A stretch of DNA of 64,000 nucleotides from Eledone cirrhosa. Taxonomy: Eukaryota. Below the pieces are notes generated by a model. The model worked only from the letters and a program-made list of their open reading frames with translations. It made no database searches and was not told the origin of the DNA. The stretch spans positions 54,126,001-54,190,000 of the forward strand of contig OZ024745.1 of NCBI GenBank assembly GCA_964016885.1. The letters are read 5' to 3'. Below, one piece after another: positions 1-64,000 of the stretch (position 1 is the first letter of the stretch; every line of letters starts with the position of its first letter). Position numbers and translations under genes: made by a program.

Positions 1-146
1 ACAAAATAACACAAGACAGGGAGGAGAAACGGAGAGTAATAAAAATTATCAATCTAACTAGTGCAGAACCAACACCCAACCTTATCAACTTACTCTCCAA
101 AGGTCTTAAATTCAGACCGACCCCACTACGTCCTAATTACTATGAA

Positions 147-2295
147 ATGAAGGAAGACATCACAGACTTCTGTAGAAAGTTACGACTCAGTGAAGAACTA
201 TTCGACCAGTACAATGAGGATAAATCATTAGCCAGAAATAGAAGCAACTACACCCCATCAAAAGGTAGAAATAAAATCCTGGACGAATTCTGTGAACACA
301 TCATAAACTTCCCTTACCAACACTTGCACAGACAAAAACACAAGCCAAACCTCAACAAGAAAGAATGGGAAGTATTAAATAGATTAAAAACGGACAGAAC
401 TATTACAATTGAAGAGGCTGATAAAGGGAGTAGAGTAGTCCTAATGGAGACAGAATTCTATATCAACATAGCGCTCTCCACTTTGGAAAACGAAACATAC
501 TACGAAAAGGCTGAACACTACAATCAACAGAAAATTATGAGAAACCTAAAAACTCTGATCAACCAATACAAAGAAGGACTCACTAACAAGGAATTCAGCT
601 TCCTCACAGACTTCACAAATAAATCCAGCCTTTCTACGGTATCCCTAAAGTACATAAAAGCGAATTAATAAGTAAGGCATGCAAGGAAGCCACAGACATA
701 GTCATGAATGTCCCCTCACCCAATGATCTCAAATTAAGACCTATAATAGCAGGCGAAACCCGCTTGCGAAACCCACCGCCTTAGCAACTTCATTGATACC
801 CTTCTCAAGCCTTTTCTCAAACACATCAAAAGCTATATAAGGGACGATCTAGATATGCTCAATCACCTCCCTAATATGCCCCTTTCTGAACAAACCCTAC
901 TAGTGACGTTCGATGTAGTCAACCTATACTCCAACATCCCCCACAACCTAGGAATAGAAGCTATCCAATTCTGGCTGGATAATTACCACAATGAACTCCC
1001 ACAACGCATCAAAAAAGAATTCGTGATAGAGGGACTCAAATTTATCTTGGAGAACAATTACTTCGTTTTCAATAACAAATCCTACAGGCAGAAATCTGGG
1101 ACCGCTATGGGAACGAAAACAGCCCCACTTATGCCAACCTAGTCATGGGATACCTGGAAATCACCCTCTACACTAAAGTACTAAACAAATTTGGAAACAC
1201 TCTCCACTTACACATAGAAAAGAACTGGAAGCGATATCTAGATGACTGCTTCATCCTTTGGCACGAAAACATCGTGAAACTTAAAGAATTTCACGCCCTT
1301 ATAAATGGGCTCAACACGAATATTAACTTTACGATGGAATACAGCCATCAACAACTCCCTTTCCTCGACATCCTCATTAAGATTCATAACAAAAAATAGA
1401 AACAGACATATACTACAAGCCCACAGACTCCAAGCAATATCTTCCTTTCAACTCTTGCCACCCTAGACACGTTAAAATTAATATTCCCTACAACTTAGCC
1501 AAGAGAATCTGTACTATAGTCTCCAATAAAAACACCTGTTACTTACGGCTACAAGAACTAAAGGACACACTCATAGGCAGGGACTACCCTGCATCACTAA
1601 TTGACAATGGAATCCAACGTGCCCTAAAACTCAGTATCCAGGACCTTAGACACCCTAAAGTAAATCAACCGAAACTAAAAGCTCTTCCATACATCTCCAC
1701 ACACAACCCCCTCAGCAATGAGGCCTTTGACACCATCCCCCAGAACACCCCTGTGTTAAAAAAGGACCCTAGGATGAACCAAATCCTTCGAACACACGAC
1801 ATCATAAAGAGCAAAAGACAATCTAAGTCAATGAAAAACATCCTAACACATGCCAAAGTACTGCCAACCACAACAATGAAACCCACAGTAAAAAAATGCG
1901 ATAGACCCAACTGTGGTATATGCATCAACCTAATAGAGGGTTCAGAATTCTATTTCAAAGAAGTACAACGTTTTATAGTAAAACACAATTTCACATGCGC
2001 ATCAGAAAATCTAATATATGTATTAACTTGCTCAGGTTGTCGAGAACAATACATAGGCCAGACCAAAATACAGCCTCCGCCAACGCATGACTGTCCATAG
2101 ATCCCAAATTAAAATACGGGAATACAGGAAAATACCACTGAGTGAACACATTGATACCTGTGCCGCCCAAAATCATCCCAACTTTAGAATCTTCCCCTCT
2201 ACAAATTTAAAGATAATGCCAACCACACCCAGCGCATCAGCAAGGAATCTCACTTTATTAACAAATACGGACCCCGTCTAAATACTTCTCCCTAA
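147..2295 (+). pseudogene. PLE reverse transcriptase + GIY-YIG endonuclease, multiple frameshifts
   Basis: ORF fragments 147-668, 855-1142, 1145-1399, 1753-2100 and 2087-2281 form one collinear RT-EN protein across different frames. Confidence 0.9.
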
Positions 2296-2968
2296 GATGA
2301 ACCCACAACATACATACGTCAACATACATACCTACATCAGCATACATCCTACATACATCTCTATCCACATATAAACACAATGACATACGTAAACACACAT
2401 GTTCTATGGTGCAACACAAATATACACAAATTTGCATACCTTTTGATGTCTATAGATATAAACGTGCCGACACACACACATATACGCACACATGCATTGC
2501 ACACTGATGGGCACATACATATTTGTACACAAGTATTCCCATACGGCAGGGAAAAATGGATCCCCCTTGCAGTACGTACAATCTGGACACTCACACACAC
2601 CTTGGTGCTATGACAATACTATATATCATTTCACCCCTTTATTATTAATGTTTTTGATGTTCTTTTGAGAGAATCGTTTTCGCAAATTACTGAAAATATC
2701 GAATAATGTACACCATTTTTACCAGTATCACAAAAATACTGGTCCACTCACACACACCCACACACACACACATATATACACACATATACACACACACACA
2801 TATAAACACACACATACACACGCGTACACTAACATACAAACAGACATACACACACACTTCTCCGTATAAGACAAGAGCTGAAAAATATCTTTCAACATGT
2901 TAAAATATCCCCCACACACGTACAGACACATTTCTACTGACCGAATCCCTCTACCACAAATCACTCTG

Positions 2969-3044
<76 letters not shown>

Positions 3045-3461
3045 TTGTCTTAATAGACACCTGAACTGTTGACCTTTCAACATGACTGCAATTCACACAC
3101 ACATCCCTACTGACCATTATCACAACAATGAACCTCTTTACTACACACACACACACACACACACACACATATTTGTCTTAAAAGATTTATTTTTCAGAAG
3201 GACACTCTTCGACAAACCTACATTTGGCGCAAAATCAATTTTTAACATTCACGTGACCTCTACCGACCAATTAAAATTGTTTTGATTACAAGAATGTTTG
3301 CAACACGAATTGGCGCGAAACTTATAGTACTCATTCACGTGACATTCAACAACCAACCAAATCTTAATACCTCTGGAACCACTTTTTTCACATATAACAG
3401 GTAGAATTTCCAAAACTGATCAGATTAGAGCAAACATCACGGGCGCTCTATCTCAAAATTA

Positions 3462-3498
3462 TTTTTGAAAAGCATTAGAAATGCGCAACCGGTAAAAA
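3462..3498 (+). ncRNA. Minimal hammerhead ribozyme, U3-A8 core, GAAA mutated to GCAA (probably dead)
   Basis: ttt TTGAAAA gcatt aga aatgc GCAA ccgg TA aaa; ACCGGT palindrome as stem III. Confidence 0.65.
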
Positions 3499-3608
3499 AC
3501 TTAAAACTAAAACCGAATACTAACCAATACTTGTTACTAATTTTTACTTATTCTTAATTAAACTATTTTTCACTGGGAAAAATTTGTCAGCATTTTCTTT
3601 TCCTTTTA

Positions 3609-3678
<70 letters not shown>

Positions 3679-5249
3679 TGTGTGTGTGTGTGTGTACATA
3701 GAGTGAGAGAGAGAGAAAGAGAGAGATATGTAAAATCCCGACTGCGGCGCCAGCAGGTTTCTCTATACCCACACTACATCACCCCACGTATCGAGTACTC
3801 ACAGGATTAATGGTCTCCCCGGTCTCAGCACAGGAGATTCGACATTATATATATATATATGTATATATACAATCCGATTGAACCCGGGATAAATATATAT
3901 ATATATATAAAGAATTCAAATACAAATAGAGGTATCCACTTAAGTTATATATATATAATATATATCAAGATATCGATAAAATCAATGTATCATAATTAGC
4001 TGTAATCATGAAAAAACCAAATAAGCCAAAGTGTTGAAATATTGTGTAAGATCAGGATAATTGAAGACAAAAGTATTACAGAGCATAATATAAGATTGGA
4101 AAAGATATCCATCAAATCAAGAATATTTACTTTTCGATAAATGTTACGATTAGTGCAGATACAAATACAATTAGTTCACAATTACTATTAAAAAAACATT
4201 GCATTATCGGTAGAAACACATTGATAATACATTAATTTATCTGCACCATCTCTTCAGGATAAATAAAAAATTATCAAAACTGATGTGTCAACTGATATTG
4301 GTAGAAATGCCAGGCAGTCACCAAAATAACCAATACTGAAAGGACAAATAATTTACTCATATTGGAGTAAGTTATATTTGCAATTTACAAAGAATAAAGT
4401 ATAAATTTACTAGTTCAGTGTAAATTTACTAGTTCAGTGTAAACAAAAAGCAATATGCCAAAACAAAAAGGGAAATAAATCCAGATAAATAGAACCGAAT
4501 ACAGACGGTGTCAATTAGCTGTTTAAATTATTTACTTAAAAGATGAGACCGGCAAACGAAGGCCCGGAACAATTATTTACGACAAGCGCATGCGCACATA
4601 TATATATTTAAACGCAACATATGTGCAGGAAACATTATAAACACAACAGTAATGTAAGAGAAGCGTTCAATACACACGCGCACACATTAATATTTCCGAA
4701 GTATATAAAGAGTTTATAAATATGCAGTTACCCTTCGATTACTATATAAAGTAATTCGTGATACACCTTACTTACTTGTACACAATACTTTCTGCGTCGT
4801 TAGTATTTATTCTAAAGTACCCAATCTAGTTTTTAAGGGGTTAGTCAATCGAAACGTATAAGTAGCTTTTTAAAATTTAACCTAATTTTTTTTTTAATGA
4901 TGTGAGTGTGAATATTCACAGACATATAGATATTCAGACATACATTAATAGGACCTGCCGATGATTTTTCCCGTGAGTCCTGGTCATAAGGTTTTTCTAA
5001 TCTTTTGGAAACATCGAATGACATTATATGCAGCTGATTCAATTGCATCAGCTCATATAAGACGTGATAATGTAACTGTTATAGATCGGAGTAGTATATT
5101 TGTTCCCACACTGAGCCCTTTATCCACCGTTTCACGTATTGTGTCCAGTCTGACTTGCGGATTTGTATTTACAATATGCGATATTTGTAAATTCATTTGT
5201 GGATGGTAAGTGGGCTATACGTAATCATATATATATATAGAGAGAGAGA

Positions 5250-5432
5250 GAAAAAAAGATGAAATCGAAAATGCAACTGGAGTCTTATTTTAAAAAAATA
5301 TATATATTTTTTTAAATAAGACTCCAGTTGCATTTTCGATTTCATCTTTTTTTCTTTATACTTTCACTCGTGTAGGACACCTCGGTTATTTTTCATTCTG
5401 TAAATAAAAACAAAAAAAAACAAAAACCTCAC

Positions 5433-5438
<6 letters not shown>
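5250..5438 (+). mobile_element. Solo fold-back fragment of the Neptune-like family-B pLTR 3' end
   Basis: Near-perfect palindrome of about 105 bp (5250-5355) plus tail. The sequence matches the reverse complement of 30120-30245 and 55318-55445, and is flanked by (TA)n. Confidence 0.85.
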
Positions 5439-5528
<90 letters not shown>

Positions 5529-5943
5529 TGCAAGAAATGTCATTAATAATTTGAACAAATAATAAATATGTTTGAGTTTAAGAAATCGGAATAGAATATG
5601 TGCCGGAATCAGTAAAATATAAAATTTTAGTGCAAAATGAGATGTATGGAAAACCCAAACCATTCCAGCATAGACCTATAGAAAATATTCCTTGCTTGAA
5701 GAATTAAAACGAATGTAGTAACAGACAAAACAACTATATAAGCATAGACATGTAAGCTTACCTGGAAGTCTAAAAAAAAAAAAAAAGCCCCTCCCCCCCT
5801 AAAATGCAGAAAGAGTTATAATAAAATAAATAAATCTGGCTTATTAAAAATAAAATGAATTAGATAGGGGAAAATAAATATAGTCGAATTCAGTGGTTTA
5901 TATATATATACATGCATATATATATATATCCAAACACACTCAC

Positions 5944-5976
<33 letters not shown>

Positions 5977-6229
5977 AACATGCACACACGCACACACACA
6001 CACATATATATATATATACATACATATGTATATTTATATATATATATATATAAAAATGTATGTATACCGCTGCATACGATTATATATATATATATATATA
6101 TATAATCGTATATATGCACGCACATGTAGAGAACAATTTTGTTTGTTGTGGTACAAAATCCTAAAACTGCTTAGTAAAAGTTTATGTTGGAATTATGTTC
6201 AGTCTTCTATATGTTAATTTATATGAGAT

Positions 6230-6840
6230 AAATAGGTATTATCATGCCGAACCACGTATTCGTTCACGTCTGTCGAACATACATGTCAGCGAACTTGAAA
6301 TTTATGCAATAATTCTAGGAGGTGCAGGTGATGAAAATCATCGGCTGTTGTCTGTAATTTATCAGTATGTGTTCATATGTGTGTGTGTCTATGCGGGAGA
6401 GTTTTCTTTGAAAGTCTCAAGGAACAACTTGGACTTATCTCAGTAAGTGAAAAATATCTCAATCATTTGATTGGATATTGGAGTAGGAAGACGCATATTC
6501 TAACGTTGTTCTGTGAGGTAGGGTTCATAGGATTTGATTTGTTCTTAAATGCCAGCACCTCATTTAAATCTGCTAACGTGATGCTGGGAGTCTCTTTACC
6601 TTTCAATTTCAACATATGTTTTGAAAATGCCATAGTTTTCTTCTTGATAGCGATGACGGAGCAATATCTTATACTGATGCAGGGGACTATTATACATAAT
6701 TTGGTGATGGCTAATAGATGGAGACATCAGTATATATTGTCTTTTAGACAGAAAGTCTCTATACTTCGACAATTCTTTGTTGAAAATTTGCTCTATATTT
6801 GGTTGCAGTATACTCCAATATCGCATAACAATTATTTTGT
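6230..6840 (-). mobile_element. Very degenerate LINE C-terminal relic
   Basis: Minus-strand fragments YGIFK, EPYL, SNQMIE and ADDFHHL resemble the ENYL / SNH.L.IE / GDEFHYL C-terminus of LINE ORF2. Confidence 0.35.
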
Positions 6841-6997
6841 GGGTAATGTTATATAAATCATAGACGTTTCAGAATGAACCAGTTCTTTCCACCTCAATCT
6901 TGCAGAGAAGCGGCACAGATGGGTAATGTTACATAAATCACAAATATTTAAGAACGAATTAGTTCCTGTCACCTCACTCTTGCAGAGAAGATGCACA

Positions 6998-7310
6998 GTC
7001 GTTAGAACGTCAGATAGAATGCTTTGCGTTAGTCGTTTTGGCTTTCTGTTCTCTGAGTTCTAATCCCACTGAGGTCAACTCTGCCTTTCATCCATTCGAG
7101 GTCGATAAAAAAGGACCAGTAAAGTACTGGGATCGAATATTCCTTTATATTCTTTCCCACTTTCTTTTTGTTACTCATTGTATCCTTCTCTAGAGGAAAT
7201 CTGCTGTGTTCAGACCAGGAGAGGAGATGGGCTCCGCCAAGTTTAAAAGTGCCCTAGAAACGCCGGATCTCAATGCGAGGTTCTTACGATTCTCTTAAGA
7301 GTTACGGGAA
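6998..7310 (+). mobile_element. tRNA-derived SINE with Meta/Sauria-type central domain
   Basis: B-box-like gagttctaatccc followed by gcctttcatccattcgaggtcgataaaa...ccag. The downstream tail is shared with the copy at 27385-27550. Confidence 0.7.
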
Positions 7311-9351
7311 CATACCTATATGTGCGTACGTTCATACATACATATCTATGTATGTATGTATGAACGTACGCACATATGCATGTATATATGCATGCATTTA
7401 TATATGTGTTTATGTATATATATACTGTGGTAGAAATTTGGTAGAAATATCCAAGGGAAAGAGCACTCAGTCCTTACGAAGAGTTAAGTAAAATTTGTTA
7501 CAACAGTGACATATATCTTTCAGCCTGTTATATGTAATATAATATATATATGTATATGTGTGTGTGGCATATATATGCATGTATGTGCATATATATGTAT
7601 CTTCTCCTCCTGCAAATATGTTATATAGGTTATGTAGAAATACTACACCAACTGCAACAGTATATTTAATGTAATAACACAACAGAACTAACACTGGCAC
7701 CAACGATAATAAATATAACAATATGGAGAAATGATGATTTATTGTTTGGCACAAGACCACCATACATTTATGCAGTAAGGGAATGGCCGAATAGTTTATC
7801 TACTGTAAGTATAATACTGATACTTGATACGTTGACCCAAGAGGAATAAAATCAAATTCAACACCATTCGGGTTTTGAACTTAGAATGTAATTAAACAAC
7901 GTGTCATTTTATCTGATTCTCTACCGACTTTTGCTTTTGCTATATGTTGCTCTGAATAGGAAGAGCAAAGTAAACAACGCAACAATGGAAAACGAGAAAA
8001 CAATCGTATGAAAATCAACATAAAATCATCTTAAGAATATAACTATGACAATTGTATTAATATTGATACTGATAATATTACCAATAATAATAAAGATAAC
8101 GTTGATGATGATGAGGATGATGAGGATGAGGAGGATGAGGAGGATGAGGAGGAAGATAAAGATGACGGTGATGATGATGCATTAGTAAATAAAAATGATT
8201 AGAAAGCAAATGCTCAACTTCAGAAAACATTATGTCTACTGGGAAATATTCAGTTACTTAAGAGAATAAGTTGATACCTAAAGCCAACGCATACGAACCG
8301 CTGTCTAGCTAGCAAATTAATGCATATAAAGGTCACCCATGCAACAATAATATGAACAACGACTACAACAACACCAACAACTACAGCAAATACAACAACA
8401 ACAATAATAGCAGCAATATAAATCGATTAATAATTTAAATAGAAAAACAGAAATAGGAACAATCTATAAAAGGTGGATTGCTTCTAAATTGTCACTGCTT
8501 CTGTAAGAACTAACAGCTATATCAAACTCATATGAACCCCGCACCTTAGGACTATCTTATTACACGAGACAGAACAAGTTGGGTAATGTAGTCATAGATA
8601 AAAATCTGAAAATAGGACTGTATGGTCACGGCTGGAGCACATTTGATCATAAGTCAGTTAGATTAAAGTAGACTTAGGAGCTAAACACTAAAACAACAGC
8701 CACATCACCATAAACATAAATAAAAAAAAAACAATCATCTACTAAAACAGCAATAATAACATCAATAAGAACAACAACAATAAGAACAACAGAAAAATAA
8801 GAACAACAACAAAAGAAGAAACAATAACGAAAACAGCAAAATAACAACAAAGTAAGAATTGAAACGGCAAAGCAAAGTAACAACAACAACAACAGCAATA
8901 ACAATGATTACATTAGCAGAGGTATTTTTTTTTTTTTTTTTTTACTCATCAGAAGTTTCAGCCTTTACAGAAACTTTCATTAATATGAAATCACTGGGAA
9001 ACTTCCATCGATTCCAGACACATTGGGGAGTATACAATACATGCACCGCTGCATATGACTAGCTCTGCATCCTCTAATAGCTATATGTATTCTAAAACAC
9101 ACAAACACATGACCAAGCACACACATACATATGCTCGTACATAAACACACACACATATATAGCCACACTTGTATACAGACTCTCAAACACGTATACATTC
9201 ATTAACATACATATATACGTAAACATGTGGATATATATTTGCAAAATCTTAGACACATCAGCATATGTGTGCTCAAATATCTTTCTCTGCCTTTCTTTCT
9301 TTCTTTCTTTACCCTCTATGTCTTCTTATATATATGTGAGTATGTATGCAT

Positions 9352-9433
<82 letters not shown>

Positions 9434-9505
9434 CATATACACACACACACACACATATATATATATAAATATATAAATATATAAATACACACACACACAT
9501 ATATA

Positions 9506-9540
<35 letters not shown>

Positions 9541-9624
9541 TGTATAAATGTAAATTTCTCTATACAGATACACACACACACATATATATGTATATATTGT
9601 ATAAATGTAAATCTCTCTATACAC

Positions 9625-9703
<79 letters not shown>

Positions 9704-11559
9704 CACACACACATTTACATATATGTATATGTGTGTGTATTTATGTGTATCTACGAAGTTAATAAGGAATCTAAAATAAAAGCGTACTAAACGTGGGTAC
9801 TGTTTTGATGCATTTTTATACAATGTGCAACCACACAGAAAAGTGCATTAGACAGCTTCACATGCAAATTAAAACAGTTTAATATAATAAATATATGATT
9901 AAAACCGTATAATACAATATAATAAATACCTAGCAGAAATGTGAAACAATATTCTATTAACGCATATTTTTTAGCCATCTATTGATTTTATTTTGAACCG
10001 AGGTGTACATATTAGTTAGACATAGTCTCCTCATTTTAAGTAGAACACCATAATAGAGTTAATCTGTTGCTCAGTTTAACATCACCTGTTGTCTCTTGGG
10101 TGTATTTAGCGGATTCCAATCTGATGTACTTTCGTATCACAATCACAACCTCGGCTTTAGAGTAACTTTATATTTTATTTCCACTATGTTGGTAGTTATT
10201 CCTCTGAATAATCCACACAAACTCATACTAACACCCACAGTCACACACATACACACACATGTGCACACACGCACACACACAAAAGTATTTTGGTGAAGAT
10301 TTTAGATTGGTATAAGATCGACATTTTGCTTTGTACAAACTGAATATTTTGGATAAGCGGAGAATCAAGATTTTGGTCAGATTTGACTCGACTCTATAGT
10401 TGATATTTTGGAGAGTTGTAGGGTTAACATATTCGGGAACGTTTTGCTTACCGAATATTTAAGAGAGAGATAAATCTAGACAATGCAACGGAACGACAGC
10501 AGTAAATTTTGATCAGATATTTCTATAAAATGTATCTTTATTTGAACGTAGCAGCTTAATGAAAGAGCCTTTTAGGGGTCGTAAAGAATGCACTCTTTCT
10601 GCAAATCACACCGAAATTGGTGAAGCGGGACGGAGGAATGTAATCGCAAATCAGAAACCTGGTTCAAATAATTGCACCAGAATCGATTTCACTAAAGGTA
10701 CCTTAGGACCATGTGGTGGTGTTAAACCGGTCGACAGATTACGTTTATCACCCAATTAGGCCACAGGGGGATTTGAGCCTAGAACAAAAAGAGCCGCATC
10801 AAATAAGGATCTGTACTGTACACCAGACTGGGACGTTGTTTATTAACCGTAAAAAATGAAATGTAAAGTTGATAAAAAGAACATTACAGCACCTGTTTAA
10901 CGCTGACTGTATGTATATATGGTACCGTAACTGCTGATAAGGTCGTAGCGGCGCCGCATTGACATACGGCGGTACTTGGGCATTTTAAGCTCGGTAAAGA
11001 CCATCCAGGCTTGAGTACTGGAGATTTATTACAGAGAAAGATAGAAAGTGTGAGAGAGAAGAAATGCGAAAGAAATATAGAAGCAGAATCGACTCCAGTA
11101 CTACACTGTGTAAGAACGTCAAACAGTAACATTGTAAGAACGTCAAACATTTAGTGACGACCACTCACTCGATGCTCAGGCAAATTAAGCTAATATCTAA
11201 TAGAGAATTTTTATATATATATACACACATCTATATGAACAGTCAGTTTTGAATTTTTAAAATCTCGTTTGCCTTACGGAACATACGCACACACATCTAT
11301 GTATACACACTAGGGTTGCACCGATTAATCGGCAGATAAATTATATTGGCCATATCGACCAATTTGCCAATTAATCGGAATGCGCGTTTGAGAAAACATT
11401 GGATTCAACATGCAGAAATTCACAAAGAAACGTATTATTTCATATAGTATACATAATCTAAACTGACCTGTGTAATGTTACTAGGGCTCGAACATCTGTA
11501 ATTGGCCAATTTGCTTATTGATGCACGTTCTAGTGATGAGTATCCCAATTGTTTAATCA

Positions 11560-11742
11560 ATGGAATAGCCTGGTGATGAAATTAACGTGTGCGTTGCTGA
11601 GCTTCCAACAGACACGTGTACCCCTAATATACTCTCAGGGATTTTCAGACTTTTAAGCCACAGGTATCACTCATGTTTATCAGTTGTGTGGACTCGTGCA
11701 AGGTGAAATAAAGCATGTTACTCAAGGACACAACGCGCTACC
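11560..11742 (-). mobile_element. SINE fragment (second family)
   Basis: The reverse complement contains gcgttgtgtccttgagtaacatgctttatttcacc, typical of tRNA-SINE head/core junctions. Confidence 0.5.
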
Positions 11743-11750
11743 CATCTTCA

Positions 11751-11878
<128 letters not shown>

Positions 11879-11884
11879 GATATA

Positions 11885-12392
11885 TAAATAAAATAAAATA
11901 AAATAAATAAATAAATAAATAAATAAATAAATACATACACAAGCACAATAACAACAAACACATAAACACATATTAGTCACCCAATCACGAACACACATCA
12001 CACATCAAACAAAACACTATACACACACGCAAACGCATGCGCAAAGAAGACAAAATAAAATAAACAAACAAGCAAATAAATAAATAAATATATAGACAGA
12101 CTGAATAAAAATGGCGTAGCCATACAATTCAACAGGAGGAAACAATAGCACCACTGACGATGTTGCAGATGTGCAACGAAAGATTTATGATAAACTATAT
12201 ATATGTGTTTGTGTCTATATTGTATCTGTATTATTTTTGACCGTCGGTCAGTCAATGGCAACATTGAGGACCGAGTAAATTAGATTACCGATATAAAAGA
12301 CACAGAAGCGAAAAGCGAAAACCAACCAAACAGTGAATGTGTTCTGTTATTAATTCTGGCAATATTACACAAATATGACCCTCCCCAAGTAT

Positions 12393-12400
<8 letters not shown>
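11885..12400 (+). mobile_element. Solo pLTR of a second Naiad-like PLE family
   Basis: Shares aaaatggcgtag, gcatgcgca and the terminal atgaccctccc.aagtataacaatat motif with the pLTR at 24875-25332. Contains an HHR and is flanked by (TA)n. Confidence 0.75.
12150..12191 (+). ncRNA. Minimal hammerhead ribozyme
   Basis: acca CTGACGA t gttgca gatg tgcaac GAAA gatt TA tgat. Confidence 0.75.
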
Positions 12401-12447
<47 letters not shown>

Positions 12448-12534
12448 TGTGTGTGTATGAGCATATATATATATATATAAATATATATATTCAAATATAC
12501 GTGTGTGTGTATGTGCGTATATATATATATATAT

Positions 12535-12581
<47 letters not shown>

Positions 12582-12584
<3 letters not shown>

Positions 12585-13673
12585 CTCGTTTTGAAACACG
12601 AAAGCATCAAAAGATCATATTCCATTACAAAAGATGCACAAAGATACAGTAATGGACTACAAGTTTCAGAAGTCCCATTTACTGCTGAAATGGAAAACAC
12701 AGAAAAAACAAAGCAGGTAAAAGTAACTGCAAAGAAAGAACTGCTACAGAAACTGGCTAAGAAATGGCAAGAAAAGCCTCTGTATGGAAAATACCCAGAG
12801 CGAGCTAACAATCCTGATGTTGACAAAACTTTAACCCATCAGTGGTTGGCATCCTCTGGACTGAAATCGGAGACTGAAGGACTGATTATATCGGCACAAG
12901 ATCAGTGTCTGCCAACAAAAAATTACCAAGCCAACATAATAAAAAATGGGTGCAGCCCATTATGCCGTGTATGCAAAAAACAACCAGAGACCATTGACCA
13001 TATAATTTCAATGTGCAGTCCTATAGCTCCAACCGAATACCTAAACAGGCATGACAGAGCTGCACAATACATACATTGGATAATGTGTAAGCATTTTGAC
13101 CTGCCCCATCAAAAGAATTGGTGAGAGCATCAACCACCTCCCATACTTGAAAAAGATCACATCTCAATCTTGTGGAACTTTAGCATCCAAACAGACCGAA
13201 AAATAGATGCAAATAGACCTGATATAATATTGAAGGACTTTAAAAAGAGGGTATGCCTGCTAATTGATATGTCTGTTCCAATAGACAAGAATGTATCTAT
13301 AAAAAACATTTGAAAAATTGAGCAAGTATAAGGACCTGGAGATAGAAATTGGAAAAATGTGGAAATTGAGAACTAAAACAATACCAGTGGTTGTAGGCGC
13401 TCTGGGAATGATACCTAAGGGGTCTAATGATTACTTATCGTAAATCCCAGGAAACCCGCGTATAGGAGAAATACAAAAGATAGTACTAATGGGAACTGCC
13501 CATATACTAAGGAAGATTCTGTCAATATAAGTACATCACAAGTCTAAACACTAAAGATGCATGTGTGAATATGTATGTTCTTTCTTGAACATGGCGGACC
13601 TTGTTGTCTCTTGAGGTCACTGGTTGTGACTTGGTGATAACTCGTATGAACATAAAGCAAGATAAATGCAACT
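12582..13673 (+). mobile_element. 5'-truncated R4/Dong-clade non-LTR retrotransposon inserted in (TAA)n
   Basis: GLKSETEGLIISAQDQ, CRVC..ETIDHIISMC (CCHC), RHD and NRPDIIL..LIDMSVP..EKLSKYKDL (restriction-like endonuclease). It has stops and a frameshift, and (TAA)n tracts on both sides. Confidence 0.9.
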
Positions 13674-13734
<61 letters not shown>

Positions 13735-13754
13735 TAATAATAATAATAATAATA

Positions 13755-13840
13755 AATTTGAAGACTAAAATCCAAAGAGGTTTCAGAAGATCCCGTTAAG
13801 GGTGAAAGCATCGATTCTTTGCTTAAACTTTAATCTGTTA

Positions 13841-13846
<6 letters not shown>
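13755..13846. mobile_element. Mini PLE pLTR insertion (inverted 3' tip + HHR), same family as 47247-48900
   Basis: aaatttgaagactaaaatccaaagagg is the reverse complement of the 48865-48891 terminus and is joined directly to the CAGAAGA hammerhead (13780-13829). Confidence 0.8.
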
Positions 13847-13897
<51 letters not shown>

Positions 13898-14623
13898 ATA
13901 TATACATATATATGTATGTGTATATATATATATATATACGTATATACATGTATACATATATATATATATATGCGCATGTTTGCATATGTGTGCACTTGCA
14001 TATACTCGCGTTCTTATATACACCTCTGTCAGTATGTGTGTGTGTGTGTGTATGTGTGTGTGTGCCTGGGGTATTCTGGAAAATGTCGCTTGTAAAAGGT
14101 CATAAAAGCCGAACCCCACTTGGAGCTGCTTTGTTCATGCAAGGAGCTTGAGGTGTCTCTTCTGTTGTTTTATATATAACTGATTCTATCATGTCAAGTC
14201 TTCCGCTCAGCTTTGGTAGTTTATTGTAATTTAAAGCATTTACATTTTCAGAGCAATACGCCTTTGAAGAATGTTTTTCTTCTCTTTATGTGTATGGCCT
14301 GAAGTCTAGCATGTCTTTATACACATTCAGAAGACGGCAAATGAATGAACATAAGATTTTACAAGCCAAAAAGATCTGATTATATTCGTATGGATGAATG
14401 ATAGCATTCACACAAGACTAATAAAATGTCGGAAAGAAAGAATAATTCATATGGCATGGTAAACGAATGACATAGCACCAAATGCAAAAGAAAAAAAATT
14501 AGAATTGTAAATAGAAAAAAAAAAAAATATATGTAAAGTGAAAAAAATAAAAGCGGTCTTGATGGATCAGTGCAACAATATTTAAATGTTATGGCTGATT
14601 AATTCTGACTAAAGGAATCGATT

Positions 14624-14676
<53 letters not shown>

Positions 14677-14759
14677 ACGTTATATATTTTGCAAACCAGC
14701 TCGTATTTTAACATGGCTTCCTCTACTGGGTAGCAGAAGAGGTCCACACCACAACAATG

Positions 14760-15300
14760 ACATCACTAATGTAAACAGTTACACCCTCAGATAACGTGAG
14801 CGTGGAGATTGTGACTCATAGGTAGTTCAGTCGTCTTGGCCGTGTGAGACGGTGTTGGTTGGTCTACGGTCTCCATTTGCTCACACCCTCTATTCAAGAC
14901 CTCACAGCCCTTCAAGATCTCCATATAGTCATCATTAAGACGTAAAGAAATACCTGAGGAGGTATGACATCTCTATCGTTGCTTACGACTTCCAGAACCA
15001 TCACAGTTGCCGGAAACTTTGTGTGTGTCACCGTTGCATAATCATCTGTCATTCCTTCCGTTGACTTTTGGGTCTTGACCAAAATTTTCTCATGAGAGAA
15101 AAATGAAAGCAATCTAGGCTCTTGATGCTTTAAATTGCTCAACAAGGAGTGTGTTCGAGGAAGACGGTTGTTGTTTCTCTTTAGAAGCATGGACTCTCCT
15201 CTCCACATCATATATAGCATCGTAGGTCCTCAAGTATTATTCTTCTGATTGCCTGCCTTGAAATCGTCCTCTCCTTAGCTATCACTCTAATTCACTTTCC
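14760..15300 (-). mobile_element. Tc1/mariner (DD37D/maT-like) transposase relic
   Basis: FFSHEK...HTKFPATVMVLEVVSNDRDVIPPQVF resembles the FFSDEK...TKFPATVMVLGVVS.EG.VMPP motif; degenerate. Confidence 0.7.
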
Positions 15301-15311
15301 GTGGATCTTAT

Positions 15312-15780
15312 CGTACTAAGAGTGAGAAATTTCATTCCATTTCAATCTTTTCCATTTATCGTTTCCGGTACGCCCGGCCGACTAACTCACTCGATATGCA
15401 AATTAGGCTGCTCAGCCGTTAATATGCATAAGGAAAGTATATACTTTCAAACGTTCATTCATCTGACAGGAAGGAATACGATGCTGACGATAGCTAATAA
15501 GCTTGAAACTAATTCATCGTTCTTTTGTCAGTGTTGAACAAAAGGGCGACGATGGTTGCTGAACACTGTACGGCTTAATTCGGGCTGTTTGTTTACAAAC
15601 AACCCGAACATTATAATAAATGTTCGGTAAACCCATACGTACATATATATGTGTGCAGGTATGCATATATATACATACTACTGTACGTCTGTATACATAT
15701 ATGTATGTACGTATACATACTTACATTTAAGTATCAGCCGTACTAAGAGTGAGAAATGAAATTTCATTTCATTCCTTTCC

Positions 15781-15783
<3 letters not shown>
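15312..15783 (+). mobile_element. ORF-less HHR element, 427-bp unit with terminal redundancy (retrozyme-like / non-autonomous PLE)
   Basis: cgtactaagagtgagaaat occurs at 15312 and 15739. HHR at 15478-15520; ends in (TA)n. Confidence 0.75.
15478..15520 (+). ncRNA. Hammerhead ribozyme (U.U at base of stem II)
   Basis: acgatg CTGACGA t agct aata agct t GAAA ctaa TT catcgt. Stem I is extended by ctgacagg/ttttgtcag. Confidence 0.75.
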
Positions 15784-15855
<72 letters not shown>

Positions 15856-15955
15856 GTAATCTGAGTTTTTCGAATATTAAAAATGATGTTTGTTTGCATA
15901 ATTGCAAACGAATTGAATGTTATTATTAATATGTATGTATATATATATGTATATA

Positions 15956-16040
<85 letters not shown>

Positions 16041-16042
<2 letters not shown>

Positions 16043-16240
16043 CGAAGGAAATGTGGTAAGGAACAAGGTGGACCATAACGCACCAAAGTACTCAATACTT
16101 AGGGTAGTAGAATGGGTAATAGGAACGAGTAGGACCACGACGGCTGAGCTCAAGCCGTTTCGACGGCTAATTCTGGACTAGTCCAGAATTAGCCGTCGAA
16201 ACGGCTTGAGCTCAGCCGTCGGGGTCCTACTCGTTCCTAT
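16041..16240. mobile_element. Fold-back pLTR-like insertion with a 122-bp palindrome containing the 3' half of an HHR
   Basis: Palindrome 16119-16240 (1 mismatch) centred on ggactagtcc. Each arm has GAAA cggct tgagctc agccg TC. Flanked by (TA)n. Confidence 0.75.
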
Positions 16241-16667
16241 ATATATATATATATAAATACAAATAATATATATATATATATGTACCTATATATATGCATA
16301 AATATATGTATAAATATAAGTACATATGCAATAATATATATTTAAAAAAGACATGATGGATAATTAATATAAAATCAGATATATATGTATGTATATATAT
16401 GTGTGTGTATGTGTATGTGTGTGAATGGTGTGTGCGTATATAGTGTATAATAGTGAATGGCATAATTGATGTATTTTATCATGGCTAATAACATGGAGCT
16501 GCATAACTGCTACCAAGGAGTCAATAACATGGATGAAATCCAATATAATTTTGCTCTTTAAAACGATCGTAAAATAATAGATTGAGTAAAAACCAAACCT
16601 TGTCTTATTTTTCATCGTTTAGCTATATATACACCCCCCCCCACACACACACATATATATATATAAG

Positions 16668-17178
16668 TGGAAAAAATGAAACGAAATTTCATTTCTCACT
16701 CTTAGTACGGCTGTTACTTAAATATAAGTATGTATACGTACATACATATATGTATACAGACGTACAGTAGTATGTATATATATACATACATGCACATATA
16801 TATATATATACGTATGGATTTACCGAACATTTATTATAATGCTCGGTTTGTTTGTAAACAAACATCCCGAATTAAGCCGTACAGTGTTTAGCAACCATCG
16901 TCGCCCATTTGTTCAACACTGACAAAGAAACGATGTACTAGTTTCAAGCTTATTAGCTATCGTCAGCACCGTATACCTTCCTGCCAGATGTTTCAACGTC
17001 TGAAAGTATATACTTTCCTTATGCATATTAACGGCTTTGTTTACAAACAAACAGAGCATTATAATAAATGTTCGGTAAATCCATACGTACATATATATAT
17101 ATGTTCATGTATGTATATATATATATACATACTACTGACGTCTGTATACATATATGTCTGTACGTATACATACTTTTA
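16668..17178 (-). mobile_element. Second copy of the 427-bp HHR element, with its own fold-back arm
   Basis: 16668-17036 is the reverse complement of about 15414-15782, and 17037-17178 is a direct copy of its distal part. Confidence 0.85.
16930..16972 (-). ncRNA. Hammerhead ribozyme (intact-looking, GUA site)
   Basis: Reverse complement: acggtg CTGACGA t agct aata agct t GAAA ctag TA catcgt; ACTAGT palindrome. Confidence 0.8.
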
Positions 17179-17491
17179 TATATATATATATATACATACA
17201 TATATATATACATATATATATACATATATATATATATGTATGGTCACGTCAGGTCACTCTTCCGTGCTACTGGTAACATTTAAACCACTACAATTTGTCG
17301 CATGGTCGGTTCGTCGGCGACTAAACTGGCAACCCCACCAATTTACTTGGTGAGGAGGGTGATTTTGGACACCCTGCTGGACAAAAAACAAAACCTGACA
17401 AAGGGCGGAAAAACTGATAAGAGTCAACGGCCTTCCAAAAATGTGTAAATATGTATAAACACATGTACATATGTATATGCGTGTGTATATG

Positions 17492-20400
17492 CCTGGTGTG
17501 TCAGGGAGAGGCATGTACCTCTGTAGGGGGGTGGGGTAGCCATGACCTTTTCAGGCCAGCTTGTCCTGCATTGGGTCCCACCTGACACTCAGCTCTCACC
17601 TGTGCCCCAAGAAGCTGTAGCATGCGACAGCGGCCACACCCTGGTAAACCGCCTTGGCTGGCAGGCCGAACCAGGTTGAGGGTAGCCGGCCGGGTCTGAA
17701 ACCCCCCCCCGCTGAGTTAGATAGGGAATGCCCACCCCTGCATGCGAAAACTGGACCCGACGGAGTGAGTGGAGGAGGACATCATCGTCCCAACGGTCAC
17801 GAAGGCGGCGACAGCAAGCGGTGTGGAGCGCTAGGGCACGGCAAGGCACTACAGACGTTGTGGCCATCCACTGCAGCCAAGGAAGTCCCTGGTCGTGACG
17901 GTTCTCCGTACCACCGGATTCTGGCTTCTGCGGCCGAGTGAGTGGGACCGTCACTGTGCACTGGCCCTTCCACTATAAACCTTTCCCGCACAGGTTTCTT
18001 CTTTTAGTCTGCACTCCCAAAGCCCTGCAAAGATGGGCGAGAGGCGGAGGTAAAACAGGTGGAGGTAACCTCAGGGAGTTGCCAGTCTCAAACCTACACG
18101 TGGGCGGCCTGGATGCGCAAGTCGTTCTCGTCCTGACCCTGGGATGACAGAGGAGATCATGTATTCCACCGGGCGACTGAGCAGCCCTTTTCAGGGGAGC
18201 ACTGCTCACCCTCGCACGAGGGTTGGGGCGATAAAAGGAGCCCTAACCAAATGCTCGTCCCACACAAAGCCGGCCAGTCTACCGCGGCTGGTGGTTTTAC
18301 ACATAAGCGGCCGAAAGAACATAATAGAAAGAAGAACTTGATTCTTAGCGCATGGAACGTGCGCACCATCATGGATAGGGAAACCTCCTTGAGGCCAGAG
18401 AGAAGAACTGCCCTCATAGCAAGGGAATTAGCTCGCTACCGGATCAACATAACCGCCCTCATCGAGACTAGACTTGCCGAAGAAGGATCAGTAGCAGAAA
18501 CGAAAGGAGGCTACATCTTCTTCTGGAAGGGCAATGCAAAGGACGAGGACAGAAACCACGGGGTAGCCCTGACCATCAGGACTTCATTCTGCAAGCAGCT
18601 ACCAGACCTCCCAACACCTGTGAGGGAGCGGCTGATGAAGTTCCGCTTCCCACTTGACCCATTTCGGCATGTCACAGTCATCAGCGCGTACTCTCACTCT
18701 CACCAGCAGCGATGAAGCAAAGGACGCTTTCTACGGGGAACTCAACGCACTCGTGAAGGGCGTCCCCTCAAGCGATAAACTCATCCTACTGGGGGACTTC
18801 AACGCAAGAGTCGGGTCTGACAGCAGCAACTGGAGAAGCGTGCTGGGACCACTACAACACAGGAAAGCTGAACTCTAACGGCCTCATACTGTTGAGTTTC
18901 TGCGCCGAGAACGACCAGACCATCACCAGCACACTGTTCCGCCAGGCAGACTAATTGACTTTGCCATATGCCGCAGGAGGGACATCCGTGGACCATGTGT
19001 CGTGCAGAGTGTTGGACCGACCATCGCCTTGTCAGGACCATCCCATCAATGCACATCACCCCGACGCCTCGCAAGACTCCGAAAGTCTGTAGGCCAGCTT
19101 TCGACGTCACACGACTCAAGCAGCCAGAGCATCGTGATGCGTTCGCGGAAGACCTGGACGGCCGGCTGCCCATGGACCACTGACCGGACCTCCAACTCAA
19201 CAGTGGGACCAGTTCAGGTCGCTAGTGACAGAGTCAGCCAAGGCAACCATCGGGCCAAGGAAAAGAGTCCACCAGGACTGGTTTGATGAAAACGATGAGC
19301 GCATCAGACAACTCCTGGACGTGAAGAGGAGGGCTTTCATTGAGTGGCAGAATGACAGCTCTTCCACCTCGTATCCCAACCGCTTCAAGCACATCCAGCG
19401 GCAGACCCAAGCAGCGCTACGCAGAATGCAGGACAAGTGGTGGGAAAAGAAGGCCGAAGAAGTCGAGAGATACGCTGACACAAAGAACTCCAAAGTGTTC
19501 TTCAGCGCCATCGGGGACGTCTACGGACGCCCCAACCCTGTCACCACACCGCTGCTGTCTGCTGACGGCTCGATCCTGCTGAAGGAGAAGAGCAGCATAA
19601 ACTCGAGGTGGAGAGAGAGCACTTCAGTAACCTGCTCAACAGGCCTCCACTGTCCACCCTGCCGCCCTAGACCAGGTCCCACAGAAGCCCGTGGTCGGCA
19701 GCATCGACCCCCCCCCCCACGTTGGAAGTCACGAAGGCAATCAAACAGTCATGCTCAACCGCCTCATTGCCAACATCTCGGAGGACAACCTGCCTGAGGC
19801 CTAGTGTGGGTTCCGCCGAAATCGCAGCACGATCAACATGATCTTCTCTGTACGCCAGGTACAGGAGAAGTGTGTCGAGCAGAACATGGACCTCTTTGCC
19901 GTCTTCATAGACTTGACGAAGGCATTCGACACTGTCAACAGGGAGGCCCTCTGGTCGATCCTGTCGAAATTTGGATGCCCAATAAAGTTTGTGAACCTGA
20001 TACGGCAATTCCATGACGACGTGACTGGGCAGGTGTGCTCGGGCGGAGAGGCATCGAACCCGTTCGGAATCACCAACGGCGTCAAGCAAGGATGCGTGCT
20101 GGCTCCCGTCCTCTTCAACCTGTTCCTCACCTGCGTGCTCAGTCATGCCGCCAGGGACCTCGAGCACGGAGTGTATGTGCGATACAGACTGCACGGCTCC
20201 CTGTTTGACCTGCGGCGCGTGACGGCCAAGACTAGGACCGTGCAGAGGATCGTCCCGGAGGCACTTTTTGCTGACGACTGTGCCCTCATGGCCCACAGGG
20301 AGTCTGACCTCCAACTCATCGTCAACAAGTTCGCGGAGGCCTTCTGCCTCTTCGGTCTCACATTTAGCCCTGGCAAGACTGAGGTCCTATTCCAGCCTGC

Positions 20401-21044
20401 ACCTGAATCCGTCGCCCACCCTCCTTCAATCTCCATCGGAGGCACCCAGCTAAAGACGGTGGACGACTTCAAGTACCTCAGCAGCGATGAAAGCCTCGAG
20501 AAGGAGATAAACGCCAGAATCTGCAAGGCCAGTCAAGCCCTCGGCCGCCTGAGGATACGCGTCCTGAACCAGCACAACATCAGGAAGTCCACCAAGCTCA
20601 AGGTGTACAGGGCCGTTGTTCTCACCAGCCTCCTCTACGGATGTGAGACATAGACCCTGTACAGAAGGCACCTGAAGCAGCTGAAACGGTTCCACATGCG
20701 CAATGGGAAACGAAAGCGGGGCAGGCCTCTCAAGAGGTTCAAAGACTGCGTGAAGCCCAGTATCAACAACACTGGAATCGCTCCAAAACAACTCGAATCT
20801 GATGCTCAGGACAGGACTGAGTGGCGAGCCCTTACCAGACGCGCCAAAGACTCTTTTGAAGAGAAGAGACGGGCAGAGGTCACTGAGGCTCGTGAAAGGA
20901 GGAGAAAGGTATCAACAGCTGCCCCAAGCGACTCCTGTCCCTGGACCTGCAAGTCAAGGATCGGCTTCCACAGCCATATTCATGCCCATGGCAGACGGGA
21001 ACTAAAGTAAAGATGTCATCATCGTTTACGATGGACAACCAAGA
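17492..21044 (+). mobile_element. RTE-clade (BovB-like) LINE, near full length, GC-rich, decayed
   Basis: APE endonuclease (AWNVRT..RPERRTALIARELARY, LGDFNARVG, WTDHRLV) and RT (FIDLTKAFDTV, GVKQGCVLAP, LFADDCAL). It has a long 5' UTR, frameshifts and two internal deletions, and ends at (TA)n. Confidence 0.92.
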
Positions 21045-21047
21045 ATA

Positions 21048-21150
<103 letters not shown>

Positions 21151-21299
21151 ATACTTTGGGAGGGTCATGTTGCCAATAAGAAACACACGCACCAATTGCT
21201 TTCACTTCAATTTATTATAATAAATTTATAATAAATTTATAAATTTATAAATTTCTGGTTGGTTGGTTGGTTTCACAACCAGATAGTTGTTTATATATT

Positions 21300-21342
21300 G
21301 TCATAGTCCTTTCGTCACACACTCTGTGACCTCTTCAGTGAC
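21300..21342 (-). ncRNA. Minimal hammerhead ribozyme (inverted pLTR)
   Basis: Reverse complement: gtca CTGAAGA g gtcaca gagtg tgtgac GAAA ggac TA tgac. Confidence 0.8.
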
Positions 21343-21631
21343 TGGGGATTCCTTTCTTTGTTTCTGTGCCTCTCCTTTGTTCTGTCCTACGCCATTTTGT
21401 TTCTGTGTGTGTGTTGTGTGCTCAGTCTGCGCATGCGCCACATCCGGGTGTCTGTGTGTGTTTATGTTCATTTATTTATTTGTTTATTTACATGTTGCTG
21501 GTTGGTTGTTTGTTCTATGTGTGTGTGTGTTTTCATTTTGTCCTTAATTGTAAGTTGTGATGTTGCTGTTCCACTCATATTTTCTATTTAATTTTGGTTG
21601 TAATTCTTTTATGTTTATTGCCTCTTTTATG

Positions 21632-22678
21632 TTAAAGTGGCTTAAGCAGATAAAGCTAAATCAGGATACTATAGAGAATACCAATAGATATCCCAACAAA
21701 ATTGACGATATAAATATGGCCGACACCTCATTAACAGATGAGTTCAACAACAACAACAACACAAATATATAGGGAAACACAATAATAGATAATGATGAGT
21801 TATCTGTGTTGTGTTTACCCCCGAAATTTGCGACATTCAAGAAGGTAAATATGATTAGTTGTCTGTCAGAAATAGAAAAATCATTTACAAAACTACGCTG
21901 GAGCCTCAAAAACAAAAACAAAAACAAAAGCAACAATATACGCACACGCATATACAACACACATCCCAACAACAACAGACACACAGACACAAACAACAAT
22001 AACAACAACACACACACCAACAACAACAACAATAACAACATACCCAGAAACAACAACAACAGACACGCAGACACAAACAACAATAACAACACACACAACA
22101 ACAATAACACACACGGAGACAACAACAACACACATCAACAACAGCACACATCAACAACAACAACACACACACATTCAATGCCTCTCACCACCACCACAAT
22201 CTTAACAAACACACAGACACAGAAAACAAGTAATGACAGTAGCACAGAAATCACAGAAATAAGGGAAAGTAATAGGATTAAAAGGAGAAGGGAGACTAAG
22301 GACAAAGAAAATAACCAAGACGAACACACAGACACACAAAATAGGGTAGATAACAACAATGAGCCAGTGGAAAGAGACAGGAGTAATTATGAGAGACATA
22401 GAAACAACCATGAGGCTGTTGGTGGAAATAGAAATAGAAACAACACAACTAACAATAACAATAGCACTAGTACACATAAAGCAGCAACCTGGAACTCTAC
22501 GTTTTATAATCCCTCCGATAAATCGTTCGACCTGCGACGAGTCCACGCCACGACTTTACCGTTTAACAAACGCACGCAATTGCCGTAGCAGGTCGATGAA
22601 CAAACAGAAGCACAATTTAGTATAGCTAGATCCGAACTTAGAAATATTATAGAACAGTATAGCAAGAAGTATAATAGA
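21632..22678 (+). pseudogene. N-terminal part of the PLE ORF, in frame with 22679-24874 but broken by two TAG codons
   Basis: Same frame throughout, with TAG at 21770-21772 and 22586-22588. PLE N-terminal motifs LCLPPKFA, EIEKSFTKLRW and FDLRRVHATTLPFNKR, plus an Asn/Thr/His-rich insert. Confidence 0.8.
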
Positions 22679-24874
22679 ATGGAGGCCCAGCAACTGGGAG
22701 AAAAATCTGCAAATGGCTTGCGTAAGCTCATGCAGCGCTCGCGTAATGGAGAGATAGCATGCTTTCCAACAGACAAGTCTGGCAGAATGTCGGTTGACAG
22801 CCTGCCAAACTACATCCAGGCAATGCAACCCCACATCACTAACACAAGAGAGGTAACACCACAGGAGCATGAGGATAGAGAAAAAGCCCTCAATGCCCAT
22901 ATGGTGATGTGGACGAATATAATGCAGCCCAACAAAAGGACTGTCAACAACTTCCAGGCCTGGAACAATGACGTGCCGGCGTTGTATGGGCTTCGAAAAG
23001 AGCATAAAACGGGCAGTGACCCTGTCGCGGGACCATCAACACGGCCAGTCAGTGGAGCTAACATTGCTAGTAAATACAGACTGTCTTACTTCCTCTCCCT
23101 GATCATACGCCCCATCATTGAAATGTCCCCAGATGTATGTGACAGCACGGAGGACCTCCTCAGCAGAATCGGCGTGAGTAACCGATCTAGGGACCTAACA
23201 AACTGCATAATAGGCAGTATGGATGTTGTGTCCCTGTATCCATCTATTGACGTGGATTTTGCTGTGAAGAAATGCGTAGAAATGATCAGTGAGAGCAAGG
23301 TTGAGTTCCGTGGGATTGATACCAGTGAGCTGGGACTCCTACTTAAACTTACCTATAGTAATAATTACCTAGACACATATGACCTTAGCAACCTGTGCCC
23401 TACAAGACCAGCAAGAGGCAGACAACCTACCATTACCTCAATGGCCAAGAAAACCCACACAGATAGATGGAACGGGTGGACCAGAGCCATACGGACACCC
23501 GAAAACCACGATGAACTGAAGAAAATGATTGCACATGCGGTAGGGGCCAGCATAAAACTAACCCTTAAGGAACATATGTTCAAATTTAATGGAAAAACAT
23601 ATGGCCAAGAGGAAGGAGCAGCCATTGGTGTTAGCATTGCAGGCGACATAGCTAACTTATTCATGGTATGGTGGGACAGTAGACTTAAACTTAAACTTAA
23701 TGAACAATTAGAAGACCCCTTAACCCTGATAATGTACTCCCGCTACGTTGATGATATAAACATCGTAGTTAAGATACCCCCACTAGAGAACAGTCAGGAA
23801 CTAGAGAAAAACACAATGGAAAGCATCCAGCAAATAGCAAACTCCATCCACCAGAACATTAGAGTTACTATAGACTACCCAAGTAAACACCCCAACCATC
23901 GATTACCTGTACTAGACACAGAGCTCTGGTTAGATACCGTTAACAACAAAAAACAAATCCTCCATTCCCATTATGCCAAACCCATGACTTCCAAACATCT
24001 GATCCACCGAAACTCGGCCGTTTCGGACCATACCAAAATCAACATACTGATTGCGGATTTGGTACGGGTGATGAGAAATGTGTCCCGCATGTGCAACCCC
24101 GAAGAACTAGAGAGACACATGCAACACTTCATCCACCGTATGCAGTTCTCTGGCTACAATCAGAGAGATAAAATCAGAGTGTATAGAGGAGCCAGAACCA
24201 AATGGGAAAAAATGGTAAATAATGACATAAATGGGACCTGCCCCTTGTATAGGAGAAAATTTTGGAATAGAATAGAAAGAACTAGGAACAAGGCTAATAG
24301 AATAAACTCATGGTATGATAGCAATAAATACCAGAGTGTAATGTTCATCGATACAACCCCTAGAGGTGAATTAGCTTACAAATTTAGAAGGGCCCTAAAT
24401 AAACATAAACTCAATATTAAGATAGTAGAAAGACCAGGTACCTCCGTAAAAACACTTATTAGCAAGACATACCCTTTTCAAAGACCCTCATGTATAGATA
24501 AAAAATGTATAACCTGTAAAATAAGCCCCCATATTAACTGTAAAACTAGAAATGTAGTGTATAGCATAAGATGTACTGAAGGACAATGTAGAGACAAAAA
24601 TATAGTGTACATAGGTGAGACAGCTCGTAATGTAAGGGAACGGATAAATCAACACTGGCGAGACCTTCAGGATAGTAAAGAATCATCTGTACTCTACCAA
24701 CATGCTAAAATAGAACACAAGGGTAAATTAGAGAACATAGAAATAAAAATAGAATCTACACACAGAAAAGACGCAATGTTTAGACAAATTACAGAGGCAA
24801 TAAACATAAAAGAATTACAACCAAAATTAAATAGAAAATATGAGTGGAACAGCAACATCACAACTTACAATTAA
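22679..24874 (+). CDS. PLE reverse transcriptase + C-terminal GIY-YIG endonuclease (731-aa open frame)
   Basis: TDKSGR, MDVVSLYPSI, EGAAIGVSIAGDIANLFMVWWD, RYVDD, LPVLD, CIDKKCITC and VVYSIRC..YIGETARNVRERINQH..H...H..E..LN. Confidence 0.93.
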   Translation: MEAQQLGEKSANGLRKLMQRSRNGEIACFPTDKSGRMSVDSLPNYIQAMQPHITNTREVTPQEHEDREKALNAHMVMWTNIMQPNKRTVNNFQAWNNDVPALYGLRKEHKTGSDPVAGPSTRPVSGANIASKYRLSYFLSLIIRPIIEMSPDVCDSTEDLLSRIGVSNRSRDLTNCIIGSMDVVSLYPSIDVDFAVKKCVEMISESKVEFRGIDTSELGLLLKLTYSNNYLDTYDLSNLCPTRPARGRQPTITSMAKKTHTDRWNGWTRAIRTPENHDELKKMIAHAVGASIKLTLKEHMFKFNGKTYGQEEGAAIGVSIAGDIANLFMVWWDSRLKLKLNEQLEDPLTLIMYSRYVDDINIVVKIPPLENSQELEKNTMESIQQIANSIHQNIRVTIDYPSKHPNHRLPVLDTELWLDTVNNKKQILHSHYAKPMTSKHLIHRNSAVSDHTKINILIADLVRVMRNVSRMCNPEELERHMQHFIHRMQFSGYNQRDKIRVYRGARTKWEKMVNNDINGTCPLYRRKFWNRIERTRNKANRINSWYDSNKYQSVMFIDTTPRGELAYKFRRALNKHKLNIKIVERPGTSVKTLISKTYPFQRPSCIDKKCITCKISPHINCKTRNVVYSIRCTEGQCRDKNIVYIGETARNVRERINQHWRDLQDSKESSVLYQHAKIEHKGKLENIEIKIESTHRKDAMFRQITEAINIKELQPKLNRKYEWNSNITTYN

Positions 24875-25075
24875 GGACAAAATGAAAACACACACACACA
24901 TAGAACAAACAACCAACCAGCAACATGTAAATAAACAAATAAATAAATGAACATAAACACACACAGACACCCGGATGTGGCGCATGCGCAGACTGAGCAC
25001 ACAACACACACACAGAAACAAAATGGCGTAGGACAGAACAAAGGAGAGGCACAGAAACAAAGAAAGGAATCCCCA

Positions 25076-25118
25076 GTCACTGAAGAGGTCACATAGTGTG
25101 TGACGAAAGAACTATGAC
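25076..25118 (+). ncRNA. Minimal hammerhead ribozyme (3' pLTR)
   Basis: gtca CTGAAGA g gtcaca tagtg tgtgac GAAA gaac TA tgac. Confidence 0.8.
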
Positions 25119-25329
25119 AATATATAAACAACTATCTGGTTGTGGAACCAACCAACTAACCAGAAATTTATAAATTTATAAATTTATTATAAATTTATTA
25201 TAATAAATTGAAGTGAAAGCAATTGGTGCGTGTGTTTCTTATTGGCAACATGACCCTCCCAAAGTATAACAATATCGGTTTCAACACACGATTTCAGATA
25301 AAGAATCTTGCTAAACAAATTCAGAAACG

Positions 25330-25402
<73 letters not shown>

Positions 25403-25851
25403 AGTGTGTGGGTGTGTGTGTATGTGTCTGTGGGTGTGTGGGTGTATGTGTGAGTGGGTGTGTGATTCTGTGAGTGTGTGTGTGCGTATGTCCAAATATA
25501 ACACATATATAAAATATATATATTCTGCACGGAATGAACTGAAAATATACCAAGTTGTGCTTATCAGTGTGCGTTAAAAATTGTTGAGAGCTGTTGTGTA
25601 AAGAATTTATATTACAAAGTGTTTTTGCCAGAAACGTATATTTTGGATACAAATAAGAATAGAAACAAATCTATTTCGAGGAAAAATCTCTTTGGTGATT
25701 CCTGTTGATGAGGTATATATGAGTATATGAGTGAGTTGACATATATGTGCATATCTCACAGAAACATAACTATCCCCATGTTAGTATGATATATATATAT
25801 ATTAGATAGTTACGTACTGGTTTTCTTCCAAGATCATTCCGTTTACATCAC

Positions 25852-25893
<42 letters not shown>

Positions 25894-25894
25894 C

Positions 25895-25986
<92 letters not shown>

Positions 25987-26129
25987 GTGTGTGTGTGAGC
26001 GTATGTACAAAAATATATCTATATATAAGCATATATGTTGATATATGTATATACATTATGATGATTGTGAGTTTTAACTAGACTTTTTAATTTGATTATT
26101 ACCTGTAGCTCTCTCTCTCTTCCCCACCC

Positions 26130-26183
<54 letters not shown>

Positions 26184-26215
26184 ATATATATGTGTGTATA
26201 TATATACTATATATA

Positions 26216-26312
<97 letters not shown>

Positions 26313-27384
26313 CACACATATATATATATATATACACACGTATACACATTCACAGTATACTGTGTTATGTATATACATATATTTAAGTTTTCTAAATCTA
26401 TTGAATATCTAATTCTTGTTATTTTTTTCCCCCCAAAGTACGAAAGGAAATTGAATTAAATTTAATGAGAAATCGCTTTCGAGTGGGAATAGTAACGAAC
26501 AGTTCAAATTAGCAAGGTTATCTTTTGTGATTTGTGATTTTAGGCCTCTCATACTCTTTCTTCTTTTATTTCAACATTAATGGTATACATAAGGTTAGGG
26601 TGTGGCGTGAAAGGTTGAGAGAACGAAAATTCTTTTAAAGCTACTTGAGCAACGAACATGGCGGAGCAGATTTCTTTGTAAGTATATTCCACTTGGTTAA
26701 CACTTCCACTTTTCCTAACTTCTATTTCATACCGCACCTCACCACCACCACATTCCCATATATAAATATATCTAAATACACACATATATAAACACAAACA
26801 CCCCACACCACACACACATATATATAACTCCATAAGTTTATTGCAAATAAACCTATGTGTTTGTGCATACAACCTCACACGAATTCATATACATACGCAT
26901 ATTCAACGATTTTATGACCTATAATATTTACAACTTCGAATTTATGAATATTTGAATATTGTACGAAGTGATTTTTCTTGTATCAAAGTTTTTGCTAAAA
27001 CATGTATATAAAAAATACCATCTGCTTTTATTTCATACCCTCATTTGGCTTTGAAATATTTCAATTCGAAATTGCATATCAGCTTCCTTTGAATTTTATT
27101 TATTTCTATGAAGAAACATTTTTAATAAATAGATAAATAAATAAAAAAAAAATGAATACATAAACATGTGTGCATGTATGTCTATATGGTTGATACATTT
27201 ATTCTGCAACAATCTGATTCCTTGCTCGATATTAGGCAGAGAATATGAATAAGCAACACTGGAATTTGCTTCCTAATGGCTAATGCTCGGCGAATTGTCC
27301 AAAGTTCAACGGAAAATTATTAAATATAAACGTAAATATATAAAGAAAAGATGGCAAATTGTGGTATTCTTTCCAGATCACGAC

Positions 27385-27550
27385 ACACTGAGTTCAAATC
27401 CCCTTAGGTCAACTTTGCCTTTCATTCAAACATTTTTTCTCTATCGTTTTTTTTTTAGAAGAAATCAACTATGTTCAGACCTGGAGGGGAGATGGGCTCT
27501 GTCAGGTTTACAAAAATGTTCATGAAATGCTGTATGTCAGGAGTTACGGG
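27385..27550 (+). mobile_element. SINE fragment (same family as 6998)
   Basis: ctgagttcaaatccc..ggtcaactttgcctttcat and the shared tail tgttcagacc.gga..gagatgggctc. Confidence 0.6.
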
Positions 27551-27608
27551 TTAATGGAAAAGGAAATAATTGAATGAAAAACACACAAAAACAAACACGC
27601 AAACACAT

Positions 27609-27653
<45 letters not shown>

Positions 27654-27843
27654 TACACATACTAGAATTGTTCTTGGCGCTGGACGTGATATAATGAATG
27701 GAATTACTGGCTACTTTCTAGAAGTATAATTATGGGAACTCTATTGGATGGTCTCAGCTTGAGAGCAATATATAGAAACAAAAAGTTTGAAAGGGAGAAG
27801 CAAAAGTGTGGGATGAAATATTATATATATATATATATATGTT

Positions 27844-27981
<138 letters not shown>

Positions 27982-28541
27982 TGTATGTGGGTGTGTGAAT
28001 GTATGTATGAGGGAGAGATTATCTTTGTTTTTATGTTACATGTTATAAACATGTAACATGCAAACGTCAATTTGCTATCTCGATTGTCTTCCAGTTATTC
28101 TGCCATACATACAATTCCTATTAAGTAAAAATCGAAAATGTAACGTAATATATTTTTATCCTTATTTTGCTTTTATTGGTTCCCGTTACCAGCCTGCGGC
28201 CATACTGCAGCACTACTTTAATGCTATCGGTAATATTGACATAAGTTTATTCCAATGTATAGACATAGTCAATGTATAGATAATGCTCAGAATCATCTGT
28301 TTTTACCAAGCCACTAAAGTGTCCTTATGGTGTTGCTCAACTGGCTAAATATTAAACCCAAACCTTCCTCAATTATACCCTTCAACTCTTGAAAAAGGAT
28401 AATAAGGTCCCAGTTTATGGATGTCGAACCAACGATATGCGTGTCAGTGTCATGATGAGTTTTGAAAAAAGAATCGCCCTGTAATATTATGTTATAAAAA
28501 AGTTTATTTATAAGCATGTTCCTAAAACTATATATATATAA

Positions 28542-28623
28542 TAATTATTTTGTTTGACGAACGGGCTAGACGTTTCTGTAAGAATCGTCTAGTTTCTCGA
28601 AACCTTCGGTAATGGAATAATTA
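28542..28623 (+). ncRNA. Hammerhead ribozyme-like motif in a solo insertion of about 170 bp between (TA)n tracts
   Basis: taattattttgt TTGACGA acgg gctagacg..cgtctagt ttctc GAAA cc ttc gg TA atggaataatta. Stem I is 12 bp with G.U pairs, and C3 is changed to U. Confidence 0.6.
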
Positions 28624-28875
28624 TATTGTGTTGTTTATTATGTAATTAATGACTCTGCACACTACATTGAGCAATCTTCATTCCTTTACCTTGTCTACAG
28701 AAATACTTAACATATATATATCTGTATGTATAATATATATATATATCGATTCGTCTGAAGAAAACGTGTAAGGTGGTGACTATATAACTAATTTGCATTT
28801 TTGACATGTGTATAATGAATTAGATAATAAAATGAAGATGTATGAGTAAAAGCGTCTCTCTTATATATATATATA

Positions 28876-29230
28876 TATTGTTATACTTTGGGAGGGTCAT
28901 GTTGCCAATAAAAACACAGGCACCTGTTGGTTTTCGCTTCATTTTATTATAAAATTCCGGTTGGCTGGTTGGTTCGATAACCGGAACGTTGTTTATATAT
29001 ATATATTGTCAAAGCTCTTTCGTCACACATTCTGTGACCTCCTAGGTGACTAGGTTTTTATTTTGTGTTATCGAACCAACCAACCAAATTTATAATAAAT
29101 TGAAGTGAGAACCAACAGGTGCGTGTGTTTTTATTGGCAACATGACCCTCCCTAAGAATAACAATATCTGTTTCAACATACTTTTTCAGATAAGAAATTT
29201 CGCAAAACAAAACAAATTGCTAAACAAATA
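28876..29230. mobile_element. ORF-less fold-back of Naiad-like pLTR
   Basis: Inverted arm 28876-29067 (degenerate HHR at 29008-29050 on the minus strand) and direct arm 29068-29230, both homologous to the 21145-25332 termini. Confidence 0.85.
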
Positions 29231-29413
29231 TATATATATATATATTTGTTTAGTAATTTGTTTTGTTTTGCGAAATGTATATATATATAAAGACAAACAT
29301 AGAATATTCGAAAATATTCTGTATGTTTATAATAAACATTTTGAAGACCCAATCGCTATAGAATAGAATACGTCACGTATTACAATTTGAGATTCTCGAT
29401 AAAAGTAAGGGAA

Positions 29414-29456
29414 GTAATCTACGCGTTTCATTCTTGTTAGAAATCTTCAGGATTAT
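29414..29456 (-). ncRNA. Hammerhead ribozyme
   Basis: Inverted copy of 29858-29900. Confidence 0.8.
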
Positions 29457-29857
29457 ATATCCAATACTTTTATCGAGAACGACACAGCTAGAGACTTATA
29501 GAATACTTAGCTGTGTACAGGAACTGGTTTGATAGAGCGGTAGCCGGTCCGGCAGAAATTAGAATTTGGATTTAATGCTCTGAAATAGCGATATATATGT
29601 GAAGACAAACATAGAATATTCGAAAATATTCTGTATGTTTATAATAAACATTTTGAAGACCCAATCGCTATAGAATAGAATACGTTACGTATTACAATTT
29701 GAGATTCTCGATAAAAGTAAGGGCATTAAATCAGAGCATTAAATCCAAATTCTAATTTCTGCCGGACCGGCTACCGCTCTATCAAACCAGTTCCTGTACA
29801 CAGCTAAGTATTCTATAAGTCTCTAGCTGTGTCGTTCTCGATAAAAGTATTGGATAT

Positions 29858-29900
29858 GTAATCCTGAAGATTTCTAACAAGAATGAAACGCGTAGATTAC
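29858..29900 (+). ncRNA. Hammerhead ribozyme (type I, GUA site, U.U at base of stem II)
   Basis: gtaatc CTGAAGA t ttct aaca agaa t GAAA cgcg TA gattac. The flanking ttctcgataaaagta/tacttttatcgagaa forms a 15-bp helix. Confidence 0.85.
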
Positions 29901-30084
29901 TTCCCTTACTTTTATCGAGAATCTCAAATTGTAATACGTGACGTATTCTATTCTATAGCGATTGGGTCTTCAAAATGTTTATTATAAACATACAGGATAT
30001 TTTCGAATATTCTATGTTTGTCTTCACATATATATCGCTATTTCAGAGCATTAAATCCAAATATATATATATATTTGTTTAGCA

Positions 30085-30126
<42 letters not shown>

Positions 30127-30255
30127 GTGAGGTTTTTTTACAAAATGAAAAATAACCGAGGTGTCCTACACGAATGAAAGTATAAAGAAAAAAAGATGAA
30201 ATCGAAAATGCAACTGGAGTCTTATTTCTAAAAAAATATATATATTTATTTGGTT

Positions 30256-30293
30256 CCTTTACCGGTTTCGCAGTTCTTCTGCTTTTCAAAAGT
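30256..30293 (-). ncRNA. Minimal hammerhead ribozyme, U3-A8 core
   Basis: Reverse complement: ctt TTGAAAA gcag aagaa ctgc GAAA ccgg TA aag. Confidence 0.75.
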
Positions 30294-31078
30294 AGAGTTG
30301 AGATGGAGGGTCTGTGGTTTTTCTCACATCTGGTTGGTCTTAGAATGTTACTTGTTTTCTATGGAAAAAAGTGGCTCGAAACACCAGGTTTTTAGAGAAG
30401 TAACTTGATTGGTTGGTCAATAAGTATAACAAATTTCGGGCCAATTCGCGTAACTAAGTTCTTCAAACAAGGTGGGGGGGGGGGGGGTCAGGTTGTTTTT
30501 TTCATATATAGTGAAGTTTTGTTGGTTGATGCAGTCACGAGAATAAGCACGCCAGTTTGTTTGAATTTCTTTTTACTTAAAAAAGAGGCTCACGTAGGCT
30601 TTTTTTAAATAAATGTAATTTGATTGGTTATAAATGAAATTATGGCTGTCACGTGAACAAGTTCATTAAATTTGGGAATTTATTTTGTAGCCTTTTAGAG
30701 AATTTTATGACAAACAAAAGATAATAGTCAAGAGAAATGGGATGGTGGGAATTGTTCTGGTTCAGTGAATATGGCAGGTTGTTTTTTTCATATATGAGTG
30801 AAGTTACGTGAATAAGCAGATCAGCTTTCACGTCAGTTTGTTTGAATTTCTTTTTACTTTAAAAAAGTGGCTCACGAAGGCTTTTTTTAAATAAATGTAA
30901 TTTGATTGGTTATAAATGAAATTATGACTGTCACGTAAACAAGTTCATTAAATTTCGCGCCCGTATTTGGGAATTTATTTTGTAGCCTTTCAGAGAATTT
31001 TATGACAAACAAAAGATAATGGTCAAGAGAAATGGGATGGAAGAATTTTTCTGGTTCAGTGAATATGGCTGGTTCGCT

Positions 31079-31138
<60 letters not shown>

Positions 31139-32721
31139 AGAATTCAGACTTTCTATTGTAATAAAGAAAATAGAGATATGTATCTTTATTTGTGTGCTTG
31201 TGTGTGTGTGTGTGTGTGTGTATAGGAAGATGATTCTATTAGTAGAAATGGGGGAGGGAGTTGTGTGTGTGTGTGTATATGGGTGTTATGTGTGTGTGTG
31301 TGTGTGTGTGTCTGTGGGAGTATGTTAAGATGGAGAGAATATATATATTTTGTGTGTGTGTATGTTTGTAGGAAAGTGATTCTATTAGTAGAAATGGGGG
31401 AGGGAGTTGTGTGTATGTGTGTGGGGTGTTATGTGTGTGTGTATGGATGTTATGTGTGTGTGGGGGTATGGTTAGCATGTTAAGATGAAGAGAATATATA
31501 TTTTGTGTGTGGGGGGGGGGAGATTCGGTTAGTAGAAATATTTTTGAATGAACATATTTTCCTTATTTATTCGTATTTGTTCTGTTGTATTGTCAGCGCA
31601 AACGTATGTTAAGGTTTATTTAGTTCGGGTTTTTATTTTATAAAGTAGAAGGTGTTATGTGTGTGTGTATGTGTCTGTTTGGATGGTTAGCATGTTATGG
31701 TGTTGACATAATGTATATTAAACCATATTTAATGCTGGTCTATATTTTTGAATAAACATATTTTCCTTATTTATTCGTATTTGTTCTGTTGTATTGTCAG
31801 CGCAAAGGTAAAATGGGAAGACTTGGAATTTGGGTGTCTTATTAGTTGCGCATATGTCTAGATGCGCGCTTAGTGGTATCTGTCTCGTGGTTGGATCTCG
31901 TAATTGTTGGCGATGAACTGTCATTCTGTTTCTGAGTGTGAGTTTAGTTTGTCCTATATAATCTTCATTGCATTCTTAACATTTAATGGCATAAACTAGA
32001 TTTTTTTATGAGCAAGTGAAGTGATTTTTTACAGCAAAATTTTGTCCTGATTGAAATGTATACGTGTTGCCTTCAATGAGGCGAGTGCAGGTTCCCCAAT
32101 TACAGCGACCACATTTTTTTACAGTTGGTTGTGGGTTTGTGGTAGGTAATTTGGCATTGGTGAGTAATGTTTTCAGTGATTTCGGTTGTCTTTTGCTTTT
32201 GATTATTTTGTGTGTTTCAAGGGCTTTTTTCATTCTTGGGTCTTGTTTCAATAGTGGGATGTTCTTGTGAATAGTGTTGTAAGCTTCCGCATTTCCTGGG
32301 TTGCGTGTTGAGATATATGATAGAATATTGGATGTACCTTGAATTTGTTTCTGTTTTCGTAATTCCTCAATGCCTATTGCTTTAGACCTTTTTATTCCAT
32401 TATTTATTAGTAATGGTGGGTACTGTCTTTCGTGTAGAATTTCCTTTAATTCTTGAAGTCTTGTATTTCGCGTTTCATAATTGGGGACAATTGTGCAAAT
32501 TCTTCTTGCTAGGTTAAAAGGAATGTTCGTCTTCGTGTGCTTTGGATGGTTGGATGTGAATAGCAGGTATTGTTTGGAATCTGTTGGTTTGTAGTGTATG
32601 AGCAACCAATCAAATTACTTCTCTAAAAACCTGGCGTTTCGAGCCACGTTTTTCCATATAAAACAAGTAACATTCTAAGACCATATGTGAGAAAAACCAC
32701 AGACCCTCCATCTCAACTCTA

Positions 32722-32758
32722 CTTTTGAAAAGCAGAAGAACAGCGAAACCGGTAAAGG
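32722..32758 (+). ncRNA. Minimal hammerhead ribozyme, U3-A8 core (one stem II mismatch)
   Basis: ctt TTGAAAA gcag aagaa cagc GAAA ccgg TA aag. Confidence 0.7.
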
Positions 32759-32816
32759 AACCAAATAAATATATATATTTAAAAAAAATAAGACTCCAGT
32801 TGTACTTTCGATTTCA

Positions 32817-32919
<103 letters not shown>

Positions 32920-32930
32920 TTTTATGTATG

Positions 32931-33017
<87 letters not shown>

Positions 33018-33138
33018 TTATATATATATATACACACATACACCCCCACCCCACCCACAGACACACACATATATATGTGTGTATGTAGAGAAATATATAT
33101 AAAAAGAACAAACCGTTCAAACTTGTTTATTTAAAATA

Positions 33139-33178
33139 GCACCTACGTACGTTTCGCCCGAAAGGGCTTCTCAAGGGC
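33139..33178 (-). ncRNA. Minimal hammerhead ribozyme, U3-A8 core
   Basis: Reverse complement: gccc TTGAGAA gccc tttc gggc GAAA cgtacg TA ggtgc. Confidence 0.75.
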
Positions 33179-33553
33179 ATACAAACTAAAAAGCGTTCCT
33201 TACATGACCCGGAATGGGTTTTTAGAAATAAGTTCACGTCACAGTTCATTCTTTGTAACAAAACATGTATTGATTTTGCAGTAGGTCAATGGAGATAACT
33301 CTAACCAGTGTTAGAGCATCAATTCTCCATGTGACTTTTTATCCGTCATTTCTTTGTAGTTGCAGCTTTACTATTGTCGATACGCACAGGATCAGGTAGG
33401 CAACGTTATTTTCCAGATGTTTGTTTGCTGCGACTGCCCGCCTGGATGGATTTGTGCCTGATCTGGGATGAATGGTTAGTTTCCGGATGTTTTTTGCAGC
33501 GCCTGCACGTCGCCGTGTTGAAATTTGGTGCAGGGCGATCCGGTTACGGTTTT

Positions 33554-36085
33554 TTACTCCCCATTCTTATTCCATCTGGAGAAGGATATTTTTAAGCGGT
33601 GTGTACAGCTTATCGTCGTTTCTGCTCTGCTGTTGATGAGCTCGTGGGGTGCCGTTATGATGTGGTAAAGCTCCATGATGCAAAGCTCACACTTTCTCTT
33701 GAAATTATACGGTGCTGCTCTGCCGACAATTTCCCAGTGCGTGGAGAATCTGATGTTTGAGTCGTTTAATGCTGTGATGTAGTTCGCGAGCGAAGTGGAG
33801 TGTCTTAGTTTCTTGTTTGCGAAAGAGTGAAGATGTGTTAGAAATCTATTTTTGAAAGGGCCAGAGGTAGCCCCTATATAATGTTTAACGCTATTATGGC
33901 TAGTTACGGTGCACCTATAAATAATCCTATCAGTCAGGCAGTTACCCCTAAAGGGGCAGCTTCCCCTGTCACGGCAGTTGCAATTTCGGTCGCGGTCCCT
34001 TCTAGTTCTCAAGGTAAGGATATTATTATTGCTATCTATGTTGTTACCTATGTCCCTACACCTGTCGTTGGTACCATTATAGCCCACCACGTGCGGGGTA
34101 GTACCATTATCATTCCGCACGCAGCAGCGTCTTCTGTTGCCGTCCGGTGACCCGTGCGAGTCACCTGCATATTCCCCAGTCATGTCGCGGTTATGTTGGT
34201 TGCGACTGTAGTGGCTGTTGCCAGCACTATTGGGTGTTGCTAGGGAGTCGTCCGGGCCGATATAGTTGTTGTCAAGTGTAGGTGTATCGGTGCTAAGGTG
34301 CTGTGTCTTGGTGATCTTACTGTGATTAGTTGTTCCTATGATGTCTGCTAGGTTAGGAGTAGTAGAGAAGGATATTTCTATATTGTTCCTATTCAGGATT
34401 TTGGGGTGGGAAGTTCTTCTCTAAAGCTTTGAAGAATATCCGTGGTATGTCGGAGGCCACACTCCGAGAGTAGGGAGGATGGAACCATAAGACGTTACGG
34501 TGACGATTCCGTGTCTTTGTACGTTTGCTAAGGGTTGTGCTAACGGGGTGACCGTTCTTATGCATGTTATTGTGCTGTAGCCCGTTACGTGTCCCTTTCG
34601 CTTTATGCTCGGGTGCACTCGTATTTTTTCTGCTACGTTTATGTATAGGAAGACGCTGGTTGGAAGGCGTTGGTAGTAGGCCATCGCCTTCGTTGATCTT
34701 ATAGTAGGGGAATAATTCAAGTAGGCTACAGTGATCACTGTCACCGAGGTCGTGATCCTTATTGTGTGGTAAGCTACCAATACTATCGCTAGTGTAATTA
34801 ACAATATGGCCGTGTTCCCTAGTGCGATTTTCTATACTATTATATCTGTCTCTTTCAAAGCCGCCGCACGTTCGGTTATAGGTATGGCTTACTATAACGT
34901 TAGTCTTATGAGAGGGATGGTTTCTGGAGCTAGCATTAGGGATGTAAGAGATTCTTCGGTTAAACCCGGCGCTTATCAAGGCCTTATTGTAGTAATCTGC
35001 CGCTTGGTTGAAGACATCCTCATTGGCGGAGAGCCTCGAGATCCTATGTGAGATGCTATAAACTATGGAGTTGAGAGTCTGCTTAGGGTGGTTTGAGGCA
35101 TAATTAATATACGAAAGGCTCTCTTCAGGCTTATGGTATGGCTTGTATAGGCCCGTACTCAACTCCAGGGTCACGTCCAGGAAATTGACCACCTGGTGGT
35201 TGAGGTCCATAGTTACGGATAGGCCGTATGACTTGAAGAACCTGTGTATGTGCTTGTTTAGTTTCTCTATTCTACGGGGGCTATGGTTCCTAACGGTAAA
35301 CAGGGCGTCGTCCCTATACACACCTACTTGTAGGGCCGGTATCTCGTCCCTAAGCTTATGGAGGAGGTATATTCCGACAGCTCGGTTGCCTGCGCCGAAT
35401 CACTGGACCCCATCGTGATATCGAAGTTATCAGGATGGTTGGTTCGGGTCCAGTGGGAACCTTCGAACTGGATAATGGTTCTACGCGCCGCTAGGACTAT
35501 ATCTATCTCTTTTTTAGTGAGGCTAGTGTTAGATTTAGCTAGGATAAGTGACTTATTTAAGAGTATAGGGGAGATAGAAGCGTAGTCACTATCTATGTCA
35601 AACTGAATGAACTTCGAGGTCACTTTATCAGGCAACTCGATGAACCAATCAATGACCTGGTCGGTGTTGCTCCAGAGGCAGACCTTAGCTTTTCTATTAA
35701 GCTCCAGTAGTACTCTATCTAGGATCACTTTACTAATCTTACCTATGTCGGATGCAGAGGGACATATTAGTCTAATAGAGGGGCTTTCATTAAAGTTACA
35801 TTTGTGATCCTTAAGAGAGAATCTAGGCGTCAGAGGGACATACGGGTTTGTATACTTATCTATTTCTAAGCTAGTGACTATATCCTTCCCTACTCTATTT
35901 ATGTCATTTAAGGTACTAATGGGTGTCTTTTTGTAGTCTTTGTGTAGTTCTTTATAAATGAATTGTTTATACTTTCTCGTGTCTATCTTATACAGCTTCT
36001 TGGTTTTGTCAGAGGTGACGAAGAGGTGTGGGTCATTCTTGATCTTGGTGATGAGTGCATCCAGTGACGTTAAGAATGGATTACT
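33554..36085 (-). pseudogene. PLE RT + GIY-YIG, 5'-truncated, frameshifted near 35370 and 34395
   Basis: ORF pieces 35324-35728, 34389-35321 and 33554-34183 are collinear. Confidence 0.88.
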
Positions 36086-36659
36086 TTACCACATGAGTGC
36101 ATCCAGGGATATTAAGAATGGATTACTTTACCACATGAGTGCATCCAGGGATGTTAAGAATGCATCACTTTACCACATCATAACGGCACCCCACGAGCTC
36201 ATCAACAGCAGAGCAGAAACGACGATAAGCTGTACACACCGCTTAAAAATATCCTTCTCCAGATGGAATAAGAATGGGGAGTAAAAAACCGTAACCGGGT
36301 CGCCCTGCACCAAATTTCAACACGGCGACGTGCAGGCACTGCAAAAAACATCCGGAAACTAACCATGCATCCCAGACCAGGCACAAATCCACCCAGGCGG
36401 GCAGGCACAGCAAACAAACATCTGGAAAATAACGTTGCCTACCTGATCCTGTGCGTATCGACAATAGTAAAGCTGCAACTGCAAAGAAATGACGGATAAA
36501 AAGTCGCATGGAGAATTGATGCTCTAACACTGGTTAGAGTTATCTCCCTTGACCTACTGCGAAATCAATACATGTTTTGTTACAAAGAATGAACTGTGAC
36601 GTGAACTTATTTCTAAAAACCCATTCTGGGTCATGTAAGGAACGCTTTTTAGTTTGTAT

Positions 36660-36699
36660 GCCCTTGAGAAGCCCTTCCGGGCGAAACGTACGTAGGTGC
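36660..36699 (+). ncRNA. Minimal hammerhead ribozyme, U3-A8 core
   Basis: gccc TTGAGAA gccc ttcc gggc GAAA cgtacg TA ggtgc; ACGTACGT palindrome. Confidence 0.75.
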
Positions 36700-37563
36700 T
36701 ATTTTAAATAAACATGTTTTAACGGTTTGTTCTCCTTTATATATATTTCTCCACGTGTATCCGCTCTGCTGATTTTCTCGCCCACTAGATATTAACACTT
36801 CTAATATTTAACACTGCAGGCACACGCATTGAGCACCCTTTGCATATGCTATTGGCAAATAACTACATGTATCGCCTATTTCTTCTTCTTCTTCTCTCTC
36901 TTGATACTTAATTACTCCATATGTGTGTATGTATGTATACATGTAATTGACACTGCAATAATAAGACTATTAAATAAATTCGAATTGCAGCACATCGGAA
37001 TAAAAGGGAAGATGGAATGGACGCATCCGGAATGTCATTGGTAATAAGTTTACGCGATCAGGTTTGACCTGGTGCTAAGCGACAGTAATATTTAAGTTTG
37101 TGTCGGGCGTGTGTTGAAATTGATTGAATCGACTAGATCCACTACTTGCAAATTTGTTGCCTTGTGCTAATGCTAAAAATCAATACTGACCATCTGAAGC
37201 AGAAGCAAATTAAAATGGTTACAATGGCCATTTGAAAACTATTCAAAGAAGCAGTCGACTATAGGTATAACTCAATACAAAACACCTGCCGGATTATCCA
37301 ATTTATCATTACATACCATAGAATTTCTACGAACCCATTCACAATACAGGTGACATTTTTCTCTGCGTTTAAACCTGGCAGTAAATATATTTTTAAATAC
37401 ATTCAGTTATAATTTCTTTCTACTTGTTTCAGACATTGGAATGTGGCCATTCTGGTGTAACGCTTTCACAAAATGTAGTCAAGTCTCTCTTTCTCTCCCC
37501 TCCCCCTCTCTCTCACTCTCTCTCTCGCAAACACACTCACAATCTCTCTCTCTCTATATATAT

Positions 37564-37651
<88 letters not shown>

Positions 37652-38504
37652 GAAGAGAGCAAAAGATTGTGTGTGAGAGAGCGAGAAAGAGCGATAGAGA
37701 GAGAGGAGAGAGGGAGAATTGATTATATATATTTATATATATATATATATATATATATCTGTGTGTTTGTGTGTATGTGTGTGTGTGTGTGTATGACGGA
37801 GGTCTTTAGACGTTGTTTGCATCCACCTTTTATTCAGCTGGAAGCCCACAACGCAAGATTCCCTCTCACGGGACCTGTTAAATCCTTCATAACACTTTTC
37901 CTCTCTGTCATCTTTAAACGAACACATAACGCACTTACTAAATAATTCTCTGTTGAAAGAGTGTTTAGTATTACAATATTACATTTAAAACAATTTCACA
38001 CACCTTAAATATCATTAAAAAATTATAATAATTTCTCCAAAAGATTTAAAAATATTTCTCGAAAATTTATTTTCATTTTCACGATACAGGGGACAGCAGA
38101 ATGTGTTGGTGTTGTTTCTCTGCCAGCCCGCCCCTGTTTGACTCCTAGGGCTGTGGCAGAAGTGTGGACCTGTCCCACGTCCCGTCCAATATCACTACCG
38201 CTAAATGTCGAAATAGTAAGCCATCGTTGTAGGAACGAATTCTGTTAGTAAATCGTCTGCCCCCCCTCTCTTCCAATCAATGGTTGTTATAGTACTACTG
38301 ACAGCCATCTCCTCCCAACCCAGTGGTCATTTTTGCCTGCAACACCACCACGCCATTAAGGTTATGTGTGTGGGGGGATGGGGAGGGAGTAACTCTGAAT
38401 GAGGGGTTTGCATATTATAACCAAAAACAAGAAGTAAACAGAATAAAATAAATTAAGATGAAATAGATATATTTGAAATAGATATCGCTACATCTTAACA
38501 ATAT

Positions 38505-38690
38505 AATTGTTTCTACTTTTGGCACAAGGCCAGCAATTACGCAGTACATTACTGGTACTTTATTTTATCGACCCTGTAAGGATGAAAGGCAAAGTTAACC
38601 TCGGCGAGATTTGAACTCAGACCATAAAGGGCAGTAACTCTTTGCTGTAAAGCATGGTGTCCGACCCTCTACCGATACGGCCAATCCACT
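38505..38690 (-). mobile_element. tRNA-derived SINE (Meta-type core)
   Basis: ctggtactttattttatcgaccc..ggatgaaaggcaaagt..gatttgaactcag; close to the copy at 56697-56881. Confidence 0.8.
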
Positions 38691-39687
38691 GTTCCCATTG
38701 TTAATATCTTAACGATATAATAAAGTATATAAAGTAGTTCTTATATAGTTAAGGTTTAACTGGGCTAAAAGTGCTGTGTTAGAGCCCTTCTCCATCTCTA
38801 GGTCCACGTTTAACTATAGCTCAACGGACTACATCCAGATATCCATAGAAACATCCTAGGTGATTCATGCACTCGATGAGCGGAATGCCAGACTGAAATC
38901 TTTCGATATAAATGGAATATCCTGGGGATGGGGGGCAGTAGGAATGTTCCCCTTAGCTTGCATTATACAGCAGTGGAACCGATCGAGATCTCCGGGCCAA
39001 CTTGTCTAATAAATAAAAAGCTATTAGGGAATTATATAAACAATTAAATAGAGTAAGCTGACCCAGGGTAAATACAAGAATGAGACACATGACGATAAAT
39101 TAGAGATAAATCAAATTAAAGTAAATTAAATTAAATTATAGTCAGAAACGTCCAGTATAATAAGTGAAACAACATCTACAAGTTGAACAAATATATAGAA
39201 AACAAACAATGGCTAATATGATCATACAAGAAGGAGAGGAACATGTATATGTTTAAGTGGATCCAAGCATGGTGAAATGGACAAGAAATGTGTAAAGCAA
39301 TCATGGTGTCCTAGTTCGATCGTGGGTTCCTGGGCACGGGGTTTTCACCATACAACCGGGTTGACGTAAGTATTAGGATAGAAATTGACAAGACAAAAAC
39401 TGTGTGGAATTAATCAGATTGATTTTGTAATTCCAATGTTCTTCATTGTTACACACGGTCAAACTGAATTACATTCAGATTACATGTAGATGTGGAATAC
39501 TCAACCTATGACACATTTAGTTAACGAGTAGATAGATCAGTTCACCTAACAACTGAAGTTTGAAAGTCGAAATCGATGTAGGATCTCCCAACAATTAATA
39601 TCTTTATCTGCTATCATAGTAAACTGATTTGTCCGTGTAGGATATAATCTATAACTTTGTAATTTAAGTTACATCTGTAACCGTAGA

Positions 39688-39874
39688 ATGTATGTATGTA
39701 TGTATGTATGTATGTATGTATGTATGTATGTATGTATGTATGTATGTATGTATGTATGTATGTATGTATGTATGTGTGTATGTATGTATGTATGTATGTA
39801 TGTATGTATGTATGTATGTACGTATGTACGTACGTATGTATGTATGTATGTATGTATGTATGTATGTCCGTATG

Positions 39875-39880
<6 letters not shown>
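39688..39880. repeat. (TATG)n microsatellite; one example of the many SSR tracts in the window
   Basis: Directly visible tandem tetramer. Confidence 0.95.
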
Positions 39881-39931
<51 letters not shown>

Positions 39932-39935
<4 letters not shown>

Positions 39936-40003
39936 GTGAAGACTAAAATCCCAAAAGGGCTCGATAAGGATAAATATATATAAAATATATAAAAACCATA
40001 GAG

Positions 40004-40008
<5 letters not shown>
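39932..40008 (-). mobile_element. Solo 3' tip of the 47247-48900 pLTR family
   Basis: gaagactaaaatccc..gggctcgataaggataaatatat..tagagcaa matches the reverse complement of 48818-48891. Confidence 0.75.
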
Positions 40009-40070
<62 letters not shown>

Positions 40071-40192
40071 TTGTACAAGAGTGTTGTGTATTTTAGTTGT
40101 GTTACGTAGTAACTTCCTGATGATAAGCAGGTCCTAGCGAACCATAACACTACACGTCAGTAGTTTATTCATTTATCAAATAAGGTAGTTAA

Positions 40193-40244
<52 letters not shown>

Positions 40245-40927
40245 CTCTAGACCAAAACAGTCAATAGTCGACTAGTACTTATAGGTATATATTTCACACT
40301 GAAACCCTCAAATGTAGATTTTTTTTCAGATGGTCTGAATATCCTTATATGAACAAGAAAACTAGATTGCAAGATAGGTAGGCGGAATATAAGAATATGA
40401 CAATAATATAAAATACTAATAACAAGGATAACAACAACAACTACAGCAACAACAACAATAATGATAATAATAACAACCATAAAAACATCAGCAATAACAA
40501 ACACAACCACAATAACAGTAACTACAACGACGATAAAATTGATACAACTCGATTTTAGATTCATTTATCAGGTGATAAACAAATCGATAAAAGGAAGAGT
40601 TTGGTCAAGCTGTTGCCAAACAACTGTTGTCAACATATTGATTTTTCAATAAGGCTATAGTGGAAAACTAACTGTTAAGTTGGTTAGCTGAGACAAGACA
40701 AAACAAAGTGTCCGAACAGTTTCTAGGCTATGTTCAGCTAAAATGTTTTGTCACTACTTGTAATGATAGGGAGAGATAAAAACTAAATTAAGTTATATTA
40801 GTTGTAGCCTGGAGCGTGAGGAACCGGTTAGTTTTACGGCTAATATTTTACAGTTTCTGTCTCTGGCCTTCTTCTTCTTCTTCTTCTTCTTCTTCTTCTT
40901 CTTCTTCTTCTTCTTCTTCTTCTTCTT

Positions 40928-40958
<31 letters not shown>

Positions 40959-41106
40959 AATAGTTTTCACTCTACACAATAATATGTTACGGTTATGAAT
41001 AAAAACATAGATATAAACATATAACCACAAAGATATCACGAATTGACAAATGAAGCCATGAAAAATTGATGGAAGAAAAGGTGCATAATAACACATACAC
41101 ACACAC

Positions 41107-41145
<39 letters not shown>

Positions 41146-41214
41146 CATATACCCATGCATATATATATGGTTGGGTATATGTGCGTGTGCTTTCTTACAT
41201 CAATGTTCCAATGC

Positions 41215-41295
<81 letters not shown>

Positions 41296-41408
41296 GTGTA
41301 TTTGTGCGAGTGCGTCTGCATCTGTGTGTCTGCAAACACACAAACATACACACACACATACATACATACATAATACATGCATACATACATATATATATAT
41401 ATATATAT

Positions 41409-41494
<86 letters not shown>

Positions 41495-42479
41495 AGCATC
41501 ATCCGTGCGAGTAATTGATGTTCAGTACTTAGTTTTTAAGGTTGACAACTCCTTAAGAGTTCTGGAAGAGAACTTTATAGATTGGATTAACATATTCTGT
41601 GAAGTAGAATTAAAAAGAAAAACATACAAACATACAAAACTAAACGACATCCAACCGAACGAAGCAGGAAACCAAACAAAAACAACAATTACAAACACAC
41701 AAAACATAGAATAAAAAAAATATTAATAGAAACGATGAAAACTAAACTGGTATTCTTACAAAAAGACGGGAACAACAAAAGCAAATATAACTCCAAATAT
41801 AATACCACCACCACCAAATATAGCACCACCACTACAACTATAACACTCCCCACTACTAACACCAACACCAACTCCACCTCTACCATCACCACCACAAACT
41901 CCAACAACAACAAGAATAGCGATAACATTAAGTAAAGGCACAACAAACAATGTAAGAAATGATCCATGAAAAATTGACTGCTTCCGTTATAGTATCCAAT
42001 AAATTGCGACATTTCACAAATCATTGATTCTTTCTTTATTTATTTTTATATTTTCTTTCTTCTAAGTAATCATCAGTTCACTGCAAAACTGATTAACCTA
42101 TATCTTTAAAAGCATTACTGAAAGACTGAAACTTTCCAAACCGATGCATTCCTTCCATTTACTCTATTTTCAGATCAGCTAACATGCTTTATAGATTATG
42201 GACCGCCCAAGTTATTTTCCAATCAATTTTCCTTATATCATTTAATTATGTGCAGTGATGTGGTGAAATCCTATGTAACCAGGATTTCACCAGGCACATA
42301 CAGCTTTCTTTTCTAAGCTTTAAAATTCTACGATTCGGCAATATGTGTTACTCAAAAATATATGAACACTTTGTTATATTCTTCGTACGAAAAGCATTCC
42401 GTCAACTAAAGCATTGTTTCTAGAACTCACGGCTGTTACTATTTCCCGTTCCTTTTGAGACGGATGAAAGTCCTTCTCT

Positions 42480-43300
42480 TCTACTTCCCCATCTCACTGT
42501 GGTAACATGCTTGGGTGTCACTATTAGTAACTGAATACTGCTCTTTGTATAACAAACTCCTCGGCCTGTCCTAGCCGGGTGACATATTGTACAAAAGACC
42601 GCTTCATTTGGGAAGATATGCCCCCTCACAGCTATGGCGTCGATTGTACAATGGTGTCTCAACAATTCTATTTTCATTCCGCCTATACGCAGCTCTTCTG
42701 CGTCTTGCTTATGAGTTGGTCTGAAGCTACTGTAGTTCGCCTGATCGATATCAGAGATCAGTGATCAGTTTTCAGGGGCCACCGCGAGGAGCTCGACAAA
42801 CTTGGGCCCATACGAAGCTCTGAAGAAGCGACTCACATTCTACTTGCCAATCATCTCTTTCAGCAACTCTCAACGAAATTCAATGCTATTGTCCACCAGG
42901 TCATTCTCCGGGAATATTTTGTTCAGCATCCTCGTCATTTCAACTGTAGTCTCTATCGTGATTTCACCCTACCGATTATGTGTCACATCTGTTGCCAATC
43001 GTTTCCAGTTTTACTCCACTCGAATCCGTCTTGTCTCATTCGCAATCAGTGCAGGTTCGACGGACTGACATCTGTTGCAGCTTCCGATCACCTTTCGCAC
43101 GACCTTCTTGGTGATATTTGGGTCAACTCTCATTACCTCTGGGCCACCCAGCCGGCACCCTTCTCGAATTATCTGGCATCCATAATGAGGGTTTTCACTT
43201 TAGAAAGAAAATCTACCTTATTCTCCCTCTCATCGAAAGCACAATGACTATGTGCAATTTCAAGTTGAACTCTGCGGTTAGCTGTCGCAAACGACCCAGA
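42480..43300 (+). mobile_element. Possible Gypsy gag-like relic
   Basis: GPYEALKKRL..SNSQR..LLST resembles PYETLK..L..S..QR...LLS of gypsy gag-like proteins; very decayed. Confidence 0.3.
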
Positions 43301-44079
43301 TGATGCTCGGTAATCCTATCATCAGCCTTTCTATTGCACTCTCATCTCATCTTAATCACTGCTCCCACCCATCCAAGCACCATAATAGAATTCATTCGAA
43401 TTTCAATAGTTCACAATTCACATCTCAAGGTCAGATTCACGCTCTTCAGTACAGTAGCTAACTCGGCTACATTGATGTGGCTATTCTACCCTCACCTCTC
43501 CAAAATCTCTCATATCATGTCAACAACTTTCTCTCCCGTTTTATCGCCCCAGTACACTTCAGCATATCACATCTTGACATATATGCATGTTGTTCGAAGC
43601 CACCCAGGAATATGGTAGTGGTCCACCCGTCGTCCACACATTGAGAAAAGTTTTCGTCTGTTCATGCTGTCGCCCAGTTCTGGGATTTCACTCCCTCTCT
43701 TGAATACGAACTGGCTTGCCGTGTCTCTTCTCAGCGCAATTCTTCCTTCCCTAGAATCTGTTGACTTCGCGGTAAAACCAACTCTCATTAGACAACCTAC
43801 AGCCTCTGCTGCCGACACCAACATTTCGTCCATCACGACGTCATCTATGTTGAAATTGGGGTTTCCTTTCATTCTTTTCCATCATTTTCAAGATCAACAC
43901 GAGAAACGCCTGAATGATTGTTGATGCTGAGTTTAGTGTAAACCCACTGATTGACTCGACAAATATATGAAATCATTATCTTTATATGATTATTTTAAAG
44001 CTTCCGTCATCTCCTGAATAGAAAAAAAAAAGACGGAAAAATTAGAAGAAAACCAAATGAAACCGTATCAATTACAATG

Positions 44080-44560
44080 AACATACAGGTTACACAATTC
44101 ACCTCGGAAAATGTGGAAACCACGAATTCAATTCTCAAACGACTTCATGAAACTAAATCTCAGACATCCCGTGAGAATAGGGAATAACTCAGTGTACTTA
44201 AGTATCATCTTTGATCACTGCCTGAACCTCAAAATCCAGATCCCAAAGAAAAAGGTGAGAATGATTACTCACAAAAATATTGTCGGTAAGTTGACAAAAG
44301 CAACACAGGGTGCTATTTCACAGACCCTGCTTTAATAATTTTAGCTTTCTCCTTTTCCCTAGTTGCATACATCATACTTATAACCTAGATCCAGCTTTCA
44401 ATGTTTCATATCGATTGATCCTAGACAGTCTTAGACGAGTTCACTCTAGCAGTCTATATCATGGAGGTCAGATACGACCAGCAGCCAGTAGTAGAGACGA
44501 ACGTCATCAAAGCAACATGATGAATAACATTGTATGTTCGAACAAACACCAGTTTAGAGC
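44080..44560 (+). mobile_element. LINE RT relic (Ingi/Vingi/I-like)
   Basis: VYLSIIFDHCLNLK..KNIVGKLTKATQGA..TL resembles YLGVTLDRTL..RNNII.KLA...WGA...LR. Confidence 0.5.
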
Positions 44561-46234
44561 CACCTGATATCAAGTAAAACTTTCTTTAAATGCTTACAAT
44601 AAATGATGTAAGAATATATAGCAGCAAGGAATATTTATATTAGGACTGCATTTAACCTCTTACTCAGACAGACATGTCCAGTGTTAGTAAACACGCTATC
44701 ATGTAATATACCGTATATTCGTATGAAAATTGTTTGCTCCAAATTGAACAATCAAAATTAATTATTTTTACCGTGGCAAAACACGTGACTATTCAATATC
44801 AATGGAACGACATAGTAAACTATTCTGTTATAAGCTAATAAAGGTATAAAAACACTGTAACTTCATTTGTCTCACTTTACTATAGATTTCATTTACAGAC
44901 AGTCACGTTACAGAAAAGTAAATCGCTCGTATATTGTATTCTATAATCTATGCATTTTACTACAGATTGCATTTACAGTAGAGTAATTTGCATGTATGTA
45001 GTATTCTGTATCCTATCGGGCCTGGACAAGGGCTGGGCAGGTAGGTCAATTGGCTCGAGCTTAAGCTTTTGAGGGGACCTACTTTTCTCAGACTATTGTT
45101 CTTTCATTTCGTTCTGTTGTAAGCATATCATGTATACTTCATGGACATACATGTAGTGTACTCCATATATAAACTATATGTGCATACATGTAGCGTACTC
45201 TCTATATATCTCTCACGTGTATTTAACACTGGTTGTCAAAATATAGAATGAACAGTTGAGACGAGCTTGCATTCCTGATCTGTAAACATATTTTACATCT
45301 GGCCTGATTCTATTACCAGCACTGCAGGGATCTTCATGAGATTGATTACCAGTTGATTAAAACTATAGACTATATTGTGTGCGTCTGTTTGTGCTAAATA
45401 AAACGCAATAATTAGCTGGCATCAACAGATGTTATATTAGCATTTTCACGAATGTTATCAAGCCGTAAATTTACATTTAATTTAGAACTTTTGGCGTTCC
45501 AATTTTGGAATTTTGAGTATTATAAACATTCAAAAACACTGCTTTACTTCGACCTATGCACTTTCAGGCAATTAGAGGCAATGACGAGGACATTTAGCTG
45601 AATGTGAAGTGAATTCGTTAAAAAAATGACTTATAAAATAACCTACTTCGCGTAGAATTATCATATGAATGTAGTGCTGCTATTGCACCCAAACAGTGGC
45701 ATTATAGACATAAAGTGTTTTGCATCATCTAGGCACATTTATGCTTTACTAGAAGGATTGAATACACGCACACACTCCACTCTCACACACACAGATACAC
45801 GAACATACACTCATAAATACATATAGTCAGTTGGTGGGTAATATAATATTACTATAGGCGACAAGTATTTGAGTACTCAATGCTATTACATGTATGGGAT
45901 GTTCCATGTTGAAAGTGTAAACTCACTTAGGCATCAGTTTGTTATTGATATAACACCCAGAGTGTTTATATTAAGTAAGAGAATAAGAACTTTCAGTTTA
46001 ACATATATCTTAATTACACGTAACACGTTATTTACAAATGATCATCTCAAGGCAGTAATCGATTACGATAGGCCTTGCTCCTGTCATCAATTTGCTCAGA
46101 AGATATATAGAAGGTCAAAATCGAAATGAACATATTTCGATTATGATCAATACCAGATCGGGGCCGATCGTAATTGATTAAGGGTTCGAAATTATCCCTT
46201 TCGAAACAAGTGATTACGAATAAAATGTGGTAAA

Positions 46235-46303
<69 letters not shown>

Positions 46304-46664
46304 ACGACCCCCCCCCCCACATATATATATATATATATATGTATATGGCAAAATTAGAAACAAAATGTAATGTATGAATATCATATCGGAGATGTGGCTG
46401 TTAATCGTTATGTAAGAAAAAACTTACTAAAAGAGAACATTAACAGACGTGAGAATTGTTTATTTAATCTATGAGAGGAATTATATCTACAGTGGGTGAA
46501 AAACAATCTGGAAAATGTATTCAGAATGTTATGCGAGCAATACAATGTAAAATCGCCTGTATATGCATTAAAAATCTTTTATCTGACATCGAAACCTCCA
46601 GCATTTAGACAGAAGATAAACCCCAGCCAAACCCGCCGTGTCTATATGTGTTTGTCTACTTAAT

Positions 46665-46800
46665 GCTTTCCAATTTAGACAGAGGGCCAGAAATTTGGGG
46701 GAAGGGGAAGCCGATTAAATCGACCCAATACTTAACTGGTAGTTTATTTTGTCGACTCCGGAAGGATGGTAAGGAGACCTGAGCAAGATGTGAACTGGAG
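46665..46800 (-). mobile_element. SINE fragment (Meta-type core)
   Basis: gattaaatcgaccc..actggtagtttattttgtcgactccggaaggatg. Confidence 0.6.
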
Positions 46801-47246
46801 AATCGATTAAGTGCTGTTATGCAATGTCATGCTGAGAGGATATTGTTGGGGTTATAAAACCTTAAGTATTTCCGTTATTAAAAACTCCGCTTATTGGCTA
46901 TTGTATATATATATTAGTTATAATACTTTTTTCGATATATTATCTCCACCGGTATTAGAATTACGTATATATTTTCATTTTCTTATAGTTACTAAAAGTT
47001 ATATTGTCAGTTAGATGATATGTTGTTGAATTTGTAAACTCATATAATTACATCCGTTGGAAAAGAAATGAGTTTTTCTTTGTATTTTCTAATGTTAACA
47101 AGAAATCTGACCTCAAGTTGTTAAGCAACGACAGAATAGGAGGTTTAAGATCCTCTATTTGTATATTCTGTTGTCTCTGTACATCAGTTTGCCGAATACG
47201 CACGCACACACGCACACATGCATATATATATATATATATATATGAT

Positions 47247-48899
47247 TGACGTCATATTCCTTCTTAGAGAGTAACGAAAAGAATGGGTATGCATGTAAAG
47301 ACGCTGCTTGAATCTATTGGCGGTTAACCCTATATAGGCCCTACGGGACGTGGGTGTTTCAACCTTACATTTGTAGATAATATTACTAGAGAGGCAGGAA
47401 ATGCCTCTCTAGTAACATTGTCTACAAATGTAAGGTTGAAACACCCACGTCTCGTAGGGCCTACATAGGGTTAACCGCCAATAGATTCAAGCAGCGTTTT
47501 TACATGCATACCAATTCTTTTCGTTACCCTCTAAGAAGGAATATGACGTCACTTTCAGCTTCTATCTGGAGTCTAAAAGACAACCACACCCAATATAAGT
47601 TACACTGGGAGATCCTAGCTAGGGCTAGATCGTATAACGGAAATAAAAGACCATGTGACCTCTGCGCCGCTGAGGCGCTGGAAATATTCTACGCCACAGA
47701 CCACATCTTAAACAAACAATCTGAGGCAATTTCGGCTTGTAAACATAAATTGCACAAAACTTTCCTGTATTACAGCCCCACATTATACCCTAACGCATAG
47801 TGCGATCTATACGCGGATATTTTACGTCTTGATGTGGTAGCTAAGTATATGTTATGTTTATACCATTACTTATTTGCATAGGTAAGTATATATTACCTGT
47901 ATGTTTTGTGAAGGTACGTATACTTTCTCGTACGTATATTTGATTGTATATGTTATGGCGTATATTTTAAATATTCTGGTACATATGCTTTTGGTTATGT
48001 GTATACGTGAGTTTTGCGTCTGTATGAGTATGCGGGTTCGTACGTATGTAGGGTGTGTGTATATGTGTACTTCGTGTTATGGTTGACGTACGTCTCCGAA
48101 AATATGTGCATTTACATGTAGGTACGTGTGTGCGCTTGTTATATACGTATTTATTTATTTATATACGTATTTATTTATTTATATACGTTTATTTAATTAT
48201 TTGTATACACGCACACACACACACATTCTTATATGTGCGTGTATTTGTATACTTATGGCCAGTGTTTTCGCGTATGCTTGTGTATGTGCGTATTTGGATG
48301 CGTGTATGTATTTATTTAATTTCAATTATCTCTGTATCTTATTTACTTTATTCTTAGCTCTGAAGCAGAGAATCATTCGGTTTCCGAGTTAGAATTTTAG
48401 TCTACGACTTCAGTTATACCATTTACGTGGTTTTGTCTTTGCGTGCAACTGTTCTCCACGCTCCACATATGACGTATTATCTTCGTTTTTTCCGTTCATT
48501 GCCAGAGAACGTCTCTATGAACCACCTAAGGGAATATTATACCACACTCTTTTATACCATAAACGTGGTTTTGTCTTTGCGTGTAATTGTTTTTCACCGC
48601 TCCAAATAATGACGTATTATATTCGTTTTTTCCCGTTCTTTGCCAGGGAACGTTTCAACGAACCAACGTATCGTCTTCCTGTCTTCCTCCGGTTGCAACG
48701 TTTTTTGAAATCTTCACTTCTGCGTTCACAGATTGACTTTGTTAGTTTCAGAAGATCCCGTTAAGGGTGAAAGCAGCGATTCTTTGCTTAAACTTTAATC
48801 TGTTATTTTAATAAATATTTGCTCTACGGTTCTTATATATTTGATATATTTATCCTTATCGAGCCCTCTTTGGATTTTAGTCTTAAAATTTATTATTAT

Positions 48900-48900
<1 letters not shown>
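47247..48900 (+). mobile_element. 5'-truncated Nematis-like PLE (second family): GIY-YIG, 1.1-kb 3' UTR, HHR, 5' snap-back hairpin
   Basis: Frame 47399-47800 reads KCLSSNIVYKCKV..YIGLTANRFKQRF..H..TSLS..IW..CDLC..E..LNK..CKH. Arms 47247-47396 and 47402-47551 are inverted. Confidence 0.88.
48744..48794 (+). ncRNA. Variant hammerhead (U4A core, U.U at stem II base)
   Basis: agttt CAGAAGA t ccc gttaa ggg t GAAA gcag cgattct ttgc TT aaact. Confidence 0.6.
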
Positions 48901-48935
<35 letters not shown>

Positions 48936-49417
48936 CTATTTATACTGCAAAATAATATTAGTATATAGATAATAGTAAAATTAATCTTTGATAATTGATA
49001 GAGTAATCGTATCCAAAGATATAATATATTTAAACAAATCGGTATGTTAGTATAAAGAATGTAAGACTATAAGGAATTCAAAGATAAATATTTGCAATAT
49101 CACTTTAGAAAACGTAATTTAAAAAAATGGTAATGTCTCAGTGGTTGAGTCGTAAAATTGCTGATTATATATTTATATAACTGCCAACTTTAGGTAGCAC
49201 GGTCTGATGGAGTACAATGTCTCAAAGAAGGTGGTGATGCTTTCTACTGTATGGGAGCTTCTACACCACCGTTAGTTGCAACACCTTGTTCCTGCTGTGC
49301 GTAGTGCGATGTACTTTCTGGATTTGGAATTTTCCTTCATTGTTTTGTAATATGAATGGTTTTGATGTTATCGGTGTAATATTAAAGAGTTTTGAGTAAA
49401 TTATGTGCAATTTCAAT

Positions 49418-49650
49418 AGGTTCTGCGTTTCTCGTCTCGGCTTCGACCGTTCGTTATTTGCGTCCTTTGGCTTCGCTAGGTACTGCCTTGATTGCCTCAG
49501 CCCGTTCCCTTTATTCTCTCCGTACTTCGCCTTTACTAGGTTCTGTCTCTCTCGCCTCGGTTCTTTGTTTTCGTTCGCTGCATCCTTCGGTTTTGCTAGC
49601 CTCTGCTTTGCTCGGGTCGTTGCTGTTTGTTCGTTCGCCTCGGAGCTTAC
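49418..49650 (-). repeat. Degenerate 60-bp tandem repeat (about 4 units), possible Helitron N-terminal relic
   Basis: Units start at 49418, 49478, 49538 and 49598; the minus frames give charged 20-aa repeats. Confidence 0.55.
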
Positions 49651-52202
49651 CATTCGCTCTCATTCTCGTTTGGCTTATCCAGTTTTCCACTGGTTGGCTC
49701 TCGTAATGGATGTACACAATTCCAACCCCTACCGGATGTACAGCTAGTCCATTCGCGCTGATAGTGTCTAACAGAATATTTAAGCACTGTCTTGGTGTAT
49801 TCTATATGAAAAAAAAAACTAACCCGTACTTAAGTGAAATTACACACGCATACACATATACAAATATACGCACATATATATATCCCTATGATTCCCTTAT
49901 TTAAGATGGTAAGTCGGGCAACTCCATTGATGTTCCTGTTTAGATTCTGGTTGTGGCTATACTAAAGAAGGAAAATATGCCAGGAGATGTTAAGTCTGAC
50001 AAGAAAGTTCTCATAGATAGATCCAGGCATTTTAGTCGTTCAAGTTTGAATAAAGATATTTAGCAGCTTCTATTATGCTAGAGAAACTATTGTTCAATTA
50101 ACATCCTCTACATAAATAGGTATGTTTCGGGAATTTCTGATAAAATGACTGTAGCATTCAAATATATCAGAAAGGTTTTATCGTAAATAAATTACCACTA
50201 CAGTTATATTTCCAATGCATCTGATTATATTGTGCAGCGGTGCTTCTCTGAAGTTTTATGTATAATCGATTTTCTTATTTTATTTGTATATTTATCTTAA
50301 TCTAACTGTGTGTTTTTAGATCAGCATTTTTCTTCTTATTTATGTGTTTTTGTGTAATTTTTATATACACAAAAATCAATTTTTGTTTCTAATATTTTTT
50401 CATTGTTTACTGTACAACTGCTTTCGAACCAAATCTATCATTTTATGTCGCAGTGAAGCTTTAATCACCATATTTCCAAACAATCTCTTATATGAGCCGA
50501 CAAAGGAGCCCCATATGCAGTTGTTCATTCTACTAGAAATAGCCCCCCCCCCCGAATAACACGTTAGTCTCTTACATAAAGCAAGGACATATTCAACAAG
50601 GCATAGATATATAACATTTATAGATATATATAAAACAAATACATGTTAGTCATGACTGGAATGCGTTTGATAGTAGGTCTGCTCAAACAGGTTTGACTCC
50701 GACTAAACATCAACATCAATCTGCCAATTTTTGTTGTTTAGCTCTCGGATTAGCTCTTATATGGCCAAAGGCGTTCCATTCATGACATGCTGACTTTGTT
50801 ATACGCTATTTTATCACAGATAGACTTAATCCATCATCCTATTTAAAACTCTCACCTCGCCTTTGGCTACCTATACCTAGTTGGTTATAGAGTTCATCTG
50901 TTACCTGGTTAACACCTTATACGGCTCGGGATACCTTTAGTGTGTGTGTGTGGGGGGTCCATTCTGTTGAAATCATTAGAACTAAAGATAACATTATAGG
51001 TTAATATATTGTCCTACTACAGTAACCCATTAGTTGGGGGTTTTATATACTTTTTCTCCAGATTCGAAGGCTCTGAAAAATCGCCATCGTTTCTGTACCT
51101 TTTCTCTTAGTTAAACTATAAAACTATCCTGAACTACATTATTATTTAAAACTTCAGCTGGGTGTGATATGAGGAAAGTCCATTTGTTATTTCTAACACT
51201 TCAAGCTATGTTCTAATTTAAAGTAGGTCAAATGATGTTTTTTTGTGTCTTGGTTTTACCAGTTTGTATTATTCGACATCATGATGATATTGTATTGCTT
51301 TGGTTTTGTCACCTTTTGTGGCGAATCACTGAAAAAGTTTTTGAAAATATTGAGTTTAAATAGAATTTCTCGATTTTGTGTTGTTTTCTTAACTTTATTT
51401 CATTTTCATTTTTTTTTATCTTAGTCTTCTTCTTTTCTTTTAGTATGGACGAACATCATAATAAAACTATAAAATTATTTCAACAACTCAATGCATTTTA
51501 GTTGGTGATAATAGAAACGCAGTTTTTGTCTAAATAAATGTCTTGAATTAGTAAAACAATATATTGTAAAGAACATCGAAGACAAATAGCCTTAAGAAAA
51601 AAATAGAAGCCAACGAATTGTTTCTCTCCCAGAAAATATACAAAAATAAAATAAGAAAATGAAATAGATTTTAAAAGATATTCTAATTAAAATGTCATCG
51701 TTTCTGCGAGCTTTCTCACCAATGAAAATACTACGCGCTATTTTCTTTCTCATCAATGATGACGTACTTTAATTTTTTAAAATTCATATCAGCTGGTGTA
51801 TTTATTTATTTATGTATTTATTTATTTATCTATTTATTTGTTTATTTATATTGTGATCTTCTTCACGGGCAAAAGAAAAAGAAAAAGAAAAAGAAAAAGA
51901 AAAAGAAAAAGAAAAAGAAAAAGAAAAAGAAAAAGAAAAACATTTGCAAGAATGACATCGTGACATTTCAAATAAAAGTTCTGTTTCTTAATACAAAATA
52001 TTGTATTTCCTCCGGTGAGAAAAAAATACCCGAAAACCAACAAAACAAGAAAGTCAAAAGAATTTAAATAAAAACAAGGAGTAAAAACAAATTAAAGACA
52101 GAAGCCGTTCCCCCAAATCAATATGGTGGAATTAAAAAGAACATAAACGAAAGAAAAGAAACAAACAAAAAAGAAACCAAGAACATGAATAAGAGCAACT
52201 AC

Positions 52203-52248
<46 letters not shown>

Positions 52249-52446
52249 GTAGTAGTAGTAGTAGTAGTAGTAGTAATAATAATAATAATGATAATAATAA
52301 TAATAATAATAAATAATCACACATTGTTTTTCTCAGCGTAAGATTTTTTCTCATGTGATCTGACGGTTTCAATGACGCTAATTATGGAAAAAAAGAAAAT
52401 TTATACCAATTCTTTGAAAGATTGCCGTCCAAAAACTTCATTATCC

Positions 52447-52491
<45 letters not shown>

Positions 52492-54226
52492 TGATAATGA
52501 TGATGATGTTGATGATTATTTTTAATCATTTATTTATTTATTTATTTATTTGTTGGCTGGCAGCAGGGAGAAGGCACATTATTTGTATTGAGCATAAACA
52601 TTTTGTTGTTGTTGTGGTGTCGTAATTACTCCTTTGCTGCTATTCTCATACCCATACAGTTTTATATAAATTTATTGTTTTGTTTATACTACGTGCTATA
52701 TTGTATAATCGGATATTAATTTTTATAGTCTTTTTTTTTCTTCGATGAAATTCTCACAAATGTTTGTCTTTGATTTTCGTCTTCGTAATATCCTTCCTTC
52801 AACGGACCTATGAATGTACAGAAAACATCATTATTTTTACCATTATCGACGACTTGCCTTTCATCATTCTCAGGTCGAAAAAATAAAGTCCAGCCATGTA
52901 AAAGCACCCATTTGATAGACTGTTATCTCTCATAGAATGTCAGTCTTTGTGCCTATACTATTATTGTTGCTGTCGCTACAGCTGTCGTTGCTGCTGTTAT
53001 ATCTTACCGAAGCAAGATGTTTTTTTTTGTTTTCGTATATTTTTTAATAAAGTTTTGAACTTCGATTACTTTTTCCCCTTTCGTTTGGATTAATATAAAA
53101 TAGGACATTCTGAACAATTTGGAATTCATTTTCACCAAATTAATTGGTGTGTGCTTTCTGAGAGTTTTGCATCTCTCTCTCTCCGTGTCTCTCTGTGAAG
53201 ATGACATATAATGAAATCTACAACATGATATGCCCCTAATACAAAGAAAGGAAAATCGTTGAAAAACAGGCACATGTAAAAAATTAAACGCAAATAACTG
53301 GCTCTTTATCGCATGACACAAGGTAAAATACTGAGACAAGGAAATAAAAAATATTCATAAGTATGAGTATTTTGTATATCTAGAGTTATAATGTTTATGA
53401 ATAAATATTTGAAAGCCTTCAGCTATGAATTTTGGAAACTGATGACGTAGTGCCACCTAGTGGATTCCATCAGAAGTATGGGTGGGTAACTGTCAACGAT
53501 GATCATCGTTTCTGACTCTGGTCGTTATTAAGATAGTGCTCTCTTACCCTGATCTCTGTTGGAACTCAATATAGGCGAAAACATATAGCTTTGACACTTA
53601 CGTACATGGGCTGATTAGCCTCATTTGCATACAGAGTTGTCGGCCAGCTCAAGAAGGAAGAGGACTCAACAGCGAAGAAAAGAGAAGTTCGATATAAAAG
53701 TGTTTAAAACGCAGCAAAAGGACGGCATAATCGTCAATTATAGAATATACGGGCAGGAGAAAGACGAAGAAATAATTATTGAATGAAATTAAACAGATGC
53801 GGTGTAATGCATACAATCTGCTATATAAAATTAGGGTCTCATGCATCTTATGTCGGGTGGAAGTATCTCAAAACTGTATGGGGAATTGGCCACCAGCTCA
53901 AGCGCGCGATGATGTCCTCATCTTCGTTTCAAAACCGCCTGCAGGAGAGATATGAACTCAATAGACCTAGACATCCAGAGAAGCGAGGATACCGCTAATG
54001 ATCGCCAGAAAGGACAACGCAGTAACACCGGAAGAGAACATCTTCAAATACAGTCACTGTATACAAGACGGCCACTCCCACATGGGCCTGTACAACCGCA
54101 GTAGACATTCCACCACCATCCGAAGCTGACAATATTTTCTAGGCACAGATCCATAGTCTTTCGAGACCGACGGATGCCAATAATAAAATTAATACATATG
54201 TACACACACACACACACACACACACT

Positions 54227-54261
<35 letters not shown>

Positions 54262-54276
54262 AAACACACAAACACA

Positions 54277-54359
<83 letters not shown>

Positions 54360-54382
54360 TTATATATGTATCTTATATGTAT

Positions 54383-54547
54383 ATAAGATACAGAAGCGAA
54401 AACCAATCCAAACCAAACAGTGAGTGTGTTTTATTATTATTTCTAGCAATATTGTAACAATATGACTCCCCCCACCCCGCAAACATAACAGTATTTGTTT
54501 CAACACACGATTTCATATAAAAAACCTTACTAAGCAAATACATCGCC

Positions 54548-54548
<1 letters not shown>
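54383..54548 (+). mobile_element. Naiad-like pLTR 3' fragment
   Basis: Matches 12295-12400 (cagaagcgaaaa..ccaaacagtga) and the 25275-25320 tail (gtttcaacacacgatttca). Confidence 0.75.
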
Positions 54549-54642
<94 letters not shown>

Positions 54643-54706
54643 TATATATATGCACACACATATATGAATAAATAAATACACACACACACACTCACACAGG
54701 CGCGCA

Positions 54707-54762
<56 letters not shown>

Positions 54763-54773
54763 GTAATAATAAT

Positions 54774-54970
54774 AAATTTGAAAACTAAAACCCAAAGAGG
54801 GCTCGATATATATCAAATATATAAGAACCGTAGAGCAAATACGTCTTCCTCCGGTTGCAACGTTTTTTGAAATATTCACTTCTGCATTTGTTAGTTTCAG
54901 AAGATCCCGTTAAGGGTGAAAGCAGCGATTCTTTCCTTAAACTTTAATCTGTTATTTTAATAAATAAATA
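54774..54970. mobile_element. Twin-primed pLTR fragment of the 47247-48900 family, with HHR at 54893-54943
   Basis: Inverted 3' tip 54774-54841 followed by direct body 54842-54970. Confidence 0.82.
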
Positions 54971-55193
54971 TATAATATATGTATATTTATCAATATATAT
55001 ATAAATATATATACAGATAGAGAAAAAGAGAGTGACAGATAGTCACACCTTTCAACAATAAATTCTTGTTTACAGTGATATTTAAGACCTACCATTCATA
55101 GAGAATTTCTAAAGTGCAAAAGATTTTTTATATCTACTATCAACATTTCCTTTTTCGTGTCAAAACAGCTTTATATCGAAAAACGAAAATAGG

Positions 55194-55302
<109 letters not shown>

Positions 55303-55317
55303 TATATATATATATAT

Positions 55318-55686
<369 letters not shown>

Positions 55687-55748
55687 CTTCTATTTATCTG
55701 CTTGTCGTCATCGATCCCTTTCATTGCCCCACCCGTCTCTCAATATAC

Positions 55749-55813
<65 letters not shown>

Positions 55814-55859
55814 TATATTCTGTATATATTGCTTGCTTCGGCGGAGATCTAGTTGCTAT

Positions 55860-56476
55860 TTGTCCCACGTCAACCGACAGCATAATGTCTTCGCTACAGA
55901 CACGATATTGTATAGTGAGACTGATAGAAGGCAATTGGAAGACCAGTTTCCGATATCTGTGTCTATGGTGGAAAGAAGCAAACCAGGGCCGGCAAATCAT
56001 GTTTTCAATTTATGCTGAAGTTAAAACCATCGCTAAACTCGTATATCTATACACGATAGTCAGGTGTCTGTTAAAGGCCCAGCTGTAGATTTCTAAACCA
56101 CGCCAAAACTTAGTAGGACCCAACCAGTAAAGATCTATTAAAGGAACATTAATACGTACATGTAGTACAAAATACTAATTTACATTAATGGAATAATAAG
56201 TTCCCCCAGTTAACCCTCGATACAAATATCACACCTAATTAAGGTTTTAGAGGTGGTCCCCTTCAATAATTATATGATAGATGTAATCATGTATTCTCAT
56301 AAGACCTTGCAGCTATAAAGCTTGTCACCTTTGGTGAAAAACTCTACCAGAGTGTCCATTTAGAATCTCGATGGGATCATAGAGCAGCGATGTGAGCAGG
56401 CTGGTTAGCTTACATATACTGAACCTTCTGAAGTCCAGATTATCTTTCGCAAATATCGGTCTATACCAGGATGGGT
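55860..56476 (+). mobile_element. Old Nematis-like PLE RT relic
   Basis: FRISMGS..LVSLHILNLL..NIGLYQDG resembles FDITMGS..ELVGLYIL..IGLYRDDG. Confidence 0.55.
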
Positions 56477-56490
56477 GTTGGGGGGGGGGG

Positions 56491-56596
<106 letters not shown>

Positions 56597-56696
56597 GGAA
56601 TGATTTCCAGAGGCGGGTTGAAGAAATGCGACTGTCCTTTTTTGCGTTGGTTTTCCATTCTCTTTGTCTTGTGTGCCCCCTATTTTATATACATAT

Positions 56697-56881
56697 AATT
56701 GTTTCTACTTTAGGCACAAGGCCAGAAATTACCCAGTGCATTACTGGTACTTTATTTTATCGACCCCGTAAGGATGAAAGGCAAAGTCAACCTCGGCGGG
56801 ATTTGAACTCAGACCGTAAAGGGACGTAACTATGCTGGAAAGCATGGCGTCCGACCCTCTACCGATACTGCCAAATTCACC
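56697..56881 (-). mobile_element. tRNA-derived SINE (Meta-type core)
   Basis: Same family as 38505-38690; B-box gagttcaaatcccgcc on the minus strand. Confidence 0.8.
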
Positions 56882-57529
56882 ATATACTGCAACCAATTAA
56901 GTACCTGACTCTGATAAGGAGCTATGTGTGAATAATCAGTAAAGTCCCAGTGTAGATCTATGTTCAAATTATAATTGTTTCCTGGAATGATAAATTACCA
57001 AATATATTTTAGAATAGATTCGATGAGATATGTTCCCTCCTCCCTCCGAATAATAAGACCTCGTTTCAACTAAAAAAAATTCGATATGAATATATGAAGG
57101 AAGAACATTCCTTTTATACCCACATAAAAAAAGCAACCGTGAAACAGCCATTACAATTCAGAATAATGCAATACAATGCATACCATACATAGAATACCAC
57201 ACAAATGAACGAAACTATATTATACTGTGATATGAATATGCGGAAATGCATGTACATAAATATAAGTATTAATATTGATTTCTTTTGACATCTGCCGATT
57301 CTAGAAATTCAGTAACCCTACCTACTTCAATCATATATTTATATCAGTACACTTTAACAAACGTTACTATAAATTCTTCTTCATGCTTTAAAGTATCTTT
57401 CTTTCTACGTATCTATGGTCTGTGTAGGAGTGATAAGGTATTCTCGTAGCGTATGATACTACTCTTACTACTATGATAATTTCTTAGAATGTACTAGTCT
57501 ACACGCATTACAAAGACACATGCCAAAAT

Positions 57530-58780
57530 TTATGCAGCCGAGTGCAGAGATCTCTTGTTCAGATTGTGAGTATTGGCATTGGGTGTTGGGACGCTGTGTG
57601 CAAGCATGACTTAACTGGATCATGTAAAACGGTGTCTTTCATTCTGTGTTAGTAGTCTTTTCCTGCGCTATGAGCACAAATCTATGACTTGTGTACATTG
57701 TTTAGCAGCGGCAAACTATCTCATGTATTGTAAGCTCTTGATAGCGAGTTATATCAAAACATCAGCTCTATTACCTGCAACAATTCGAAGAGCTTTATTC
57801 TGGACTGCAATGAGGTGTTTGGTTATGGTGACTGATGAATTTATCCACTATAGACAGGCATAATTCAAAATACTTCAGGTTTGTGCTTGTAAACTATGTA
57901 AACTATGTATCTATTCCTTCTTTATCCAGCTTAACTGCAATGTTCTTACCCCTCGAAGCCTCTGTTTTTCTCTTACATATAGAGGAGATATGTTCTGACC
58001 ACACAGGTGTAGGTCTTAATTAGAATCTCAAAGTGTTTATCTGGAATTGCCCAAACGTAGTCCAGGATTTGACGGTATTCTTCTCCATGATGTAAACATT
58101 GCTTTATACTTTAATGCCTCAGATGTTTCTTTTAAATAATTTGACCAGAATGTCATGAATGTAAGGTGTTTGTTTAAGATTACTGTCCAATAGACTTTCT
58201 CTGCCTGTAAATCTAGTGAAAAGATTCGTGGATTCATCAGCGTAAAAGTAGTGTTCATTCCCACATGCATTGATAAGATAACCTATGAGGACTATGAACA
58301 GACGTGGTCCAAGTATTGAACCATATAAAAATATTGTATTGATGGATGAAGTATCAGAATGTTGACATCAAAAGCCGTATCACGTATCTTTTATGATTCG
58401 AGTATGTTCCAGTGTCAGTTATGCCAAACTCTTACGAATGCTACTTTGATGTCCAAAGATATATCAGATATATTCTGACTTACGTCACGGTAACTATCAC
58501 ATAGACGAAATAGGCTTCAAAGAGGCGTTAAATAGTTCCATACAACTTACATTCAGTAATATAACGTAGATTTCATCAAGGTACATGACTGTATCAGGTT
58601 CGCTTTGACGTATTATCTTCAAAATGCCATTTTACGCTGAAAACCACGCTCTGTATCATTCTATGAGAAGGCTGCTCTGATCAATGGGAGTTGGCCGTCA
58701 GCATTTGTCATACGACACTTATATACAAAACCCTTGCAGAAAACATTGGTCTACTTTTCCATTGTGTGCAGAAATCTTTC
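57530..58780 (-). mobile_element. LINE (CR1/L2-like) RT relic
   Basis: Minus strand GSILGPRLFIVLI...FYADE. Confidence 0.5.
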
Positions 58781-59464
58781 TATCTATCGAATTGTATATA
58801 TAGATGAAACCGATTAAATTAAAAAAATATATAAATAGTCGTAAAATTCCTTAGCACATTAATACGGAAATGTTATAAATAACCAAAAAGTCAGCCTGTG
58901 CCTTTTCCAAACCCTTTTTTGTTTTTCCCTATTACACCTGATTTGTAAAGAAACCCTTAATGTTTTAATTTTTCACTAATAATACAGAAGGTAAATTATA
59001 TAAGTTGATAATACAACAGTAAAACATTAAAATATTTAAAGCTCAGATGTGTTTTATTTTTCGACATCCAAATTAACAAAATGTAGTGCAGGGGTAAAAC
59101 AAGTTAGTATATTTCCGGTCATCATAGATATATAATCACAGAACATATACAAACGATCGGTAAATAAATACCTTTGATATGTGGTATAGAATTCATTCTG
59201 AAGATTTCTCTACTAAGCTATTGAAAAGAATATTTTTTTGAAAATGAAACTTATATAAATCAAATAAATAATGTTGAACCTTGGTGGTGATCTATTTCTT
59301 TCTTTACATGTCTCTCTTTATCCACCCAACTCTTTTTATCCCAATAACTTATTTTAGTTATTGTATCGCCCTAGCTGGAGGTATATTGTCTGTAATGCAA
59401 AGAAATACCTATGATGGCTAGTAGACAACTGATGACGGATATTTCTAACTTCTATTTCTAATTC

Positions 59465-59738
<274 letters not shown>

Positions 59739-59920
59739 AGGGGGTGTAACTAGGAGTTACTGCAGGTTCACCCGGGTGAGCACTCGATGTTTAGGTTCAC
59801 TTCTGTGATGATGTGTAGAGCTATACAGAGTGTAATATATAGAGAGGATAAAAAGGACGATTGATTATTCCTATGAAGGAATAATCAATCGTCCTTTTAT
59901 ATATATATATATATATATAT

Positions 59921-59961
<41 letters not shown>

Positions 59962-60015
59962 CTCCGATACCATCAACACTATAAACACAGAGCTGGCATA
60001 TCTAAGAATTGACTA

Positions 60016-60071
60016 ACTGCCTGATGAGGTCATAGCCATTCAATGGTTATCATCGAAATATATATAGCAGT
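60016..60071 (+). ncRNA. Canonical-core hammerhead ribozyme in a solo insertion (59960-60115) between (TA)n tracts
   Basis: actgc CTGATGA ggt c atagccatt c aatggttat c atc GAAA tatata TA gcagt, followed by aataaa. Confidence 0.85.
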
Positions 60072-60112
60072 AAATAAAGGATTATGAGTTCATGCAATTG
60101 ACTTATGTTTCT

Positions 60113-60187
<75 letters not shown>

Positions 60188-60320
60188 ATATATATATATG
60201 TGTGTGTGTGTGTGCGTGTGTGTGAGAGTTTATGTTTTTCATCAAAATGTTCCTGACATATATTTCATATTCCATCCAATGTGGACACACACATACACAC
60301 ACACACACACACACGCACAC

Positions 60321-60447
<127 letters not shown>

Positions 60448-60974
60448 GACAAACCTATGATTTGTTTCGTTCTATTATTTACTTACCCTTGTATTTAATA
60501 ACTTTCCGTCGAGCTATGTGCAAACGTGTTATTTGCCGAGCATTTAGCGTTAGGAGAAACCTTCCAGCGTTGCTTCACTTTCTCTTCCCACCATTCCAAC
60601 ATACCACCATGCCAACATTGCACTGCCGCCAATAACATCGTCACAACTCTACTACAATAAACCACCACTACTACAACTGCACCGTTATTACCACTAACAC
60701 CATTATTATTACAACCCATCATCATTGGCTTTCACCACCCCCACTATAACCCTCACCATCGGCTACCTCCGCCGCCCTTTCTTCGCTAACACACACAGCA
60801 ATCTCTATTTCCACTCCAAATAGACAGCGTCACCTTTATTTATTAATTCCCAGAGACAGACAGATATATACGCACACATAACATATGTGCATAAGTATAT
60901 AAATATGCATACAAATAAATATCTCTTTTTCTTCTTCTCTATCGATCTATCTATCTATCTATCGATCTATCTAT

Positions 60975-61046
<72 letters not shown>

Positions 61047-61215
61047 GCATTTGTGATAACATTTTACACGTTTTTATTGTATGTAAACTTCCCACTTTGT
61101 ATTTGTCCCCTTCTTTTGTGCCCCTGTGGCTAATAAAGAAACATATCTATCTATCTATGCGTGTATCTATCTATCTATTTATCTATCAATCTATCTATCT
61201 ACCTATTCATCTCCC

Positions 61216-61311
<96 letters not shown>

Positions 61312-61983
61312 CTAACTATCTATCTAACCACCTACCTATCTGCCTACCTACCTATCTATCTATCCCCGCCGTTACGTCTTGTAATGTCCCATTTTATACG
61401 CCCCTGTGGCAAATAAAGAAAGATATCTATCTATCTATCTATTTATCTATCTAAACTCACACACATAATTGTGTGTGTGTGGGCATACAAGTAAATGGAT
61501 ATTTTTGTAAATAGGTCACTGGAGGGGATTATATGAGGCAGTAAAACGCTTGAGTAGATCGGGGGGATATTATTACTATTATTACACCCCCCACAACACA
61601 CACACACACACAGATAGAGTAGAGCGAGAGAGAAGATAAGTATATATGTGATAGTGATTATAAATAAGTGAGAAATGAATAGGACATTAATTCGGACATG
61701 TTTGTGTATCATTAAGAAGTTAGAGTGTACATACCTATCATACATACCTTTACACGAACGTTACACGCATACACATACATACACACGCACACATGGACAT
61801 ACGCACACACACATACACACATATTTTTGTATATATATTATATGTATACTATAAGTAGCAGAAGACAACACACTCAGACACACATGAATATAATATAAGA
61901 CATTCTTGTATGTGCATATTTATAAGTTGATTAATATTCGTAGATATCTTTATAGATATATTAACTATCTCTCGTTTTTGTAT

Positions 61984-62035
<52 letters not shown>

Positions 62036-62098
62036 CGGTCAGCAGCCGCCATGGAGAATCGAATACATATACATATAGAAATATATATGTGTGTATAG

Positions 62099-62888
<790 letters not shown>

Positions 62889-63256
62889 GGGCTGAAATGC
62901 GATTCTCGATAATTTATATTTATATATATATATATATATATATATAATTCTATACACACATATATATTTCTATATGTATATGTATTCGATTCTCCATTGC
63001 GGCTGCTGACCAATTTTCTTCCAGTCCTTAGGGTTATTTTAACCGATTTCAAAAGCTATTATTTATAGAAATCACCTGTTGTTACAGTTATTTTCTGTGT
63101 TTGGGATTGCTACATTTTTCTAAGTGAATCACAAAGTACCGAGTGCCACGATAGATTGTTCAGAAGGTTGACTGGTCACACATGTGCTTTTTCTACAAAG
63201 TATTTTCCATTCCTCTCTCCACTCTCTATCTTACTGTGTCTTTTATTTCTTATTCT

Positions 63257-63294
63257 AGCTTCTGATGAAAGACTAGTATCCGAAATGTTGAACT
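63257..63294 (+). ncRNA. Degenerate minimal hammerhead
   Basis: agctt CTGATGA aaga ctagta tcc GAAA tg TT gaact; mismatches in stems I and II. Confidence 0.45.
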
Positions 63295-63368
63295 TGTTTT
63301 TATACTATAACAAACCTTAAACTAATATATTCTTCATAGTACTGTTCTGTATGGTTTGTCATTTCCAT

Positions 63369-63428
<60 letters not shown>

Positions 63429-63445
63429 ACACACACACACACACA

Positions 63446-63570
<125 letters not shown>

Positions 63571-63591
63571 GCACACACCTATGTATGTGTT

Positions 63592-63644
<53 letters not shown>

Positions 63645-64000
63645 CCTAGGTATTCGGATTATCTCATATCGTGTGATATATGTAGAAAATCCTTGTCATC
63701 TAATCGGTCAAGCGAAGTGAAATTGATAGCATTAGCCCACACCAATTGAATCGTTATATTTGTCCGAATATAGTCGCTCCAATGCACGTATTTAGTACAC
63801 TTACATTCTCTCGTTTTTACCTTGTACATATATATGTGTATATGAATTGTATATACACACACATAAACACAGACGCACACAGACGCACACAGACGCACAC
63901 AGACACGCATACACACATACACCCCCCCCCCCCCCCACACACACATATCAATATCTATATATAAATGTGTGTGTGTGTGTATACATATATATAGGTACAT

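What the first reader, a model, noticed from the sequence alone, without database searches (positions are those of the whole stretch)
29290..30062. 312-nt circularly permuted, highly structured HHR unit: candidate retrozyme / circular RNA integrated as a fold-back
Seen: both arms are longer-than-unit, differently permuted copies of one 312-bp unit with no ORF. The HHR has a perfect 6-bp stem I extended across an internal loop by a 15-bp helix. Further hairpins include acacagcta/tagctgtgt, aatacgt.acgtatt, and agaatatt ttcg aatattct (intact in the left arm). The left arm starts 8 nt downstream of the predicted GUA cut. Known: retrozymes make HHR-processed circRNAs. Inference: reverse transcription around a circular or multimeric RNA by a PLE RT, primed from both (TA)n strands. 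This is the best candidate in the window for an undescribed viroid-like retro-RNA family.
Basis: partly seen in the sequence, partly recalled or inferred. Interest (0 to 1): 0.85.

Follow-up and report, generated by a model that had tools for sequence, protein, structure and literature searches.

The report
Hammerhead retrozyme insertion, Penelope-type fold-back
A 312-base non-coding repeat carrying a predicted self-cutting hammerhead RNA sits as two back-to-back, longer-than-unit copies in a TA microsatellite of what is probably an octopus genome, likely pasted in by Penelope-type retrotransposon enzymes; it is a new family of a known kind of element (animal retrozymes), and an RNA circle is not shown.

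Summary
Two inverted arms (434 and 332 nt) are copies of one 312-nt non-coding unit with a type I hammerhead. The unit is a multi-copy head-to-tail family in three coded public data sets. One contig closes as an exact 312-nt cycle, but that run's kind is unknown.

This fits the described animal non-LTR retrozymes. The 'permutation' is not random: it is the standard Penelope-like (PLE) insertion pattern of an inverted 5'-truncated copy, a 27-38 nt tail at one end only, and a (TA)n target. A coding PLE and a pLTR remnant nearby have the same layout, and the left junction recurs in relatives.

The two arms join almost seamlessly into one 2.5-unit RNA that begins 8 nt after a ribozyme cut. This favours twin priming on a partly cut linear multimer over rolling around a circle, but only weakly. 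'Viroid-like' is not supported: there is a ribozyme on one strand only and a genomic DNA stage. Cleavage, expression and circles are untested. I found no cephalopod retrozyme in the papers searched. Verdict: new member of a known kind.

The parts
29290..29723 (-). Left, inverted arm: 434 nt, u9 through one whole unit to u130; no tail; ends at the unit's internal (UA)4 tract, which runs into target (TA)n
29420..29450 (-). Type I hammerhead core of the left arm, read through uncut; stem I 5 bp because of a private G>A
29723..29732 (+). Central junction: 10-nt slip copy of u154-u163 (same as 29736-29745), sharing 1 nt with the left arm and 2 nt with the right arm
   Evidence: sequence
29731..30062 (+). 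Right arm: 332 nt, u149 through one whole unit to u168; 20-nt terminal redundancy
29835..29921 (+). Hammerhead domain rod: 15-bp helix (29835-29849/29907-29921), 3-bp GGA/UCC helix, 6-bp stem I (29858-29863/29895-29900)
   Evidence: U-A to C-G change at 29848/29908 in all 4 runs laid
29864..29894 (+). Type I hammerhead core: CUGANGA box, 4-bp stem II on a U-U pair with a tetraloop, GAAA, palindromic ACGCGU stem III, GUA; predicted cut after 29894
   Evidence: the only core change listed in relatives is position 7, to the canonical U
30025..30062 (+). PLE-type 'tail' (u131-u168; 38 nt, or 27 nt counted from u141), present on the right arm only; begins at the internal (UA)4 tract (30028-30035)
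   Evidence: tail defined in PMC8557442 and PMC11167929; (AT)n loose ends behind 30035 in organism A
29228..29289 (.). Left target side: (AT)n, a 31-nt inverted copy (29246-29276) of the neighbouring element's end (29197-29227), then (TA)6
30061..30120 (.). Right target side: (AT)7 plus 14 nt (30075-30088) repeating 29246-29259 at 13 of 14 (a perfect inverted copy of 29214-29241), then (AT)n; either a templated insert or a partly deleted target duplication

Best explanation
This is one young insertion of a 312-nt non-coding, hammerhead-bearing tandem family (a non-LTR retrozyme), likely copied into a break in a (TA)n microsatellite by the reverse transcriptase and endonuclease of a Penelope-like element, with both broken DNA ends likely priming on one partly self-cut linear multimeric RNA. 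SHOWN: the unit, the two arms, the ribozyme motif, the lack of an ORF, head-to-tail multi-copy relatives, and the PLE-type ends. INFERRED: (1) genomic tandem arrays are transcribed into multimers; (2) the hammerhead has a 1-bp palindromic stem III, so it would cut well only as a dimer and would leave many internal sites uncut; (3) a PLE protein nicks both strands of (TA)n; (4) one end primes at u168, the tail end, and copies 332 nt; (5) the other end pairs with the (UA)4 tract at u134-141, just upstream of where the first cDNA stopped (u149), and copies 434 nt to within 8 nt of a ribozyme-made 5' end; (6) the two cDNAs are joined with a short slip and 1-2 nt of microhomology. The locus itself is probably a dead end: each arm holds only one whole ribozyme, and a read-through transcript would fold into a ~300-bp hairpin.
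For: Period 312, no ORF, hammerhead in both arms. Family: 526 of 17.1 M contigs (X1), 2,580 of 17.6 M (X4), 9,057 of 12.5 M reads (X21) and 1 of 1.3 M contigs (X5) lay on the unit; the joint 30042 to 29731, 'goes back 312', is seen in X1, X4 and X5. (AT)n follows u141 in 7 contigs of X1 and 274 reads of X21, at a depth of about 3,980. The same layout (inverted arm without tail, forward arm with tail, (TA)n on both sides) occurs in the coding PLE at 21146-25331 and the remnant at 28862-29245. PLE inverted copy, 30-40 bp tail and (TA)n bias: PMC8557442. A PLE protein in vitro cuts and extends both strands, starts at two internal sites that define the tail, and uses mainly uncut RNA: PMC11167929. 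Dimer-dependent hammerheads and multimeric RNAs in axolotl retrozymes: PMC7229834. The arms tile one RNA with a 7-18 nt gap (chance about 6%) and start 8 nt from a cut (about 3%). Twin priming gives an inversion with an internal deletion: PMC2837659.
Against: One insertion only, and both chance figures were computed after seeing the data. The right arm stopping 20 nt past its own start is equally natural on a circle. All passes are identical apart from 3 private changes, whereas organism A's family is polymorphic at several sites, which suits a single circular molecule or a very young array. In the coding PLE nearby the forward piece appears to start inside the ORF, so adjacency of the two arms is not the rule. 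Twin and dual priming cannot be told apart from sequence (PMC2837659). No helper PLE with a homologous pLTR was found in the window. Structure conservation is suggestive but not significant overall: p = 0.06-0.17 in four tests, and 5 of 19 changes at paired sites break a pair. Cleavage is untested; 8 of 9 Xenopus dimers tested in vitro did not cut.
Confidence: 0.55

Rival explanations
1. Same element and same PLE enzymes, but the template was a covalently closed 312-nt circle (or two circles) that the reverse transcriptase went round 1.06 and 1.39 times from the two DNA ends.
For: Both arms exceed one unit and cross an intact cut site. The right arm ends 20 nt after meeting its own start. All passes are near identical. 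X5 holds a single 342-nt contig = 312 + 30 overlap, a closed cycle. Coral, mussel and axolotl retrozymes accumulate as circles (PMC7229834).
Against: A circle has no 5' end, so the left arm's stop at u9 needs a structural stall or a 3% chance. The weak stem III predicts poor monomer release. The X5 cycle would arise equally from tandem DNA or multimeric RNA, and the run kind is not on record.
Confidence: 0.3
2. The unit is an internally repeated part of the pLTR of a coding PLE, and both arms are short 5'-truncated 3' ends of that autonomous element.
For: The ends are entirely PLE-like. Short fold-backs of PLE ends are common in this window. Retrozymes are proposed to derive from pLTRs. Contigs laid are short, and 180 loose ends were not shown.
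Against: The ribozyme-to-ribozyme period is 312 nt with no ORF. The share of contigs running on into unlike sequence is listed as 0 for X1, X4 and X5; the loose ends shown for these runs are unit variants or (AT)n; the X5 contig closes on itself. No homology to the window's pLTRs. Helix sizes (I 6 bp, II 4 bp) match the canonical tandem-repeat hammerhead, not the minimal PLE type (PMC4209133).
Confidence: 0.08
3. A DNA-level product: a piece of a satellite array copied in during break repair or fold-back synthesis at a fragile (TA)n site, with no RNA step; or an assembly artefact.
For: Flank-templated inverted pieces on both sides show DNA-templated fold-back at this site. No run laid shows this exact locus, since flanks were not in the reference.
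Against: The right arm holds 38 nt (u131-168) absent from the left arm's 3' end and carries independent point changes, so it is not a fold-back copy of the left. The u141-(AT)n junction recurs in other copies. The polarity matches the coding PLE nearby.
Confidence: 0.05
4. An infectious or self-replicating viroid-like RNA (RNA-to-RNA rolling circle) captured by accident.
For: Size, low coding capacity and a significant fold on both strands.
Against: No CUGANGA core on the opposite strand. Only 57% paired and branched. Multi-copy family in a genomic RAD library (X21) with fixed differences between organisms. No match in metagenome or viral contigs, though these collections are a poor test for RNA agents.
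Confidence: 0.02

Closest known systems
Metazoan non-LTR retrozymes (Cervera and de la Pena 2020, PMC7229834; parts 2-4 of 6 read, supplement unreadable)
   Same: Head-to-tail non-coding unit of 170-400 nt, GC under 50%, one type I hammerhead per unit, self-paired predicted fold, PLEs in the same genome. Stem III is like axolotl HHR_Amex1 (1 bp plus palindromic tetraloop), and the U-U base of stem II is like HHR_Amex2.
   Different: The host is likely an octopod; 'octopus' and 'cephalopod' occur 0 times in that paper's main text. This copy is an inverted pair with PLE tail and (TA)n junctions; 'inverted' and 'microsatellite' also occur 0 times there. Cleavage and circles were shown for coral, mussel and axolotl but are untested here.
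Retrozymes as non-autonomous PLE derivatives (Li, Clavereau and Pollet 2026, bioRxiv 10.64898/2026.07.22.740005; parts 1-3 of 5 read, supplements closed)
   Same: Proposes PLE origin and PLE mobilisation; unit sizes average about 313-363 bp in several classes; monomers are dispersed.
   Different: Their evidence is co-occurrence and pLTR phylogeny in 35 genomes (31 vertebrates, 3 insects, 1 coral). In the parts read they do not analyse insertion junctions. Here the link is junction anatomy, and no homologous pLTR was found. This locus fails their 'active' definition of two consecutive complete ribozymes.
Penelope-like elements (Craig et al. 2021, PMC8557442, passages; Frangieh et al. 2024, PMC11167929, parts 1-2 of 4; Cervera and de la Pena 2014, PMC4209133, parts 1-2 of 4)
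   Same: Partial tandem, inverted 5'-truncated copy, 30-40 bp tail at one end, AT-rich or (TA)n target, type I hammerhead near the 3' end.
   Different: No RT-GIY-YIG ORF; the monomer is 312 nt, not about 3 kb; the hammerhead has canonical helix sizes and an extended stem I.
L1 twin or dual priming (PMC2837659, passages)
   Same: Inverted 5' part, small internal deletion, microhomology at the target junctions.
   Different: No poly(A) tail; both primers start inside the RNA; the template is a tandem multimer.

Membership tests
Non-LTR retrozyme | Head-to-tail non-coding repeat of about 170-400 nt | tested here: met
   Period 312, longest open frame 56 codons; 'goes back 312' joints in X1, X4, X5
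Non-LTR retrozyme | Type I hammerhead motif in the unit | tested here: met
   Core and stems present in both arms; core kept in relatives, position 7 mostly canonical U; Rfam match weak
Non-LTR retrozyme | GC under 50% and a stable self-paired predicted fold | tested here: met
   34% GC; z -4.1 as a circle, 57% paired; prediction only
Non-LTR retrozyme | No LTRs, primer-binding site or polypurine tract | tested here: inconclusive
   No direct terminal repeats around a distinct interior; PBS and PPT were not scanned for
Non-LTR retrozyme | Multi-copy in the genome, with autonomous PLEs present | tested here: met
   Multi-copy in organisms A and B; PLE-type ORFs in the window. Copy number in the window's own genome is unknown; no second copy in the window
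Non-LTR retrozyme | RNA self-cleavage and accumulation of linear and circular monomers | not testable with these tools
   No RNA run was listed; the X5 closed contig is of unknown run kind
'Active' retrozyme locus (Li et al. 2026 definition) | [quoted passage not shown] | tested here: not met
   Each arm holds one complete motif and they lie on opposite strands; filed as a dispersed insertion, not a source array
Penelope-like element (autonomous) | RT plus GIY-YIG ORF between pLTRs | tested here: not met
   No ORF in the unit or between the arms
PLE-type insertion pattern | Inverted 5'-truncated copy, 30-40 bp tail at one end, (TA)n target | tested here: met
   Left arm inverted and tail-less, right arm 27-38 nt longer, (TA)n on both sides; u141 junction recurrent; recurrence of the u168 end could not be tested
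PLE-type insertion pattern | Sequence homology to the pLTR of a helper PLE | tested here: inconclusive
   None within the 64-kb window; whole genome not held
Plant LTR retrozyme | Type III hammerhead in LTRs | tested here: not met
   Stem I is the open stem and stem III is a closed palindrome
Viroid or viroid-like replicon | Ribozymes in both polarities; no DNA stage | tested here: not met
   No hammerhead core on the antisense strand (other ribozyme classes only through Rfam); genomic multi-copy family
Viroid or viroid-like replicon | RNA-to-RNA replication, infectivity | not testable with these tools
   No RNA data

The most novel reading that the evidence does not exclude
Octopods make a 312-nt ribozyme-processed circular RNA, and this locus is a direct footprint of PLE reverse transcriptase rolling round that circle from both ends of one break. 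The closed 312-nt contig in run X5 would be that circle. The many genomic copies would then let the proposed but unproven retrozyme life cycle be read from junctions alone.
Probability: 0.25. Interest if true: 0.55.

Novelty: new member of a known kind. Interest (0 to 1): 0.35.

Why it matters
The kind is known, so a specialist would not be surprised by a cephalopod retrozyme. What this locus adds is junction-level evidence for how animal retrozymes move. The papers read propose PLE mobilisation from co-occurrence and pLTR phylogeny, and propose circles as templates, without showing either at insertion junctions. Here a non-coding unit carries the whole PLE signature (two start sites, tail, inverted copy, (TA)n target). 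Its short period makes circle versus linear multimer a countable question: where do 5' ends fall relative to the cut, and do the two arms abut? A young, multi-copy family with fixed differences between organisms is good material for that count, and for explaining the tandem and inverted PLE structures that PMC8557442 calls still undefined.

Tried and rejected
Whole genome: none held, so no copy number, arrays or helper PLE could be sought.

Expression: no RNA holder listed; this is no evidence either way. Sixteen of the 20 holders had shares under 0.2; only X5 of these was laid, and the other 15 are not used.

Fixed element ends in X21: about 1,500, 800 and 1,700 molecules end at 30060, 29754 and 29927, with loose letters beyond. 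I first read these as element boundaries and as a longer parent element. All three sit on AATT sites in a RAD library, so I rejected them as restriction cuts with ligated partners (inference). The u168 end is therefore untested in relatives.

Covariation statistics: p = 1.5e-7 against a uniform null is inflated by transition bias. With a transition null p = 0.07-0.17; depletion at paired sites p = 0.057-0.13; core conservation p = 0.11. The 9-of-24 count was a miscount, corrected to 10 of 25.

Rfam microRNA hits are artefacts of hairpins and microsatellites. Pfam found no family for 9 of 10 translations, including the PLE-type ORFs. Pol III box scan gave only one-mismatch hits. No match in metagenome contigs (2 patterns) or viral contigs (1 pattern). 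A pure fold-back of the left arm was rejected because the right arm extends 38 nt further.

Full report
OBSERVATION. Taking u1 as the base after the predicted GUA cut (29895 on +), the right arm is 29731-30062 (+), u149 to u312 to u168, 332 nt, with an exact 20-nt redundancy. The left arm is 29723 to 29290 (-), u9 to u312 to u130, 434 nt. The arms differ at four positions from three events. Relatives carry A at u102, so the right arm's G is private there; u46 and u276 are private to the left arm. About 0.4% divergence means a young insertion (inference). There is no ORF over 56 codons, GC is 34%, and the natural monomer folds with z = -3.8 linear and -4.1 circular against 60 shuffles; the antisense strand does as well, and 57% of bases pair. 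No other copy lies in the window.

THE RIBOZYME. It is a type I hammerhead: 6-bp stem I, CUGANGA box, 4-bp stem II on a U-U pair, GAAA, a palindromic ACGCGU stem III and GUA. A strict pattern gives 4 hits in the window (2 here, 2 in another element) and none in 200 block shuffles. Rfam sees it only weakly (HH9, 20 bits, gathering 52). Helix I of 6 bp, helix II of 4 bp and a short palindromic helix III are the canonical metazoan type, described as cutting poorly as a monomer and well as a dimer (PMC4209133). The axolotl retrozyme motifs share the weak stem III and the U-U base (PMC7229834). Cleavage is predicted, not shown.

THE FAMILY. No genome is held. A run search listed 23 runs, 20 holding part of the unit, none on record as RNA. 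I laid 4 of the 23 on the right arm at 80% likeness: 526 of 17.1 M contigs (X1, organism A), 2,580 of 17.6 M (X4, B), 9,057 of 12.5 M RAD reads (X21, A) and 1 of 1.3 M (X5, C). Most are 90-99% alike, with differences that are nearly fixed per organism, so these are sister families rather than this exact one. The joint 30042 to 29731, 'goes back 312', appears in X1, X4 and X5. The X5 contig is 342 nt, i.e. 312 plus a 30-nt overlap, which I read as a closed assembly cycle. It shows head-to-tail continuity but not whether the molecule is tandem DNA, multimeric RNA or a circle; trace genomic DNA could give the same picture. The share of contigs running on into unlike sequence is listed as 0 for the three contig sets, though contigs are short and 180 loose ends were not shown. 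Of the 40 substitution rows shown (1 more hidden), 21 are unpaired, 11 keep a pair, 3 are compensated and 5 break a pair. One two-sided change (29848/29908) is near fixed in all four runs, and position 7 of the core is mostly the canonical U. Formal tests are only suggestive (p 0.06-0.17).

THE ENDS. The left arm runs into (TA)n at the unit's internal (UA)4 tract (u134-141). The same junction recurs in organism A: 7 contigs in X1 and 274 reads in X21. The right arm goes on to u168. PLE insertions are described as partial tandems, often with an inverted 5'-truncated copy and a 30-40 bp tail at one end, with (TA)n as a frequent target in one clade (PMC8557442). A PLE protein in vitro cuts and extends both strands, starts at two internal RNA sites whose spacing is the tail, and uses mainly uncut RNA (PMC11167929). 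The window shows the pattern twice more within 8 kb: the coding element at 21146-25331 (hammerhead-like cores at 25080 + and 21338 -, inverted arm without tail, forward arm with a ~60-nt tail) and its remnant relative at 28862-29245, directly left of the finding. So the two 'permutations' are two PLE-type 3' starts plus two 5' truncations. The mass read ends in X21 fall on AATT sites and were set aside as restriction cuts, so recurrence of the u168 end is untested. On both sides the (TA)n holds short inverted copies of the left neighbour's end, from templated repair or a partly deleted target duplication.

HOST. The best named relative of the window's 761-aa PLE-type ORF is an Octopus vulgaris protein at 68% identity, against 48% for the next hit. 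An octopod host is an inference from this and from the microsatellite load. Calling this ORF a PLE rests on its RT and C-terminal GIY-YIG-like motifs as I recall them and on its hammerhead-bearing inverted repeats; Pfam gave no hit.

MECHANISM. Placed end to end, the arms read u9...u130 and then u149...u168 two units later: one RNA of 2.5 units with an inversion point and a 7-18 nt gap, starting 8 nt after a cut. That is the twin-priming pattern (PMC2837659) on a linear multimer with a ribozyme-made 5' end and two uncut internal sites, as a dimer-dependent hammerhead would give. The two coincidences have chance values of about 6% and 3%, computed after the fact on one locus. A circle explains the right arm (one turn plus 20 nt) and the homogeneity equally well, but has no 5' end to explain u9. 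Two separate RNAs cannot be excluded. I put the linear model at 0.55 and the circle at 0.30; together, about 0.85 that this is a PLE-mobilised retrozyme. A coding-PLE pLTR (0.08), a DNA-only origin (0.05) and a viroid-like replicon (0.02) are weak; the opposite strand has no hammerhead core.

COMPARISON AND NOVELTY. It works like, and meets the testable sequence criteria of, a non-LTR retrozyme (PMC7229834). It is not an autonomous PLE, not an LTR retrozyme, and not an 'active' two-ribozyme locus in the sense of bioRxiv 10.64898/2026.07.22.740005, which already argues that animal retrozymes are non-autonomous PLE derivatives. I found no cephalopod retrozyme in print. Searches: octopus + hammerhead ribozyme (5 papers, 4 listed, only the PLE paper relevant); cephalopod/ribozyme/circular RNA/retrozyme (25 of 53 listed, none with both cephalopod and retrozyme); octopus/Penelope/satellite/tandem repeat; and term counts in PMC7229834, PMC7761336 and 10.1101/2022.07.19.500677. 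Searches located the mechanism papers. Limits: the library lacks most subscription papers, repeat databases were not searched, the supplement of PMC7229834 could not be read and may list further invertebrates, and bioRxiv supplements are closed. What I saw: parts 1-3 of 5 of the 2026 preprint; parts 2-4 of 6 of PMC7229834; parts 1-2 of 4 of PMC11167929 and of PMC4209133; passages of PMC8557442, PMC2837659, PMC7761336 and the 2022 preprint. Earlier scan notes list 65 findings with the word retrozyme, including a similar sea-squirt element; these are unchecked leads and only show that the kind turns up often.

VERDICT. Real feature; new member of a known kind; interest 0.35. Its value is as a clean junction record that makes circle versus multimer testable by counting copies.

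Noticed in passing
window 21146-25331: Nearly intact PLE-type element: a 271-aa and a 761-aa frame separated by one stop, hammerhead-like cores in both the forward (25080-25114 +) and inverted (21338-21304 -) repeat, ~60-nt tail, (AT)n on both sides; best named hit an Octopus vulgaris protein at 68%. A candidate type of helper, but no homology to the 312-nt unit.
   Followed up: partly
window 15414-15639 and 16811-17090: A second hammerhead family (15484-15514 +, 16966-16936 -) with the same geometry as the finding's ribozyme (U-U base of stem II, tetraloop, 4-nt palindrome) but different sequence; 16811-17090 is itself a fold-back between (TA)-rich runs.
   Followed up: partly
window 59960-60116: A ~157-nt non-coding piece between two (TA)n runs with a canonical CUGAUGA hammerhead-like motif (60021-60066), long stem II and an AU palindrome in stem III.
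   Followed up: no
window 28862-29245: Fold-back remnant related (78-91%) to the repeat of the 21-25 kb element, with a decayed hammerhead; it is the left neighbour of the finding.
   Followed up: partly
window 30121-32820: Right neighbour: element with 223-nt inverted arms (30197-30419/32599-32816) and an ORF fragment on the minus strand; related pieces at 5258-5404 and 55318-55531. Three retroelement ends share this one (TA)n site.
   Followed up: no
window 47247-47551, 62257-62684, 16119-16240, 5258-5346, 59835-59914: Near-perfect palindromes next to (TA)n; for the first two the right side carries extra sequence before the next repeat. Fold-back insertion into (TA)n is routine in this window.
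   Followed up: no
window 33085-36754: PLE-type element on the minus strand in three frames with 587-nt inverted arms at 97% identity; no CUGANGA-type core found by the relaxed scan.
   Followed up: no
window 18137-20911: Broken LINE-type element with a Pfam RVT_1 hit at 19805-20650 (E 5e-23).
   Followed up: no
run X4 on window 29835-29921: Loose-end consensus lines of 23 and 22 contigs show a subfamily in organism B whose two arms of the 15-bp helix both differ yet still pair by eye; linkage on one molecule is not shown.
   Followed up: partly
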